From NCBI GenBank assembly GCA_018897195.1, contig JAHILH010000001.1:412565-476564 (forward strand): a stretch of DNA of 64,000 bases. Reading direction: 5' to 3'. Shown here in pieces: positions 1 to 64,000 of the stretch. Each line of letters opens with the position of its first letter. Position 1 is the first letter of the stretch. The position numbers and the translations under genes were made by a program. The notes under the pieces were generated by a model, which had not been told where the DNA came from, made no database searches, and worked only from the letters and a program-made list of their open reading frames with translations. Source of the DNA: Patescibacteria group bacterium (lineage in GTDB: Bacteria; Patescibacteriota; Patescibacteriia; Patescibacteriales; UBA12075).

Positions 1-142
1 TTTTACCAGCCACCCAATCAGTCGCTCTATTATAATAAGCGCCAGCATCGATAACGGCTGCAAAAATAACCAATAAGGTTACCAAAATGAAAGATCTCCA
101 AACCTTTCCCCTCTGACTTGGTTGAAATACTTTTTTAATCAT
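1..142 (-). CDS. hypothetical membrane-anchored protein, N-terminal fragment (gene continues past window start)
   Basis: ATG at 142-140 on the minus strand reads MIKKVFQPSQRGKVWRSFILVTLLVIFAAVIDAGAYYNRATDWVAGK to the window edge. One hydrophobic helix. Absent from the ORF track because it is truncated. Confidence 0.4.
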   Translation of the reverse strand, partial: MIKKVFQPSQRGKVWRSFILVTLLVIFAAVIDAGAYYNRATDWVAGK

Positions 143-311
143 AGTGTTAAGTTATATTAATAAATAAATTAATTAAATTCTAAAATAATATAATCCGCCG
201 CAAGGGACGGAAGTTGCTTATCCACACTTAGCCATTTTTTCTAAGTAATAGCTATATTTTAAAGCAACATTAAATAAATTGCAATATTGACAAAGATAAA
301 TTTCTATGTTG

Positions 312-348
312 AAAAATAAAAAACCCGATATTTTCTCAGAATATCGGG
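312..348 (-). terminator. rho-independent terminator after the HD-domain gene
   Basis: Hairpin cccgatat/atatcggg followed by a T-run on the minus strand, immediately 3' of the stop at 353. Confidence 0.6.
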
Positions 349-352
349 TTTG

Positions 353-1117
353 TCAAAATAATGTTGGCTGTCTGCGCTTTCTTTGATAGCGCATAATCAC
401 CCTTTTTGGCACTTTTAAGGCCAATTTAGCCATAACAACTGCTTCTTGTACTGCCATATAAAGCTTTTCCCCTTCTTTGGCGTATCTGTAGTCAGACTGA
501 GAAATTTTTTCCCCAAGCGGATAAACAAATCTCTCAGTTTCCTTTATATATCTATAAAGCTTCTTCTTGGTAAAAGGTTTTTTAGGACCCTGCCTTACTT
601 CGCCAGGATTTTCTCTAACAACCGGCCTCTTTAAATATAGATTTTTAGCCATATTTCTTAAGTTGTGATACCTGTCGGCTAATTTTACTATAATGCTATC
701 AAAATCCCTTATAATCAAACGAAAATGTTCCCTGTCAGACATATCATCTTTCTTGGTCACCCTATGAACAATTGAATATACTTGTTCTGGATAATCCTCT
801 TCAATTTCTTCCAAAATTTTTTCACTGACATCTTCCGGAGCATCATGTAAATAAGCCGCTGCTGAGATTACCGGCTCATCAACCCCAAACCAAATCAAAA
901 TTTTAACAACTTTTTCTGGATGAGTTTTTACCGGCTTACCATCCAGCCTAAATGTGTTATTATGCATACCACCAGAACAATCGTGGGCTTTTTCAACTAC
1001 ACCAGTTTTATCCCTAGCCATTGCATCTTTCACGCTGACTTCATCCCATGGTCTTTTTGCAAAATATTTAATTAATTTCATCGGATATTCATGAATATCC
1101 TGATTTTTACTAGACAT
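353..1117 (-). CDS. HD-domain protein resembling the RelA/SpoT (p)ppGpp hydrolase domain (small alarmone hydrolase-like)
   Basis: Motifs AAYLHDAPED and KLADRYHNLRNM match the LHDxxED and KLADRLHNMR signatures of the SpoT/Mesh1 HD hydrolase domain. No synthetase domain is present. Confidence 0.7.
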   Translation of the reverse strand: MSSKNQDIHEYPMKLIKYFAKRPWDEVSVKDAMARDKTGVVEKAHDCSGGMHNNTFRLDGKPVKTHPEKVVKILIWFGVDEPVISAAAYLHDAPEDVSEKILEEIEEDYPEQVYSIVHRVTKKDDMSDREHFRLIIRDFDSIIVKLADRYHNLRNMAKNLYLKRPVVRENPGEVRQGPKKPFTKKKLYRYIKETERFVYPLGEKISQSDYRYAKEGEKLYMAVQEAVVMAKLALKVPKRVIMRYQRKRRQPTLF

Positions 1118-1212
1118 ATCCGCGCCTCCGTAGTTTATAGGTTATTTGTCAATGTTCAATATAGACCTCAACCTTACCCAAAAAATAGTATTTTGTCAAG
1201 GTTAATTTGTCA

Positions 1213-1248
1213 AATAAAAAAACCAGTCCCGATGACTCGGGACTGGTT
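1213..1248 (-). terminator. rho-independent terminator after ahcY
   Basis: Hairpin aaccagtcccg/cgggactggtt followed by a T-run on the minus strand. Confidence 0.65.
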
Positions 1249-1261
1249 ATCAAAATACCTA

Positions 1262-2674
1262 TTAATAACGATATCTATCTGGCTTATACGGCCCTTCGAC
1301 GGCCACATCAATATATTTCGCCTGTTCATCAGATAATTGCGTCAAAGTCACACCCAATTTATCTAAATGCAGTCTAGCCACCTCTTCATCAAGTCTTTTT
1401 GGCAAAGTATAAACACCGATTTCGTAATCCTTTTCCCAAAGTTCGATTTGTGCCAAGACCTGGTTTGTAAATGAAGCGCTCATCACAAAACTAGGATGAC
1501 CAGTTGCATTACCAAGATTTACTAAACGACCACGAGACAAAAGCACGATTGCGTGTCCGTCTGGGAAAACAAATTTATCAACTTGTGGTTTGATATTAAT
1601 TTCTTTAATACCATTATACTTTTCTAATTTTTCAACTTGAATTTCATTATCAAAATGTCCGATGTTACAAACAATTGATTCATCTTTCATTTTTTCCATG
1701 TGCTCCACGGTAATAATATCACGATTACCTGTTGTTGTTACATAAATATCACCTTCATCCAAAGCTTGTTCCACTGTCTTCACTTCAAAGCCCTCCATTG
1801 CCGCTTGCAAAGCACAAATTGGATCAACCTCAGTCACAATCACGCGTGCGCCAAAACCGCGCATACTCTGTGCGCAACCCTTGCCAACATCGCCATAACC
1901 ACAAATAACGGCGATTTTGCCAGCCACCATCACATCAGTACCTCGCTTGATACCATCGGCCAAACTTTCGCGACAACCGTAAAGATTGTCGAATTTACTT
2001 TTGGTTACAGAATCATTCACGTTGATGGCTGGGAATAATAATCTCTTCTTTTCTGACATCTGATAAAGTCTATGAACACCAGTCGTCGTCTCCTCGGATA
2101 CGCCCTTCACGTCTTTGATTATACCGCTCCAAAAAGTCGGATTCTCTTTATACATCCGAGCCAAAATTTTCATCAACTCTTTTTCGTCTTCACCTTTATC
2201 TGAATAATCTTTTTCCAAAATACTGGAATCCTTTTCAATCTCCACGCCCAAGTGCAACATCAAGGTCGCGTCAGAGCCGTCATCTACGATCAAATTTGGA
2301 CCCTTGCCACCTGGAAACATAAACGCTTGCTCTGTGCACCACCAATATTCTTCCAAAGTTTCACCCTTCCAAGCATAAACAGGCACGCCCGCTTTGGCAA
2401 TTGCTGCCGCTGCATGATCTTGGGTAGAATAAATATTACAAGAAACCCAACGCACATCTGCGCCCAACTCAACCAATGTTTCAATCAGTACCGCAGTTTG
2501 AATAGTCATGTGTAGACTGCCCAAAATACGTGCTCCAGCAAGCGGTTTCTGTTTGCTAAATTTTTCACGCAAAGCCATTAGGCCCGGCATTTCTTTTTCA
2601 GCGATAACGATTTCCTTTCGGCCGTAATCAGCCAAACTAATGTCTTTGATTTTAAAATCCTCTGTGTTTGTCAT
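1262..2674 (-). CDS. ahcY: S-adenosyl-L-homocysteine hydrolase
   Basis: Full-length 470-aa match to the AhcY pattern: [32 protein letters not shown], and the NAD-binding GYGDVGKG. Confidence 0.95.
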
Positions 2675-3687
2675 AAATTCTTATATTTAGAAATTAAATT
2701 ATGATGTTTTTTGTCCATACGCGCGCCCATGCTCGCCACCACCAAGGCGGAGACATGACTAGCAATTTCGCCAGCTTCTTGCAAATTCAAACCATTAACT
2801 AGGCCGTGCAAAATACCGGCAGCGTACATATCACCTGCCCCGTTCGTATTTACCATCTCCACCTTGTGCGGTTCAATATTATAAACTTTACCATTTTCTT
2901 TAATCAAGCTTCCCTTCGCTCCTAGTTTTACTACCGCAATCTTGCAGTTATCTGCAATATCGTGTAGCGCTTCAGTTGAGTCTTTTTTATCCGTAAATTC
3001 AGACGCCTCTTCTTCATTGGCAAAAACAATGTCCACATGCTCACGCACTACGTCCTGAAATAGTTTTTTATTGCGCTGAATCAAGTGTACATCTGAAAGA
3101 TCGAGAGAAATTAAGACATTGCCTTCCTTCGCAATGCCCACAGCGTGCATCACCGCATCGTAAGTATTAGGATTCTCCAATTGATATGCCTCAATATGTA
3201 AGATTTTACTATGTCGAACTACATTTTCATCAACATGTTTTTTGACAAAATTAGCCGACGCACCCAAATGAGTCGCCATCGTTCTTTCTCCATCTGGTGT
3301 GATAAAAATGATTGAATGCCCGGTCATATCGCGATCATGACGCAAAAGATGTGATACGATTCCCTCTTTTTCAATTTCTTCGCTATATCTACGACCATGA
3401 CTATCATCGCCAATCATGCCCAAAAAAGAAGTACGATTGCCCAGGAGATTAACGCCTGAAAGCGTATTAGCCGCAGAGCCACCCGGTGATAATTCATGAG
3501 CCACGTGACTAAGTTCATTTAAGATGTTTTTACTTTCCGCTTCGGAAATCAAATTCATCGAACCTTTTTTGATTTTTAAATCATCGAGAACTTTATCTTC
3601 GATATTAATTACAATATCAAGTAAGGGACTGCCGATGCCCAAAAGATCCCAATGCTTATTTTTAACTGTTGTGTTTTCAGTTTTCAT
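2671..3687 (-). CDS. PfkB-family kinase, probably adenosine kinase
   Basis: PfkB signatures GGSAANT and [14 protein letters not shown]. The stop overlaps the ahcY start as ATGA, which fits adenosine removal after SAH hydrolysis. Confidence 0.75.
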
Positions 3688-3794
3688 ATTTTTTCATAAT
3701 AGCATATTTTCATTTATGTGCCAATTTTTTTACTCACAAAAAAAATACAGACTAATTATTTTAGTATGTATTTTTTAAAAAAATTTTTCAAACA

Positions 3795-5342
3795 TTAACG
3801 ACTCTTGGGCGTCACCCAAAAACCCATATATTTCCCAAACATCAGCTTGGTTTGTGAGTCCAACCCCGGAATTGAGCCAAAAACGATAATACTGACAGGC
3901 AGAATTACCCATTGCACCGGAATTAATAATGTTTTCCAAAAACTATAACCATCAGGTCTTTTTGGCAATAATAAAGTCGCGATAATTGAAGATAGCACCA
4001 AGCCAGACATGGCAAAGGTCATCAAAGCTCTGGTTACCATTGGTAGATTGGTTGATAAGGTAGTAGAGTTAAAAGCCGCCCCGCCCAAAAACAATGGCAT
4101 CCAACCAATAACAGCAATAATCAAAGCATTGGTCGCCCAAGAATGAAAACCATACAATTGAGTAAAAATTCGACTAATCATGGTCATCTTTGGATAAGTC
4201 TTCCAATTTTTAATAGTATTAAAAATTAAATAAGGTAAATTCTCCACACCCCAACCCCAACGTCTTTGTTGTTTATAAAGACTAGTTGCCGTCGCCTTCA
4301 AGGTCTTGTCCATACACGCATCCATTGAGACAGGATAGTTCATCGGCTCGACGCGGTAGTCACCTTTGTAATAACAAAAGCAATGCCAAAAAATACGCGA
4401 ATCTTCACTCACCATTTTCGTTGACCAAAAACCAATATCCACCAAAGCGCGCCAAGTCATGGAATGCGAGGAATAGGTCGCCAATTTTTCTTGGCGAATC
4501 TGTTGCATCATCTGCCAAAAAGTATTAGATGAAGCGGCAATGCGGGCAAAGAAAGGGGCTTGCCAAATATTATTATGATAAACCGGAATCGGCTGATAAC
4601 TCGCGCGATAGGGATTGGGTACAGTCAAAAATTTGTAAGTCAGGTTGTAGAAATAATCCGGATAAATAACAGTATCAATATCAAAAACGCTCACCAAAAT
4701 CTTGTCATAATCAATATTATTCTTATCAACATAGTCACGCTTCAAGGCACTCGCCGCCCAGGCCTGGTTCGCACCCTTACCCTTCAGTTCACCCTCAATG
4801 CCATCTGGATGAAAGAAGACAAAAAAATCTTTAAACTTGTGCCCGAATTCATTTTTAATTTTCTCCGCATTAATGTGTGCTATTTCGCCGCCCCGCTCCT
4901 CAACTGCCAACACCACCACCATTTTATCAACTGGGTAATTACTAAATAACATCGCTGAAAAACTTGTCCGAATTACTTCAATGCTCTCATTATATGTCGG
5001 AAAAAAAACCAAGTGAATAACATCATCCCAGGCCATGGTCTTGCCCTCAATATTCACCGCTCCCAATTCATGACACTTCTGCCCCCAATCAATTTTAATA
5101 TTTTTTTTCAAACGATCATAGGCCACCAATAAATGCACGCCCAGAAACACCACCAAGAGCAACCAGTACACATCGAAAGCGATAATAAAGAAGGCTACAA
5201 AAACAGGCTGCCAATAAGACAGCGCTAATAACAAAAACAAAGTCGCCCACGACAAAAAGCCAGGCAAGATTTCCAACCACCGATACAAACGGCGATCATC
5301 ACCGGTTAACTCTGTTGCTTTTCCAATTTTTAAATAATCCAT
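3795..5342 (-). CDS. membrane-embedded processive family-2 glycosyltransferase (cellulose/chitin-synthase-like)
   Basis: Motifs VFDIDT, SEDSRIFW and QQRRWGWG (QxxRW), with several TM helices at both ends. Confidence 0.75.
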   Translation of the reverse strand: MDYLKIGKATELTGDDRRLYRWLEILPGFLSWATLFLLLALSYWQPVFVAFFIIAFDVYWLLLVVFLGVHLLVAYDRLKKNIKIDWGQKCHELGAVNIEGKTMAWDDVIHLVFFPTYNESIEVIRTSFSAMLFSNYPVDKMVVVLAVEERGGEIAHINAEKIKNEFGHKFKDFFVFFHPDGIEGELKGKGANQAWAASALKRDYVDKNNIDYDKILVSVFDIDTVIYPDYFYNLTYKFLTVPNPYRASYQPIPVYHNNIWQAPFFARIAASSNTFWQMMQQIRQEKLATYSSHSMTWRALVDIGFWSTKMVSEDSRIFWHCFCYYKGDYRVEPMNYPVSMDACMDKTLKATATSLYKQQRRWGWGVENLPYLIFNTIKNWKTYPKMTMISRIFTQLYGFHSWATNALIIAVIGWMPLFLGGAAFNSTTLSTNLPMVTRALMTFAMSGLVLSSIIATLLLPKRPDGYSFWKTLLIPVQWVILPVSIIVFGSIPGLDSQTKLMFGKYMGFWVTPKSR

Positions 5343-5394
5343 ACAGCTACAATGCTAATCCGCGAATAAATACTAATCTGCGAATAGCGAATAA

Positions 5395-6048
5395 TTATTT
5401 TTTATCTTCTTTTAATAAAAAACTTCCTAAAAAATATAATACGTAAAAGAAAACTGTAAACACGAGGAAATTAATAAAATAATTCCATTCCGTCAAATAC
5501 AATAAAGCATCTTTCATAATTAAGCCGGGAAAATAAAACATCTCCCAACTATTCCAACGATTTACCAGCCCCAATAGGACACCCAAGGATATCAAGGGAA
5601 TAATACCGACTATAAAAGAATTCGCCACTGTCTTATTAAAAATAAGAATCAGTAAATTTTTCATCTGTCGCAGTAAATGCACAAAAAATATCCAGCCTAC
5701 TAAAGCATAGGTAAAAAAGACAATAATCATCCAGGCATTTTTTACACATACTCGATAAAAAGAATACGGACAGTAATTCATCAAATGGCGAACATCTGTC
5801 ATTATATAAGCAGAATTCGGCACAAAAAGCAACCATAGTAGAAACCAAAAGCCAAAAACTACCTTTTGGGTATTTTTTTCAATCTTTGTCAGATTGTAAT
5901 ACCGCACCAAAACTTTAAAAATCAACAATGGTACCAATAATAAAATAATATTCCAAACAATACCAAAAACCGGATATTCATTAATAAATAAATAACCGGG
6001 CAAATTTGAATTATAAAAAAAGTCTGAAATTATCTGATCACTACTCAT
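5395..6048 (-). CDS. polytopic membrane protein, DUF1361-like
   Basis: About 6 TM helices. The PNSAYIMTDVRHL motif resembles the DUF1361 core. Recognition is tentative. Confidence 0.45.
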   Translation of the reverse strand: MSSDQIISDFFYNSNLPGYLFINEYPVFGIVWNIILLLVPLLIFKVLVRYYNLTKIEKNTQKVVFGFWFLLWLLFVPNSAYIMTDVRHLMNYCPYSFYRVCVKNAWMIIVFFTYALVGWIFFVHLLRQMKNLLILIFNKTVANSFIVGIIPLISLGVLLGLVNRWNSWEMFYFPGLIMKDALLYLTEWNYFINFLVFTVFFYVLYFLGSFLLKEDKK

Positions 6049-6050
6049 AA

Positions 6051-8138
6051 TTAAAAATCTATTTCATCATCGTCGCCAAAATCAGTTTCTTTACTATTAT
6101 TTGTGATGACTGGTCTGGGATTTTCTTGAACAACCTTATTTTGATGATTAACAATTGACTTAACTTCTTCACAAATAACTTGCTTTGGCTGATAAGTCGC
6201 CGCCGGAAACTCCTCTCTAACAATCCTATTTGTCTGACTAACAACTGTTAAATTTTCTTCCTTAATAGTCCTATTGGACTGTACCGGCTTAGGCTGATTA
6301 TTGTTCTTTGGTCGATTCCCAAAATTAACCGGCGCCATTTTTAAAGCCTCACCCAAAGAAACCTCCTTAACATTAATAATCGGCTTTATTTCAACTCGAC
6401 CAGTTTCCTTCAATTTTTTCAATTCTCTTTCTTTCTGTAAACGACGCTCTTCAATTTCTTTATTCTTCTCCTCTCGTACTAGCGATAGACACTCCTTACA
6501 ATAAATCGGTCGAATACCATCTGGCTGAAAGGAGGTTTGTGTGTTTTTTCCACAACGATTACAACTAACATCAAATTTATAAACCTTGTTTTTGTCGTCA
6601 TTACTACTACTTCGAACCTCTTCTGTTTGCGTGTTACTTGGACGAACAATTTCAGCCGTCGGCCGACTGTTCAATTCCGGCGCTATTGGTTTTTTGTCAA
6701 AATTACTAACCCGATCTGTTGAAGGTTTTTTATCAAAATTATTTGACGGCACAGCTGTTGTTTTTTTCTCAAAATTATTAACCGGCGCCGGTCTTTTAGT
6801 CGCATCAACATTGCGCGCCGCCTCGACAAATTTAGCCTGGCGTGGTAGATCGTCATCATCCTCATCATTATGCCATTTGGCAATTTTTTCTTCAACTATC
6901 TCTCTCGGTTTTGCATATCTTTCTCGAGAAATCGCGATTACCTTTTCAAAATTACCAGTTTTCTCCTCAGCGCTTAGGGGCGGCAAACCACGCGCCGAAA
7001 AAGGATCAGAAGCAACGCCGTCAATCATTAATTTTAAATAAGTTTCATATTTGGGTAAATTCAAAATATCTTCCGCTGTAAAAGTTGGCATAAATTCCGG
7101 TTCCAAAAATTCGGCATCGGCCGCACCCACTCGAAAAGCGACAATCGTGCCCACGTTACCAAACACCGCACTCGCCACTTTCTCTGGTAATTGCTCCACG
7201 TATTGATGGGCCAAAATCAAATTCAAGCGATATTTACGCGCTTCGGATAAAATATTCGCAAAAGAATCAGTTGCAAAATTCTGAAACTCATCAACGTACA
7301 AATAAAAATCACGCCTTTCGCTTTCCGGCATATCTACGCGACTCATCGCCGCCAACTGAATCTTGGTTACAATCATTGATCCTAAAAGTTGGGAATTATC
7401 CTCACCAATTCGGCCTTTACTTAAATTCAAAATCAAAATCTTGCCCTCATCCATGATTTTGCGAATATCAATTGTTGATTTCGCCTGACCGATAATATTT
7501 CTAATTAAAGAGGTCGATAAAAACTGACCAACCTTATTCTGAATCGGCGACACCGCCTCAGAGGCAAACTTATCATTATAACTAGCGAATTCATTCACCC
7601 AAAAAGCCTTCACAACCGGATTTTGAATATTGTCCACCACCTTCTTGCGGAAATTTTTGTCTGACAAAATACGAGTCACCCCCAAAAGCGTCGAACCAGG
7701 ATAATCCAAAATCGCTAAAATGGCGTTACGCAAAATATATTCCAAGCGAGGACCCCAAGAATCCGCCCACAACTTTTGAAAAACGCCAATCAGGCCAGAG
7801 GCAACTAGATGGCGTAAGTGTGGCTCAACTTGCTCCACAATATTAAAAGCAATTGGAAAATCATAATCAGCCGGATTAAAATAAACCACGTCATTGATTC
7901 GATCATTGGGAATATATTCCATGATTTTCTCCGCCAAATCACCATGCGGATCTACCACGGCCACGCCATGACCCGCTCGAATATCACTAATAATCATATT
8001 CTCCTGAATCGTGGATTTGCCCATACCCGTCTTTCCAATCAAATACATGTGACGACGTCGATCATCACGCTTGATACCAAATTTTCTATTTTCATTTCGA
8101 TAAGTTGTCTCTGCAAACAATGCAATATCTTTATTCAT
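6051..8138 (-). CDS. TraD/VirD4-like (type IV coupling protein / HerA-FtsK superfamily) ATPase with C-terminal repeats and a zinc ribbon
   Basis: Walker A GKTGMGKST and Walker B FYLYVDEFQNF. The C-terminal region has NNF(E/D)KK repeats and CNRCGKNTQTSFQPDGIRPIYCKEC (CxxC-x17-CxxC). Confidence 0.65.
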   Translation of the reverse strand: MNKDIALFAETTYRNENRKFGIKRDDRRRHMYLIGKTGMGKSTIQENMIISDIRAGHGVAVVDPHGDLAEKIMEYIPNDRINDVVYFNPADYDFPIAFNIVEQVEPHLRHLVASGLIGVFQKLWADSWGPRLEYILRNAILAILDYPGSTLLGVTRILSDKNFRKKVVDNIQNPVVKAFWVNEFASYNDKFASEAVSPIQNKVGQFLSTSLIRNIIGQAKSTIDIRKIMDEGKILILNLSKGRIGEDNSQLLGSMIVTKIQLAAMSRVDMPESERRDFYLYVDEFQNFATDSFANILSEARKYRLNLILAHQYVEQLPEKVASAVFGNVGTIVAFRVGAADAEFLEPEFMPTFTAEDILNLPKYETYLKLMIDGVASDPFSARGLPPLSAEEKTGNFEKVIAISRERYAKPREIVEEKIAKWHNDEDDDDLPRQAKFVEAARNVDATKRPAPVNNFEKKTTAVPSNNFDKKPSTDRVSNFDKKPIAPELNSRPTAEIVRPSNTQTEEVRSSSNDDKNKVYKFDVSCNRCGKNTQTSFQPDGIRPIYCKECLSLVREEKNKEIEERRLQKERELKKLKETGRVEIKPIINVKEVSLGEALKMAPVNFGNRPKNNNQPKPVQSNRTIKEENLTVVSQTNRIVREEFPAATYQPKQVICEEVKSIVNHQNKVVQENPRPVITNNSKETDFGDDDEIDF
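6688..6795. repeat. 3 x 36-bp in-frame tandem repeat inside the ATPase gene
   Basis: Units beginning ggttttttgtcaaaatta, ggttttttatcaaaatta and gtttttttctcaaaatta, spaced 36 bp apart. They encode (V/S)NNF(E/D)KKxxxxx three times. Confidence 0.7.
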
Positions 8139-8151
8139 AAATTTTTACACC

Positions 8152-8193
8152 GTCATCCCCGCGGAGGCGGGGATCCAGGCACCTCGTACTATA
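8152..8193. repeat. solo left end of MITE family 1
   Basis: ccgtcatccccgcggaggcggggatccaggcacctcgta matches the left terminal repeat of the elements at 14742 and 23584. No right end follows. Confidence 0.7.
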
Positions 8194-8219
8194 AATCTTA
8201 ATTAAAACAAATCTTATTT

Positions 8220-9800
8220 TTATCCAAACGGCAAATTACTTGGTGGTCCACCCCTTTTCTCGACAGGTTTTTCCGCTGGCATCTCAACCGCCTTCTTAGC
8301 CGTTGGTGTTTCAAAAATATCTTCCGAGCCAAAATTACTAATATCCACCACGCCACCTTTTCGTACTTCTTTATTTCCTGACTGTGGCGCGAATACCGGC
8401 GCTGATGATTTTAGACTCTCGTCAATCTCAGCAAAAATATTTTCACTACTAACCTTCTCGGTAAAAAAATCATTATCAACTGCATTCTCAAACATCGGCA
8501 AGGTCATCGGCGGTTCAGACTTACGGCCCGGAGCCTTCTGGATCATCGGCGCCTTCACTACAAGTTCCAATGGGAAGTGCCACAGCGTTGCCAATTCTTC
8601 AATATTGAAATAACCAGCCGTTCTGCCCGCAGACATACTGCGATTTTTATAATTTTTCACTATTTTATGCTTCTTTTCGTTTAAGCGATAATTTTTGAAA
8701 AAATAATTAGCCGATGTCATCGTCTTTAAAGAGTCTGGTTTCAAACTATTTAAATCCTGTTCAATGAATTGCTTGATATACCCATTAAAACCATTAACCA
8801 CTTTCGGCTTAACCATGGTATCCTTTTTGCTAACATAAACCATTCTGATTTTTGACTTAAAACCCAGTTTGGCACTTTTCATTTGAATCGCCTCAACTTG
8901 CTTCTTTTCTTTGGGCCGCAAATTCATCATCTTTAATAATTCATCTTTCTTCTCTTCCTTCTTGGCGGATTCAAACGTAAAAAACGCATCACCAATAGAT
9001 GAAATAACAGCCATTAAAAAACCGGCCAACATATCTACAAAATTATCCTTGGCCGCTGTTTTGTCGCCTAGAATTTTTTTAATTTCCTCATCACTCTTCT
9101 TTGTCCAGGCATGATCTCCTGGCTCAATAATTATCTGATACCACATCTGTTCTCCTTTTCGCAAACTACTACACAAATCCATCAATGATGCCATTGGATC
9201 CTTAAATTGTTCCTCTGGCTTAGTGCCGTCACTAGCCAAAAACTCAGGATAAGTTTTAATCGGATAAGCGCTAGGTGCGGTTTGAATAAACTCAGCCCCC
9301 CAAACATCGTATTCAGAGTCTGGGTATTTGGTGGGTATCCCCACAGTGTAATCATCCACATCGGATATTTCCGCATCTGGATATTGTGAGTAAATCGCAG
9401 ACTCAACTAAGTTACGGAAAGCCAATGGTGTCCTGATTAAGAATTGCGTATAGCCATCAATGCTTACTATTTCCATGCTAAATGACAGTTGAAACTGCCC
9501 CTCCCAATATTTTTCAATCAAATTTTTTGAACCATGTGCTCCAGCCAAATAGGTAAAAATATTTTCCACCGCTCGTAAAGATTGAGTATTGCCTCTAGGA
9601 ATATCAATAGCTAAAAGAATCATTTTTTGAGTTTCAAACCATTTGTCCTCAATATACTCTTTCCATATATCCCAAGCCCCTACCAAAAAAACCATAGCGA
9701 CTGGAATCCAACCGACATTAACAAGCACTGTCAAAAGCAGCTCGTCGGCTGGCAATGACAAGAATTGAAATATTGGTGATAAATCTAATGAGATATTCAC
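8220..9800 (-). CDS. hypothetical membrane protein, partner of the TraD-like ATPase
   Basis: 526-aa ORF with an N-terminal TM helix, lying 80 bp upstream of and co-oriented with the ATPase. No recognisable catalytic motif. Confidence 0.5.
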   Translation of the reverse strand: MNISLDLSPIFQFLSLPADELLLTVLVNVGWIPVAMVFLVGAWDIWKEYIEDKWFETQKMILLAIDIPRGNTQSLRAVENIFTYLAGAHGSKNLIEKYWEGQFQLSFSMEIVSIDGYTQFLIRTPLAFRNLVESAIYSQYPDAEISDVDDYTVGIPTKYPDSEYDVWGAEFIQTAPSAYPIKTYPEFLASDGTKPEEQFKDPMASLMDLCSSLRKGEQMWYQIIIEPGDHAWTKKSDEEIKKILGDKTAAKDNFVDMLAGFLMAVISSIGDAFFTFESAKKEEKKDELLKMMNLRPKEKKQVEAIQMKSAKLGFKSKIRMVYVSKKDTMVKPKVVNGFNGYIKQFIEQDLNSLKPDSLKTMTSANYFFKNYRLNEKKHKIVKNYKNRSMSAGRTAGYFNIEELATLWHFPLELVVKAPMIQKAPGRKSEPPMTLPMFENAVDNDFFTEKVSSENIFAEIDESLKSSAPVFAPQSGNKEVRKGGVVDISNFGSEDIFETPTAKKAVEMPAEKPVEKRGGPPSNLPFG

Positions 9801-9909
9801 AGTTTCTCCTTTACTAATAATAAAATTATTATAACATATTTTTTATTTTTCTCAAAACGCAAAAGACTCGCAATGACGCGAGTCTTTATAAATATTCACT
9901 TTTATAATT

Positions 9910-12228
9910 TTATAACAAATAAAGTTCCGGATCAACATAAACACCATCCTTAATAAGTTCAAAATGAAGATGCGGACCATTGGAATACTGACCGGCGCCG
10001 GAAGTGCCTGGTGTGCCACCACTCTTACCCAGAAGCGCGGAAACATTAACTTGTTGACCGACACTCACACTAATCTGTGACAAATGACCATAAACAGTTC
10101 GATATCCATTACCGTGATCGATGGTAACATAACTATAACCAGACAATCCGCCATTAACAGCTGACACAACCGTCCCACTTTGTGCTGCCCGCACATTTGT
10201 ACTCTGACTGGCAGCAATATCAATACCCTCGTGAGCAAAACTATAAAGATATTTTGGATCATGAAATCCATAATTCACCCGACCCGAAACCGGCCAATGC
10301 AAAACAATCTTTGTCGCCCCTGTTTTTTCATTATATGTGTATGAACTAGTATTATTGCTTATTGCTGTAGGCGTAGTTTTGACACTTGTTGTCATTGTTG
10401 TCTTGCTACTTGCGCTCCCCCCAGTCACCACAACACTACTAGTGTTATTGCGCGCTTCATATTTACCGCCAAGCACAGAAACAGTTTTTTTCAAACTAGC
10501 GCCGCCATTAGTATTATACCCCACTTCTTTTAATACAATCTGATAATAATCACCAGTGTTTAGAATTGGGAGTTTGGCCACAAAGCCAATATTAACCGAT
10601 TTATTGGAACTGCTTAATGTCTTATTAAGACCAACGGAATAATAATCACTTGAGCCTATTCTCACTTCTTGCAAAACTTCACCAGTCCCATAATCAATAA
10701 TATACAGGCTATCTAGCCCTGGCGTGTTAACACCCTTTATCAGACTAAAACCAACTTTATTCAAATCCATTTCTTGCGCTGAACTTCTTAAATTAAATGA
10801 AGAAATAATTGTTCCCTTAATTTCATTCAATGTTTTTAAGCCAGGCATAGTACTTGCGGAATTAACCACCAAGCTTTGATCAATAATTTTATTGGACTCA
10901 TTAAGATTAACACTGCTATTTTTCACACCGACGCCATATTCTGCGCTCTCTGCCACTACTTTTTGCAATTGCAAATCAATATCGCTGTTCGTTCCATCCA
11001 AGATTCCCCCCAAGACCACAATCATCTTGCTGGAATTCTTACTAATTTTTAAATAATTCGGTTTAAAGATTATTTCCCGACCACTAATTGTCGGCAGCTG
11101 TGCAACAACAGTGTTATCAACTTTTAATTTTAAATTATTAAAATACGAATTTTTCAAACTGCCATTATTAACCAAAACAATCTGCTCGATCAAAACATCT
11201 TCACGGCCGCTGATTTCTTGCACAGTAAAACGACCAAAAACTTGACCCATGCTTCCCGCTACAATATCATGACTATAACCAATCAAAGACTCTTCAGTAA
11301 TACTTAATTCACCAAATAAGCCACTACTACGCACAAATTTATAAGTAGCTGATTTCAAAGACGCACTAGTCACTGCCGGTTTATTATTGTCACCAAAAAC
11401 ATTAGAACTAACTAATTCCAAAAACAAATCATTATTAATACAGGTCTCACAATTATTAAGATCAACAAAAATATTTATCTTTGTTTCATTATTATCAATC
11501 ACAAAAGCCTTGCTTCCCAAATTAAAAGTCAGTTCGCGATCATTAACGCTATTTTTTTCTGCCAAAACCACTCCGTCTTTTTCCAAATACACTTTAGCAA
11601 TTGCGGAACTATCATACAACCCCTTCAATGATACATTAATGGTGCTAACCTTGTTTTCCCCATTCAAGCTTCGCGCTCGTATTGTGCCGATATTATTATG
11701 TGTCGATCCCAAAGCCAAAGAAGTTTTCTTGGCACTATCCAAATTAACAGAAAAGCCGTAGGGATTAACATTAAAATCCTCCTCACCCGTATTGGCATAT
11801 TGTGACAATTCAAAAGCACTAATTTCCATTACCTGATTCCACCTGTAACCCAAACTTAAAAATTCCGCCTCAGATACTACAATCCTCTTCTTACCATCTC
11901 TGATTATATAAACAGTCGGATTATTTTTCACCTTAACCACCTCCGCTGTTTTCCACTGATTCAAATAAGCCGGCGCGATTGTCTTAATCTGGTTTAATTT
12001 ATTGCCATATGCTAAAAAAACCGCCTCATTTATATAAGCCTTCTTAATCTTTTGCGCGTGATTCAAATAATAAACCACCGGACTATCCGGATATTTTACC
12101 TGGGTTATATTCTTATCAATCCCCAGGGCCGCTTCGGCATTTTGCGCACGCAAAAAAAGCACACAAAAAGCACCAACCGCTAAAATTTTCCAGAATCTAT
12201 TTAAATTGTCTTTTGAAAAAATAAACAT
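9910..12228 (-). CDS. large secreted M23 (LytM-type) metallopeptidase
   Basis: C-terminal HEGIDIAA, GHLSQISVSVGQQV and GPHLHFEL. The start is probably the ATG at 12228 (MFIFSKDNLNRFWKILAVGAFCVLFLRAQNAEA, a signal peptide) rather than the track start at 12312. Confidence 0.8.
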   Translation of the reverse strand: MFIFSKDNLNRFWKILAVGAFCVLFLRAQNAEAALGIDKNITQVKYPDSPVVYYLNHAQKIKKAYINEAVFLAYGNKLNQIKTIAPAYLNQWKTAEVVKVKNNPTVYIIRDGKKRIVVSEAEFLSLGYRWNQVMEISAFELSQYANTGEEDFNVNPYGFSVNLDSAKKTSLALGSTHNNIGTIRARSLNGENKVSTINVSLKGLYDSSAIAKVYLEKDGVVLAEKNSVNDRELTFNLGSKAFVIDNNETKINIFVDLNNCETCINNDLFLELVSSNVFGDNNKPAVTSASLKSATYKFVRSSGLFGELSITEESLIGYSHDIVAGSMGQVFGRFTVQEISGREDVLIEQIVLVNNGSLKNSYFNNLKLKVDNTVVAQLPTISGREIIFKPNYLKISKNSSKMIVVLGGILDGTNSDIDLQLQKVVAESAEYGVGVKNSSVNLNESNKIIDQSLVVNSASTMPGLKTLNEIKGTIISSFNLRSSAQEMDLNKVGFSLIKGVNTPGLDSLYIIDYGTGEVLQEVRIGSSDYYSVGLNKTLSSSNKSVNIGFVAKLPILNTGDYYQIVLKEVGYNTNGGASLKKTVSVLGGKYEARNNTSSVVVTGGSASSKTTMTTSVKTTPTAISNNTSSYTYNEKTGATKIVLHWPVSGRVNYGFHDPKYLYSFAHEGIDIAASQSTNVRAAQSGTVVSAVNGGLSGYSYVTIDHGNGYRTVYGHLSQISVSVGQQVNVSALLGKSGGTPGTSGAGQYSNGPHLHFELIKDGVYVDPELYLL

Positions 12229-12428
12229 AAAAAAGCCGACGGCTTTTTGTATGGTTGGAAATTCATTTTCCACAACCAAAACAAAATCTGTTAAGATTAA
12301 ATAACATACCAATATAGCATACTTTTACTAAAATGTCAAACAAATGTAAGTAAATATGCTATTTGCAGTAATTATTTAGACAAAGACATTGGATAAATAC
12401 CTTAATATAAGCAAATTTCCCATAACTA

Positions 12429-12457
12429 TTGACAAATATTCAATAATATGCTAATAT
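12429..12457 (+). promoter_or_regulatory. sigma70-type promoter TTGACA-17-TAATAT
   Basis: TTGACA at 12429-12434, a 17-nt spacer, then TAATAT at 12452-12457. Confidence 0.55.
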
Positions 12458-12548
12458 AAAAAATCGTACAATGAAATTATCCAAAGTACGTAATATCAGA
12501 ACATTAACATTTTATTTTGCTTCACTCACCCCAAATGGAGGAATAACC

Positions 12549-13796
12549 ATGACTGAGATTATTGCCACACCGACCACGCAAACCAAGATTACCCTTTTGG
12601 AGAAATCAGCCTGGATCAAACTAGTGTCGGGCATCCGGAAAATTATTGCTGGAAATATCAGAATCACAAACGCCGAGATTGAAAAATCAATCGTGGCCAA
12701 CAACCCGAACTATGCCAGTAAACTGATTGACCTAGCCGCCAATACGGCCAGAAATTTTCACCAGAGCTATTTGGAATACCTGGCAGTAATGCAGCCACTA
12801 AGCTACGGCAACGAAGCCATGGAAGCATCCATTCTTGAATATTTGACGGGAAGCCTTCAAATAAAGAGCACCATCGCCAAGGCGGCCATCCTGGAAGCAC
12901 GAGCCGAGCTCAAGAAAATGGCTTTTGCCATGATGGAAAAAACTGCCAAGAACGAAGTCAAACCCGAAGATGTCCACACCAAGCCGACAAAGATCGCAGC
13001 ACGGATCAAAGATGACCACTATGATGGCGATCTGACTGAAAGTCTTTTTGGGATGTTGGTCGTCGCCACTGACGCACAGCAAAAGATTCTCTGGCAAGAC
13101 TGGCAGAAAAAATATCGGGAAGAGCAGAGGCTACGTTCCGAGCAAAGTGCGGCCGACGAAAAAGCCAGGAAAGAGCGGGCTACAGTCACGGCTACTGCCC
13201 GTGCGAATGAAGACGAAGCTAAAGCAATCGCCAAGGCCAAAAAAGATGCAGAAAGAGCACAGAGGCTCAATGAGGTTCTGCGCCGTCCGCGTGTGAAATT
13301 CACAATAGCCGGCCGAATCTTCTTTGCTTTTAACGTCAACCAAGAAGAAGCTTTCTTGTTGGACGACGGCACCTTCTGCGTTAACGACGGGGCGTTCTTC
13401 CGGGTTAACAAGAACCCTAAAAATGGCCGAACCTCAACCACAACTCTTGTCGGCGCAGAATTTGTTGTCGACAGAAAAGAAGAATCATCAAACATTAATG
13501 ACTCGCTTACTATGCCGTCCGCCTTTAGTCCGGAAAAAGCTCAGTCAATCTGGGTGGTTTACGAAGATCTATCTGGTCGTGAGCAAACAGTCAAAGCGAT
13601 GGTAATTCCCAGTAAACACTTCGTCAATCTGACGATTAACGATGACGACAGTGGAATACTCATCATCAACGACGAGAACGGAGGCCCTCTGTACCGAAAA
13701 ACGGCCAGCACGGAATTCCAAATTGGAACATGTCGACTGGCAACGAGGAGAGAAAAAACCGCCATCAAGGGACAAAAAATGTCCATGGCTGCGTAA
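12549..13796 (+). CDS. orphan hypothetical protein with foreign base composition (coiled-coil middle, beta-rich C-terminus)
   Basis: Long ORF. The preferred start is the ATG at 12549, preceded by GGAGGAATAACC; the track start is 12471. C/G-ending codons (gcc, acc, atc, aac, gac) contrast with neighbouring genes. No motif recognised. Confidence 0.7.
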   Translation: MTEIIATPTTQTKITLLEKSAWIKLVSGIRKIIAGNIRITNAEIEKSIVANNPNYASKLIDLAANTARNFHQSYLEYLAVMQPLSYGNEAMEASILEYLTGSLQIKSTIAKAAILEARAELKKMAFAMMEKTAKNEVKPEDVHTKPTKIAARIKDDHYDGDLTESLFGMLVVATDAQQKILWQDWQKKYREEQRLRSEQSAADEKARKERATVTATARANEDEAKAIAKAKKDAERAQRLNEVLRRPRVKFTIAGRIFFAFNVNQEEAFLLDDGTFCVNDGAFFRVNKNPKNGRTSTTTLVGAEFVVDRKEESSNINDSLTMPSAFSPEKAQSIWVVYEDLSGREQTVKAMVIPSKHFVNLTINDDDSGILIINDENGGPLYRKTASTEFQIGTCRLATRREKTAIKGQKMSMAA

Positions 13797-13821
13797 AAGC
13801 AATAACGTCCAAAACGTACAC

Positions 13822-13862
13822 AAAAAAGCCTGTAAACACTCACGTGAATACAGGCTTTTAAA
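13822..13862. terminator. bidirectional terminator between convergent genes
   Basis: Hairpin agcctgta/tacaggct flanked by an A-run and a T-run. Confidence 0.6.
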
Positions 13863-13880
13863 TTTGTAAAAAATATTTAC

Positions 13881-14723
13881 TTATTTCTTATCCTTATTCC
13901 GATTCAAATCAACCTCAGCAATCGTATACCCCTCCCCTTTTTCACCTGGAAACTTGACCATCACGCATTGCTTCAAAGTCCGGTGACCAATCACTTCGCC
14001 CTTTTTACCATCAACATCCACCTTTTTACCAAGTGGCGGCATTTTTTTAAATAACTCTTCATAACCGGCTTGCTCGTAAGCCAAACAGCACATCAAACGA
14101 CCACAAATGCCGGAGATACGATCCGAACCGCGATGAGAACATTGTTGCATTTCAGACATTTCTGAGGTAATTGAATCCAAGTTCTTTAAATGCCCACGAC
14201 AACACAAAGGACGCCCACAGTGACCACAGTCACCACAGATACGCGCTTCGTCGCGAATACCGATTTGTTGCAAACGAATACTACGTCCGAAATGACGGGT
14301 CAAATCTTTGACCAGATTACGAAAGTCGATGCGACCATCAGCGATAAAAGCAAAAGTGACGCGAGACCTATCGAAGGAAAAATGGACATCCAGGAATTTC
14401 ATTTCCAAATTATACTTCTCCTTCATTGACTTAGCATATTCCAAGGCATCCTGTTTGTCTTTTTTTGTTGGCAGACCCTCCGCGTCTCGCTCGGTTACAA
14501 AGCGCAAAATCGGCTTGATTTCTCGCTTTTCTTTTTCATCATCCGCCTTGGATTTTTTGTAAAATTCTTCTTCATTGACCTCGGTTAAACCGATAACCTT
14601 ACCGATTTCCTCGCCAATATCAGTCTTAACAACCACTTGATCATTTACATGAACATCAAGGTTATTCAAAGAAAAATAATATGTCTTATCCCAAGGGGAA
14701 AATTGTATTTGAGCTACTTTCAT
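13881..14723 (-). CDS. PSP1-domain protein (YaaT/RicT-like)
   Basis: Cys-rich PSP1 core CGDCGHCGRPLCC and CGRLMCCLAYE, with an N-terminus typical of the family. Confidence 0.8.
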   Translation of the reverse strand: MKVAQIQFSPWDKTYYFSLNNLDVHVNDQVVVKTDIGEEIGKVIGLTEVNEEEFYKKSKADDEKEKREIKPILRFVTERDAEGLPTKKDKQDALEYAKSMKEKYNLEMKFLDVHFSFDRSRVTFAFIADGRIDFRNLVKDLTRHFGRSIRLQQIGIRDEARICGDCGHCGRPLCCRGHLKNLDSITSEMSEMQQCSHRGSDRISGICGRLMCCLAYEQAGYEELFKKMPPLGKKVDVDGKKGEVIGHRTLKQCVMVKFPGEKGEGYTIAEVDLNRNKDKK

Positions 14724-14741
14724 TTAATCATTATTTCGTCC

Positions 14742-14910
14742 GTCATCCCCGCGAAGGCGGGGATCCAGGTACCTCGTAGATTGATTTCAGTATAAGGAAA
14801 ATTAAAATTTACGAAGTATTATTTATTATCTATATTTATATTAAGATTAGTCTCTATAACCACATATTCGAAGTCTGTGGCGCCTGGATTCCCGCCTTCG
14901 CGGGAATGAC
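14742..14910. mobile_element. MITE-like element, family 1, full copy (169 bp)
   Basis: Terminal inverted repeats: gtcatccccgcgaaggcggggatccagg on the left and cctggattcccgccttcgcgggaatgac on the right, around an AT-rich core. It fills the whole PSP1-tsf intergenic space. Confidence 0.8.
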
Positions 14911-14912
14911 GC

Positions 14913-15683
14913 TTATAGCACAATCCGAATAAACTTCTCAATCACCGCGCTCGCATCAGCCTCTTTCAAAACTTGCTCTACGCTTTTCTTGTCATCTTTG
15001 ATGTATAATTGCTTTAACAAACAAACTTCTTCGTAATATTTACTTACCTTACCACTCAAGATTTTTTCAATCATTTCTGCTGGTTTACCTTCCTTAGATA
15101 ATTGTTCACGATAAATATCTTTTTCCTTTTCTACCTCCTCAGCCACTACATCTTCCGGCTTCAAATAAGCAGGCGCCATTGCTACGGCGTGCATTGCAAT
15201 TCCACTTGCCAATTCAGCGTCAACAACTTTATTAAAAACAATGACACTCGCCAACTTCGCATTTGAGTGCACATAAGTTGCGACAAATTCACCAGTCTCT
15301 GTTTCAGTACCACCAAGAGTTAAATTTTCACCAATCTTCAAGATAACGGCATCTTTCTTTTGGCCAAAATATTCCTCAGCGCTACCAGTTAGTCCCGCCT
15401 CAGCTACTTCCGCTGCAAAAGCTTTAAAGTCGTCATTGCGAGCCACGAAATCACTTTCGCATTGCACCTTAACTACAGAAACTTTTTTGTTATCACCGGT
15501 CAAAGCAATCGCTACTACGCCTTCAGCTGTCATACGATCAGCTTTCTTCGCCGCCTTAGCGCCACTTTTCTTTCTAATAATTTCAATTGCTTTCTCAATG
15601 TCTCCACCTGATTCATCCAAAGCATTTTTACATTCAACCATACCAGCACCGGTGATTTCTCTTAATTGTTTAATTTTCTCCAT
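14913..15683 (-). CDS. tsf: elongation factor Ts
   Basis: N-terminal IKQLREITGAGMVECKNAL (UBA-like EF-Ts signature). Located downstream of rpsB. Confidence 0.95.
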   Translation of the reverse strand: MEKIKQLREITGAGMVECKNALDESGGDIEKAIEIIRKKSGAKAAKKADRMTAEGVVAIALTGDNKKVSVVKVQCESDFVARNDDFKAFAAEVAEAGLTGSAEEYFGQKKDAVILKIGENLTLGGTETETGEFVATYVHSNAKLASVIVFNKVVDAELASGIAMHAVAMAPAYLKPEDVVAEEVEKEKDIYREQLSKEGKPAEMIEKILSGKVSKYYEEVCLLKQLYIKDDKKSVEQVLKEADASAVIEKFIRIVL

Positions 15684-15721
15684 ATTGTTTTGATTATATT
15701 AATTTAATATATTTTATCGAC

Positions 15722-15814
15722 AGCTCCCTCTCCTTTGTAGGAGAGGGCTAGGGTGAGGTAGAGATTTTTAATAATACTCCCTCACCCCGACCCTCTCCCG
15801 GCGGGGCGAGGGAG
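15722..15814. repeat. GC-rich nested-palindrome repeat, family 2 (compact copy)
   Basis: agctccctctcctttgtaggagagggctagggtgaggtag ... ctccctcaccccgaccctctcccggcggggcgagggag. Both ends recur at 27653-27851. Confidence 0.6.
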
Positions 15815-15864
15815 TATACACACCATCTTCCTTCTAAAAAGAAAAATGAGATGCTTAATATTTG

Positions 15865-16596
15865 TTATTTAACAACTTCTTTTTTCGCCTCAACTTTTGC
15901 TTCTACTTTTGCTCCTTCTTTTTTACCTTCGATAATTGCTTCCTTGACTGAGTTCAAAATTAATTTAATAGTCTTAGTCGCATCATCATTAGACGGAATA
16001 ATATAGTTAATATTTTCTGGATTTGTATTTGTGTCACATACAGCCGCTACTGGGATGTTCTTTTTCTTAGCTTCCAAAATAGATGTATTTTCATTCTTAA
16101 TATCCCAAACGAAAATCAAGTCAGGCATTTTCATCAAGTTTACTAAACCGCCGACTTTTCTTTCTAATTTTTCAATTTCACGGTCAATTCCTAATTGTTC
16201 TTTCTTGGTATATTTTTCCAATTTGCCACTTGCACGATCATCGGTTAATTCTTTATATTTCTTTACTAATTTTCTCACTACTGGGAAGTTGGTCAAACAA
16301 CCGCCGATCCATTTTTCACAAACATAAGGCATGCCAGCCTCTTCTGCGATTGCCTTGATAGTATTCTTTGCTTGCATCTTGGTGCCAACGATTAAAATCG
16401 TCTTGCCTTCAGCTGAAAATTTCTTCATTAATTCCAAGGCATTTTCTAACATTTTTCTTGATTTAACCAAATCAATAACATGCACGCCATTGCGAGCGCC
16501 AAAGATATATGGCTTCATTTTTGGGTGCCATTTGCTTGTTCTGTGGCCGAAATGCATTCCAGCCTTGAGCATTTGCTCAATTGTAGGTGTGTTCAT
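15865..16596 (-). CDS. rpsB: 30S ribosomal protein S2
   Basis: MLKAGMHFGHRTSKWHPKM and the rest of the S2 pattern. Forms the rpsB-tsf pair. Confidence 0.95.
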   Translation of the reverse strand: MNTPTIEQMLKAGMHFGHRTSKWHPKMKPYIFGARNGVHVIDLVKSRKMLENALELMKKFSAEGKTILIVGTKMQAKNTIKAIAEEAGMPYVCEKWIGGCLTNFPVVRKLVKKYKELTDDRASGKLEKYTKKEQLGIDREIEKLERKVGGLVNLMKMPDLIFVWDIKNENTSILEAKKKNIPVAAVCDTNTNPENINYIIPSNDDATKTIKLILNSVKEAIIEGKKEGAKVEAKVEAKKEVVK

Positions 16597-16866
16597 AGTT
16601 TTTTTTCCTTTAATCCTCTACTCCTGGGTATATAAATTAAGCTTTAATTAGCCAAATTTACAAGGAATTATTAAATAATAATAGGAGTATGAGTGATTTA
16701 TTATATTTTTTGAATAAAAACATGGCCTATGTTTAAGCCATGTATATACACTATATAACATTTCTTCCCATTGTGTCAATATTGACAGATATCATTTTAT
16801 ATGATAAATTAGAATATGTTCAAAAAATGTTTTGAACTAAGATTAAAATCTTCAAGAGGGGTGTTT

Positions 16867-17175
16867 ATGAAAAAAATGTTCTTACCTTTGGCCCTTGTCG
16901 CTCTTTTCAATTTTACAAATTTTTCCATCACCACCGCTCAGGCCTGTGACGATAATGACATACTAGTTACAACCAAAATTAACATCATTGAAATCGTAAC
17001 AAAAAACACAAACGTGTGTCTCGAAGGCGGAAAAAATTATCGAATTATATCCCTCGATCGTGGCTACTTCTTTGACACATCACACATCAATACCAATGAG
17101 GAGGCTCAAATTCCACTAGACGAGGGTGTCTATATAATTGCCGATATAAAATGGTTGCGCAGTGTAGCCTTGTAA
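16867..17175 (+). CDS. small secreted hypothetical protein
   Basis: MKKMFLPLALVALFNFTNFSITTAQA signal peptide with SD agagggg upstream. The track start at 16816 lies 5 nt after a TAAATT -10 box. Confidence 0.5.
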   Translation: MKKMFLPLALVALFNFTNFSITTAQACDDNDILVTTKINIIEIVTKNTNVCLEGGKNYRIISLDRGYFFDTSHINTNEEAQIPLDEGVYIIADIKWLRSVAL

Positions 17176-17194
17176 AAAAATAAAAAAATTATCT

Positions 17195-17222
17195 AACCCT
17201 TGCGCAAGTGAGGGTTTTTTAT
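17195..17222 (+). terminator. rho-independent terminator
   Basis: Hairpin aaccct/agggtt followed by T8. Confidence 0.7.
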
Positions 17223-18296
17223 TTACCGAGTTATCACACCACCACCCAATAGTTCATTGCCACGGTAAAAGACAGCGCTTTGACCAATGGCAATGGCGCG
17301 CTGCGATTGAGAGAATTTGACGTGATATGATTTTTGGCCGTCATCACTTATTTCTGCTTTTCCAATCACACACTCTACACTTCTGTGTCGATAGCGAATT
17401 ACCACTTCGCAGGCAAATGGCAAGACTGGCTCTTTGCCGGAAATCCAGTTCACATTTTCAACAAACAATTCATCACGAAAAAGACCGGTGTCATTATAAT
17501 TATTGACGACATAGAGTATATTATGAACATAATCAAGTTTCACCACATAGTAAGGACCGGTGCCGCCGATTTCGATTCCCCGTCTCTGGCCAATTGTATA
17601 TAATGGCAAGCCCTGATGTTCGCCTAATTTTTTATCATTCAAATCACGAATCTCACCTGACTCTAATTTAATTTTACCTTTCAAGAAATCATTATGCTCA
17701 CCAGGCAAAAAACAAACATCTTGGCTTTCAGTTTTTAAATTTGGCAAATCAAGTTTTTCGGCAAGTTTCTTTACATCAGCTTTATCATAGTCAGCTAGAG
17801 GAAAAAAAATCTTTTTCAATAAATCCTGACTCAAATTATATAAAAAGTAGCTCTGGTCCTTGTTCTGATCTTCCCCTTTTAATAATTTATAAGTCATTTC
17901 ATCGTCCGACATGCGAAATTCGACATTCTTGATATAATGCCCAGTTGCCAAATAATCCGCTCCCAAATCCATGGCCCGCTTAAAAAGTTCACCAAATTTT
18001 ATCATCTTGTTGCAACGCACACAGGGGTTTGGGGTTTGTCCACCTTGATAGGCATCAATATAATAGTCGATAATTTCTTTTTGAAACTTCTCGGCAATAT
18101 TTAAGGGATAAAATTTAATACCCAACTTTTCGCAAACCAAACGCGCAGCGTCTTCAGCTGGTTTGTAATTATCGTTTAAGCGCATGAAAATACCGATAAC
18201 CTCATAGCCCTTTTGCAAAAGCAAATGAGCCGCCACGGCCGAATCAACACCGCCAGAAATTGCGATTGCAACTAATTTTTTATTATTGTTAATCAT
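17223..18296 (-). CDS. mnmA: tRNA-specific 2-thiouridylase
   Basis: PP-loop AISGGVDSAVAA, the conserved NPCVRCN motif, and full length. Confidence 0.95.
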   Translation of the reverse strand: MINNNKKLVAIAISGGVDSAVAAHLLLQKGYEVIGIFMRLNDNYKPAEDAARLVCEKLGIKFYPLNIAEKFQKEIIDYYIDAYQGGQTPNPCVRCNKMIKFGELFKRAMDLGADYLATGHYIKNVEFRMSDDEMTYKLLKGEDQNKDQSYFLYNLSQDLLKKIFFPLADYDKADVKKLAEKLDLPNLKTESQDVCFLPGEHNDFLKGKIKLESGEIRDLNDKKLGEHQGLPLYTIGQRRGIEIGGTGPYYVVKLDYVHNILYVVNNYNDTGLFRDELFVENVNWISGKEPVLPFACEVVIRYRHRSVECVIGKAEISDDGQKSYHVKFSQSQRAIAIGQSAVFYRGNELLGGGVITR

Positions 18297-18300
18297 AGGT

Positions 18301-18335
18301 TAAAAAAATCCCCAAAACTAATTAGTCTTGGGGAT
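18301..18335 (-). terminator. terminator after rplY
   Basis: Hairpin atccccaa/ttggggat followed by a T-run on the minus strand. Confidence 0.6.
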
Positions 18336-18360
18336 TTTCTGAGAGCTTATCTAAAATAAT

Positions 18361-18984
18361 TTACTTACCTTTCTTTGCTGGTGCTTTTGCTTTTTCATCT
18401 ACTGCCGCTTCTTTCTTTTTCGGTGCCAAGACATTAACGATTAATTCCCCAGGATGACCCAAGATTTCAACACTCTTAGCAATCGGTAAATCTTTCACGC
18501 GTATACTATCAGCAAAAGTTTTTAAGGCTGATAAATCAACTTCAACATTTTTTACTAAATTACCTGGAAGACATTTTACTTTTACCGTTTCTCTATTAAC
18601 CAACATCGTACCACCCATCTTTTTCACTGTTTCCGATTCGCCTACAAAAAGCAAAGGAATTTCTACGATAACTTTACGAGTTTCATCAACTTGGTAAAAA
18701 TCAACATGGGTAATATCCTCTTTCATTCTTGATTTTTGGATAGTTTTCACAATTACGCGAACTGAATCCTTGCTATCAATAGTTAGGTTAAAAATCTGTG
18801 ATTGACCAACTTTGTTGTAAAAATTAACAAAATCTTGCTTTTTCAATTTCAAATTAACATTTTTTGATTTTGGACCATAAACACACGCTAAAATAAAACC
18901 AGCGTCTTTTACATTTTTTAAATTTTCCTTAATATCTCTAGTCAGAGCATTAAAAACTAGTTCTTGTGACATATTTTTATACAA
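18361..18984 (-). CDS. rplY: 50S ribosomal protein L25 / general stress protein Ctc
   Basis: Two-domain L25/Ctc pattern with a Lys/Ala-rich tail. Confidence 0.85.
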   Translation of the reverse strand: MYKNMSQELVFNALTRDIKENLKNVKDAGFILACVYGPKSKNVNLKLKKQDFVNFYNKVGQSQIFNLTIDSKDSVRVIVKTIQKSRMKEDITHVDFYQVDETRKVIVEIPLLFVGESETVKKMGGTMLVNRETVKVKCLPGNLVKNVEVDLSALKTFADSIRVKDLPIAKSVEILGHPGELIVNVLAPKKKEAAVDEKAKAPAKKGK

Positions 18985-19026
18985 TTATAATCCAAATTAT
19001 TATTTTAGATTTTTTTTAATTACAAA

Positions 19027-19069
19027 CAAAAAAAATACAAGAATTTCAAGTGATTTTGCAAAATTCTTG
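19027..19069 (-). terminator. terminator after the RodA/FtsW gene
   Basis: Hairpin caagaattt/aaattcttg followed by a T-run on the minus strand. Confidence 0.55.
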
Positions 19070-19115
19070 CTATTTTTCCTTACTAAAAAAAGTTTAACAC
19101 ATTGTTGAAAAAAAA

Positions 19116-20225
19116 TCAATACTTGGATCGATTCCTAATATTTATGCTTTCAGCAATCCCAACCAAAATAAAGGTCGATATAACCACTGAACCACCATAG
19201 CTCAAAAATGGCAAAGCAATGCCCACCACGGGCAAAAGACCGATATTCATGCCAATATTAACAAACATTTCAATAAATATCATAAACATCATGCCCAAAA
19301 GAAAATAAATCGCAAAATCATCATTGGCTTTTCTAATTATCGCCACTAAACGCAAGAAAAAAACAGCAAAAAGGGAAATCACCAAAATAACCCCCATTAA
19401 TCCCAACTCCTCTGAAATAACCGCAAATATAAAATCAGTTTGTGCCTCTGGCAAAAACTTTAACTGCGACTGCGAACCAAAGCCAATACCCCGCCCAAAC
19501 AAACCGCCTGAGCCAACTGCAATAATCGCTTGGGTAATATTATAGCCCTCACCCAAAGAATCCTCCACTGATGGTTTAAAAAAGGTCATAATTCTTTGTT
19601 TTTGATAAGGCTTAAAAAATACCAACCAACCCATCACAAACACCAACACCAAAACACCACCAATGACATAAATATATTTCATATCAAAACCAGCAAAGAA
19701 AATCATTGCCCCCCAAATTGCAAACAAAATCAAAGCAGCGCCAAAGTCGGGTTGCTTCATCACCATCAAAATATAAACAAAACTGGCTAAGCCAGACACT
19801 AGCAGGTGGCGCAAGGGATTCATCCTAACTGAGTTATTAGAAAAATACTTAGCCAGAAAAATAATCAAGATTATCTTGGCAAACTCAACCGGTTGTAAAC
19901 GAAAGCCACCGATATCATACCATCCCATGGTACCTTTGACCGTTGTACCGATCACCAGTACACCCAATAGCAAAGCACCGCCGATAATATAAAGATAATT
20001 ACCAAAACTGCGAAAATTATGATAATCAATAAATGACAAAAAAATCATTACCCCAAGACCTAGTAGCACAAAAACAACCTGCTTCTTAAAATTGCCTAAA
20101 TCGGAACCACTCTTGCTCAAAGCAATGCTATAAATCTCAGCCAAGCCAAATAAGATCAATAAAAAAACTGAAAAAAACAATATCCAGTCGAACTTTTTTA
20201 AATATGAGAATATTCTACCAAACAT
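19116..20225 (-). CDS. SEDS-family peptidoglycan polymerase (RodA/FtsW)
   Basis: About 10 TM helices, with LQPVEFAK and PEAQTDFIFAVISEELG motifs. Confidence 0.85.
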   Translation of the reverse strand: MFGRIFSYLKKFDWILFFSVFLLILFGLAEIYSIALSKSGSDLGNFKKQVVFVLLGLGVMIFLSFIDYHNFRSFGNYLYIIGGALLLGVLVIGTTVKGTMGWYDIGGFRLQPVEFAKIILIIFLAKYFSNNSVRMNPLRHLLVSGLASFVYILMVMKQPDFGAALILFAIWGAMIFFAGFDMKYIYVIGGVLVLVFVMGWLVFFKPYQKQRIMTFFKPSVEDSLGEGYNITQAIIAVGSGGLFGRGIGFGSQSQLKFLPEAQTDFIFAVISEELGLMGVILVISLFAVFFLRLVAIIRKANDDFAIYFLLGMMFMIFIEMFVNIGMNIGLLPVVGIALPFLSYGGSVVISTFILVGIAESINIRNRSKY

Positions 20226-20238
20226 CTACAGTAAAAAA

Positions 20239-21261
20239 TTATTTCGTAAATCCTTCTCCCTTGAATTTGGAAAAAATATTATTATCAACAATATTAATAT
20301 CGGGCACGATTTCTATTTTATCAATTCCAGTCACCTGACCGGGAAATATTATACTAACATCTTTTTCAAGCCCTGAATAAAAATCTTCCAGCACATAACG
20401 ATAAACACTTACAACACGACTATTAGTCGATAGTAATATTACAAAACTAGCTTCTGCGTAATTAAAGCTAGTATTATTTTTTACCTTAAAATTAACTGAA
20501 TTTAAATCAACCTTTTCGCTTAAGGCGTTTTCGCTAGCCAGGGAAATATCAGTATCTGTGATAATAATTCCGTCTAAACGATCACCTCTGTAATCGTTCC
20601 AATTGCCATACTTATGAGGATCAATTCTGTGCCAATGCAGGGCGGTTATTTTGAAACTGACTTCGCTCGGTCGCCAATCAAGCTCCCTACCAAGTGCTAA
20701 AACATATTTACTCGCGCCTGGTAAAATTGTCGCCTTATTGTTCTCAATAACCTTCTCGCCACCAGTAAGAGCATATTCAATCTCAACCCAATGATTAGGA
20801 TTAGGATTTTTTACCTCTGTTAAAAAATCATATCTCCCAGGCAAAAATTCAAAAATCTGCACATTGTCGATTGCTAAGTTTTTTGGACTAGATTCTGTAA
20901 AATAATTATGACTTGGAAAAAAATTCTGCGTAAGCCTATTAAGCATGGCGGAGTCCTGTTTCATACCAAAAACAAAATAAGTGCCAAAGGCTGATAAGAA
21001 AAAACCCCAAAGCACAATTCCCAAAACACCAAGAAAAACATTTCTCACTAGAATAAAATTCCGTTTATTTTTGATAAGCCAAAAACCAGTATCTAACGAC
21101 TTTACAGTAATACCCTCTTGGTCTTTGTATCTTTCTAAGTCAATAGCCTGTTCAATTTCTACTTTTTCAACCTCTTTATTCCCGGTATCTTTTTTGACAA
21201 CCTTTTTCACTGCCAATTCTTCAGGAGTGAAATGGTCGTGTTTATTTTTGAGTAAATCCAT
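20239..21261 (-). CDS. hypothetical single-pass membrane protein
   Basis: Long ORF with one TM helix near residue 75. No motif recognised. Confidence 0.5.
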   Translation of the reverse strand: MDLLKNKHDHFTPEELAVKKVVKKDTGNKEVEKVEIEQAIDLERYKDQEGITVKSLDTGFWLIKNKRNFILVRNVFLGVLGIVLWGFFLSAFGTYFVFGMKQDSAMLNRLTQNFFPSHNYFTESSPKNLAIDNVQIFEFLPGRYDFLTEVKNPNPNHWVEIEYALTGGEKVIENNKATILPGASKYVLALGRELDWRPSEVSFKITALHWHRIDPHKYGNWNDYRGDRLDGIIITDTDISLASENALSEKVDLNSVNFKVKNNTSFNYAEASFVILLSTNSRVVSVYRYVLEDFYSGLEKDVSIIFPGQVTGIDKIEIVPDINIVDNNIFSKFKGEGFTK

Positions 21262-21314
21262 GATAATGAAAATTAATTTACTTTATTATACCACATTTAA
21301 TAAACTAAACAAAA

Positions 21315-21719
21315 TTAGCAACCCTTGTCCATCGCCAAATTCGCCAAAGCATCGGCTTCAGTGTTAAGCTCTCGACGAATGTGAGTATAAGTAATTTTTT
21401 TAAAATTAAGAGTCAGATTATGAACCTTAACAAACAACGAGGCCAAATCAGCATTTTTTACTTTGTATTCGAGTTTTAACTGCTTAACAACTAATTCGCT
21501 ATCCAAAAAACAATCTAATTCCACAGCCCCCAGCTCCTTTGCCCTTTCCAGGCCAGCCAAGATTGCCCGATATTCCGCTTGGTTATTGGTACCATTACCA
21601 ATAAACTCCGAAACCTCAGCAATGGTTTCGTTGTTTTCATTTTTGAGCACTGCTCCGATGCCGGATGGGCCAGGATTTCCTCTTGCCCCACCGTCGGAAT
21701 AAATTCTTAGTTTTGTCAT
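21315..21719 (-). CDS. rnhA: ribonuclease HI
   Basis: YSDGGARGNPGPSGIG, NNQAEYRAILAGLE and DSELVVKQ motifs, plus a C-terminal ADALAN. Confidence 0.85.
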   Translation of the reverse strand: MTKLRIYSDGGARGNPGPSGIGAVLKNENNETIAEVSEFIGNGTNNQAEYRAILAGLERAKELGAVELDCFLDSELVVKQLKLEYKVKNADLASLFVKVHNLTLNFKKITYTHIRRELNTEADALANLAMDKGC

Positions 21720-21720
21720 A

Positions 21721-23445
21721 TTATTTTATATCAACAATTATCATTTGAATTTCGGTCCGACCGTTAAACTCATTTAAATTAATATTGTAGACCAAGTCGA
21801 TAATTTGACCAGGGTTTAAGTCTTCCCATTTTTTACTCTGACCAAAGCCCAGTGCATTAATCACATTGGAGTCCTGTTGCTTTAATTTAAATTTCACGTG
21901 TTGATTATCTGAGCCCATGAACATTTTATCAATAATCACCGCCTGCATCGTGCTGAATTTCGGTCGGTCATTGCCCTGTCCAAACGGTTCAAAGCGGGCA
22001 ATATCACTAATTAAGGTTTCGTTGATTTCGGTAATTTTTAGATCCGCTTCAATCTTGATACTAGGCGCCAACTCAACATCCTTCAAGAATTCATTAGTAT
22101 TTGCAATCATTGTTTGTTTAAACTCATCAATCTTTTTGTCAGACAAACTTAAGCCACAGGCCATGGGATGACCACCAAATTTTTCTAACAATTCACTCAC
22201 ACCAGCAATCGCTTCAATCAAATTAAATTCCTCAATGCTACGGCCAGAACCTTTATAACCATCTTCCACTTTGGTAATTACCAATGTCGGTTTATAATAT
22301 TTTTCACAAATGCGACCGGCCACAAGACCAATAACGCCCTCATTCCAAATTTCACTTTGTTTTTCTTTATCCAAATCAAAAATCCCAATCAAAATTTTAT
22401 CCTTACTGTCCTTAACTTGATCATCCACCTGATTAAAAATCGCTACCGTTGCCTCCTGTCTTTGAATATTGCGATCGTTTAACTCTGTCGCTAATTCCAA
22501 TGCCCTGCCCTCATCCTTAGTAATCATCAAATCAAAAGCCGTGTTCGCATGATCCATCCGACCAGCAGCATTAATCCGCGGCGCAATTTGAAAACCAATA
22601 TTCCAAGAAGAAACTTTTTTATCATCAATCTTTGACGCTTTTAACAATTCCTTCAAACCAATTCGGCGCGAATCCTGCAACGACTTCAAACCTTCACGGA
22701 CTAAAATCCGATTCTCACCCAACAAAGGGACACAATCGGCCACCGTCCCAACGGCCACAAGGTCTAACATCCGCTTCTCAATCATCATTTTCATCTCATC
22801 ATTTAATTTTGCCTTACTCAAGATAGCCGTTGCCAATTTGAAAGCCACGCCCACGCCCGCCAAGAATTTGTAGGGATAGTTTTCTGTCGGCATCGAAGGA
22901 TTGATAATCAAACAGTTTGGCCAATCCTCGCGATTCTCTGGTGGCATGTGATGATCAGTAATAATTACCTCGATCCCCTGACTAAACGCATACGCCACTT
23001 CCTCCTTACTACGAATACCAGAGTCAACGGTAATCACTAACTTCGCTTTTTCGCCAGAAATAAAATCAATCGCTTGCTTATTGACGCCGTAACCCTCTTT
23101 AACGCGGTCTGGAATATAAACACTAACATCAGCCTTGAGCATTAGTAAAAAATCATATAACAAAGACGATGAAGTCACGCCATCAGCATCATAGTCACCG
23201 TAAATAAAAATCTTGTTACCAGCCTTGATGTGACCAATTACAATCTCGGTCGCCTTTTCCATATCATTAAAAAGAAATGGATCATTGGCGTCGGTATCAT
23301 AAGTAGCCTTTAATAAACTTTCAATATCGGCCTTTTTTGTAAAGCCGCGATTAAAGAGCAGTTGCAAGATAACCCTGCTATAATCAGGATTATCATTAAT
23401 AAAATCCTGACTAATCTCCGGCATTAAACGCCATTTTTTTTGCAT
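21721..23445 (-). CDS. recJ: single-stranded-DNA-specific exonuclease RecJ
   Basis: DHH motifs GDYDADGVTS and ITDHH, plus the DHHA1 motif GGHPMACG. Confidence 0.9.
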   Translation of the reverse strand: MQKKWRLMPEISQDFINDNPDYSRVILQLLFNRGFTKKADIESLLKATYDTDANDPFLFNDMEKATEIVIGHIKAGNKIFIYGDYDADGVTSSSLLYDFLLMLKADVSVYIPDRVKEGYGVNKQAIDFISGEKAKLVITVDSGIRSKEEVAYAFSQGIEVIITDHHMPPENREDWPNCLIINPSMPTENYPYKFLAGVGVAFKLATAILSKAKLNDEMKMMIEKRMLDLVAVGTVADCVPLLGENRILVREGLKSLQDSRRIGLKELLKASKIDDKKVSSWNIGFQIAPRINAAGRMDHANTAFDLMITKDEGRALELATELNDRNIQRQEATVAIFNQVDDQVKDSKDKILIGIFDLDKEKQSEIWNEGVIGLVAGRICEKYYKPTLVITKVEDGYKGSGRSIEEFNLIEAIAGVSELLEKFGGHPMACGLSLSDKKIDEFKQTMIANTNEFLKDVELAPSIKIEADLKITEINETLISDIARFEPFGQGNDRPKFSTMQAVIIDKMFMGSDNQHVKFKLKQQDSNVINALGFGQSKKWEDLNPGQIIDLVYNINLNEFNGRTEIQMIIVDIK

Positions 23446-23448
23446 AGG

Positions 23449-23553
23449 TTATTTCATGAAAGCCATACCAATAAAGGAAAACAGCATGGAAAAAATCATA
23501 ATGACTGCAAAGATTGCCAAAACTGTTTTAATTATTTTTTTTCTTCGTTTCAT
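23449..23553 (-). CDS. possible 34-aa membrane peptide (below the ORF-track cutoff)
   Basis: MKRRKKIIKTVLAIFAVIMIFSMLFSFIGMAFMK. Its stop lies 3 nt before the recJ start. Support is weak. Confidence 0.3.
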   Translation of the reverse strand: MKRRKKIIKTVLAIFAVIMIFSMLFSFIGMAFMK

Positions 23554-23583
23554 ATGTTATGTTATTAATTAATTTATTCATTC

Positions 23584-23752
23584 GTCATCCCAGCGAAGGC
23601 TGGGATCCAGGTACCTCGTAGATAGTTTTCAATATAAGGAAAATTAAAATTTACGAAGCATTATTTATTATCAATATTTATATCAAGATTAGTCTCCATA
23701 ATCATGTATCCATTATCTGTGGCGCCTGGATTCCCATTTTCATGGGAATGAC
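23584..23752. mobile_element. MITE-like element, family 1, full copy (169 bp)
   Basis: Same ends and core as 14742-14910. Stem bases differ, but always in pairs (cccagc/gctggg on the left, cccat/atggg on the right). Confidence 0.8.
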
Positions 23753-23761
23753 GCGGAAATT

Positions 23762-25546
23762 TTATTTCCGCAAAATCTTAATAAAGGTATCACTCGGAAT
23801 CTCCACGCTACCCTTACCCATTGCCATCATCTTCTTCTTGCCTTTCTTTTGCTTCTCTAATACTTTACGCTTACGACTCGCGTCACCACCATAAAGACCA
23901 GCTGTTACATCCTTGCGCATCGCTGATAAACGATCACCAGCCACCACGTGACCACCGATGGCAGCTTGCAATTTAATCACAAACATTTGGCGCGGAATGG
24001 TTTCCTTTAAAGTTTCAATAATTTCTTTACCGCGTCGGTTCGCCTCATTGGTATAAACAATCATTGATAAAGACTCAACCACTTCCTCGGCCACCATAAT
24101 ATCCATTTTAACCACGTCCGCTTCTTGGTAGCGAGAATATTCATAATTAATCGACGCATAGCCAGCGCTGATACTTTTTATCTTATCATAAAAATCCGTC
24201 AAAATCGTACTCATCGGAATTTCATAATGAATCACTGCTCTCGTTTCATCAATATATTCGGTCGTCTTGTAAACACCGCGACGCTCTTGCGCCAAAGACA
24301 TAATGCCGCCAATATACTCCTTGGGTGTAATAATATCCAAATTTACCCACGGCTCTTCAATCTTTTCAATTACCTCGCGCGCGGGAAACTGTTGCGGTGT
24401 GCGAATAATGCTACTCTCGCCATTTTTGCGATAAATTTTATAAGCCACACTCGGGACAGTCACAATCAGTTCCAAATTATATTCTCGACGCAAACGTTCT
24501 TGAAATATTTCCAAATGCAAAATTCCCAAAAAACCACAACGATAACCAATGCCTAGAGCATCAGATTGTTCTGGCTCATAAACCAGAGCTGAGTCATTTA
24601 ATTTCAATTTATCAATCGCATCACGCAAAGCCTCAAACTCATTACCCTCTTGTGGAAAAATACCAGCAAAAACCATCGGCTTCACTTCAGTATAACCTTT
24701 TAGAGGCTCCATATCTTTCGCATCTTTAACCAAAGTAATCGTATCACCCACTCGACATTCATTCACACTCTTAAAGCCTGTCACAATATAACCAATCTTG
24801 CCCGGTTCCAAATGCGCTGTCGAAAAATAATCCGGCTTCAAAACCCCAACATCAATAACCTCACTCTCAGCCCGTGTCGCCAATAATTTTATCTTATCCT
24901 TTTTACTTACAGTGCCGTCGATAATACGCACATAAGCAACCACGCCCTTAAATTCATCGTAATTAGAATCAAAAATCAAAGCGCGCAACTTGCCGTCATC
25001 AATTAATTTTTTCGGTGGTGCCACTTTTTCGATCACAGCTTGCAAAACCTCAGCCACGCCTTCGCCCGTCTTTCCGGAAGCATAAATAATATCTTCTTCA
25101 TCACAACCCAATAAATTCATAATCTCATTCTTGGTTTTTTCTTTATCAGCGGCTGGCAAATCAATCTTATTCGCCACGGGAATAATCGTTAAGTTCTGAT
25201 CCAGCGCTAAATAAAGATTGGCCAAAGTCTGCGCCTGAATTCCTTGCGTCGCATCCACAAGTAAAATCGCCCCTTCTACGGCAGCCAAACTTCGTGAAAC
25301 TTCATAAGTGAAATCCACATGCCCGGGAGTATCAATTAAATTCAAAGTATAACCCTGATAGTCCATGGTTACTGGTTGCAACTTAATCGTTATTCCTCGC
25401 TCGCGTTCAATGTCCATTCGATCCAATAATTGAGCCTTCATCTTTCGTTTCTCAACCGTATTGGTAACCTCTAACATTCGGTCAGAAAGTGTCGATTTTC
25501 CATGATCAATATGAGCAATAATACAAAAATTTCTGATTTTATCCAT
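23762..25546 (-). CDS. lepA: elongation factor 4
   Basis: MDKIRNFCIIAHIDHGKSTL, the G-domain motifs and the LepA C-terminal domain. The second ATG (25546) is preferred over the track start at 25576. Confidence 0.95.
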   Translation of the reverse strand: MDKIRNFCIIAHIDHGKSTLSDRMLEVTNTVEKRKMKAQLLDRMDIERERGITIKLQPVTMDYQGYTLNLIDTPGHVDFTYEVSRSLAAVEGAILLVDATQGIQAQTLANLYLALDQNLTIIPVANKIDLPAADKEKTKNEIMNLLGCDEEDIIYASGKTGEGVAEVLQAVIEKVAPPKKLIDDGKLRALIFDSNYDEFKGVVAYVRIIDGTVSKKDKIKLLATRAESEVIDVGVLKPDYFSTAHLEPGKIGYIVTGFKSVNECRVGDTITLVKDAKDMEPLKGYTEVKPMVFAGIFPQEGNEFEALRDAIDKLKLNDSALVYEPEQSDALGIGYRCGFLGILHLEIFQERLRREYNLELIVTVPSVAYKIYRKNGESSIIRTPQQFPAREVIEKIEEPWVNLDIITPKEYIGGIMSLAQERRGVYKTTEYIDETRAVIHYEIPMSTILTDFYDKIKSISAGYASINYEYSRYQEADVVKMDIMVAEEVVESLSMIVYTNEANRRGKEIIETLKETIPRQMFVIKLQAAIGGHVVAGDRLSAMRKDVTAGLYGGDASRKRKVLEKQKKGKKKMMAMGKGSVEIPSDTFIKILRK

Positions 25547-25757
25547 ATATATAATACTGTAATAAATACTAAACAAAGGCGAGATATAATAATCTTCGCC
25601 CCTTTCTCAGTTTCTGCATTTATCTTAACTATTTTTTAACTTTTAGTCAAATTAAGCTTGATTTATTAAATAAATACTGCTAAAATAAAAATAATTTTTA
25701 AAAATCATTTAATACAAAACCCGCCTACGTTAGAACTACGGCGCGGTAAGGCAAAAT

Positions 25758-27641
25758 ATGAAAGCTAATGAATTACGCCAGAAATATTTGGACTTTTTTA
25801 AGTCTAAGGGGCACACTATTATTCCAAGTGAATCTTTGATTCCGCAAAACGATCCAACTACCCTCTTTACCAGCTCGGGCATGCAACCGCTAGTTCCCTA
25901 TCTTATGGGTGAAAAACATCCAATGGGCACTAAATTAACCAATTCCCAAAAATCATTCCGCTCCGAAGATATCGAAGAAGTTGGCGACAACCGCCATAAT
26001 ACTTTTTTTGAAATGCTTGGTAACTGGTCTTTGGGTGATTATTTTAAACAAGAACAAATCCCCTGGATGTTTGAATTCCTAATTGATGTTGTTGGACTAG
26101 ATCCAGCCCGACTCTATACTACTGTATATAGAGGCAACGAAGAAATTGGCATTGAACGCGACATGGAGTCAGTCAATCTTTGGAAAAAGCTTTTCAAAGA
26201 TAAAGGCATTGAAGCGATTGATATTGATTTTGCGGAAGACAAAGGCATGCAAGGTGGCAGAATTTTTTATTACGGCGATAAGAAAAATTGGTGGTCACGC
26301 TCTGGTATTCCAGCCAAGATGCCCATCGGAGAAATTGGCGGACCAGACAGTGAAATGTTTTACGACCTCGGCGCTGATTTAAAAAAACACGAAAATTCAC
26401 AATGGAAAGACGAACCTTGCCACGTTAATTGCGACTGTGGTCGCTTTATTGAAATTGGCAACAACGTCTTCATGGAATTTCGCAAAACCGAAAATGGTTT
26501 TGAAAAATTACCGCAGAGAAATGTCGATTTTGGTGGCGGATTAGAAAGAATCCTAATGGCGGCTGAGGGCAAGGATAATATTTTTGAAACTGATTTATTT
26601 GTCAATATCTTAAACAAATTAACCGAACTCACCAACGGCAAAACCTACAAAGAAAACATGCACGCTTTTGAGGTTATTTCCGACCACTTAAAAGCAGCGA
26701 CCTTTATCATGGGTGACAACAAAGGCATTGCCCCAGCAAACACTGATCAGGGGTACATTGTACGTCGTTTAATCAGAAGGGCCATTCGTTATGGTATGCA
26801 AATTGGCATCAATAAAAATGATTGGGCAAAAGAAATTGCGCAAATAGTAATCAGTGATTATGGTGATACTTTTATTGAACTTGAAAGAAATAAGAATTTT
26901 ATTCTTGCCGAAATGTCTAAGGAAGAAGAAAAGTTTAGCAAAACCTTGGAGAATGGTTTAAAAGAATTCAAAAAATGGACAATGACAACAAGTAGTGCAA
27001 TCGGAATCATACCAGGAAAGGTAGCCTTTGATCTTTTTACAACTTATGGCTTTCCGATTGAGATGACCGTGGAAATGGCTAAAGAACTACATAAGCAGGT
27101 CGATTTAATTAGCTTTGAAGAAGAATTAAAAAAACACCAAGACTTATCCCGTACAGCCAGTGCCGGCATGTTCAAGGGCGGACTCGCAGACCAAGGTGAA
27201 GAAACCAAAAAACTCCACACTGCCGCTCACCTACTTTTAGCCGCGCTTAGAAAAGTCCTTGGCAACCATGTCGTCCAGCGCGGTAGTAATATTACGGCAG
27301 AACGCTTACGCTTTGATTTCTCGCATCCCGACAAAATGACGGACGAACAAAAACAAGCCGTCGAAAAACTAGTCAATGAAGCCATTGAAGCTACGTTGCC
27401 AGTCAGCGTCGAAGAAATAACCTTAGATGATGCCAAGGCCAAAGGCGCCATGGGAGTCTTCGAATCCAAATACGGCGAAATGGTCAAAGTCTACGCTGTC
27501 GGCGAAGGCACGGATCGATTCTCTTACGAAATCTGTGGAGGTCCACATATAAATAATACTTCAGAATTAGGCAAGTTTAAGATTCAAAAAGAAGAAAGTT
27601 CATCTTCGGGAGTTAGAAGAATTAAGGCAATACTAAGCTAA
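25758..27641 (+). CDS. alaS: alanyl-tRNA synthetase, short form (627 aa)
   Basis: MKANELRQKYLDFFKSKGH, the class II core, and the editing-domain HTAAHLL and CGGPH motifs. It ends right after the editing domain. Confidence 0.9.
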   Translation: MKANELRQKYLDFFKSKGHTIIPSESLIPQNDPTTLFTSSGMQPLVPYLMGEKHPMGTKLTNSQKSFRSEDIEEVGDNRHNTFFEMLGNWSLGDYFKQEQIPWMFEFLIDVVGLDPARLYTTVYRGNEEIGIERDMESVNLWKKLFKDKGIEAIDIDFAEDKGMQGGRIFYYGDKKNWWSRSGIPAKMPIGEIGGPDSEMFYDLGADLKKHENSQWKDEPCHVNCDCGRFIEIGNNVFMEFRKTENGFEKLPQRNVDFGGGLERILMAAEGKDNIFETDLFVNILNKLTELTNGKTYKENMHAFEVISDHLKAATFIMGDNKGIAPANTDQGYIVRRLIRRAIRYGMQIGINKNDWAKEIAQIVISDYGDTFIELERNKNFILAEMSKEEEKFSKTLENGLKEFKKWTMTTSSAIGIIPGKVAFDLFTTYGFPIEMTVEMAKELHKQVDLISFEEELKKHQDLSRTASAGMFKGGLADQGEETKKLHTAAHLLLAALRKVLGNHVVQRGSNITAERLRFDFSHPDKMTDEQKQAVEKLVNEAIEATLPVSVEEITLDDAKAKGAMGVFESKYGEMVKVYAVGEGTDRFSYEICGGPHINNTSELGKFKIQKEESSSSGVRRIKAILS

Positions 27642-27652
27642 ACATCAATTAA

Positions 27653-27851
27653 AGCTCCCTCTCCTTGCCAGGAGAGGGTTAACGCAATCCTCGTCCGACA
27701 AATAATAAAGGGGACGAGGTGAGGTAGTTATTATCAAATCTTCAATATAAAAAAACTCGATTCAAGAACGAATCGAGTTTTTTGTATTCCATATTTTAAA
27801 TTTTCTTCGGACCACCCCTCACCCCGACCCTCTCCCGCCGGGGCGAGGGAG
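27653..27851. repeat. GC-rich repeat family 2, expanded copy split around a terminator
   Basis: Left module 27653-27728 and right module 27811-27851 match 15722-15814. The centre holds an extra hairpin and the alaS/cysS terminator. Confidence 0.55.
27749..27784. terminator. bidirectional terminator between alaS and cysS
   Basis: Hairpin actcgattc/gaatcgagt between A6 and T7. Confidence 0.7.
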
Positions 27852-27870
27852 AATATATAGCATCCTTTTC

Positions 27871-29265
27871 CTATATTTTCATAACCCGCATTTCCTCACC
27901 ACTATCCTCCACTCCAAATCCCATCTTATTAATCTCATCGCGCAATCGATCCGACTCAGTCCAATCTTTCGCCACGCGCGCAATTTTTCTTTTTTCCACC
28001 AAAGCAATCACCTCCTGTGGCAAGGGTTTTTCTTTTTGCTTATCCAAATCCAAGCCAAGCACCTTGTCAAAATCCAAGATCGTCGCCAACTTATCAACCT
28101 TACTCAATTCCGATTTCAAAACTTCCTGCACTACCGCTAAGGCCTGAGGTGTATTCAAATCGTCATTAACTGCTTCTGAAAATTTATCCTTAAATTTCAT
28201 ATTCACAATGCCAGTTTCTAAATCTTCAACCTTAAACATCAAAGTCCGAACTTTATTCACTAAATTCATCAAACCATTATCGGCATTCTTCATTGCCTCC
28301 TCACTATATTCCATTGGCTTGCGATAATGTGTTTGCAAGGCCGCAAAACGATAAACCAAGGGATTAATATCTTTTTTAATTAAAGCATTTTCCAAAGTTA
28401 AAAAATTATCATCACTCTTCGCCATTTTCTTGCCACCAGCAATATTTAAAAAAGCATTATGTAGCCAATAGTTAAAGAACGGTTTACCCGTTGCTGCCTC
28501 AGATTGAGCAATTTCATTGGTATGATGCACATTAATATGGTCAAAACCACCGCAATGAATATCTTGATTATCTGGCAATTCAGCCATACTCATCGCCGAG
28601 CACTCTAAATGCCAACCCGGAAAGCCAACACCCCACGGACTCTCCCATTCCATTTGCCGCTTCTCATCCTTAGAAGAAAACTTCCATAGCGCAAAATCAG
28701 TCGAATTTTTCTTTTCCTCATTAATCTCCACTCGCGCGCCTTCACGCAAAGTTTCTAAGTCCAAATGTGACAGCTTATTATAATCGGGAAATTTAGCAGT
28801 ATCAAAATAAATCCCATCACTAATCTTATAAGTAAAACCTTTTTCTTCAAGTATTTTTAATAAATCAATCTGCTCTTGGATATAATCAGTCGCCTTGGTA
28901 AAAATGCTTGGTTCCAAAATATTCATAAGCATCAAATCTTTCTTAAAAGCCGCCGTATAAAACTCCGCAATCTCCCAGGCTGTTTTACCCTCGCGCTGCG
29001 CCCCTTTTTCCAATTTATCTTGCCCTGTGTCACCATCACCAACCAAATGCCCCACATCAGTAATATTCATCACGTGTCGCACTTGATAGCCATTATACAA
29101 CAAAACCCTCTTTAGGATATCCTCAAAGAGGTACGAGCGTAAATTGCCAAGATGGGCATAATTATAAACCGTCGGTCCGCAAGTATACAGCCCTACCACA
29201 TCAGCCATAGCCTTAAATTCCTCCTTTTTCCTGGTTAAAGTATTTTGTAAATAGATTTTTTTCAT
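27871..29265 (-). CDS. cysS: cysteinyl-tRNA synthetase
   Basis: Class I HLGN (HIGH-type) and KMAKS (KMSKS) motifs. Full length. Confidence 0.95.
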   Translation of the reverse strand: MKKIYLQNTLTRKKEEFKAMADVVGLYTCGPTVYNYAHLGNLRSYLFEDILKRVLLYNGYQVRHVMNITDVGHLVGDGDTGQDKLEKGAQREGKTAWEIAEFYTAAFKKDLMLMNILEPSIFTKATDYIQEQIDLLKILEEKGFTYKISDGIYFDTAKFPDYNKLSHLDLETLREGARVEINEEKKNSTDFALWKFSSKDEKRQMEWESPWGVGFPGWHLECSAMSMAELPDNQDIHCGGFDHINVHHTNEIAQSEAATGKPFFNYWLHNAFLNIAGGKKMAKSDDNFLTLENALIKKDINPLVYRFAALQTHYRKPMEYSEEAMKNADNGLMNLVNKVRTLMFKVEDLETGIVNMKFKDKFSEAVNDDLNTPQALAVVQEVLKSELSKVDKLATILDFDKVLGLDLDKQKEKPLPQEVIALVEKRKIARVAKDWTESDRLRDEINKMGFGVEDSGEEMRVMKI

Positions 29266-29301
29266 AAGTTAATTCTATAATATTATTTAATTTTAAGCAA
29301 G

Positions 29302-29337
29302 AAAAAATAGCCACTTTTTTTCCAGGGCTATTTTTTT
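29302..29337 (-). terminator. terminator after parB
   Basis: Hairpin atagcc/ggctat followed by a T-run on the minus strand. Confidence 0.5.
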
Positions 29338-29361
29338 AAAATCAATAATCAAAGTAAATAT

Positions 29362-30246
29362 TTACGCATTTTTAATTTTATCCATCAATCCATTTAACTC
29401 CTCATCGCTATAAAAATGAACAACGATCTGTCCACCCTTGCCGCTTCTCTTAATTTCCGCCTTAGCGCTAAAGAATTCTCTAATTGCAAATTCTTTGTCT
29501 TTGTCTAAATAATTAATCTTAACTCTGGCTTGCTTAGTGCCACCCATCTTGCGCACCTCGGTACTAGTATCGCCAACAGTTAATCCAGTGTGTAAAATTT
29601 GGCGAAATAATTTCATTTGCTTAACCTCGCCTTCGATACCAATAATGTATTTCGCATGACCTTCTGTGATTTTACCATCAATCAAGGCTAATTTTATTTC
29701 TTCCGGCAAATTCAAAAAACGTAAAGTATTGGCCACTACCGGTCTGGATTTACCGACTTTCTTAGCCACATCTTCTTGTGTCAACTTAAACTCATCAATC
29801 AGACGACGATAAGACATCGCGCAATCGATTGGATTCAAGTCTTCTCTTTGAATATTTTCAATCAAGGCTAATTCTAGTTTGTCCTGGTCAGCCACATCCT
29901 TGATAACCACGGGCACCTCCTTGAGACCGGCCAATTTTGAAGCACGCAAACGACGCTCACCGGCGATTAATTCATATTTACCGTTCTTCTTGGAGCCAAC
30001 AATCAAGGGTTGAATAATACCATGCTCCCTAATAGACGCTGCTAACTCATCTAGTTTGTAATCAGTGAATTTGTGTCGAGGCTGAAAAACATTGGCAATT
30101 ACCTCATCCGGACTAATCATCAGAACGCCACCATTGTAAGGAACAATCTCGTCATGCTCATCTCGAACAACTAGTGGTTGCTTCGCTGATTTTTGAGGAA
30201 TAAGAGAGCCAAGCCCTCGACCCAATCCTGAGTTTGATATTGCCAT
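29362..30246 (-). CDS. parB: chromosome partitioning protein ParB
   Basis: ParB box LIAGERRLRA and an HTH. Located downstream of parA. Confidence 0.9.
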   Translation of the reverse strand: MAISNSGLGRGLGSLIPQKSAKQPLVVRDEHDEIVPYNGGVLMISPDEVIANVFQPRHKFTDYKLDELAASIREHGIIQPLIVGSKKNGKYELIAGERRLRASKLAGLKEVPVVIKDVADQDKLELALIENIQREDLNPIDCAMSYRRLIDEFKLTQEDVAKKVGKSRPVVANTLRFLNLPEEIKLALIDGKITEGHAKYIIGIEGEVKQMKLFRQILHTGLTVGDTSTEVRKMGGTKQARVKINYLDKDKEFAIREFFSAKAEIKRSGKGGQIVVHFYSDEELNGLMDKIKNA

Positions 30247-30276
30247 ATATATATTTTAAATTATTTAAATAATTAT

Positions 30277-31038
30277 TTATTCAAGCCCAATTAATTCTCG
30301 CGCCAACTTCTCATAAGCCCTACCCCCCTTAGAGTTTGAGTCATAATGCAAAATTGAGCGACCAAAACTTGGCGCCTCGGCTAAGCGGACACTGCGCGGA
30401 ATTACTGTGCGAAAAACACGATTAGGAAAATATTGATAAAGCTCTTTCATAACAGAACTAGATAAACGGTTACGACTATCAAACATAGTAATCACAGCCC
30501 CCATGATGCCCAACTCGGGTTTTAAACCGCCCTGAACCAAACCGATTGTTTCCAATAATTGACTAAGTCCTTCAAGGGCATAATATTCACTTTGAATCGG
30601 AATCAAAACCTCATCCGCAGCCACCAAACTATTCACGGTCAAAAGACCTAGTGATGGTGGTCCATCAATAATTACATAATCATATTCATCCTTAATTTCA
30701 TCAAGAATTTTTTTTAAACGAAATTCACGCTCATCCATGCCAACCATTTCAATGCCAGCTCCTGCCAATGATAAAGTTGCAGGCGCAATCATATACCTGT
30801 CTTGAACCGTCCGTTTAATAATATCATAAATCGGTTTATGTCCAATTAAAGCCTCATAAATACCATGTGGCAAACCACGATGATCAATGCCAAGTCCGGA
30901 AGTGGCATTGGCTTGCGGATCTATGTCTACCAAGAGGACATTTTTGCCCAAATGTGCCAAATAAGCCCCCAGATTTACTGCAGTTGTGGTCTTACCGACT
31001 CCCCCTTTTTGATTTACAATTGAAATAATTTTACCCAT
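30277..31038 (-). CDS. parA: chromosome partitioning ATPase ParA/Soj
   Basis: Deviant Walker A NQKGGVGKTTT. Confidence 0.9.
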   Translation of the reverse strand: MGKIISIVNQKGGVGKTTTAVNLGAYLAHLGKNVLLVDIDPQANATSGLGIDHRGLPHGIYEALIGHKPIYDIIKRTVQDRYMIAPATLSLAGAGIEMVGMDEREFRLKKILDEIKDEYDYVIIDGPPSLGLLTVNSLVAADEVLIPIQSEYYALEGLSQLLETIGLVQGGLKPELGIMGAVITMFDSRNRLSSSVMKELYQYFPNRVFRTVIPRSVRLAEAPSFGRSILHYDSNSKGGRAYEKLARELIGLE

Positions 31039-31097
31039 TCTTACAATATTTTATACACAAGTTTATTATAACACTATTATACATTATTTTAAAATCT

Positions 31098-31126
31098 TTG
31101 ACAATTTTTTTAAAATAGTATATATT
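31098..31126 (+). promoter_or_regulatory. candidate promoter TTGACA-17-TATATT upstream of tRNA-Leu
   Basis: TTGACA at 31098-31103 and TATATT at 31121-31126. Confidence 0.45.
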
Positions 31127-31175
31127 AAAAATAATTAAAGCCGATCCGCCATGGCGGATTAGTTTTTTTTAAAAA

Positions 31176-31259
31176 GCCTCGGTGGCGGAACTGGTAGACG
31201 CGCGGGACTCAAAATCCCGTTCCTTTCGGGGAGTGAGAGTTCGATTCTCTCCCGAGGCA
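31176..31259 (+). tRNA. tRNA-Leu (anticodon CAA)
   Basis: Acceptor gcctcgg/ccgaggc, anticodon stem-loop cggga-CTCAAAA-tcccg, a long variable arm, T-arm gagagttcgattctctc. CCA is not encoded. Confidence 0.9.
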
Positions 31260-31262
31260 CAC

Positions 31263-31298
31263 AAAAAAAAGAGTCCTGAGATTTCAGGACTCTTTTTT
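31263..31298. terminator. bidirectional terminator
   Basis: Hairpin gagtcctga/tcaggactc between A8 and T6. Confidence 0.7.
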
Positions 31299-31316
31299 AT
31301 TATTCAATTTTCAGAA

Positions 31317-32375
31317 CTATTTATCCGATGTCATCTTATGGTCAAAAAGATCCCCAATAAAAACACTTACTGCCGTCGCCACCGGAATCGACAAGATTGC
31401 ACCAATAATGCCGGCAACACTAAAACCAATCATCAAAACAGAGATACTAATAATTGGGTTTAAACCAACTACTTTTTGCATTAACTTTGGCACGATAATA
31501 TTATTCTCAGTCAATTGAATGATGTAGTAAAAAATCGCAACCGAAATAGCCAAAACAATACCGCCCTGCGCAAAAGCCAAAAACACAGCCGGAATTGCCG
31601 CAAAAATCGGTCCTAAATACGGAACTGATTCTGTTAAACCCGCAATTAAGGCCAGGACCAAGGCATACTTAACGCCCAACACTGACAGGCCAGCATAAAC
31701 AAAAATAAAAATTATTACTGATAAAATTAATTGACCGCGCAACCACAGACCAATCTTTTTCTGCATCCTATTAATCAGGTGCATAGTATAAACCTGATAT
31801 TTTTGTGGCGCCAATGACCAGACGATTTTCTTAATCGCATTTTCTTCAACCACCATATAAAAAGTAATCACCAGTGTCAAAAGAAAAGTAAATATTCCAC
31901 CCACAAAACCAGAAATGGTTGAAAAGACACCACTCGTCGCATCTTGCACCGAGCCGATAGTGGCAAAATTATCTTTGATATAGGCTATCATGTTGGCAGC
32001 GGAAAGATCCTTGAAGACCGAAACTAAAATGGCCGCTTTTTCACCGATATAAGCTTTAAACTCGCCCGCAAACGGCATATTATTAGACAAGTCGGTAATT
32101 TCATTGACAATCGGCGGAATAATAAGATAAATCGACATTGCAAATACGCCAAAAACAGCCAGATACACCAATAAGACACCAACGCCTCGCGGAATTTTCT
32201 TATGATGCATCCAGTCTACCCAGGGATCAAAGGCTGAGGCTAGAATCAAAGAGATAAACAAAACTGCTAAAATATCCTTAACTAAATACAAAAAATAAAA
32301 TAACACAAAAATCAAAATAACCTTAATTACGGTCATACTTTTGATGTTTATAAAAAGTTGATTTTTTTCGTCCAT
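31317..32375 (-). CDS. AI-2E family (PerM/YdiK-like) transporter
   Basis: 8-TM profile and family-typical length and sequence pattern. Confidence 0.75.
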   Translation of the reverse strand: MDEKNQLFINIKSMTVIKVILIFVLFYFLYLVKDILAVLFISLILASAFDPWVDWMHHKKIPRGVGVLLVYLAVFGVFAMSIYLIIPPIVNEITDLSNNMPFAGEFKAYIGEKAAILVSVFKDLSAANMIAYIKDNFATIGSVQDATSGVFSTISGFVGGIFTFLLTLVITFYMVVEENAIKKIVWSLAPQKYQVYTMHLINRMQKKIGLWLRGQLILSVIIFIFVYAGLSVLGVKYALVLALIAGLTESVPYLGPIFAAIPAVFLAFAQGGIVLAISVAIFYYIIQLTENNIIVPKLMQKVVGLNPIISISVLMIGFSVAGIIGAILSIPVATAVSVFIGDLFDHKMTSDK

Positions 32376-32442
32376 ATTATTATTTTCGGTTGAGCAATCT
32401 TTATATTACCAACCACACAAAAGCCCTGCGGCTTTTTTAATA

Positions 32443-33144
32443 TTAAACTCCTAATTCATTTATGACTACAAATTTTTTGCTCTCTAAAACTTCATACAAA
32501 AATACATCAGTTACTTCGCGACGATATTTAAATTCACGCTCCTCCATGCAAGTATAATTAATTTCTCGATCCAACTCTTTTTCCAAATCCTCAACCAGCT
32601 TTTCAACCTTTGGTTTATTTACTTTTCCGACTAACAGCAAATCAACTTTTGCAGCCTTGTTGCCAACAAAAAAACCAGACATGACCAACAACTTAATACT
32701 ACCGGTTTTTTTCAAGCTATTAATAAAGTCCTCCTCGTATAAAACTTGCGCCTTCATTATTAACGCCTTCAGCTCCTCGAACAAAATGAATTGCCTGTTT
32801 ATCCGAAAAGATTTTTCCACTTTTTTAATTTTAACTGATTCTTCTTTCTCTTTACGTTCCTTGGCCTCTTTTTCTTTTTTCAAATTTTCTCTTTGCATCT
32901 CCTGCACTAACATATTTTCAGGATATAATTCCTCACCAATATCAATAGTTCTTCTTTCGTCATTTTTTTCACCAGACGTCAAAAGGCCAAATTTTTCTAA
33001 ATTCTCAAGCTCCTTTATCACCAAAAGCAATTGCAATCCAAAATCTTTAGCCAACTGCTTGGCAAAAAAACCCTTGTCTGGGCTGGATAAAAATATTTTT
33101 AAAATTTTAACTCTTAAATTTGAACCAAATAATTTTTCTAACAT
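32443..33144 (-). CDS. hypothetical protein with N-terminal winged-helix-like region
   Basis: LRVKILKIFLSSPDKGFFAKQLAKDFG resembles a wHTH. The rest is unassigned. Confidence 0.4.
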   Translation of the reverse strand: MLEKLFGSNLRVKILKIFLSSPDKGFFAKQLAKDFGLQLLLVIKELENLEKFGLLTSGEKNDERRTIDIGEELYPENMLVQEMQRENLKKEKEAKERKEKEESVKIKKVEKSFRINRQFILFEELKALIMKAQVLYEEDFINSLKKTGSIKLLVMSGFFVGNKAAKVDLLLVGKVNKPKVEKLVEDLEKELDREINYTCMEEREFKYRREVTDVFLYEVLESKKFVVINELGV

Positions 33145-33246
33145 AACTAATTTTCTATTATATATTATTTATCCTCCTTGATATTTCTATACCTTTTATA
33201 GTATAATATTATTAGAATTAAGTCAAAATTTTAAATAGGAAAATCG

Positions 33247-35502
33247 ATGTACAACAAAATCGCCCAATTCTCTCTATCCTCCAAAAAAGCAAACAATATT
33301 AACGATATTTTTGTCGCTCAGCCTGATTTTAATATTGAAAAAATTGCCGGAAAACTGTTTATCGTCATGGAAATTGACACTACTTACAAAAATACGCCCA
33401 AAATAATCAATTTCTTAAATAATACGATTAATAGTAATTATTATCAAAATGAAAAAATAATCCTCAGGGAAAAAATAAGCACACTCAAAATAGAGCACAT
33501 TTTTGAGGCCTCTCTTACCAAAACCAACAAACAATTTACCGAATTTCTAGAACGAGAAAAAATAGATTTTGATTTCGACACTATTAATGCCACGGTTGGC
33601 GTTATTCATGAAAATGACATTCATTTTGCCAACACGGGCAAAAACAAAATTCTCCTTGTTTACAAAAATCTCAAAAAAGAAAAAGAAAGCCCACTTATAA
33701 GCGAGGCCAAAAAAGAGGAATATAAAATATCCGAAGTCTCCAAGCACATCATTAGAAGTAAAGATGACGAGGAGAATAATGAAAAATTATTCTCTAATGT
33801 TATTAGTGGTAAAATACCAGCAAGAGGCAATCTCATTGTCTGCAATGAAGCTTTGCCGGAATATTTTTCCAATAAACAACTTATTGACACGGTCGCCACG
33901 CTGCCGCCAGTTCCAGCTGTTACTCAAATCAAAAACTATCTCAGCGCTCTCAATGTGTATACTTCATTTTATGGCATAATTATCAAAAACACTTCTCTTG
34001 ATCCAGAAGAGCCTCGTCCAAGCACTAGATTAATGCCCAATACCAATAACTCGATTAGTCAACTCAATAAAACCGAAAATGAAACGGAGGGCCTCTTGTC
34101 CCCTGGCAACATATTCAGTCAAATAAAATTACCAACCGCGCTTAATCTTTTTTTAAATAGACGAAAATCTAGCTCAAGCGCTAACCACATCTTACTCAAA
34201 GACAAAATCTTTTTCAGAAAGAAAAATTTCACCATCCTTAAAAAATTATGGGACTACGTAAAAAACTTCTTTATCTACACTGGTCATCTTATTACCCATC
34301 TGACTAAAAATTTATTTAACAATGACAAGCCGAAGAAATTAATTAAACAAATTGCCATTTTTTTCAAAGTCCTAAATATTAAGAATAAAATTCTATTAGC
34401 CTTATTCTTCTTTTTTATCGCGCTCTTTGTTTCTAATTCCATCTACCTAAAAACCAAAAATCAAAAACAAGAGGCGCAAATTGATTATAAAATTCTTACC
34501 GCCGAAATCGAACAAAAACAAAATCAAATTGACGCAACCCTTTTATACAACAACGACAACGGCGCCAAAAAACTTTTCTCCGAGCTTGAAGTCCTGATTG
34601 GCCAATTACCGCAAAAGTCACCCGAAGACAACCAAAACTACCTAAAATTTAAAACCAAGATTGATGCACAAATGGAAAAAATTCGCAAAATAACCAAGAT
34701 TGATAAACCAGTGGAGATTGCCAATTTTAGTAAGCTCAACGCCAATGCCCAGACCAAAAATATCACTTTTGTGCCTGATGATAAGCAGGGAATAATTTAT
34801 GGCACTGATCCAATTCAAAAATCGATCTATACTATTAATGTCAAAGAAAATTCAGCCACTATTTTCACACCCAAAGAATCAATTAACATCCTTAATCTTT
34901 TATCCCCCTCCAAAAATGGTGAAAATTTAATTTACTACTTAAATGACAAAAGCATCATCGAGTTTGACCCAGGCAAAAACACACTGAGTGAAATTGCCAT
35001 CGAGGAAAAAGCTTTGGATAATCTCGTCTCCGCCGAGGCCTACGGTGATAAAATGTATTTATTTAATAAAAATGGCGAAATAATCAGATACACCAAAAAA
35101 GGCAAAACCTTTGCCTCGGCCTATCTTTGGAATCAAAACAATACTGCCGATCTCAAAGATGCCATCGGCATTAGCATTGAAGGCAACATCTTTGCTCTCA
35201 GCGCGACTGGTTCCATTATCAAGTTAGCCCGTGGCGAAAAAGTTGATTTCCCCCTTGAACAAATCGATCCTCCGTTTAGCAATCCAACCAAAATCTACGC
35301 TTCGCCAAGTCTTAAATTTCTCTATATCCTCGAACCAAGCCAAAAAAGACTGGCCGTCTTTGACAAGGACGGAAAATTCCTCGCTCAATACAAATTTGAC
35401 TCATTGGAAAATGTTGCAGACTTTGCTATTGATGAAAAAAATAAAAAATTATATCTTCTAAATAATAACTCTGTATTCAGCGCTACTACTAATCATTTTT
35501 AG
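33247..35502 (+). CDS. large hypothetical membrane protein with C-terminal beta-propeller-like repeats
   Basis: 751-aa ORF with a central TM helix. The C-terminus has repeated blades (GEIIRYTKKG, GSIIKLARG, RLAVFDKDGKF). Confidence 0.5.
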   Translation: MYNKIAQFSLSSKKANNINDIFVAQPDFNIEKIAGKLFIVMEIDTTYKNTPKIINFLNNTINSNYYQNEKIILREKISTLKIEHIFEASLTKTNKQFTEFLEREKIDFDFDTINATVGVIHENDIHFANTGKNKILLVYKNLKKEKESPLISEAKKEEYKISEVSKHIIRSKDDEENNEKLFSNVISGKIPARGNLIVCNEALPEYFSNKQLIDTVATLPPVPAVTQIKNYLSALNVYTSFYGIIIKNTSLDPEEPRPSTRLMPNTNNSISQLNKTENETEGLLSPGNIFSQIKLPTALNLFLNRRKSSSSANHILLKDKIFFRKKNFTILKKLWDYVKNFFIYTGHLITHLTKNLFNNDKPKKLIKQIAIFFKVLNIKNKILLALFFFFIALFVSNSIYLKTKNQKQEAQIDYKILTAEIEQKQNQIDATLLYNNDNGAKKLFSELEVLIGQLPQKSPEDNQNYLKFKTKIDAQMEKIRKITKIDKPVEIANFSKLNANAQTKNITFVPDDKQGIIYGTDPIQKSIYTINVKENSATIFTPKESINILNLLSPSKNGENLIYYLNDKSIIEFDPGKNTLSEIAIEEKALDNLVSAEAYGDKMYLFNKNGEIIRYTKKGKTFASAYLWNQNNTADLKDAIGISIEGNIFALSATGSIIKLARGEKVDFPLEQIDPPFSNPTKIYASPSLKFLYILEPSQKRLAVFDKDGKFLAQYKFDSLENVADFAIDEKNKKLYLLNNNSVFSATTNHF

Positions 35503-35564
35503 AAAACACTGTCTTGGATATAAAAAAATACGACTTGCATAAGTCGTATTTTTTATTTTCAAAA

Positions 35565-36332
35565 TTATTTTCTCGCCAATTCAACCGCATTTTGAATGCG
35601 ATAATAATTAATCCCAACATCTGCAATCCATTTATCAACACTTTCCGGACTGTGCCCCGCACAGGTACTGCCACATTTCCAGGAAATCATCTGCTCTGGT
35701 GTTCGCGCGCCTTGTTTTACGATTCTAGCAATCCGATCACCAACCACTTGAATAGCATGATCCGGGTTATCAAAACAAGAATAGCCACTCTTAGTTGTAT
35801 TTTCCCTACCTCTATATCCCCAATAATTAAAACACTCTTTCCCGTCTTTTTTCGGTGAAAATTTTCCAAACTTACTTTCCTTCATGGCAATGCCAACAAT
35901 AAAGGCCGCTGTCGTTTCATCACGATTAGCAATAGCGTCGGTCATTTTTTCCATGGGCGTGCCTTTTATAATTTTACTTATGTTGTTGTGCAAAATCTGA
36001 TTAGCGATTTTTTTCTTCACTGGTTGCATTACAAAAAGTTTACGCGGATTCACTACATTCTTATATAATATCGCTGAACACATTTTTTCTGCATTAACAC
36101 CTTCATTCAATGACAAAGCTGGAAAGAAAGGCACGGACGGATTTATCAAAAACAAAGCAAACAAAGCAGCCAACAAAAGTTTCTTTTTGTTGAACGGTTT
36201 TTTGGGAGCACTAACTAGAGCTACTCTAGCCGCCACCATCTTTTTATGACGTTTTTTCTTCCGAGACTTCTCCGCCTCCTCCAACCTCCTTAATTTGAGT
36301 TTTTTCTTATTAGAATTTGAATCTTTTTTCAT
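35565..36332 (-). CDS. hypothetical secreted/anchored protein
   Basis: Lys-rich N-terminus followed by a TM helix. GIAMKESKFG is weakly reminiscent of lytic-transglycosylase ES motifs. Confidence 0.4.
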   Translation of the reverse strand: MKKDSNSNKKKLKLRRLEEAEKSRKKKRHKKMVAARVALVSAPKKPFNKKKLLLAALFALFLINPSVPFFPALSLNEGVNAEKMCSAILYKNVVNPRKLFVMQPVKKKIANQILHNNISKIIKGTPMEKMTDAIANRDETTAAFIVGIAMKESKFGKFSPKKDGKECFNYWGYRGRENTTKSGYSCFDNPDHAIQVVGDRIARIVKQGARTPEQMISWKCGSTCAGHSPESVDKWIADVGINYYRIQNAVELARK

Positions 36333-36427
36333 TATTTTCGAAAATTTCTAAAACAAAAAGAATAGCCTTCGGCTACTCTAACATAAACGCATCTTAGCAG
36401 TTCAAGCCAAACTTGTCAATGCTAAAC

Positions 36428-36460
36428 AAAAAAATAAGGCTAATTTTAGCCTTATTTTAT
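36428..36460 (-). terminator. terminator, AAGGCTAA..TTAGCCTT family (copy 1)
   Basis: aaaaaaataaggctaattttagccttatttta. Confidence 0.6.
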
Positions 36461-36528
36461 TTGAAGAGCTTGAATTATTCCAGTTATTCTTCACTCATTG
36501 TTATCAAAATGTATCTTGCTACTAAATT

Positions 36529-36951
36529 TTACTTAACCAGTTGTTCCGCATGATCACAAACGCCATTGTTATTAGTATCAGCAAAACCAACACTATCACC
36601 AGCACCCTTGTGCATCGCGCAACCACCGCCGGTGTGACCAGCACCATTATTCATGCCGCAGCCACCGCTACGATTACCACGTCCTTGTCCTAAACCAAGT
36701 TCTGTGCGAATTTTTTGTGCTTCGCCATATTCACCATCAACCATTAATTGGTGCATTTTGTTGAATTGGTCAAAGTTTTTCTCAGTCACCACTTCTGATG
36801 CCCGACCGCCTTTACTGCCCATAGCTTCGCGCCATGCGCCATAATTATTAGACGCAGCGTAAACTACAGTCACAGCTGAAACAGCTAAGATAGCCATGCC
36901 TAAACCGATAAAAAGATGTGTTTTGTTCATATTATTGTTTCGCCACGCCAT
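36529..36951 (-). CDS. small exported Gly/Cys/His/Met-rich protein (putative metal binding)
   Basis: Signal/anchor sequence, then SGGCGMNNGAGHTGGGCAMHKGAG and a CDH motif. Last gene of the ECF sigma operon. Confidence 0.5.
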   Translation of the reverse strand: MAWRNNNMNKTHLFIGLGMAILAVSAVTVVYAASNNYGAWREAMGSKGGRASEVVTEKNFDQFNKMHQLMVDGEYGEAQKIRTELGLGQGRGNRSGGCGMNNGAGHTGGGCAMHKGAGDSVGFADTNNNGVCDHAEQLVK

Positions 36952-37038
36952 AGTTTTGGCGATGGCGGGTATTTAATAAATAAAAGCGAAAGTTAAGCCT
37001 TTCATTCTTATTACGCAAGCCTTATTATTTTTCTTTCA

Positions 37039-37767
37039 CTATTTCATCATTTGACACGCTCCAGCGCTCTCCATTACAGCACAACCACCAGACATCAACC
37101 ACGGACGTACCTCTTGAACAATAAAATTATTTCCATCCATAGTTCCAATTAATTTAACTCTTAAATTAATTTCAGCCCGCAGATCATGTCGCCATAAGGC
37201 TTTACTTGCATCAACTGTCCAAGTCCGTCCATCAAAATCCTGAAAACTAAAATTATTATCATCTTGAATCTTAATTATTTCACCCGCCAATAAGCCTTCA
37301 TTCGGCCGTTGCCACATATCTTTCATATAGGCCTCCCTGTTTTGATATAATGGCGAAGCGCTAAAAAAACTATCCATACGCTGACTAGCACCAAAATAAT
37401 TCAGCGACCCGCCTAGAATTAATCCCAATAATAGTAAACTTAAAGTAATTTTCAAAACTGAATAACGATAGCCACGGCCGATATTACGAAAATCGAATAA
37501 AGCCAAACCACCGCCAATAATAATCACGCTTAATAATAACAATGGCATTCGTCCAAAAAATAAACCAAACCCAAGACGACCGCCATGCACCCATGGACCA
37601 TCAGACCAAAAATACCATAGCAAACCAAGAGCTGAAATTATCAGCAAAATAAACAACCCTAGTCCAATCCACTGTCCACTATCACGCAAACGAAATTGCC
37701 AAATCGGCAAAGGTTTAATCTGTTCTTTTTTAATTTTATTTAAAACTTTGTCTGAAATTGTATTCAT
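37039..37767 (-). CDS. membrane protein, putative anti-sigma/sensor partner
   Basis: Starts 4 nt after the sigma gene. 4-5 TM helices. C-terminal SGGCAVMESAGACQMMK. Confidence 0.45.
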   Translation of the reverse strand: MNTISDKVLNKIKKEQIKPLPIWQFRLRDSGQWIGLGLFILLIISALGLLWYFWSDGPWVHGGRLGFGLFFGRMPLLLLSVIIIGGGLALFDFRNIGRGYRYSVLKITLSLLLLGLILGGSLNYFGASQRMDSFFSASPLYQNREAYMKDMWQRPNEGLLAGEIIKIQDDNNFSFQDFDGRTWTVDASKALWRHDLRAEINLRVKLIGTMDGNNFIVQEVRPWLMSGGCAVMESAGACQMMK

Positions 37768-37771
37768 AATA

Positions 37772-38362
37772 TTAATTTAGTAATTCACCTTCAATAATTT
37801 TCGCAAATTGTTTCTTCGCCCGATTAACCAAGGTTGCAATCGTCCCCATCGGTTTTTTTAAAATATCAGACATTTCGCTATAATCTTTTTCTTCAAAATA
37901 TTTCAAAATCAAAACCTCCCGATATTTAGAATCTAATTGCTCCAAAATAATATTTATTTTCTTTTGCAAAAGCTCTTGATCAATTTGTTTACCTGGGCAA
38001 TTATCGCGTGCCATTTCTTGCCACGGTGCCAAGTCTGATAATTCCACCGTCGGCCGCACGTTAACCTTGCGAAAGGCACTGATAGTCTGATTGTGTGCAA
38101 TCCGGTACAACCAAGAGGAAAATTTCAAATCTTTATTAAAATCATTTAGATGTAAATAGGCATTTAAAAAAACCTCCTGCAAAACATCCTCGGCATCCGT
38201 GGAATTACTACCAAGCCGAACAACATAACGCCGCAAAGCCTCAGTATAACGATTAACCAAACAAGCATAATAATCAGAATTGGCTAAAACAAGCTCAACT
38301 AATGCCTCGTCGGAGTATTTTTGACATTCATTTTCCGTAATCATAATTAAAGTATAGCACAA
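37772..38362 (-). CDS. ECF-type sigma-70 family RNA polymerase sigma factor
   Basis: Region 2 (DAEDVLQEVFLNAY, SWLYRIAHN) and region 4 (REVLILKYFEEKDYSEMSDILKKPMGTIATLVNRA). Confidence 0.8.
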   Translation of the reverse strand: MCYTLIMITENECQKYSDEALVELVLANSDYYACLVNRYTEALRRYVVRLGSNSTDAEDVLQEVFLNAYLHLNDFNKDLKFSSWLYRIAHNQTISAFRKVNVRPTVELSDLAPWQEMARDNCPGKQIDQELLQKKINIILEQLDSKYREVLILKYFEEKDYSEMSDILKKPMGTIATLVNRAKKQFAKIIEGELLN

Positions 38363-38442
38363 TTAGTACGCATGTTAAGCAATTTTTCTTTCAAATTATA
38401 TGTTAATTAATAAACACCCGGATTATATTTTAAATATTCAAC

Positions 38443-38489
38443 TTGACAGATATTTTCATTATGATACTATATCAATAGTCATTGATATA
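38443..38489 (+). promoter_or_regulatory. promoter TTGACA-16-TACTAT overlapped by the palindrome TATATCAAT-AGTC-ATTGATATA (candidate ArsR operator)
   Basis: TTGACA at 38443-38448, TACTAT at 38465-38470, perfect 9-4-9 palindrome at 38468-38489. Confidence 0.5.
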
Positions 38490-38531
38490 CTTTAATCAAA
38501 AAATTGTATTTTATTAATTTAAAAACTCACT

Positions 38532-39299
38532 ATGAAAAGAAAAATTATTCAAATTGATGAAGAACTATGTAACGGCTGTGGTGCTTGTACACACGTCTGC
38601 GCCGAGGCAGCTCTAGAAATCGTTAACGGCAAAGCAAAACTTGTTCGAGATTTTTTTTGCGACGGTATGGGGGCATGTTTAGATGTTTGCCCGGTTGACG
38701 CCTTGAAAGTCGTCGAAAAAGACACAGACGCTTATGACGTAGAAAAAACCGCCGAACATGTGCGCAAGGCTCGCGGCGAGGAAGCGGTAAAAAATGTTCA
38801 CGGTTATCAAGCTGAGGATGAAAAGGAAATTGCGGGAGCGCCGATGGCCTGCGGTTGTTCTGGTTCAATGATGCGTGATTTTTCAGATACTCCCCCACCT
38901 AGTCCTAATAATATTGAACAGACTAGCGCTGTCTCCGAACTAAGGCAATGGCCTGTTCAACTTCACTTAGTCAGCCCGGCGGCTCCTTATTTCAAGGATG
39001 CTGATTTATTGATCTCTGCTGATTGTGTGCCCTTTGCTTATGCGAATTTTCATAATAAATTTCTAAAAAACAAAAAACTCATCATGTTCTGCCCCAAACT
39101 TGATAGCGGGCAAGAAGAGTATGTAGAAAAACTGACTGAATTATTCCAAACACAAAATATCCGTTCCGTAACCTTGGTCCGCATGGAAGTGCCCTGCTGT
39201 GGTGGAGTTGAATATCTTGTCACCGAAGCCATCAAAAGAGCAGGCGTTAATGTAATCATCAAAGACTACACTATCTCTATCAGAGGTGAAGTTGTTTAA
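38532..39299 (+). CDS. 4Fe-4S dicluster-domain protein
   Basis: CNGCGACTHVC and CDGMGACLDVCP ferredoxin motifs. C-terminal LRQWPVQL, ADCVPFA, CPKLD and MEVPCCGG. Confidence 0.75.
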   Translation: MKRKIIQIDEELCNGCGACTHVCAEAALEIVNGKAKLVRDFFCDGMGACLDVCPVDALKVVEKDTDAYDVEKTAEHVRKARGEEAVKNVHGYQAEDEKEIAGAPMACGCSGSMMRDFSDTPPPSPNNIEQTSAVSELRQWPVQLHLVSPAAPYFKDADLLISADCVPFAYANFHNKFLKNKKLIMFCPKLDSGQEEYVEKLTELFQTQNIRSVTLVRMEVPCCGGVEYLVTEAIKRAGVNVIIKDYTISIRGEVV

Positions 39300-39303
39300 A
39301 CTT

Positions 39304-39606
39304 ATGAAATTAACTTGTTGTGATTTAGCTCAAAAAAAAATAAAACTTAAAACTGCTGTAAAATTTTTAAAGGTTATATCCGATGAGAATCGCCTAAATA
39401 TTTTACGCATTTTAAGAGACAAAGAATTAAGCGTCAGTGAAATCTGGCAATATTTAGACTTGTCACAAAATCTCGTTTCACATCATCTAAAAGTATTAAA
39501 AGATTTTGGCCTGGTCGATTCCCAAAAAAACGGCATGAAAGTTATTTATTCCTTAAACTTAAGCAATGCCAAAAGATATAAAGCTTTATTAATTAATTTT
39601 ATATAA
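39304..39606 (+). CDS. ArsR/SmtB-family transcriptional regulator
   Basis: ISDENRLNILRIL, ELSVSEI and SQNLVSHHLKVLKDFGLV. The ATG at 39304 avoids overlap with the upstream gene. Confidence 0.8.
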   Translation: MKLTCCDLAQKKIKLKTAVKFLKVISDENRLNILRILRDKELSVSEIWQYLDLSQNLVSHHLKVLKDFGLVDSQKNGMKVIYSLNLSNAKRYKALLINFI

Positions 39607-39658
39607 AAACCTACTCAATAATTAATCAATTGATAACACGGTTGCTAACCTAAAAAAT

Positions 39659-39979
39659 ATGTTAAAAGTTAATTCCGCTGAAATTTATAAATTTGCCGAC
39701 ATGGTCGGCTATCAAGACGGCTCGATTGTTAGTCGCGAGATTATCCAAAAACCAAGTGGCACTATTACTGTCTTTGCCTTTGGCGCTGGTCAAGGATTAA
39801 GTGAACACATTGCCCCCTTTGACGCACTCGTCTACATCCTCGATGGACAAGCCGAGGTTATGATTGACGGAAAAATGTCTGAAGTTGGTCAAGGTGAAAT
39901 GATAATTTTACCAGTCAATGTTATTCACGCCCTTAAAGCCGTTCAAAAATTTAAAATGGCCCTGATAATGATTCGCTAA
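39659..39979 (+). CDS. cupin-domain protein
   Basis: GLSEHIAPFDALVYILDGQAEVMIDG and the GEMIILPVNVIHAL cupin motifs. Confidence 0.7.
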   Translation: MLKVNSAEIYKFADMVGYQDGSIVSREIIQKPSGTITVFAFGAGQGLSEHIAPFDALVYILDGQAEVMIDGKMSEVGQGEMIILPVNVIHALKAVQKFKMALIMIR

Positions 39980-40072
39980 AAAAATATACCAATGACAACA
40001 AAAAAACCACTTTGAAATAATTACAAAGTGGTTTTTTATACGCCCCTAGACGGGGGTTCTTCTTGGTTCATG

Positions 40073-40351
40073 TTAGTATTGTTCGGTTATGTTTCCGTCA
40101 GTCTTGTTTACCAATTCATATCTCTTGAAAAGATAAACGCTAATAACAGTTCCTACAGCACAACCAGCCGCATAAATAAAGGCGATTCGCCAATTACTTA
40201 TGTCACCAACAATTTGCTGTAAAACATAATACCAAATAAGTACATTAACCATAGTGATTGCACCGGATGCCAAGACTTGAGTCTTTGTCACAACTTTTGT
40301 CCAAGCCGTCACTATCACCATTTCGATAACGCCGATAAAAAATAGTGTCAT
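40073..40351 (-). CDS. small membrane protein, UPF0316/DUF5698-like
   Basis: 3 TM helices. The pattern GVIEMVIVT...IWYYVL...IAFIYAAGCAVGT resembles the N-terminal membrane domain of UPF0316 proteins. Confidence 0.45.
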   Translation of the reverse strand: MTLFFIGVIEMVIVTAWTKVVTKTQVLASGAITMVNVLIWYYVLQQIVGDISNWRIAFIYAAGCAVGTVISVYLFKRYELVNKTDGNITEQY

Positions 40352-40562
40352 ATGGTTAAAACAGTTTAATTAAGTTTTTTTTATAAAAGTTCGACCTTTC
40401 TTTTATCAATAAACAAAAAACGTCCCAGGCCATTAAAGCTGAAACGCTTCTGATTAAGATATTTGCATTATAAAACATTTCCACGCTGTCGTCAATTTAT
40501 AAGTCAAGAAACCAAACAAAACTGCAAAATGTTGATATTATTTTACCAATATTAAATAAATA

Positions 40563-41534
40563 TTATTTCAAAATAAAATTGAAAAGATAACCAGTAAAAA
40601 TAATGCCCACCCCAACCGTGCTGGCAAAAATAACAATAAGTCTCGTCCTCATCACCTTTTTTAAAATCATAAATTCCGGCAAAGACAGAGCGGTCACCGC
40701 CATCATAAAAGCAAGGGTCGTGCCCATGCTTACACCCTTTTCAGTTAAGGCACTAACAAGCGGAATCACGCCAGCCGCGTTAGAGTACAGCGGAATACCA
40801 ATTAAAGTTGCCAAGGGCACGGCATACCACTTATCTGATCCGGCATATTGCGCTAGAAAATCTGTCGGCACATAGCCGTGAATCCAAGCCCCCAAACCAA
40901 TACCAATGATAATATACGGCCAAACTTTTTTAACAATATCAAGTGTATAATCCCAAGAGAACTCTCGTCGCTCCTTGGTGGTCATCTTCATCAGGGGCAT
41001 AACATTCGCCTGCGCTCTATTTTTGTTAATAAAATCTGCCAATAAATGCTCAACATTAAAAAAACCGATTGCCAGACCGGAAAAAATCGCGATCATCAGA
41101 CCACTAACAATATAAATCACTGCAATCTTCCAGCCAAACATCCCCATCAATAAAACCAAGGCCACTTCATTAATCATTGGCGATGATACTAGAAAAGAAA
41201 AAGTCACACCTAACGGCACGCCAGCTTCCACAAAACCAAGAAACAACGGCACAGCGCTACACGAACAAAAGGGCGTGATAATGCCAAACAAAGACGCCAA
41301 CACGTGACCGAAATATTTATTTTTGTGCGACAAAATGCCCCGGATCTTTTCTGGCGGTAAGTAGGTACGGAGAAACGACACGGCATAGATAATCACCACC
41401 AAGAGTAAAAAAACTTTAATAACATCAAAAATGAAATAATCGATTACTTCACCAACATGCGTTTCTGGATCAAGACTTAATAAACTGAATGAAATCCAAT
41501 CAGCTAATAATTGCACTGGATAAAAAATACTCAT
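40563..41534 (-). CDS. permease of the predicted-permease/ArsP-like family
   Basis: TPFCSCSAVPLF motif and about 8 TM helices. The ATG at 41534 is preferred (track start 41573) and removes the overlap with the upstream gene. Confidence 0.7.
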   Translation of the reverse strand: MSIFYPVQLLADWISFSLLSLDPETHVGEVIDYFIFDVIKVFLLLVVIIYAVSFLRTYLPPEKIRGILSHKNKYFGHVLASLFGIITPFCSCSAVPLFLGFVEAGVPLGVTFSFLVSSPMINEVALVLLMGMFGWKIAVIYIVSGLMIAIFSGLAIGFFNVEHLLADFINKNRAQANVMPLMKMTTKERREFSWDYTLDIVKKVWPYIIIGIGLGAWIHGYVPTDFLAQYAGSDKWYAVPLATLIGIPLYSNAAGVIPLVSALTEKGVSMGTTLAFMMAVTALSLPEFMILKKVMRTRLIVIFASTVGVGIIFTGYLFNFILK

Positions 41535-41538
41535 AAAT

Positions 41539-41832
41539 TTACCATCTATCATTGCCGCAAGCGCAAGTGCCAATACGGACGTCCGGCTTTTTCTTTTTAT
41601 TCGAACCCAGTAGCTCTTTTATTTTTTCCAAACTTGGAAATTGTCCAGCCGTAATCACCTTACCATCTATTACCAAAACCGGGCTCGACATCACACCCAA
41701 GGCGAGAATTTTTTCCATGTCATTTATATACTCAACTTCAACCTCGAGATTAAGTTCAATAGCCGCTTGCCTAGTGCGTTCATACAGTTTTTTACAGGTC
41801 GGACAACCAGTGCCCAAAACTTGAATGTTCAT
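41539..41832 (-). CDS. thioredoxin-fold protein (redox-active disulfide protein 2-like)
   Basis: MNIQVLGTGCPTCKKL with a CxxC motif. About 80-aa core, followed by a basic tail containing CAC. Confidence 0.75.
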   Translation of the reverse strand: MNIQVLGTGCPTCKKLYERTRQAAIELNLEVEVEYINDMEKILALGVMSSPVLVIDGKVITAGQFPSLEKIKELLGSNKKKKPDVRIGTCACGNDRW

Positions 41833-41836
41833 AGTT

Positions 41837-42145
41837 TTACTTGATTAATTTATTAAATAATAGCTTGTATTCTTTTAAGACTTTTTTATTAACGCTATAA
41901 CGAATAAAATTCCCCTCTCGCTTCTCAGTCACTAAACCGACTTTCTTCATCTGCCCCAGATGGTGCGAAGTTAATTTTTGCGAAATCCCAATATCAGCAA
42001 AAATATCCGAAACACATCGAGGTTTATCTTCAAGGATACACAAAATTCGAAGGCGATTCTTGTCAGCAATGATTTTCAAAAAATCATATACTCGACTCAC
42101 CTCTTTTTCTTCTGTCGTATTTTTTGTGCAACACTTGAACTCCAT
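41837..42145 (-). CDS. ArsR/SmtB-family transcriptional regulator
   Basis: IADKNRLRILCIL and SQKLTSHHLGQMKKVGLV. Confidence 0.8.
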   Translation of the reverse strand: MEFKCCTKNTTEEKEVSRVYDFLKIIADKNRLRILCILEDKPRCVSDIFADIGISQKLTSHHLGQMKKVGLVTEKREGNFIRYSVNKKVLKEYKLLFNKLIK

Positions 42146-42151
42146 AAAAAA

Positions 42152-42177
42152 ACTATACTAATTTATATTAGTATAGT
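42152..42177. promoter_or_regulatory. perfect 11-4-11 palindrome ACTATACTAAT-TTAT-ATTAGTATAGT, candidate ArsR operator
   Basis: Begins 6 nt upstream of the ArsR ATG. The half-site is 7/9 identical to the palindrome at 38468-38489. Confidence 0.5.
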
Positions 42178-42430
42178 AGCAAAATTATATTTAAGCGTCA
42201 AGTTGTTGTCAATCCATAATCCATATTTGAAAAAATTAGTTACTTGATATGTGCTTAATATATCAAGAATTAATCAATGAATCTGAATTTATATAAAAAA
42301 TCACTTCCTCAATTTTGTCTGAATATTACTAAATTCCAAACCGAAATATTTCATCATCTCAACAGCCGTTTAAAATGTCTGAATTATAAGTTGAGCTAGG
42401 AAAATTATATAACAAAGGTTAATTTGCAAA

Positions 42431-42463
42431 TAAAAAAGCCTTTTGGTTTCATCCAAAAGGCTT
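42431..42463 (-). terminator. rho-independent terminator
   Basis: Hairpin agccttttgg/ccaaaaggct followed by a T-run on the minus strand. Confidence 0.65.
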
Positions 42464-42549
42464 TATTAGTTTCGGAAAAAAATGCAGTTATTTGCAATAA
42501 AAAAATACTCCGCTTGAGTAAACTTATTGCAACTACCTTGTCCGCCTTA

Positions 42550-42792
42550 TTAATGAAAATCGGGATCAGCATCTTCATCGTCTTCGTGTTTAAGCCGCGC
42601 TTGAAGATTTTCCAAAATTACCGCTGGATCATCACTTTCTACGGCCATTTTTTTAAGCGATATGCCTACCCTTTCAAAATTACTCTCAATTGACTTGGGT
42701 CTCGGCCCCTCGATCATATGAAGCTCATATCCGAAGCGACCAGGCATAAAAACAACCTTTAATAAAGATAAACAGCTGACTCCATTATTCAT
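42550..42792 (-). CDS. hypothetical 80-aa acidic-tailed protein
   Basis: ATG at 42792 preceded by AAAGGAGG. The track start at 42846 is less likely. Confidence 0.45.
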   Translation of the reverse strand: MNNGVSCLSLLKVVFMPGRFGYELHMIEGPRPKSIESNFERVGISLKKMAVESDDPAVILENLQARLKHEDDEDADPDFH

Positions 42793-42926
42793 TTCGCGCC
42801 TCCTTTTTATTTTTAAAAAAGAACTACACCATTTATCAATATTCACAAAAAAAATACTGCAAATATCTTATTCACAGTATAGCATATTTTATTTACTATG
42901 TTTATACACCTAAACCAAGACGCATT

Positions 42927-43463
42927 CTAACCTCTTGCGAGGGACGTAATAACAAGTAAGCCAAAAGTATTTAGAAAAAATGACACCACGACAAACTGCC
43001 AACGCTTTATCTTGCTCAACCCCATTAGACTGATACCAATTTCATCTGGAAAGGGTGAGGCGATTATAACTGCGCCAATAATCGGCATTAGCCAAATAAA
43101 ATATTGTGAATTATAAACTCGCAAAAACAACGGTCTTTTAAAGAAACTAAAAAGGGGTTTTATTTCGTCAAAAAAGCCGTCTCTTAAAAAGCTGAAGATC
43201 AAAGCATCACCTATAACTGCACCCAGGCCGGCAAAGACGGCTACCTCCCAAGGATTTAATGTCTGGGCTAAATAATAAACAACCAAAGCGGATGGCACAA
43301 CTGTAAACGTTGAAACAAAAAAAACGCCGGCGATAAGGGCACCAAAATAACCCCATTCCCCTAACTTACCAACCACCTCTTTCATAAGAACTGAGTCTGC
43401 CGCAAAGTACAAAATTATTAAACTAAGTACGAGAAAAAACGTATTTTTATATTTCCATTTCAT
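42927..43463 (-). CDS. small polytopic membrane protein (DedA/VTT-like, tentative)
   Basis: 4-5 TM helices. GAVIGDALIFSFLRDG resembles the DedA-family motif. Confidence 0.4.
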   Translation of the reverse strand: MKWKYKNTFFLVLSLIILYFAADSVLMKEVVGKLGEWGYFGALIAGVFFVSTFTVVPSALVVYYLAQTLNPWEVAVFAGLGAVIGDALIFSFLRDGFFDEIKPLFSFFKRPLFLRVYNSQYFIWLMPIIGAVIIASPFPDEIGISLMGLSKIKRWQFVVVSFFLNTFGLLVITSLARG

Positions 43464-43765
43464 ATTTTAAGCTTTATTAAATAAACTTTTTATGCTACTA
43501 AAAAATTGAACCAACCTGTCACTTCACAATCAGCCACATGACAGTTTCAAATAACTCGCTAAATATATCAAACAAGAATATATATACATTTTAGCACACA
43601 TTGATCGTTTAAACAATTGTATTATAAACAAATTTAATCATCTTATAGCCTTCTCTGGATTAGCATCCCTCGCGTGTTCAGTAATGGCAATAAACTCATT
43701 TTTCATATTTTTTAATATTATTATTTTCTTTTATTATATCACAAATACCATTTCTCGTCAGATAA

Positions 43766-43792
43766 ATAAAAAGCGACCTTTAGCGGTCGCCT
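43766..43792 (-). terminator. terminator after the 63-aa gene
   Basis: Hairpin gcgacc/ggtcgc followed by a T-run on the minus strand. Confidence 0.6.
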
Positions 43793-43821
43793 TTGTTAAT
43801 TTTTTTTATGATATTCAATTT

Positions 43822-44013
43822 TTATTCAGCCGTTGTTTCCTTGCTGGATTGAGTTGCAGCTGCTGCTGCTTTACCAGCGGCTGAGATTGTCACCGTATCG
43901 CGATTATCCCGCGTAACCGGCCCTTGCTGTGCTTCCTTATCAGGACCCATTTGTTTTGCATAAGCATTTGTGACCAAACCGACTGTATTAGCAGCAATTA
44001 AACCCACATCCAT
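43822..44013 (-). CDS. 63-aa hypothetical protein, independent transcription unit
   Basis: AAAGGAG SD, the promoter at 44057-44085, and its own terminator. Sequence MDVGLIAANTVGLVTNAYAKQ...RDTVTISAAGKAAAAA. Confidence 0.55.
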   Translation of the reverse strand: MDVGLIAANTVGLVTNAYAKQMGPDKEAQQGPVTRDNRDTVTISAAGKAAAAATQSSKETTAE

Positions 44014-44056
44014 GGCAAATCTCCTTTAAGTTAACTTAATAATGAACGATTTTTAC

Positions 44057-44085
44057 ATCGTACTGTAATTTACAGCGATTGTCAA
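44057..44085 (-). promoter_or_regulatory. promoter TTGACA-17-TACGAT
   Basis: Minus-strand TTGACA at 44085-44080 and TACGAT at 44062-44057. Confidence 0.5.
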
Positions 44086-44178
44086 GCCATTACAAAATAG
44101 CTAATTCTAAATAAAGCATTTGTAAATGAAGATTATGTAATAAAAAAGCACAATTTTTACAATAAAATTGCGCAAAAA

Positions 44179-44210
44179 ATAAGGCTAAAATTTGCCTTAT
44201 TTTTTTTATA
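44179..44210 (-). terminator. terminator, AAGGCTAA family (copy 2)
   Basis: aaaaaataaggctaaaatttgccttatttttttt. Confidence 0.6.
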
Positions 44211-44239
44211 CATATAGCACTATACCAATTCTTACATCT

Positions 44240-44833
44240 TTATTTCTTCTCATTAATCATCTCCTTAATCAACTGCACAATCCCTTCTATGTCCAGACCA
44301 CTCCTCCAGAGAGCCAAAGTTTTTTCTCTGTATTTTTTATGAACATCCCACCCTGGTTCCCAGATATCAGAAAAAACATCCTGATTTATAACAGTAATCA
44401 CTTCCTTAATTTCCTCAAAATCATCATGACTACACCCTATTTTTTTACAAAAATCATAGTAATATTTTCTAAAAATATAGTGTGCCGATTCATGAACAAT
44501 AACTCCCTTAATCTTTTCGCGGTTTGTAAAATTCATTGAAATGGAAATATGTCCAGATGGATAACCATCCATTGAATACGGGCTCGTATTCACAAAACAC
44601 TTTACATCATTAGGGAATTCGATCTTATAAATCTTTTTAATACCCGCCATAAAATCATCACCCATTTCATCCCAAACCTCCCTATATAATACTGCTCTTT
44701 CCCGCGCCTTCACTGTACCCCTATCAGTTATATGATATTCCTGTGGAAAAAAATGACCAAAAAGCACACCAGCTTTTATTATTCGCTGCCAACACTCTTC
44801 ATCGATTTGTTTATTGTATGTAAAATTAAACAT
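44240..44833 (-). CDS. hypothetical HExxH-motif protein (possible zinc metallopeptidase)
   Basis: A single VIVHESAHYIF motif and no signal peptide. Lies immediately downstream of the rSAM-peptide cassette. Confidence 0.45.
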   Translation of the reverse strand: MFNFTYNKQIDEECWQRIIKAGVLFGHFFPQEYHITDRGTVKARERAVLYREVWDEMGDDFMAGIKKIYKIEFPNDVKCFVNTSPYSMDGYPSGHISISMNFTNREKIKGVIVHESAHYIFRKYYYDFCKKIGCSHDDFEEIKEVITVINQDVFSDIWEPGWDVHKKYREKTLALWRSGLDIEGIVQLIKEMINEKK

Positions 44834-44840
44834 ATTATTT

Positions 44841-44872
44841 AAAAAAGGGGCGCGTAATTTCTTACCGCCCCC
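44841..44872 (-). terminator. GC-rich terminator after the short peptide ORF
   Basis: Minus strand reads ggggcggtaagaaattacgcgcccc followed by tttttt. Confidence 0.6.
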
Positions 44873-44890
44873 ACGTTCACGCCCAAAGGC

Positions 44891-45031
44891 CTATTCTTCG
44901 CAATCGTCCCCGCCGCCCTCGCAAACGCAGATGTTTTCATCGTTGTGCAATGACTTGTGTCCGACTATCGGACTTGTAGGAGCTAATTGCTCCCCCTTAA
45001 ACAGTTTTTGATACAAGTCTTGTGCCTTCAT
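44891..45031 (-). CDS. unannotated 46-aa peptide, candidate RiPP precursor
   Basis: AAGGAGGAG then 6 nt then ATG. MKAQDLYQKLFKGEQLAPTSPIVGHKSLHNDENICVCEGGGDDCEE. An alternative in-frame ATG at 45049 overlaps the rSAM stop as TAATG. Confidence 0.55.
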   Translation of the reverse strand: MKAQDLYQKLFKGEQLAPTSPIVGHKSLHNDENICVCEGGGDDCEE

Positions 45032-45048
45032 TTCATACTCCTCCTTCA

Positions 45049-46071
45049 TTATTTATTGTTGCCAAGAAGCTCTGAAGCTTCCCGGTAAAGCCAATGGATT
45101 CTGCAGCCACCGCCACAGAATTTCCACTGAGAACAATTGACACACTTTTCATGCGGACAACTCGAAACTGCCGCATAAAAATCTCTAACATCTTCTTTTT
45201 TTCTAAAGAGCAAGAATTCTTCAGCCGTTTTAAAATCACCCCCCATTTCTCCAAGTGGGTTATCGCAAAATTGATTGCATGGTAACAATCGGCCTCTCGT
45301 GTCTAATATTATACCACTACCCCTAAACATTTGGCAACCGGAAATCAATTGTTTTTTATTCGCCAACTCATCAATAAAGGCAGGCGGAAAAAGACAGAAC
45401 GGCAGCGTAATTTTTACCGTGGTCTTCATTCCACAAGTATCTACCTTTGGGTAAATCTTGCAAAAGAAATCAGCCATTTCTTGCGGAGAAGCTGATCCAG
45501 AAAACTGTGCTTCGTTATTAAGGATAACCGGACGCTCCATATCAAGGGCAAGTCTTTTTGCTCCACTCTTGACTACAGCCCCCAACAACTCATCGAATTC
45601 ATTAAACATGCTCCCGCAAACTGTCACCGAAATCTTATGTGACACTCCTGACTCCTCTATGTTCGCGATTGCTTCCATAACATCATTAAAAACATCGACT
45701 CCGGTCAACCTACGATACTGCTCACCACTGCCAGCCTTAAACGATGTTGTAATTCCATCAATACCCGCCGTCAAGGCTGCCCGCAGAAACTGCTTATCCG
45801 CCAGTCTTACCGCATTTGTAACCAAAACAGGTCTCATGCCGGCTTCACGTATAAGACCAACAATCTCAAGAAATTGAGGATGAATCGTTGGTTCGCCACC
45901 AATCAATATAATGTTTTTTAGGGAAAGCTCCTTGAAAAGCTTTATTGCCTGAATAACTGTACCCAGGCTCATATCCTCCCTAGAAGAAAAATTCATCGTT
46001 CTCCCGTAACACCATTTGCAGCGCATATTGCACGCCCTATTTATTGTCAACCAAGCAGTCGTAAAATTCAC
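45049..46071 (-). CDS. radical SAM enzyme with C-terminal SPASM domain (peptide-maturase-like)
   Basis: CNMRCKWC, C-x13-G-x4-C and CVNCSQWKFCGGGC. The GTG start at 46071 has an AAGGAGGG SD. The track TTG start at 46113 lies upstream of the predicted TSS. Confidence 0.85.
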   Translation of the reverse strand: MNFTTAWLTINRACNMRCKWCYGRTMNFSSREDMSLGTVIQAIKLFKELSLKNIILIGGEPTIHPQFLEIVGLIREAGMRPVLVTNAVRLADKQFLRAALTAGIDGITTSFKAGSGEQYRRLTGVDVFNDVMEAIANIEESGVSHKISVTVCGSMFNEFDELLGAVVKSGAKRLALDMERPVILNNEAQFSGSASPQEMADFFCKIYPKVDTCGMKTTVKITLPFCLFPPAFIDELANKKQLISGCQMFRGSGIILDTRGRLLPCNQFCDNPLGEMGGDFKTAEEFLLFRKKEDVRDFYAAVSSCPHEKCVNCSQWKFCGGGCRIHWLYREASELLGNNK

Positions 46072-46117
46072 AGTACACCCTCCTTTTTTTATAATTTTAA
46101 AAGTACGAATCAATCAG

Positions 46118-46146
46118 AAATTACCATCCTTTACCAAGTATGTCAA
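46118..46146 (-). promoter_or_regulatory. promoter TTGACA-17-TAATTT for the rSAM cassette
   Basis: Minus-strand TTGACA at 46146-46141 and TAATTT at 46123-46118. Confidence 0.5.
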
Positions 46147-46184
46147 TAAAAAAAAGACAAAATTAACAGCTTCTTGCTGAACAT

Positions 46185-46216
46185 AAAAAAATGACTAATT
46201 TTAGCCATATTTTTTA
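46185..46216 (-). terminator. terminator, AAGGCTAA family (diverged copy 3)
   Basis: aaaaaaatgactaattttagccatatttttt. The stem keeps pairing with one G-U. Confidence 0.5.
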
Positions 46217-46269
46217 CATAATATTCCACCCCGACAAACGCTAGTGTTTATTCTGCATGAAAGTATTAT

Positions 46270-48045
46270 TTATACCAATTCTTCCATCTCAATTTCAAGC
46301 TCTAATAACTTATCTTCTTGATAATAAATAGAATCCTTAAGCTGTTTCATTCTAACATCCCTTTCCCGGTCAAATTTAAAATTATCAGCTTCGTATTCTG
46401 CGAGCAATTTCTGTTCCAGGGCTTTGTCATATTCAATACCCTTCTCAATCTTGCCCAGTTCTTTTTTTAATTCCTTTCTTTTTTCCTGTTTCGCCTTGCG
46501 CGCCTCTTTGTCGTCTTCCCTGATTGCTTGTTGCTCAGCACTTTGATTGGGGGCGCCAAGACCGGCTTTCATGTAAAGCTCGTGCAGATAATCATCGTAT
46601 TTCAGTTTACTAAATTTCACAACACCCTCGCCCACTTCAATAATCTTGTCAGCCACGGCGTGAATAAATTCTCGATTATGACTAATGAATAAAATTGTCG
46701 CCTTACTCTTACTTAAGGCGTCAGCCAAAGTGGTGACGGTTTCGAAATCCAAGTGATTAGTCGGTTCGTCCAGTAATAAAACATTACACTCCTGCAAAAG
46801 AATACCGGCGATGCATAGGCGTGCTTTTTCACCGCCCGAAAGCATGGCAATTGTTTTCTTAATATCATCACCGTAAAACAAAAAATTACCGGCAATGCGA
46901 TAGACATCCTCAATATTTGAGCTGACTCCAGCTTGCCGTTCCAAATACTCACCCACCTGTTCACGAGGATTCATTCCACTTGTCACATGTTGGTCATAGT
47001 AAGCAATTTTCGTTTTATATGCCCAGGCAAATTCACCTGACAGGACAGGTAGCTCGCCATTCAAGGTTTTTAAAAAAGTGGTTTTACCTTGACCATTGTC
47101 GCCCAAGACTGCCACGTGATCACCACGACGAATATCGAGTGCGGAAATGTCGGCGATTTTTTTACCCGCGTAACCAATGCTCAAACTATCCAAATTAAAA
47201 GCAAAGCCACTCTTGTTAGCCACATCCGGAATAACAATCTGCGCTGTCTTTAAAGACTGCCGAATTGAAACTTCGGACAAGCGCTTCAACTGCTTCATTT
47301 TTGACTGCGCCATTGACGCCTTGGAAGCCTGGTATTTGAATCGATCAACAAAATCCTGCAACTGTTTTTTCTGTGCCTTTATTTTCTTATTATATTTCTC
47401 ATCTGTCTTATCTTTTAATTCTTTTTGTGCCAAGTAGGCATCAAGCGAACATGGAAAAAAATACAGCTTACCCTGATCCACCTCCAAAGTTTTATCACAA
47501 GTCGAGCGCAAAAACTCCCGGTCATGCGAGATGACCATATACGAACCGTTATAAGTTTTCAAAAATTCTTCCAAAAGCAAGAGCGTGCTCAAGTCCAAAT
47601 GGTTGGTCGGCTCATCGAGCAACAAAAGATTCGGATCCCGCAACAACATCGCTGTCAATTTGACCCGCATTCGATAGCCACCCGAGAGCGCACTAATCTT
47701 GCTATCCAATAATTCATTCTTCAAGCGAAAGGCTCCTGCCACCTTCGCACACTCCCAAGTCTCCTTACCACTATCCCGTTCCAAAAAGCCAATGACTGTA
47801 TCAGTATCCAAAAACTTCTCCTGTTGCTCTAAGTACCCAATCCGCGTCCCATCAAACACGGCAATCTCCCCACTATCAATCTTCTCCTCCCCCAACAACA
47901 TTTTAAACAAGGTGGTCTTCCCCGCCCCATTTCGCCCAATAATCCCAATCCGCTGTTTTTTGGCCACATAAAAAGTAGCCTCATCAAAAATGACATGAGG
48001 CCCGAAAGATTTTGAGATTTTGTTAATATTTATTAATCCGGACAT
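46270..48045 (-). CDS. ABC-F family ATPase (two ABC domains, no TM domain)
   Basis: Two Walker A motifs (GRNGAGKTT, GDNGQGKTT), two LSGG signatures and a C-terminal coiled coil. Confidence 0.85.
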   Translation of the reverse strand: MSGLININKISKSFGPHVIFDEATFYVAKKQRIGIIGRNGAGKTTLFKMLLGEEKIDSGEIAVFDGTRIGYLEQQEKFLDTDTVIGFLERDSGKETWECAKVAGAFRLKNELLDSKISALSGGYRMRVKLTAMLLRDPNLLLLDEPTNHLDLSTLLLLEEFLKTYNGSYMVISHDREFLRSTCDKTLEVDQGKLYFFPCSLDAYLAQKELKDKTDEKYNKKIKAQKKQLQDFVDRFKYQASKASMAQSKMKQLKRLSEVSIRQSLKTAQIVIPDVANKSGFAFNLDSLSIGYAGKKIADISALDIRRGDHVAVLGDNGQGKTTFLKTLNGELPVLSGEFAWAYKTKIAYYDQHVTSGMNPREQVGEYLERQAGVSSNIEDVYRIAGNFLFYGDDIKKTIAMLSGGEKARLCIAGILLQECNVLLLDEPTNHLDFETVTTLADALSKSKATILFISHNREFIHAVADKIIEVGEGVVKFSKLKYDDYLHELYMKAGLGAPNQSAEQQAIREDDKEARKAKQEKRKELKKELGKIEKGIEYDKALEQKLLAEYEADNFKFDRERDVRMKQLKDSIYYQEDKLLELEIEMEELV

Positions 48046-48111
48046 ATTATTTTATTTTTATTATTCTTAATAGTTATTATATTTCATTGTTTCAATAAAC
48101 ACAATTAAAAT

Positions 48112-48137
48112 AAAAAAGGCTAAAATGGTCTTATTTT
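48112..48137 (-). terminator. terminator, AAGGCTAA family (degenerate copy 4)
   Basis: aaaaaaggctaaaatggtcttatttt. Confidence 0.35.
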
Positions 48138-48231
48138 CATTATTTGCCAAATCATTGGCAATGTTAAAACCAAAAGAAAAGCTGTTGCACAATAAGTTAT
48201 GCAACAGCCAATTTGTTCAAGGAATTTTTAA

Positions 48232-48630
48232 CTATTCCCACGTTGATGCTATTTTTTCCCATTCCTCTTTTGTAGGCTCAGGAGCAATAGTCTTTACTCC
48301 ATTTTCGTCGAACCTGACAAAGCTCATGTTCATCTTAACCCCAGGACCAGACTTTCCATTCATATTGATATGCGTGTCCAAATTCCTGGGATACCAATTG
48401 CCGTCCAAGTCCTTTACCAGGTGAACGTTTGCCAAAAAGCCATGTCTCTTCTTTGTTTCAAGAATTTCCAGTTGACCGTAAGTATCTACGCTCAAGAAGT
48501 CGCCACAGTCCGTGGAATCAACCGTCACACCGGCAAAGCGAACTTTTTGATTCAGTACTTCTTCAATGTGCTGTTGCGAAATTGACATTGCCAAACATCT
48601 TGAATCCGTAATTCTCATTTTCGTTGCCAT
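48232..48630 (-). CDS. hypothetical 132-aa protein, independent cassette
   Basis: AAGGAGAG SD and the promoter at 48699-48727. No motif recognised. Confidence 0.5.
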   Translation of the reverse strand: MATKMRITDSRCLAMSISQQHIEEVLNQKVRFAGVTVDSTDCGDFLSVDTYGQLEILETKKRHGFLANVHLVKDLDGNWYPRNLDTHINMNGKSGPGVKMNMSFVRFDENGVKTIAPEPTKEEWEKIASTWE

Positions 48631-48698
48631 TGTCGACTCTCCTTTTGTTTGAAAAAGATTGATGAAATATCAACTACTATCGTTAGGATAGTATTGCT

Positions 48699-48727
48699 AC
48701 TATAGCATAGAATTAATTATTTGTCAA
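48699..48727 (-). promoter_or_regulatory. promoter TTGACA-17-TATAGT
   Basis: Minus-strand TTGACA at 48727-48722 and TATAGT at 48704-48699. Confidence 0.55.
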
Positions 48728-48766
48728 TGTTAGACAGGAAATATTCCATGGTAAATTCTGTGAAAC

Positions 48767-48796
48767 AAAAAATAAGGCTAAATTAGCCTTATTTTT
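48767..48796 (-). terminator. terminator, AAGGCTAA family (copy 5), after nrdB
   Basis: aaaaaataaggctaaattagccttattttt. Confidence 0.6.
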
Positions 48797-48838
48797 AATT
48801 TATATCAAACCTCTCGGGAGAAAATCACGCCCCAAAAA

Positions 48839-49864
48839 TTACCATTCCAGACTGCCGGTCGAATACTCTTTTACGGTTGCTTCAAAGAAATTACTTTCCG
48901 TCATATTCCCCTGGGTAAATTCATCCAACCAGGTAAAGGGATTTTCTGTGTTCCACTTTTTTGGTAAGCCCAAAGATTTTAAACGCAGGTCGCCAATAAA
49001 ATAAAGATAGTCGGTTAAATTATTTTTATTCAAGCCCAGGATGCCATCATTGATGCACGACAAGCCCCAGCTCAATTCATGTTCAATAGCACCCTCGATA
49101 TTTTTAATGATACGCTCTTGAAATTCCGCTGTCCACAACTCGGGCTGCTCCTGCTTGATGGTGCTGACAATGTTAATAAACAACTTCAAATGCATATCCT
49201 CGTCGCGGTTAATAAATTGGATCATTTGGGCGCTACCCGGCATTTTATTATTTCGTCTCAAGACGTAAAAATTCAAAAAAGCGCTGTAAAAATATATTCC
49301 CTCTAAAATGACATTACCAACACACGCCTCCAAGAAGGCCTGGTCGCTTTCCAAGGTGCCCGTCGTAAAACTGCGATCACCGATTTTATTAATCGCCGCC
49401 AAGACATATTGATTTTTGGTATATAATTCTTTGTCCACTTTATACATCCCATAAATTTCATCCGGATCAAAACCCAGCGCCTCGATCATCGTGGCATAGC
49501 TATGCACATGCAATGCCTCCTCGTAGGCCTGGCGCACCACCGCCAAGGTCACCTCTGGCGATGTAATTTGATTAATAATATTAGTCGTCAAATTGGCGGT
49601 TTGAATGCCGTCCAGGTTTGAAACAAAAGCCAAGCTTCGCTTATAAACCCGTCGTTCATTTTCTGTTAAAAAATCCGGTTTTTTCCACTGCTCGATATCT
49701 TCTTGCAGATTCACTTCTTGTGGCACCCAATTATTTTTGAGCATCGTCTTAAAGATTTCATCGGCGAAAGGATGTTTTAGTGGAGCGACTTGCATCAAGC
49801 CATCGTCTTCACCGTTAATGACGCGCCGTTTGTTTATCACTTCGGCGTTTGAAAGATTGTTCAT
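48839..49864 (-). CDS. nrdB: ribonucleotide reductase class I beta subunit
   Basis: Di-iron ligand motifs EALHVHSY and EGIYFYSAF, and a C-terminal tail ending in W. The ATG at 49864 (MNNLSNAEV) avoids overlap with nrdA. Confidence 0.9.
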   Translation of the reverse strand: MNNLSNAEVINKRRVINGEDDGLMQVAPLKHPFADEIFKTMLKNNWVPQEVNLQEDIEQWKKPDFLTENERRVYKRSLAFVSNLDGIQTANLTTNIINQITSPEVTLAVVRQAYEEALHVHSYATMIEALGFDPDEIYGMYKVDKELYTKNQYVLAAINKIGDRSFTTGTLESDQAFLEACVGNVILEGIYFYSAFLNFYVLRRNNKMPGSAQMIQFINRDEDMHLKLFINIVSTIKQEQPELWTAEFQERIIKNIEGAIEHELSWGLSCINDGILGLNKNNLTDYLYFIGDLRLKSLGLPKKWNTENPFTWLDEFTQGNMTESNFFEATVKEYSTGSLEW

Positions 49865-49895
49865 ATTTATTTTATTCTTAATTTTATTAATATTT

Positions 49896-52655
49896 CTATT
49901 GACAAGCCTCACAATCTGGATTGTCAATCAGACAAGCCTTCGGGGCAGCGACTAGATTGTCGCCACCAGAGGCCTCCGGCGCACCCGCTTCAGTCGCAGG
50001 CATTTCGATGGTTTTAGTTATTTGTGACGCTGCCAAAGTGCGCAAATAGTAAGTCGTCTTCAAACCAGTCTTCCAGGCATCGATATAAATATCACTTAAT
50101 ATTTTACCACTACTTGTCGTCACAAAAATATTTGTCGACGCACTCTGGTCAATCCATTTGCCACGGTAAGCGGCGGCGCGCACCACCCAGTGAGGCTCGA
50201 TTTCAAAAGTTTCGCGATACTTGTTTTTTAATCTTTCGGGAATGACCGGAATATTTGCAATCGAGCCATTGTCATATTTTATCGCTTCAAGAATTTGCTT
50301 ATTCCAAAGATTTTCCGCCATCAAATCATCCACCAGATATTTATTCAGCACCAAAAAACTACCAGACATATTTTCTTTGCTGTAAATATTTTTGAAAATC
50401 GGTTCCACGCACGGAATCGCACCAGCAATATTTGAAATTGTGGCCGTTGGCGCAATCGCCAAACAATTTGAATTACGCATGCCTTGTCGACTTATTTTGT
50501 CGCGCAAGCCCGCCCAATCCAGTGTATAATTTTTATCAATCGCGAGCGGAACATTTCTTTCTGCCTCAAGTAGACCCAAGGTGTCAATCGGCAATAATCC
50601 CCGACTCCATTTGCTACCCGGATAGGATTGATAAACTCCCCGCTCCTTGGCTAAGTCTGAACTCGCTTCCAATGCGCAAAACGAAATATATTCCATAGAG
50701 CGATCTGCAAATTTCCAATTAGCCTCACTGGCAAAATCAATGTCGACTTGATATAAAGCATCCTGATAACCCATCAAGCCAAGACCAACCGCCCGATGGC
50801 GACTATTGGCTGTTTCGGTTTCTTTGATAGTATAAAAATTAATATCAATCACATTGTCCAACATGCGCATCCCGCTCGTAACTGTTTGTCGAATCAAATC
50901 CTTGTCTAACTCGCCATCGCAAATCATTCGTGCCAGGTTCAAACTAGCCAAATTACAAACTGCCACCTCGTCGGCCGAATTGTTCAGTGTAATTTCCGTG
51001 CATAAATTAGAATTGTGCACTACACCAACGTGATCTTGCGGTGAGCGCAAATTGCAGGGATCCTTGAAGGTAATCCAGGGATGTCCAGTTTCATACAACA
51101 TCGTCAAAATCTTTTTCCAGAGATCTTTGGCCGAAATTTGTCGCGCTCCTTGGATATTTGCTCTTTCGTATTCCTGATATTTTTCTTCAAACTTCTGGCC
51201 ATACAAATCGTGTAAGCCCGGAACGTCGTTTGGCGAAAACAAGGTCCAACTCTCATCATTCAAAACCCGCTTCATAAATAAATCAGGAATCCAACACGCC
51301 GGGTGAATATCGTGCGCCCGTCGGCGTTCGTCGCCGGTGTTTTTCTTTAACTCCAAAAATTCTTCAATATCGCCATGCCACACTTCTAAGTAAGCCGCCA
51401 AAGCCCCGCGCCGTTTCCCGCCCTGGTTCACTGCCACTGCAATATCATTAAAGATTTTAATAAAAGGAATAATCCCCTGTGAATCACCGTTGGTTCCCTT
51501 AATCTTGGAGCCCATGGCCCGCACCGGCGTCCAATCAGTCCCGACGCCACCAGACCACTTGGACATACTCGCCACATCACTGAACGATTTAAAAATACCC
51601 GCAATCGAATCTTCAATTGTATTCAAGTAGCAAGAGCTCAACTGACTATGTGTGGTGCCGCTATTAAACAAGGTTGGTGTTGAAGGCAACAATAAAAATT
51701 GTGACATCACATTATAAAACTCAATCGCCCGCTCCTCGCGATTATCTTCGCGCAAGGCCAAGCCCATCGCCACCCGCATCCACAACCATTGCGGTAATTC
51801 AAAAATTTGGCGGGGCTTTGTCGGCGTTTTTAACAAATAGCGGTCATGCACAGTTTGCGCTCCCAGATATTGAAAATTATCATCACGTGTTTTATCCAAG
51901 GCCTTGGCCAATTTCAACAAATCAAAATTAGCTAATTCCGGATTAAGCAATTCGTAACCAATCCCATTGGCAATATAATCAATAAAGCCTTGTTGGTATT
52001 TTTTTATACTCAAATCTTCTCCCAGTAGCACTTTGTCATAATCAAGACCCAACACCTCTTCATAAAGCTGGTCCCATAACAAACGCGCGGCCAGGAAAGA
52101 ATAATTGTAATGCTTTTCGACCAATGACGTAGCCGCGTTAATAATCGTCTTTTTTAATTCGCTCACCTTGATGCCCTCGTATAGATTTTTTTTAATCTCG
52201 GCCAACACCAGGGCTTGGTCAATAAAGTCCAGCCCCTTGGCCATAGTTGTCAATTTGGCCACAATTTTTGCTTCAGAAAAAACTTCCGCCAAACCGTCAT
52301 TGTTCACAATCTTAAAAGCATGATGCGCAATTGAGTCCTGTACCTGTTTTTTCTCCGCTTCCCGCAATTTGGCATGCTCGGAGCGATAAATAATAAATTT
52401 TCTCGCGACATCATAGGCGCCCGCAGCCATCAAAACCTCCTCGATGACATTCTGTACATTCTCCACGCTCAGTGTTTTTTCCTGATCAATATAATCAATT
52501 TGTATTCGATTTATAACCTGGGAATAAAGCTCGTCCAACGACCAGCGCTCAGTTTGATTAACGGCAGCCACAGCTTTGGCGATTACCATTTTAATTTTAT
52601 CCGCCTCAAAATCGGCCAATAAACCATTTCTTTTTGTGATTTTGTATAAATCCAT
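49896..52655 (-). CDS. nrdA: ribonucleotide reductase class I alpha subunit with N-terminal ATP-cone
   Basis: ATP-cone KRNGLLADFEADKI, catalytic NLCTEI, and a C-terminal CxxC tail (DNPDCEAC). The ATG at 52655 is preferred because the track extension covers the promoter and NrdR boxes. Confidence 0.9.
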   Translation of the reverse strand: MDLYKITKRNGLLADFEADKIKMVIAKAVAAVNQTERWSLDELYSQVINRIQIDYIDQEKTLSVENVQNVIEEVLMAAGAYDVARKFIIYRSEHAKLREAEKKQVQDSIAHHAFKIVNNDGLAEVFSEAKIVAKLTTMAKGLDFIDQALVLAEIKKNLYEGIKVSELKKTIINAATSLVEKHYNYSFLAARLLWDQLYEEVLGLDYDKVLLGEDLSIKKYQQGFIDYIANGIGYELLNPELANFDLLKLAKALDKTRDDNFQYLGAQTVHDRYLLKTPTKPRQIFELPQWLWMRVAMGLALREDNREERAIEFYNVMSQFLLLPSTPTLFNSGTTHSQLSSCYLNTIEDSIAGIFKSFSDVASMSKWSGGVGTDWTPVRAMGSKIKGTNGDSQGIIPFIKIFNDIAVAVNQGGKRRGALAAYLEVWHGDIEEFLELKKNTGDERRRAHDIHPACWIPDLFMKRVLNDESWTLFSPNDVPGLHDLYGQKFEEKYQEYERANIQGARQISAKDLWKKILTMLYETGHPWITFKDPCNLRSPQDHVGVVHNSNLCTEITLNNSADEVAVCNLASLNLARMICDGELDKDLIRQTVTSGMRMLDNVIDINFYTIKETETANSRHRAVGLGLMGYQDALYQVDIDFASEANWKFADRSMEYISFCALEASSDLAKERGVYQSYPGSKWSRGLLPIDTLGLLEAERNVPLAIDKNYTLDWAGLRDKISRQGMRNSNCLAIAPTATISNIAGAIPCVEPIFKNIYSKENMSGSFLVLNKYLVDDLMAENLWNKQILEAIKYDNGSIANIPVIPERLKNKYRETFEIEPHWVVRAAAYRGKWIDQSASTNIFVTTSSGKILSDIYIDAWKTGLKTTYYLRTLAASQITKTIEMPATEAGAPEASGGDNLVAAPKACLIDNPDCEACQ

Positions 52656-52677
52656 ATTTTTTTCATTTAGTGCGCTT

Positions 52678-52733
52678 ATACTACAGCTAGTATACAACTA
52701 CTTAATTATACCACAAGATGTAGTGTTGACCAA
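52678..52733 (-). promoter_or_regulatory. nrdA promoter (TTGGTC-17-TATAAT) with two NrdR-box-like palindromes
   Basis: Box at 52711-52726 (plus strand ccacaagatgtagtgt) lies in the spacer. Box at 52678-52693 (atactacagctagtat) lies just after the -10. Both fit acaCwAnAtnTwGtgt. Confidence 0.55.
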
Positions 52734-52825
52734 GCAGCGATAATAACGCTAATCTAACAGCACCGAGACAAATCAATTCCAAATATCACTCGCAGTGCGC
52801 ACATAGCTGTGTATAAAATAGAGAA

Positions 52826-52861
52826 ATAAAAAAACTGTTCTAAAATTAAAACAGTTTTTTC
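52826..52861 (-). terminator. terminator after the CYTH gene
   Basis: aaaaaaactgttctaaaattaaaacagtttttt. Confidence 0.6.
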
Positions 52862-52940
52862 GGCTCACTTCCTAGACCAGCCCTGAGTTAAGAAAATATT
52901 TTGCAATAATTGTAAATATTATTCATTTTTATAATAATTA

Positions 52941-53516
52941 TCAAATAAAAGGATTAATCATTTCGAATAAAATTTGCGGTGTTTCCATGTTTACCCGGTT
53001 TGTACTGATGTTGTATTTCTCGCTATACAAAGTATCGACAGAGCAAAATTTAGCTTGGTTATAATTAAAGCCAATCTTTTCTGACACCTTCATGACCTGC
53101 TCCGTCGACTGTCCCTCAACCTCCACAAACGGTTCCAAAAAAGGCCATTCGTCTATTGTTATATCCACCCCATCCAATTCCCACAATTCGCGCATACTTT
53201 CTTGATAGGCTTTTTCTTTGCAACCGATTCCGGCTAAAAACTTTTTTGCCTCTTCGAAATTATCAACCGTCAACATTGTCTCTTTTTGATTATGAATTTT
53301 ATTACCATCAACCACTTTCAAACTCATAGTAATCCTATCGCCCTCATCTCGCACTCGCAGCCAACCGCCATTGATATGATTCCCTTCTGGCAATTTAAAA
53401 ACCGCGCGCTTTTGCATAAATTCTTTTTTGACTAGCTTCGCTCCCGCTTCCTGTAATTTTTCTCGCACCTCATCTTTGTCTACATTTGTATATGTTGCTT
53501 CGTATTCGATATTCAT
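52941..53516 (-). CDS. CYTH-domain protein (triphosphate tunnel metalloenzyme / class IV adenylate-cyclase-like)
   Basis: N-terminal NIEYEATY (ExExK-like), alternating charged beta strands, and a length of 191 aa. Confidence 0.55.
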   Translation of the reverse strand: MNIEYEATYTNVDKDEVREKLQEAGAKLVKKEFMQKRAVFKLPEGNHINGGWLRVRDEGDRITMSLKVVDGNKIHNQKETMLTVDNFEEAKKFLAGIGCKEKAYQESMRELWELDGVDITIDEWPFLEPFVEVEGQSTEQVMKVSEKIGFNYNQAKFCSVDTLYSEKYNISTNRVNMETPQILFEMINPFI

Positions 53517-53908
53517 ATTTTTATTTTATTTAAAACATTAATTATTTCCCCAGGTCTTATATCATTATCCTTAATATCAACAAGTGACAACCAAGTCGGT
53601 TCATAATAATTATTACCAGACATTTTTTTATATTCTTCTCCATGTCCATGTCCCACAGCACCACTCACTATGTCGCACAAATAAAACAACTCCTCATTTT
53701 GATTAAACACCTGCTTGAATATCAAATCAGCAACCGAAACGCTCACGTTTATCTCTTCAAGGCATTCCCGAACTAACGCTGATTTATTATCCTCACCATC
53801 GTCAACACCACCACCAGGAAAAACAAAATATGCCTCATTGTTTTTGATACGTTTTATGGTAAGCACTTTACCATCTTGCACAATAACTGCTCTAACTCTT
53901 TTTTGCAT
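53513..53908 (-). CDS. NUDIX hydrolase
   Basis: Nudix box GGGVDDGEDNKSALVRECLEEINV. The stop overlaps the CYTH start as ATGA. Confidence 0.8.
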   Translation of the reverse strand: MQKRVRAVIVQDGKVLTIKRIKNNEAYFVFPGGGVDDGEDNKSALVRECLEEINVSVSVADLIFKQVFNQNEELFYLCDIVSGAVGHGHGEEYKKMSGNNYYEPTWLSLVDIKDNDIRPGEIINVLNKIKI

Positions 53909-53963
53909 ATAATTTTATTACGTCATTATTATACCATAAGTTCTATCTCCTACCACCCTAAAC

Positions 53964-53995
53964 AAAAAACTGTTCTAAGATTAGAACAGTTTTTG
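53964..53995 (-). terminator. terminator after trpB
   Basis: aaaaaactgttctaagattagaacagttttt. The stem is near-identical to the terminator at 52826. Confidence 0.6.
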
Positions 53996-54032
53996 TGTCT
54001 ATAAGTCTTTCATGTCCACTAATTGTCATTAG

Positions 54033-55229
54033 TTACAATTCCAATCTTTCAGCCACATAATCAACATCCTTATCACCCCTACCAGATAAGTTAACTATTA
54101 TTATTTCTTCTTTTTTGAGCGTTGGAGATAGCTTGATTGCATGAGCGATGGCATGGGCACTTTCAAGGGCTGGAATTATTCCCTCTGTCTTGCTAAGTTC
54201 CAAAAAAGCACCAAGCGCCTCTTTGTCATTTATACAAACATATTCAACACGTCCCTTGTCTTTTAAATCAGCATGCACTGGACCGACACCAGGATAATCA
54301 AGACCGGAAGCGATTGAATGGACCGGCAAAGGCTCACCCTTCTCATCTTGAAGTAAATAAGTCATCATACCATGCAGAGCGCCTTTCTTGCCGAGTGTCA
54401 AAGTAGCGGCATGCTCACCGTCCTTAAAGCTTTTTCCAGAAGGCTCCACTCCAATCATCTTCACGTCATCATTCAAAAATTCATGAAAAAGGCCGATGGC
54501 ATTAGAACCGCCACCCACGCAGGCGATTAAATAATCCGGCAACACTCCCTCCTTCTCACCAATCTGCACTTTTGCCTCTCTCCCGATAATCGATTGAAAG
54601 TCTCGAACAATCATCGGATACGGATGAGGACCGACAACGGATCCGATGGCAAAAAAGATATTTTGCGGATCACTCAAAAATGTTTCAAAGGCACTATCAA
54701 CCGCATCCTTCAAGCATTTTCCACCACTCGTCACGCTAACCACCTTTGCGCCTAGTAATTTCATTCTCAAAACATTTTGATGTTGTTTTTTGATATCTAT
54801 TTCGCCCATATGGATTTCGCAATCAATTCCCACTATAGCTGCAGCCGTTGCCAGGGCCACCCCGTGCTGTCCTGCTCCCGTTTCAGCTAACAACTTTTTC
54901 TTCCCCATTCTCTTCGCCAACAATGCCTCTCCCAGGGTGTGATTAATCTTATGAGCGCCAGTGTGATTTAGATCTTCTCTTTTTAGATATATCTTTGCTC
55001 CACCAAGCTTTTCTGATAAATTTTTCGCATAATAAAGCGGAGAAGGTCTGCCGACATAGTCACGCAAGAGCATCTGATATTCTTCCAGAAAACTCTCATC
55101 CTCTATCGCCTCCCTGTAAGAAACATCTATTTCATCAAAGATTGTTTTTAGTTCCGGCGGTATAATTTGTCCGCCATATTCGCCATAATAGCCTTCTTTA
55201 TTTGGTAATACTTTTAAATTGTTTTTCAT
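54033..55229 (-). CDS. trpB: tryptophan synthase beta chain (stand-alone)
   Basis: GEYGGQIIP, the PLP-lysine motif [11 protein letters not shown], and GGGSNAIG. No trpA or other trp genes occur in the window. Confidence 0.9.
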
Positions 55230-55332
55230 ATATTTATTCTTAATTATTAATTATTTTAGAGATTATAAAACTTACGATTTGCATCGCCAATAATACGTCG
55301 CTCGGTTGTAAAAATAATATTTCATAAGACAA

Positions 55333-55421
55333 ATAAAAAAAGACTGCTCAATATCTATAATATTGAGCAGTCTTTAATAATTACAAAACAAAAAACATCT
55401 ACTCAATATTTTGAGCAGTCC
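55333..55421 (-). promoter_or_regulatory. transcription attenuator: alternative hairpins 1:2, 2:3 and 3:4, plus a U-run
   Basis: RNA reads GACUGCUCAA-AAUA-UUGAGUAG, then about 25 nt, then AGACUGCUCAAUAU-UAUAG-AUAUUGAGCAGUCU-UUUUUU. Segment 2 (AUAUUGAGUAG) can pair with segment 3 (CUGCUCAAUAU). Confidence 0.65.
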
Positions 55422-55455
55422 ACCAGCTGTTATTTTGTAATGCTTGTAACTTCAT
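55399..55455 (-). CDS. 18-codon trp leader peptide with tandem Trp codons
   Basis: ATG AAG TTA CAA GCA TTA CAA AAT AAC AGC TGG TGG ACT GCT CAA AAT ATT GAG TAG encodes MKLQALQNNSWWTAQNIE. The TGGTGG abuts segment 1 and the stop lies inside segment 2. Confidence 0.6.
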   Translation of the reverse strand: MKLQALQNNSWWTAQNIE

Positions 55456-55461
55456 AATTGA

Positions 55462-55490
55462 ACTATATCACAACTTATTAAAAATTGCAA
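55462..55490 (-). promoter_or_regulatory. promoter TTGCAA-17-TATAGT, predicted to give a leaderless leader-peptide mRNA
   Basis: Minus-strand TTGCAA at 55490-55485 and TATAGT at 55467-55462. The ATG begins 6 nt after the -10, and no SD is present. Confidence 0.5.
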
Positions 55491-55560
55491 TATTCACGTC
55501 ATTTGTAAATATTTCGTTTCTATTTTCATAATTATTTTTTCACTATAATAAAATTAGTGT

Positions 55561-56265
55561 CTACGTAAGACTTCTGATTTTCAATATTAAATTTGGATCT
55601 GGACAGACATCTAAATAAAATTCTTTTTTCGATTTTGCTGCCACCCCGGGAAAATCGCCAGACTTGCCCATTAAATCGGTAATAATTTCAAAATGAAGAT
55701 GTGATGGCCAGCCGCCATTTTCTTTATAATTTCCGATAGTTCCTACTTTATCTCCTTTGTGAAAAATTTTGCCAACAACCCAATCACTCATTGAACTTCT
55801 AGAGAGATGACCATAGAGGGTCCAGAATTTAACACCATTAATAAAATGTTCCAAGATTAAAGTCGGACCATAATCCCCAAAAGCATCATTATCCTGAAAA
55901 CTATGAACAATCGAATCAAGTGGCGTACTAATCTCCACGCCTGCCTCAACCCAGATATCAATTCCCAGATGAATAGTTCTTGACTCTTCTTTTGATTTAA
56001 AAAGATCACTCTTTCGATAAATTATTCGGTCCTCATCATATCTTCCGATTCCATATCTAGCATCCTGATTCCCGATTTCGTCTGAGATATACTGAGAAAA
56101 ACTTTCCGGATTGCCCACATCCACTTTTTCCAACTTTTCATCTTGGCAGGAAAAATCAAAAATCGTCGCACGTTTTTCGTTAAGATTAAAGGGAAAGATT
56201 TCTCCGATTTCCGAAGAAATGTCTTTCAATAATCTTTTTACCTCTAATGATTTTGATGAATGCAT
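55561..56265 (-). CDS. M23-family peptidase-like protein without signal peptide
   Basis: HLGIDIWVEAG, YGHLS and SHLHFEI motifs. Confidence 0.7.
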   Translation of the reverse strand: MHSSKSLEVKRLLKDISSEIGEIFPFNLNEKRATIFDFSCQDEKLEKVDVGNPESFSQYISDEIGNQDARYGIGRYDEDRIIYRKSDLFKSKEESRTIHLGIDIWVEAGVEISTPLDSIVHSFQDNDAFGDYGPTLILEHFINGVKFWTLYGHLSRSSMSDWVVGKIFHKGDKVGTIGNYKENGGWPSHLHFEIITDLMGKSGDFPGVAAKSKKEFYLDVCPDPNLILKIRSLT

Positions 56266-56295
56266 ATTTTTATATTAATTTGTAATTATATTTCA

Positions 56296-56628
56296 TTAAT
56301 TAACGACCCCAATCTTTATACCAAGCACGCCATGTTCATCTTCTTTTTCTTTTTTATAAAAATTATAAATATCAGCAAGTAGAACTTCCTTACTATTACT
56401 ACCAAATTCATAAACATCACGAGCATCGAATAACTGTTTAAAAGTGTCATAAGGTAATAAGCCACTTACCTTAACTTTAATTTTTTCATCAGTTTTTACA
56501 TTTGTAAATTCAATAACATCTCCAACTTGCAATAATTTTCTTTTCTCATCATTAAGTCTAACTTCAATAGTTTTATGACCATCTCTTATTAAATTGAAAG
56601 ACTCATTCTGTAATTTCATTTTGATCAT
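56296..56628 (-). CDS. ASCH-domain protein
   Basis: KTIEVRLNDEKRKLLQVGDVIEF matches the ASCH/PUA-like N-terminal pattern. Confidence 0.6.
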   Translation of the reverse strand: MIKMKLQNESFNLIRDGHKTIEVRLNDEKRKLLQVGDVIEFTNVKTDEKIKVKVSGLLPYDTFKQLFDARDVYEFGSNSKEVLLADIYNFYKKEKEDEHGVLGIKIGVVN

Positions 56629-56658
56629 AAATTTTTAGTTACAAATTATTAATCATCC

Positions 56659-57045
56659 TTATTCATTAGCATACATTTTAAATGTAAACACCATGAGTAA
56701 TGAAGAATACATGTGACCAATTCCGGCATATTTTTTTCCATCTTTTTCAAAAAATTGTCCTGACCCCATTGACTCAATATACGTATATCCTTGTTGTTCC
56801 ATGCTTTTAGTAAAGTTAGTCGGATTTTTGGACAGATAGGTGTCGTCATCAAGACGTGTGACACCAGAATTGAAGATTACTTTTGGCAATGCTAAAAAAA
56901 TACCAATATGATTTTCTGACTGTCTGAGTGCGCGCCCAAAAATCACAAAATATGACAATAACAAAATAGTTGTAATAATCAAAAAAAGGATAAATATTTT
57001 TTTTAAATCTATACTTTTCATATAAAAATTTTTTCTAACGCCCAC
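56659..57045 (-). CDS. hypothetical membrane-anchored protein
   Basis: N-terminal TM helix. No motif recognised. Confidence 0.4.
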   Translation of the reverse strand: MGVRKNFYMKSIDLKKIFILFLIITTILLLSYFVIFGRALRQSENHIGIFLALPKVIFNSGVTRLDDDTYLSKNPTNFTKSMEQQGYTYIESMGSGQFFEKDGKKYAGIGHMYSSLLMVFTFKMYANE

Positions 57046-57099
57046 TTTATTAAAACACTCAAAATGAAAATCAACTCCTATTCTCGTGTATTATATAAA

Positions 57100-57357
57100 T
57101 TATTTCAAATTTACAGCGCACTTGTTTATTTCATTCACATCCAAGTCCTCGCCACTCTTTGGAGAAAGCTTTACTGTCAGACCATTGTCCCCCTCCAGAA
57201 TTTCCATTTTTTCCAACTTATCATACTCTTTGCTCTTGCAATTGCATTTTCCAGACTGGCATTTGCCAAGTGATTTCATAACCCTCGCCTTAGCGTCACC
57301 CAAGTTTTTGATATTTATTTCTACTATGTCCCTGTTCTTAGTTGCTTTGATATCCAT
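57100..57357 (-). CDS. hypothetical 85-aa protein
   Basis: ORF containing a KCQSGKCNCK cluster. Function unknown. Confidence 0.35.
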   Translation of the reverse strand: MDIKATKNRDIVEINIKNLGDAKARVMKSLGKCQSGKCNCKSKEYDKLEKMEILEGDNGLTVKLSPKSGEDLDVNEINKCAVNLK

Positions 57358-57430
57358 ATAATTTTATAAATTATTAATTATTTAAATTTCAAAAATTAAC
57401 CCTGAATTAATTACCAATTTATTCAAAAAC

Positions 57431-58087
57431 CTAATTAATTTCAAACCACTCCCCCTCGCCAATCACCTCGACTTTGCCGTCCACAACTTTCAAGGCAGAA
57501 TTATCGTCCATAACATAAATTTTTTCCGTCATATCCTTGACAGCCTTTCTCACAAAATCTTCGCGCAAATTAATAAAGTATTCTGAATTCAAATGTGGCA
57601 AGAAATAGAAATCAACAAAATTTAATCCCTGCATTTCATAATCTTTGTCCAAATCTTCGCCATAAACTATTTGTGAAATTTTTAGCAACAAATCTTTATT
57701 AGTAACCATGCTGCCCGCACTAACCCCGACATAAACTTTTTCTTTGAGCAGTCCTGGTAATACTTCAGCGAGTCCCGACTTATCCAGCCACTCCATGAGA
57801 TAATAAGTGTTTCCACCCTCAAAAAACAAAACATCCGCCTGTTCCAAGCTGGGTCTCCAGATGTTTTCATCTACCGCTGAAATATCGGTTATTTCAATCG
57901 ATTTAAAATTTAGATTATTCAAGCTAAGCAAATCATCGATGAGCCAACCCTTATCACCAGTTTCAACGTTTGACGCTGTTGGAATATAAACCAAAGTTGT
58001 ATCCTCTGGCTTTTTTCCGGTTAAACTAAATAAAGCGTTAGCTATTGATTGATTAGTAATACCTGCTGAGGTTAAAAGTAGTTTCAT
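57431..58087 (-). CDS. peptidase E-like (S51 family) protein
   Basis: MKLLLTSAGI start, the FFEGGNTYYL motif and the nucleophile motif VGVSAGSM. Confidence 0.7.
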   Translation of the reverse strand: MKLLLTSAGITNQSIANALFSLTGKKPEDTTLVYIPTASNVETGDKGWLIDDLLSLNNLNFKSIEITDISAVDENIWRPSLEQADVLFFEGGNTYYLMEWLDKSGLAEVLPGLLKEKVYVGVSAGSMVTNKDLLLKISQIVYGEDLDKDYEMQGLNFVDFYFLPHLNSEYFINLREDFVRKAVKDMTEKIYVMDDNSALKVVDGKVEVIGEGEWFEIN

Positions 58088-58112
58088 ATAATGTTAAATT
58101 TGCACAAATTTT

Positions 58113-58472
58113 TTAAAAATCTTTTCTTTCTCCCACTTTATCAAAACACTCAAAATGAACATCCTTATCATTAAAAACTTCCATAACTTTATACTTACCC
58201 TTAGTCCACATCTCACCGCCTTGAGCAAAATGCGTCGCTTCCAGCATGAGAATGCTTGCTCGCGGACGAGACAAAACTTCATTCCCGCGAGTTTCAATTA
58301 AAGGAATCTCACCGAAAAACCAATAATTTCTTTGATCTCTTTTCAAAAATTCATAAACCTCGCCTTCTCTCATATTTTCAGGAAGACACTCCTCAATTTT
58401 TCGATTGCCTTTTTTGTATTCCTCAATACTCCGCAAGGCAAGGTCTGGATTGTATTCAACTTTTATTCCCAT
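58113..58472 (-). CDS. hypothetical 119-aa protein
   Basis: ORF in the co-directional array. No motif recognised. Confidence 0.4.
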   Translation of the reverse strand: MGIKVEYNPDLALRSIEEYKKGNRKIEECLPENMREGEVYEFLKRDQRNYWFFGEIPLIETRGNEVLSRPRASILMLEATHFAQGGEMWTKGKYKVMEVFNDKDVHFECFDKVGERKDF

Positions 58473-58499
58473 ATGGTTTGTAAATTATTGCAAATTTAA

Positions 58500-59054
58500 T
58501 TATTTTAATATGAAATTCAATTTTTCAAAACCAGACTTGTCTAAATATTCACTTACATAAAATTCTTCATCCCTAATATCAAAGGCTTCTTTCGTCTTTG
58601 GATTAATCCAAAAATAATAGCTATATCTTTTGCCATGAATCTTTTTATGTTGCGTAGTTAGCTCTTGAAGTTTTTTTGTAGGAATAACAATCGAATGAGG
58701 ACTCAATGTTCTTCTCCCGATTTGAACGTCTTCTTCTATGACATAAATTAAAAAAATGAAAAATTCAGCCGTTGCACCAAATATTGTTTTTCCCTCAAGA
58801 TAAAACCAGCCCACATTTCCATGTCCATGCCTACGAAGCTCATTCTTTTTTGGCTCAAAGGCCTTGCTACCCTTAACCTGGATCGTTACTGCGCTCTTGG
58901 TGTCCACATTCATTAAAACCAAATCAACACCTTTCATTTGTGCATTCATTGGCATTAAGACTTCAATATTCTTATTGGTTTCGTTTCGTAATATTCCAGA
59001 AACGACAGCCTCATCCGTATTCAAAGACCAAAAATTTTTATAAGAGACTCCCAT
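58500..59054 (-). CDS. hypothetical protein with a PD-(D/E)xK nuclease-like motif arrangement
   Basis: E15, then GVDLVLMN, then IQVKGSK, followed by the hydrophobic strand FFIFLIYV. Tentative. Confidence 0.4.
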   Translation of the reverse strand: MGVSYKNFWSLNTDEAVVSGILRNETNKNIEVLMPMNAQMKGVDLVLMNVDTKSAVTIQVKGSKAFEPKKNELRRHGHGNVGWFYLEGKTIFGATAEFFIFLIYVIEEDVQIGRRTLSPHSIVIPTKKLQELTTQHKKIHGKRYSYYFWINPKTKEAFDIRDEEFYVSEYLDKSGFEKLNFILK

Positions 59055-59073
59055 ATTTTTTATAATTTATGAT

Positions 59074-59922
59074 TTATTCTTTTGACAATATTAAACGCAT
59101 CAATAGTCCAGTAAGATACATAAAAGCTTCAGCCTCTTTATTTGAAAAATTAGATCCAGAATGTCTACTGCTATATTCGTGAGCAATTTGCTTGTAATTA
59201 TATATTATTTGTTTATATTCTTTAGAAAGCCCAATTTCATCCACCAAATCATTTGAGTTTTTTTCAAAAGTTTTATTATTTTTCAAAATCAGCCTGGTCA
59301 AACCCTCTATTGAAGAATACGCATTAGTAATGGCATCTTTACGAGATGCTAAATTCCCCAAGGAGTCCTTAAAATGATTAAGTGCTACATTATACTGAAT
59401 CTTAATAGCTGGATATTTATCTAACCATAATAAATTATCCAATATTAAGGCGTCATCAAGCTCTTTAGCCCCTGCTCTGTAGAAATTTCCATCTTTCCAA
59501 AATATACCAATCTCCGAACTTGAATTTAAAAAAACATCTTCGATTCTTCTATTAAAGTTGCGGGTATTGACGACTCTTGAATTATCGAATATATATCTCC
59601 TATCCATTTCTCGAAGCCTACCGGTATCTATAAATTCATGACAATACTCTACCAACAACAAAGTCTTGATAAAATCATTGCCCGCAACAATTTTCAATGA
59701 CATGTCGACATATTGACCTTCGTGGTTTTGGTGAAATTTTTCATTCCAAGCTTTGCCAGATTTCAGACTTATCCATAGAACGAAATCGCTATGCCAGTAA
59801 AAGCCATCATCGCTCTCAAGCCAACTAAAAAGATGTGAATTAACCCTATTCACAAATTGATTTTTCAACTCTTCTAAATTATCATCGGAAATTCCAAATC
59901 TTGAATTAAAATCTTTGCTCAT
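59074..59922 (-). CDS. hypothetical protein, AbiJ-like (tentative)
   Basis: The N-terminal FNSRFGIS...LEELKNQFVNRV resembles the FSxRxG start of AbiJ N-terminal domains. Helical C-terminus with SRH. The 282-aa length matches my recollection of AbiJ at roughly 280 aa, which I could not check. Confidence 0.3.
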   Translation of the reverse strand: MSKDFNSRFGISDDNLEELKNQFVNRVNSHLFSWLESDDGFYWHSDFVLWISLKSGKAWNEKFHQNHEGQYVDMSLKIVAGNDFIKTLLLVEYCHEFIDTGRLREMDRRYIFDNSRVVNTRNFNRRIEDVFLNSSSEIGIFWKDGNFYRAGAKELDDALILDNLLWLDKYPAIKIQYNVALNHFKDSLGNLASRKDAITNAYSSIEGLTRLILKNNKTFEKNSNDLVDEIGLSKEYKQIIYNYKQIAHEYSSRHSGSNFSNKEAEAFMYLTGLLMRLILSKE

Positions 59923-60216
59923 TTAATTATTAATTTTAACACCAAATAAATCATTCTTTATATTTAAATAAGTCATCCTTTGTTCCGTCAGAGTCTCTCT
60001 ATGAGCACTTAACGAATTTTTTTATACCCCAACACTTCGTGTCAAATATCACCTCACTAGAGTAATTATCCAGGAGACTTTAATGGACAATAAGGGCTTA
60101 TATATATCAATATTTATCACTGAAATTAGCAGCCCACCGCTATTCACACGTTAATAATAAATTTTGAATAAATCACAACATCATATGTATTAATTTTATC
60201 CAATCAGCATTACGCG

Positions 60217-61332
60217 TTACCTCGCCTTCATGTCATTAATAGCTTCTAATAATTTTATCGTAACATCACCATCTAAATTATCTCCATCATATCTAACTTG
60301 ATATAGACCTTGTAGATTTGAAGGGAGTTCAATGCCATTTTTTACTAACAATACAAATCTTCTGTTATACAAAGCCATCGCAGCCCCAATTTCTATCAAT
60401 ACATTGGAATTTATTACTACTCTTTCGTTGGCATTTTCGTCAATTAATTTTTCCTCGGCATCAACGTGAATAATTGCTGCTCCGCATTTTCTCATTCCCT
60501 CCAAAACCTTATCTGGTACAGGAACAGAAACTGTTTGTTCTTCAATTGCTACCACAGCTTCAAGTTCCCCAAATTTTAATAATTTTTTAATTGATTCTAT
60601 AAATGCTTTGTTTCTGCCGTGTGTTATAAATACGCGTCTTTTCTTACTATCATCTTTGTTTGCATTTCCCATATTTCCGTCATTAATATCGTCAAATCTG
60701 TCGTCGCCACCATTGTCATTTTCAACAATATTAAGACTTTCCCCACTTCCATTCACAATACTATCCTCCTCAATATGTGCTTGTCTAGTCGGCGCCACGT
60801 CCAAAGATACGTAACTCTTTCCTTTTATATTTTCAATAAAATTAACAGATTGTGAAGTTTCAATAATTATTTGATAAACTTGTTTTGCCTTTTTGTTCGG
60901 AATGCCCATTTCCTCTAATACATTATAAGCAATATTCTCAGTTGGCAAGGCATGATTATTGTATTTGTTAAGAAATTTATTGATAACGCTTGGCATTAGA
61001 GCAGCCTCTCTTTTTGCAATCAAATCTCCTCCTTCAACAATAGGTTTTATTACCCGTCTACCTAAATCAGTAACACTTATTACGGACGCATTATAACCCC
61101 CCACGGTTAGGCCATAAGCTATTGATGCGCCACACATCATCCTAAAAGGACCAGATGAAAGTGATACATTCATTGCTTTAGCCACAAGAAGAGGTTTTGT
61201 TGGCTGTCCTCCGTAATTATCAATAATCGCCCGCGAAATACGAAGAGCATTTTCAATATTATAGCTTGGCACATCAGACTGACTCACATAGCCTTTTTTA
61301 AAATTTACTGTTTCTGATTCATTCTTTTTCAT
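60217..61332 (-). CDS. two-domain protein: unknown N-terminal domain plus C-terminal TIR-like nucleotide-binding domain (Cap12/PycTIR type)
   Basis: The C-terminal 140 aa (RRVFITHGRN, AAIIHVDAEE, NSNVLIEIGAAMALYNRRFVLLVKNGIELPSNLQGLYQVRYD) parallels the VFIVHG / tpDD / RQNVxfElG / ElPSDlxGv pattern. The ATG at 61332 is preferred over 61371. Confidence 0.6.
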   Translation of the reverse strand: MKKNESETVNFKKGYVSQSDVPSYNIENALRISRAIIDNYGGQPTKPLLVAKAMNVSLSSGPFRMMCGASIAYGLTVGGYNASVISVTDLGRRVIKPIVEGGDLIAKREAALMPSVINKFLNKYNNHALPTENIAYNVLEEMGIPNKKAKQVYQIIIETSQSVNFIENIKGKSYVSLDVAPTRQAHIEEDSIVNGSGESLNIVENDNGGDDRFDDINDGNMGNANKDDSKKRRVFITHGRNKAFIESIKKLLKFGELEAVVAIEEQTVSVPVPDKVLEGMRKCGAAIIHVDAEEKLIDENANERVVINSNVLIEIGAAMALYNRRFVLLVKNGIELPSNLQGLYQVRYDGDNLDGDVTIKLLEAINDMKAR

Positions 61333-61733
61333 ATTATTTTTATTATTAAATAAGATAATTCTATTATACATGATAAAATGTGTTTGTCAACTATTTATAT
61401 TTAATTTAATATAAGCCAATAAATTATATTATTAAAAATATAAACACATTTCCAGACATTTTTATAATAAACAATAAACTATATTTATTTAATATTAGCA
61501 GAGGCATTCAGATTATTATCCCGAAATGTCTAAATAGCAGACAATATCAAAATGTCATCTATTAATCCAATAATTATATAACTTACCCAAAATGCATCTA
61601 GAATTATAACAAATTGCGTAATAACACAAATAGGTTTAGATAAAAATGCTCTTCTGCCACCTACTCTCATCACAATCATGTGGGCAAATAAAAATTCTGA
61701 CCATTAAAAATAATTATGATCAACAAAAAATAC

Positions 61734-61764
61734 AAAAAAACCAAGGGTATAAACCTTGGTTTTT
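61734..61764. terminator. bidirectional terminator 3' of tRNA-Trp
   Basis: Hairpin ccaagg/ccttgg between A7 and T5. Confidence 0.6.
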
Positions 61765-61848
61765 GAAAAAGTAATTATCTACACAAAATATCTAGTAAAA
61801 CACCAATATCCAACTATGTAGAAATTCTAAGCACTAAAAACTATTATG

Positions 61849-61919
61849 CACGGGTGGTAAGAATCGAACTCACGCTAGAGGTTTTGGAGACCCCTGTACT
61901 ACCATTATACTACACCCGC
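61849..61919 (-). tRNA. tRNA-Trp (anticodon CCA)
   Basis: Minus strand reads GCGGGTG TA GTATAATGGTAGTAC A GGGGT CTCCAAA ACCTC TAGC GTGAGTTCGATTCTTAC CACCCGT G. The anticodon loop is CT-CCA-AA. Confidence 0.85.
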
Positions 61920-62025
61920 CTGCGCTGAAGCTACGGCGTGGCGAGGCCCGCTTATCTAACAAGATATAACTTGGCATTGCCCACTATATTTCAGTTTATT
62001 TATTTGTCTTTCCTCCATTATAAAA

Positions 62026-62060
62026 CAAAAAGTTCATAAAGACAAATTATGAACTTTTTT
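62026..62060 (-). terminator. terminator after rpmG
   Basis: Hairpin agttcataa/ttatgaact followed by a T-run on the minus strand. Confidence 0.6.
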
Positions 62061-62073
62061 AAAACTTTGTGTA

Positions 62074-62229
62074 TTACTTAGTTTCTTTGTGTGGTGTATG
62101 CTTTTTGCAATATTTGCAATATTTGCTAAGATTCAATCTCTCTTTCAAGGTTTTCTTGTTCTTTCTTGAGAAATAGTTAACTGTTTTGCATTCAGTACAC
62201 TCAAATTTAATCATGTTGTCTTGTGACAT
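62074..62229 (-). CDS. rpmG: 50S ribosomal protein L33 (below the ORF-track cutoff)
   Basis: [51 protein letters not shown] shows the CxxC...CxxC and KHTxHKExK pattern of L33. Confidence 0.9.
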
Positions 62230-62391
62230 ATGCCCGCTTTAATAACAATAAACAGACGTCGACGCCTGTCTAAGGTATGTAAAATAATATTAATTTCTGT
62301 ATATATAATATTACAAAACTGTAATAAAGTCAACTATTGTGGCAACTGGTGTCTTTGTGGATATTTTTTACCTAATATTAAGCAAAATTAT

Positions 62392-63489
62392 CTATTCCAA
62401 TCTCAATTCCGATTCTAGGTCTTTTGGCTCTGGAAAAAGCAAAACGTCTTCTGGATAAAATAGTAAAAAAACCTGATCACCCACCTTAAAGCTCTCCTTG
62501 ATCTTTTCCTCCTTAATTCGCTTGTAGGAGCGGAAAATAACCCCATCACCGATATTGACCTTATATTCATACATTGTCCCCAAAAAATCAATATCTTCGA
62601 TTTTTCCACTCAACATATTGTTGGTGCCATTGGTGCGTAAATGAATCTTTTCCGGACGCACACCGAGGACTAATTTCTTATTCTTGGGTGTCTTTGCTAC
62701 CTCGATATACTTCTCATCAAAAACAACCTCAGTACTGGAAAATCTTTCTACCTTCAAAAAATTACATTTACCGATGAAGTTAGCTGCAAAAATTGAATTG
62801 GGATGATTGTAAAGCTCTTCCGGACTACCCATTTGGATTATCTTACCCTTCTTCATCAAGATAATGTCATCAGACATCGTCATTGCCTCTATTTGGTTGT
62901 GGGTAACGTGAATAGCGGTGATTTTATTTTCGCGAGCGATTCTTTCTAATTCATGACGCAAGAAAGTTCCAATCTTGGCATCAAGAGCTGACAATGGTTC
63001 ATCTAGTAATAAAAGTCCAGAGCTAGACGCTAGGGCCCTTGCTAAGCCTAAGCGCTGACGCATACCACCGGATAACTCACTAGGCATCGCCTCTGAACGA
63101 TGCGCCAAGCCAACGCGTTCTAGATTTTCCTTCACGATTTTATCAATCTCCTCTTGGGGTAGACCTTTGACTGTTGGACCATAGGCTACATTATGCCAAA
63201 CATCCATGTGCGGGAAAACAGCGAAGTGTTGAAAGACAAAACCGATATTACGAGCTTGTGTCGATAACTCGGACACATTCTTGTTATCAAAATATAACTT
63301 CCCGCTCGTCGGCACCTCTAAGCCGGCAATAATGCGCAAAAGAGTTGTCTTGCCACAACCGGATGGACCAAGCAAGGTGGTATATTTTTCATTTCTAATT
63401 TCCAAATCAACATGATCCAAAGCAAAGACTTCCCCACCCTTGGCACCTTTGAATTTTTTTACTAAATTTTTTACGGTAATTTTTGGCAT
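62392..63489 (-). CDS. ABC importer ATP-binding protein (PotA/CysA/FbpC-like, with a C-terminal regulatory domain)
   Basis: GPSGCGKTT, LSGGMRQR and LLLDEP motifs, plus a C-terminal OB-like domain. Confidence 0.85.
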   Translation of the reverse strand: MPKITVKNLVKKFKGAKGGEVFALDHVDLEIRNEKYTTLLGPSGCGKTTLLRIIAGLEVPTSGKLYFDNKNVSELSTQARNIGFVFQHFAVFPHMDVWHNVAYGPTVKGLPQEEIDKIVKENLERVGLAHRSEAMPSELSGGMRQRLGLARALASSSGLLLLDEPLSALDAKIGTFLRHELERIARENKITAIHVTHNQIEAMTMSDDIILMKKGKIIQMGSPEELYNHPNSIFAANFIGKCNFLKVERFSSTEVVFDEKYIEVAKTPKNKKLVLGVRPEKIHLRTNGTNNMLSGKIEDIDFLGTMYEYKVNIGDGVIFRSYKRIKEEKIKESFKVGDQVFLLFYPEDVLLFPEPKDLESELRLE

Positions 63490-63499
63490 ATTTTTATTA

Positions 63500-64000
63500 T
63501 TACATCTTATTCTTATTATACTTCAATAAAGTTAGGAAAACAATTGCGAGCGCGAATAAAACCACACTCACAAAGGCGGCTTGGTTTAATTCATTCGCTT
63601 TCACTAGCTCAACGATATAAACTGGAATAGTTTTTATATTACTCGACACCGCCAAAGTGGCACCCGTTTCTGATAGACTACGCATAAAGACCATAATTGA
63701 ACCGGCAATTAGCGCAGGTTTGATTTGAGGCAATAAGATTGAGGTGAACATTTTACGGAAACTGGCACCAAGGGTAAAAGCCGCTTCTTCGGTCGCTTCG
63801 GAAATATCCTTGATAGCCGCTGAGACCGGCGCCACTAGCAAGGGAAAAGAAAAGCTAAGATGCGTGAGAACTAAAATCAATAATTCATTCCCAAAAAAAT
63901 TACGCCAGAACAAAACTAAAGAAAGACCCAGGGCGCTCGTTGGCACCAAGAGGACAACTTCATTTAAGATGTCTAACACCTTGCCCAGGCGATATTTATT
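63500..64000 (-). CDS. ABC importer permease, C-terminal part (gene continues past window end)
   Basis: EAA loop EEAAFTLGASFRKMFTSILLPQIKPAL. The ORF is open to the window edge. Confidence 0.75.
   Translation of the reverse strand, partial: NKYRLGKVLDILNEVVLLVPTSALGLSLVLFWRNFFGNELLILVLTHLSFSFPLLVAPVSAAIKDISEATEEAAFTLGASFRKMFTSILLPQIKPALIAGSIMVFMRSLSETGATLAVSSNIKTIPVYIVELVKANELNQAAFVSVVLFALAIVFLTLLKYNKNKM

What the first reader, a model, noticed from the sequence alone, without database searches (positions are those of the whole stretch)
55333..55490. Classical ribosome-mediated trp attenuator (tandem-Trp leader peptide plus three alternative hairpins) upstream of a stand-alone trpB
Seen on the minus strand between the M23 gene stop and trpB:
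- A TTGCAA-17-TATAGT promoter is followed 6 nt later by ATG AAG TTA CAA GCA TTA CAA AAT AAC AGC TGG TGG ACT GCT CAA AAT ATT GAG TAG, encoding MKLQALQNNSWWTAQNIE.
- The two Trp codons directly abut segment 1 (GACUGCUCAA).
- Segment 1 pairs with segment 2 (UUGAGUAG; 8 bp, loop AAUA). The leader stop codon lies inside segment 2.
- Segment 2, extended to AUAUUGAGUAG, can instead pair over 11 bp (one G-U) with segment 3 (CUGCUCAAUAU).
- Segments 3 and 4 form a perfect 14-bp hairpin followed by UUUUUUAUUU, about 100 nt upstream of the trpB ATG.
- Segments 1 and 3 share an identical 10-mer, and segments 2 and 4 differ by one base.

Established knowledge: this is exactly the logic of the E. coli trpL attenuator. 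A ribosome stalled at the Trp codons frees segment 2, giving the 2:3 antiterminator. Full translation to the stop masks segment 2, giving the 3:4 terminator.

Inference: trpB is controlled by charged tRNA-Trp availability. The absence of an SD and the -10 to ATG spacing suggest the leader peptide is translated from a leaderless mRNA. To my knowledge this mechanism has not been described for small-genome CPR-like bacteria with an orphan trpB, which presumably salvages indole; I could not check the literature.
Basis: partly seen in the sequence, partly recalled or inferred. Interest (0 to 1): 0.8.

Follow-up and report, generated by a model that had tools for sequence, protein, structure and literature searches.

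The report
Tryptophan attenuator upstream of CPR trpB
A small-genome Parcubacteria bacterium controls its lone tryptophan-synthase beta gene with a classical tandem-Trp leader-peptide attenuator, conserved across dozens of related lineages and followed by a second, unexplained conserved mini-gene.

Summary

**Anatomy in the window (minus strand).** A TTGCAA-17-TATAGT promoter ends 6 nt before an 18-codon ORF, MKLQALQNNSWWTAQNIE. The ORF is followed by three alternative pairings: 1:2 at -8.9, 2:3 at about -11 to -13 and 3:4 at -22.5 kcal/mol. A U-run follows, 109 nt upstream of a genuine trpB.

**Comparative evidence.** I examined 33 Patescibacteria-type trpB loci.
- 25 carry the same module: a short ORF with in-frame WW, usually 6 codons before a stop inside segment 2, then a terminator.
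- Five of the other eight, checked by eye, have a single-Trp ORF at the same position.
- The stems belong to several unrelated sequence families, yet all three pairings persist.
- In 23 of 25 loci segment 2 is the best partner of segment 3.
- A -10 box ends exactly 6 nt before the ATG in 20 of 21 loci, which supports a leaderless leader mRNA.

**Novelty.** No Rfam, Pfam or NCBIfam family matches. I found no paper describing this in CPR bacteria. It is a new member of a known kind.

**Unexpected extra.** A second conserved upstream ORF (55325..55272, MKYYFYNRATYYWRCKS) lies between the terminator and trpB. It is under purifying selection (pN/pS 0.17-0.33), whereas the leader is near neutral. 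Its function is unknown.

The parts
55462..55490 (-). Sigma-70-type promoter: -35 TTGCAA (55490..55485), 17-nt spacer, extended -10 TGaTATAGT (hexamer 55467..55462). The -10 ends 6 nt before the leader ATG.
   Evidence: In 20 of 21 related promoter-bearing loci a TAnnnT box sits at exactly the same offset. In 17 of 21 a TTG -35 lies 16-18 nt upstream.
55399..55455 (-). Leader peptide ORF1, MKLQALQNNSWWTAQNIE*. The tandem Trp codons TGGTGG lie at 55425..55420, and the TAG stop at 55401..55399 lies inside segment 2.
   Evidence: A WW ORF is conserved in 25 of 33 loci, usually with 6 codons from WW to the stop. Its amino-acid sequence is near neutral, with pN/pS 0.6-0.8.
55411..55418 (-). Segment 1 (CUGCUCAA). 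It starts 2 nt after the second Trp codon, so it lies inside the footprint of a ribosome stalled with that codon in the A site.
   Evidence: Covariation with segment 2 was counted.
55399..55409 (-). Segment 2 (AUAUUGAGUAG). It pairs either with segment 1 (8 bp, -8.9 kcal/mol) or with segment 3 (11 bp, about -11 to -13 kcal/mol, the antiterminator).
55384..55398 (-). U-rich tract (AUGUUUUUUGUUUUG) directly after hairpin 1:2. Together they look like a terminator, so this is a candidate RNA-polymerase pause site or early terminator.
   Evidence: One search lists hairpin 1:2 with its tail as terminator-like. A U-rich tract follows hairpin 1:2 in the related loci (sequences). The function is inferred.
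55339..55375 (-). Intrinsic terminator hairpin. Segment 3 is the 5' arm (55375..55359) and segment 4 is the 3' arm (55355..55339). The stem has 17 bp. CUGCUCAAUAU (55370..55360) is the part of segment 3 that can pair with segment 2 instead.
   Evidence: -22.5 kcal/mol, z = -9.0. A terminator is present in all 25 WW loci.
55331..55338 (-). U-run of the terminator (UUUUAUUU).
55272..55325 (-). ORF2, a second conserved upstream ORF, MKYYFYNRATYYWRCKS*. Its single Trp codon is at 55289..55287. The consensus is [FY][IY]F.[NHQ][HR][CA]T[EY][FY]W[RQ]. Function unknown.
   Evidence: It is present in about 27 related loci. pN/pS is 0.17-0.33 in frame and 0.5-4.6 out of frame. No consensus RNA structure was found. 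No Pfam or NCBIfam family matches.
55274..55288 (-). Small hairpin GGCGA-UGCAAA-UCGU that starts in the Trp-Arg codons of ORF2. It is followed by AAGUUUUAU. Support is weak.
   Evidence: The mean z over 28 loci is -0.94, and 6 of 28 loci reach p <= 0.05 individually.
54033..55229 (-). trpB, tryptophan synthase beta subunit (398 aa), the regulated gene. No other trp gene lies in the window.
   Evidence: TIGR00263 scores 568.5 bits against a cut-off of 392. The protein is 100% identical to a Candidatus Parcubacteria TrpB. Neighbouring genes are unrelated to tryptophan. tblastn found no TrpA or TrpR in the window.

Best explanation
This is a ribosome-mediated, leader-peptide transcription attenuator. 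It makes expression of a stand-alone trpB depend on the supply of charged tRNA-Trp.

Proposed mechanism:
1. Transcription starts at or within a base of the A of the leader ATG, giving a leaderless mRNA. A 70S ribosome can therefore load as soon as the 5' end emerges.
2. Hairpin 1:2 and its U-tract probably pause RNA polymerase until the ribosome arrives.
3. When Trp-tRNA is scarce, the ribosome stalls at the tandem UGG codons. Its footprint covers segment 1. Segment 2 is left free and pairs with segment 3. The terminator cannot form, so polymerase reads on into ORF2 and trpB.
4. When Trp-tRNA is plentiful, the ribosome runs to the UAG stop inside segment 2 and masks it. Segments 3 and 4 then form the 17-bp terminator and transcription stops about 100 nt before trpB.
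5. Without any translation, 1:2 and 3:4 both form and transcription also terminates.

What is shown: the sequence elements, their energetics, their geometry, and their conservation and covariation across Patescibacteria.

What is inferred: the transcription start, the pause, the stalling, and the Trp response.

A second conserved upstream ORF (ORF2) lies on the readthrough transcript. It is evidently translated and selected for its peptide sequence. It probably adds a second control layer whose mechanism is unknown.
For: - Anatomy in the window.
- The regulated gene is a true TrpB from a Parcubacteria genome.
- 25 of 33 related loci have a WW ORF plus a terminator. Five of the other eight, read by eye, have a single-Trp ORF at the same position. 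The upstream neighbours differ between loci.
- The WW-to-stop distance is 6 codons in most loci, and the stop lies inside or at the end of segment 2.
- Covariation of hairpin 1:2: 86.9% of cells paired against 33-50% when slid, 6 of 8 pairs with compensatory changes, and 0 of 500 shuffles reaching the observed score.
- The 2:3 pairing is present in all 25 loci. Its z against shuffles is mostly -3 to -5.8. Cognate pairings average -14.1 kcal/mol and non-cognate -8.4. Segment 2 is the top-ranked partner of segment 3 in 23 of 25 loci.
- The full-length minimum-free-energy fold is the terminated form, with 1:2 and 3:4. With segment 1 removed, 2:3 forms.
- The -10 box ends 6 nt before the ATG in 20 of 21 loci.
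- The leader peptide sequence itself is near neutral (pN/pS 0.6-0.8). This is expected when only the Trp codons and the RNA matter.
- Trp-related neighbours in relatives: trpR-leader-trpB-trpS in L165, and tRNA-Trp directly upstream in L002 and L163.
Against: - There is no experimental evidence of any kind: no mapped transcript ends and no Trp response.
- In the window the terminator (-22.5 kcal/mol) is far more stable than the antiterminator (-11 to -13 kcal/mol). Readthrough must therefore be kinetic, as in other attenuators.
- A promoter-like TTGGCG-17-TATAAT (10 of 12 matches) lies downstream of the terminator at 55290..55262 and could drive trpB independently. Its -10 is not kept even in the 96%-identical relative L162.
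- Some relatives have only one Trp codon in the leader, which would make a less sensitive sensor.
- No curated RNA family matches. The best related hit is Bacteroid-trp at 21.7 bits against a threshold of 49.
- In one search the ATG was chosen, among in-frame ATGs, as the one with the best -10 match. This slightly inflates the 20-of-21 figure.
Confidence: 0.85

Rival explanations
1. The 17-bp hairpin is simply the terminator of the upstream M23 peptidase gene. The WW ORF and the 1:2 and 2:3 pairings are chance features of AT-rich intergenic DNA.
For: The hairpin lies downstream of the M23 stop at 55561 on the same strand. Terminator-like and promoter-like motifs are frequent in AT-rich sequence; 9 promoter-like sites were found against 9.7 expected.
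Against: The whole module travels with trpB, not with the upstream gene. In relatives the upstream gene is an HD protein, rubrerythrin, tRNA-Trp, TspO or TrpR. The WW ORF, the hairpins and the terminator are kept in 25 of 33 loci, with covariation.
Confidence: 0.02
2. The alternative hairpins are real, but the switch is thrown by a trans-acting factor rather than by a translating ribosome. Candidates are a TRAP-like RNA-binding protein, uncharged tRNA-Trp as in a T-box, or a TrpR-like protein.
For: TrpR-like genes sit directly upstream of the leader in several relatives. The invariant UGGC in ORF2 could in principle pair with a GCCA acceptor end of tRNA-Trp. That is my own speculation and was not tested.
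Against: - There is no array of (G/U)AG repeats; the longest run is 1.
- No T-box or other riboswitch model matches at Rfam thresholds.
- The ATG, the reading frame, the in-frame WW and the in-frame stop inside segment 2 are all conserved, while the remaining codons drift. That pattern is the signature of translation-coupled sensing.
- No TrpR is found in the window.
Confidence: 0.05
3. trpB is mainly transcribed from its own promoter downstream of the terminator (TTGGCG-17-TATAAT, 55290..55262). The upstream module produces only a short leader RNA or peptide with some other role, for example a trans-acting attenuator sRNA.
For: That site is the best promoter match in the region, 10 of 12. From my own knowledge, not checked here, attenuator RNAs can act in trans, as with rnTrpL in Sinorhizobium.
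Against: The -10 hexamer is not conserved in L162, L163, L164 or the more distant loci. The TTGGCG part is explained by the conserved Trp-Arg codons of ORF2. ORF2 lies between the terminator and this site and is under purifying selection, so it needs a transcript coming from upstream.
Confidence: 0.06

Closest known systems
E. coli trpL (TrpL) leader-peptide attenuator of trpEDCBA
   Same: - A short leader ORF with tandem Trp codons near its end.
- Four segments giving mutually exclusive 1:2, 2:3 and 3:4 pairings.
- An intrinsic terminator before the first structural gene.
- A stop codon placed so that a terminating ribosome masks segment 2.
- A 1:2 hairpin that can act as a pause signal.
The model is summarised in PMC7755916.
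   Different: - There is no sequence or covariance-model homology. Rfam Trp_leader did not appear even among sub-threshold hits.
- The leader is apparently leaderless, whereas E. coli trpL is SD-led.
- It controls a single orphan trpB rather than a full operon.
- Segment 1 starts just after the Trp codons rather than containing them.
- A second conserved upstream ORF follows the terminator.
- The host is a Patescibacteria (CPR) bacterium.
Bacteroid-trp (Rfam RF01692), the Bacteroidetes tryptophan peptide leader RNA (PMC2864571)
   Same: It is a Trp-codon leader upstream of trp genes in a lineage that uses few SD sequences. It is the only functionally related Rfam model to give any hit, across the whole model at 55365..55470(-).
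   Different: The score is 21.7 bits against a gathering threshold of 49, with E = 2.8-6.6. That is not significant. None of 20 related loci reaches the threshold.
Leaderless polycysteine short-ORF attenuators of mycobacteria (bioRxiv 10.1101/834739; PMC4633059)
   Same: The regulatory upstream ORF begins at the 5' end of a leaderless transcript. Runs of codons for the sensed amino acid control downstream operon genes.
   Different: The amino acid is Cys rather than Trp, and the phylum is different. I did not compare the mechanistic details. Here a canonical terminator and antiterminator are evident.
Chlamydia trachomatis trpRBA indole-salvage operon (PMC7755916, PMC6504234)
   Same: - A reduced-genome, host-dependent bacterium keeps trpB for tryptophan salvage.
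- Expression is under Trp-dependent control.
- A TrpR gene lies directly upstream of trpB, as in the relatives L165, L082, L038 and L092.
   Different: - The annotated chlamydial TrpL is 59 aa, lacks tandem Trp codons and is considered a poor, unvalidated attenuator. Attenuation there is exerted in trans through YtgR.
- Here the cis attenuator is canonical and conserved.
- No trpA and no trpR lie next to trpB in the window.
Metabolite-responsive or intrinsic ribosome-arrest leader peptides: TnaC (PMC8429421, PMC8450073), SpeFL (bioRxiv 10.1101/604074), PepNL (PMC11890864). This comparison concerns ORF2 only.
   Same: A short upstream ORF of 14-17 conserved codons lies before a metabolic gene. 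Its amino-acid sequence, not just its codons, is under selection. It contains a conserved Trp.
   Different: - No sequence similarity was detected and no family matched.
- The stop-codon position is not conserved, unlike TnaC and PepNL, which arrest at their stop codons.
- No arrest has been shown.

Membership tests
Leader-peptide (ribosome-mediated) transcription attenuators, trpL type | A short ORF with consecutive codons for the regulating amino acid, immediately upstream of a gene of that amino acid's pathway | tested here: met
   The ORF is MKLQALQNNSWWTAQNIE* upstream of TIGR00263 trpB. A WW ORF is found in 25 of 33 related loci.
Leader-peptide (ribosome-mediated) transcription attenuators, trpL type | An intrinsic terminator (G+C-containing hairpin plus U-run) between the leader ORF and the structural gene | tested here: met
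   A 17-bp stem with UUUUAUUU, -22.5 kcal/mol, z = -9.0. It is present in all 25 WW loci.
Leader-peptide (ribosome-mediated) transcription attenuators, trpL type | An antiterminator (2:3) that is mutually exclusive with both 1:2 and 3:4 | tested here: met
   In the window the pairing is 11 bp, at -13.2 kcal/mol (RNAduplex) or -11.3 (folded in context). It is present in all 25 loci, with cognate pairings much stronger than non-cognate ones. Segment 2 is the best partner of segment 3 in 23 of 25 loci.
Leader-peptide (ribosome-mediated) transcription attenuators, trpL type | Geometry: a ribosome stalled at the regulatory codons masks segment 1 but not segment 2, and a ribosome at the stop codon masks segment 2 | tested here: met
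   Segment 1 occupies positions +5 to +12 from the first base of the second UGG. The stop codon is the 3' end of segment 2. Hairpin 1:2 keeps a fixed register relative to WW across 24 sequences. The footprint size used is established knowledge, not measured here.
Leader-peptide (ribosome-mediated) transcription attenuators, trpL type | Conservation of the structure with compensatory changes in related genomes | tested here: met
   For hairpin 1:2, 6 of 8 pairs show changes on both sides and 0 of 500 shuffles reach the observed score. At least four unrelated stem sequence families keep all three pairings.
Leader-peptide (ribosome-mediated) transcription attenuators, trpL type | Readthrough increases on starvation for the amino acid and depends on translation of the leader | not testable with these tools
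   This needs Term-seq or a reporter, or an in vitro coupled system, with and without Trp.
Rfam Trp leader families (RF00513 Trp_leader, RF01692 Bacteroid-trp) | A covariance-model score at or above the family's gathering threshold | tested here: not met
   Nothing reaches gathering in the window or in 20 related loci. Bacteroid-trp scores 21.7 bits against 49, and RF00513 is not listed even at E <= 10.
Leaderless regulatory upstream ORFs (mycobacterial type) | The transcript 5' end coincides with the start codon of the upstream ORF | tested here: inconclusive
   The -10 TAnnnT ends exactly 6 nt before the ATG in 20 of 21 loci, and a -35 TTG is present in 17 of 21. This predicts a start at or next to the A of the ATG. 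The 5' end itself is unmapped.
TRAP-mediated trp attenuation (Bacillus type) | An array of 9-11 (G/U)AG triplets separated by 2-3 nt in the leader | tested here: not met
   Six triplets occur in 272 nt, and the longest properly spaced run is 1.
T-box riboswitch | A match to the T-box covariance model (Stem I specifier loop plus T-box antiterminator) | tested here: not met
   No T-box hit at the gathering or E <= 10 thresholds.
Ribosome-arrest regulatory peptides (TnaC, SpeFL, PepNL type), considered for ORF2 only | The peptide sequence, not merely codon identity, is required. [quoted passage not shown] | tested here: met
   pN/pS is 0.17 (n = 10) and 0.33 (n = 8) in frame, against 0.5-4.6 out of frame. 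ORF1 in the same loci gives 0.6-0.8.
Ribosome-arrest regulatory peptides (TnaC, SpeFL, PepNL type), considered for ORF2 only | Demonstrated ribosome stalling at a defined codon, with or without a ligand | not testable with these tools
   This needs toeprinting or ribosome profiling. The variable stop position argues against arrest at the stop codon.

The most novel reading that the evidence does not exclude
The second upstream ORF (ORF2, consensus ..[FY][IY]F.[NHQ][HR][CA]T[EY][FY]W[RQ]) may be a cis-acting regulatory nascent peptide specific to Patescibacteria trpB. It would stall the ribosome through its own sequence, possibly in response to free tryptophan or indole. That would gate trpB expression on transcripts that have already passed the attenuator. 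Together the two elements would form a two-sensor system, one reading charged tRNA-Trp and one reading a metabolite, in an organism with a reduced ribosome.
Probability: 0.2. Interest if true: 0.8.

Novelty: new member of a known kind. Interest (0 to 1): 0.55.

Why it matters
- Gene regulation in CPR/Patescibacteria is almost unexplored, because nearly all of these organisms are uncultured.
- A textbook ribosome-mediated attenuator is conserved here across many Patescibacteria lineages. This implies tight transcription-translation coupling and leaderless 70S initiation in these organisms.
- It identifies tryptophan supply as a quantity these cells monitor, probably through indole salvage by an orphan TrpB.
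- It offers a compact, portable element for reporter or in vitro tests, and a marker readable in metatranscriptomes: the ratio of short leader transcript to readthrough reports in-situ Trp limitation.
- The associated ORF2 is a concrete candidate for a new regulatory peptide.

Tried and rejected
- **Rfam.** Gathering and E <= 10 scans of the window and of 20 related loci found no significant family. The only related hit was Bacteroid-trp, below threshold, alongside spurious miRNA-type hairpin hits.
- **Genome-wide repeat.** GACTGCTCAA is not dispersed through the window, so the hairpins are not a repeat element.
- **MAFFT alignment of the whole leader (A1).** It is in register only for hairpin 1:2. 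The terminator and 2:3 regions have variable spacers, so I tested those by per-locus duplex energies and rank tests instead.
- **Sequence-copy test.** I asked whether segment 3 is a copy of segment 1 and segment 4 a copy of segment 2. This holds only in the window's close relatives, because G-U pairs decouple sequence from pairing. I dropped it as a general criterion.
- **RNAalifold on ORF2 to the trpB start.** It predicted no pairs. The window's own fold of that stretch has z = 0.17.
- **Small hairpin after the Trp-Arg codons of ORF2.** Support is only weak, so I do not claim it as a second terminator.
- **Own promoter for ORF2 or trpB.** No conserved -10 lies at leaderless spacing before ORF2 (sequences). 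The window's TTGGCG-17-TATAAT is not conserved.
- **TrpR or TrpA in the window.** None found by tblastn.
- **TRAP site.** None.
- **Pfam and NCBIfam scans of ORF1 and ORF2 peptides.** Nothing matched.
- **Literature.** Searches linking CPR/Patescibacteria with leader peptides, attenuation or trpB found no description of this element. One paper notes only that trpA and trpB occur in a minority of Patescibacteria genome bins (PMC8672522).
Full report
**1. What is in the sequence**

On the minus strand, between the stop of an M23 peptidase gene (55561) and the ATG of trpB (55229), I read the following elements.

- A promoter: TTGCAA (55490..55485), 17 nt, then TGaTATAGT with the -10 hexamer at 55467..55462.
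- Six nucleotides later, the ORF 55455..55399. It translates to MKLQALQNNSWWTAQNIE*. Its tandem UGG codons lie at 55425..55420.
- Segment 1 (CUGCUCAA, 55418..55411) starts two bases after the second UGG.
- Segment 1 pairs with segment 2 (UUGAGUAG, 55406..55399). The last three bases of segment 2 are the leader stop codon. The hairpin has -8.9 kcal/mol and z = -4.2.
- A U-rich tract follows this hairpin. The scanner calls hairpin 1:2 with that tract terminator-like.
- Extended segment 2 (AUAUUGAGUAG) pairs over 11 bp with CUGCUCAAUAU (55370..55360). RNAduplex gives -13.2 kcal/mol. In context, with segment 1 removed, the fold gives -11.3 kcal/mol, z = -3.2.
- CUGCUCAAUAU is part of the 5' arm of a 17-bp terminator hairpin (55375..55339, -22.5 kcal/mol, z = -9.0). 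UUUUAUUU follows it.
- The full-length minimum-free-energy structure is the terminated form, with both 1:2 and 3:4 (-39.4 kcal/mol, z = -4.6).
- The 10-mer shared by segments 1 and 3 is confirmed, and it is not a dispersed repeat.

There are two small corrections. The terminator stem is 16-17 bp rather than 14, and it ends 109 nt before trpB.

**2. What the gene and organism are**

- The downstream gene is a genuine TrpB. TIGR00263 scores 568.5 bits against a cut-off of 392, and it is not the TrpB2-like family.
- It is 100% identical to a protein annotated from a Candidatus Parcubacteria bacterium.
- Its neighbours are M23, ASCH and S51 peptidase genes upstream, and NUDIX, CYTH and ribonucleotide reductase genes downstream.
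- tblastn with TrpA and TrpR-like queries finds nothing in the 64-kb window. The rest of the genome could not be checked.
- Only about 10 of 52 large ORFs in the window have an SD-like motif. The usual start context is A/T-rich, typically ..ATATG. The lack of an SD before the leader is therefore not informative by itself.

**3. Comparative test**

I collected trpB loci from three sources:
- species-representative genomes;
- metagenomes;
- the contigs of the closest protein relatives, at 96, 87, 86, 82, 82 and 80% identity.

Thirty-three loci have TrpB at 70% identity or more to the window and at least 140 nt of upstream sequence. All of them look like Patescibacteria.

- In 25 of the 33 loci there is an ATG-initiated short ORF with in-frame WW, followed by a hairpin plus U-run.
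- Five of the other eight, read by eye, have an ORF with a single Trp at the same position (sequences: L003, L004, L084, L091, L167).
- The distance from WW to the stop is 6 codons in most loci.
- The gene upstream of the module differs from locus to locus. The module therefore belongs to trpB and not to the upstream gene.

**4. Structure conservation**

- *Hairpin 1:2.* Anchored on the invariant TGGTGG, it falls in one fixed register in 23 of 24 aligned sequences.
  - On alignment A1, 86.9% of cells form standard pairs, against 33-50% when the 3' partner is slid by 1-3 columns.
  - Six of 8 pairs show changes on both sides.
  - None of 500 shuffles reaches the observed covariation score.
- *Stem families.* Across loci the stems belong to unrelated sequence families: CUGCUCAA/UUGAGUAG, CUCAC/GUGGG, CCGCC/GGCGG and CUGCCC/GGGCAG. 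Every locus still keeps all three pairings.
- *Antiterminator 2:3.*
  - Energies run from -8.5 to -18 kcal/mol, with a mean of -14.1.
  - Non-cognate combinations of segment 2 and segment 3 average -8.4.
  - z against shuffles is mostly between -3 and -5.8.
  - Every window of the 450-nt upstream region outside the terminator was tested as a partner for segment 3. Segment 2 ranked first in 23 of 25 loci.

**5. Leaderless start**

- In 20 of 21 loci that carry their own promoter, a TAnnnT hexamer ends exactly 6 nt before the leader ATG. The background frequency of this motif is 0.039 per position.
- In 17 of 21 loci a TTG -35 element lies 16-18 nt further upstream.
- Bacterial transcription usually starts 6-8 nt after the -10. 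That is established knowledge, not something measured here. It places the 5' end at or next to the A of the ATG.
- One caveat applies. Where several in-frame ATGs existed, my script chose the one with the best -10 match.
- Leaderless regulatory upstream ORFs have a precedent in the mycobacterial polycysteine attenuators (bioRxiv 10.1101/834739; PMC4633059).

**6. Mechanism**

The geometry fits the trpL model summarised in PMC7755916.

- With the second UGG in the A site, a ribosome footprint reaching about 12 nt downstream covers all of segment 1. Segment 2 is then free to pair with segment 3, and transcription reads through.
- A ribosome at the UAG stop buries segment 2, so 3:4 forms and terminates transcription.
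- Without translation, 1:2 and 3:4 both form.
- In the window 3:4 is much more stable than 2:3. The decision must therefore be kinetic and co-transcriptional.
- The conserved U-tract after hairpin 1:2 is a plausible pause site that synchronises the ribosome with the polymerase. This is an inference.
- The leader's amino-acid sequence is nearly neutral. pN/pS is 0.77 before WW and 0.62 after it. That is what one expects when only the Trp codons and the RNA pairing are selected.

**7. Rivals**

- *Terminator of the upstream gene plus chance.* Excluded by sections 3 and 4.
- *TRAP-type control.* Excluded by the absence of a (G/U)AG repeat array.
- *T-box or another riboswitch.* Excluded by the Rfam scans.
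- *Independent trpB promoter.* A TTGGCG-17-TATAAT site lies at 55290..55262. It cannot be excluded for the window, but its -10 is not conserved even in the 96% relative. The TTGGCG is accounted for by conserved codons of ORF2.

**8. The unexpected part: ORF2**

Between the terminator and trpB lies a second ATG-initiated ORF, 55325..55272, MKYYFYNRATYYWRCKS*.

- About 27 related loci have it at the same place. The consensus is [FY][IY]F.[NHQ][HR][CA]T[EY][FY]W[RQ], with TGGC invariant.
- An nhmmer profile of its last 39 nt hits once per Patescibacteria-type locus, on the trpB strand.
  - The Trp-Arg end lies 41-58 nt from the trpB ATG in most loci.
  - The profile hits nowhere in about 130 loci from other phyla, and nowhere else in the window.
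- Third codon positions vary most, with entropies of 0.88, 0.90 and 1.28 for positions 1, 2 and 3.
- Pooled pN/pS is 0.17 for the FIFK-type group (n = 10) and 0.33 for the YYFY-type group that includes the window (n = 8). The two other frames give 0.5-4.6.

ORF2 is therefore translated, and its peptide sequence is selected, unlike ORF1.

- RNAalifold finds no consensus structure from ORF2 to the trpB start.
- A small hairpin starts in the Trp-Arg codons and is often followed by a U-run. It is only weakly supported, with a mean z of -0.94.
- The tail after Trp-Arg is variable.
  - It runs from 0 to about 20 codons.
  - The stop overlaps the trpB ATG in L010, L083 and L089.
  - The frame is fused with trpB in L002.
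- Neither Pfam nor NCBIfam knows the peptide.

I cannot say what ORF2 does. Three candidates remain open:
- a sequence-dependent nascent-peptide control, with TnaC, SpeFL and PepNL as precedents (PMC8429421, bioRxiv 10.1101/604074, PMC11890864);
- a second Trp-codon checkpoint;
- delivery of ribosomes to the SD-less trpB start.

**9. Architectural variants**

- *Class A*, which includes the window: promoter, ORF1(WW), attenuator, ORF2, trpB.
- *Class B* (L082, L165, L038, and L085 without trpR): trpR-like gene, one leader with WW followed by Trp-Arg, terminator, trpB.
- *Class C* (L092): trpR-like gene, ORF2, trpB.

L165 encodes TrpR (TIGR01321), the leader, trpB and trpS in a row. In L002 and L163 a tRNA-Trp(CCA) gene sits immediately upstream of the leader promoter.

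**10. Comparison with what is known, and novelty**

- Functionally this is a trpL-type attenuator and meets every defining feature that can be tested in silico.
- It is not a member of any curated RNA family. Bacteroid-trp scores 21.7 bits against a threshold of 49, and RF00513 gives no hit.
- In the held literature I found no description of leader-peptide attenuation in CPR/Patescibacteria. One paper notes only that trpA and trpB occur in a minority of Patescibacteria genome bins (PMC8672522).
- The nearest biological analogue is the Chlamydia trpRBA salvage operon. Its annotated TrpL is atypical and unvalidated (PMC7755916).

I rate the attenuator a new member of a known kind. It is notable for three things: its host phylum, its leaderless leader, and its breadth of conservation. 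The conserved ORF2 is the element with real potential for novelty.

**Scores**

- Confidence in the attenuator reading: 0.85.
- Overall interest: 0.55.

Noticed in passing
window 55272..55325 (minus): A second conserved upstream ORF (ORF2, MKYYFYNRATYYWRCKS*) lies between the attenuator terminator and trpB. It is present in about 27 related loci and is under purifying selection (pN/pS 0.17-0.33). It shows no conserved RNA structure and matches no known family. Its function is unknown.
   Followed up: partly
window 55384..55418 (minus): Hairpin 1:2 is followed by a conserved U-rich tract and scores as terminator-like in its own right. It may be an RNA-polymerase pause site or an early terminator acting when the leader is not translated.
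   Followed up: partly
window 55262..55290 (minus): A promoter-like TTGGCG-17-TATAAT (10 of 12 matches) lies downstream of the terminator and overlaps the Trp-Arg codons of ORF2. Its -10 is not conserved, even in the 96%-identical relative L162.
   Followed up: yes
L002 2615-2686; L163 1165-1236; window 61848..61919 (minus): A tRNA-Trp(CCA) gene sits immediately upstream of the trpB leader promoter in two relatives. In the window the tRNA-Trp gene lies on the same strand, about 6.4 kb upstream.
   Followed up: partly
L165 973-3915; also L082, L038, L092, L166: A TrpR-family repressor gene lies directly upstream of the leader and trpB in several relatives. L165 has trpR (TIGR01321), the leader, trpB and trpS (TIGR00233) in a row. 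No TrpR is found in the window.
   Followed up: partly
whole window (52 ORFs of at least 110 aa): Only about 10 of 52 ORFs have an SD-like motif. Starts usually sit in an A/T-rich ..ATATG context. The TTG start listed for the ribonucleotide reductase ORF (top of 49896..52697, minus) lies 7 nt after a TATAAT. Nearly all genes are on the minus strand, and GC skew is negative throughout.
   Followed up: partly
L002, L010, L083, L089, L090 (ORF2 to trpB junction): The ORF2 stop codon position is not conserved. In L010, L083 and L089 it overlaps the trpB ATG (ATGA). In L090 it lies 8 nt past the ATG. In L002 ORF2 is in frame with trpB with no intervening stop. This suggests translational coupling in some lineages.
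   Followed up: no
L054, L057, L059, L060, L065, L072 (Maridesulfovibrio/Desulfovibrio); L058, L064, L144 (two labelled Leucobacter; L144 an unlabelled metagenome contig): Short ORFs with WWW (for example MNVSYSNFTLYFWWWRS) or WW (MHIVTQWWIA) lie 130-190 nt upstream of trpB in other phyla. An Arg codon often follows the Trp run, as in E. coli TrpL and in ORF2.
   Followed up: no
L005 4766-4877: A SAM riboswitch (RF00162, 54.5 bits) lies downstream of trpB in a related locus.
   Followed up: no
window 55494..55529 (minus): Another tiny ORF (MKIETKYLQMT*) lies between the M23 stop and the leader promoter. The corresponding region in L162 has a different sequence, so it is probably chance.
   Followed up: partly
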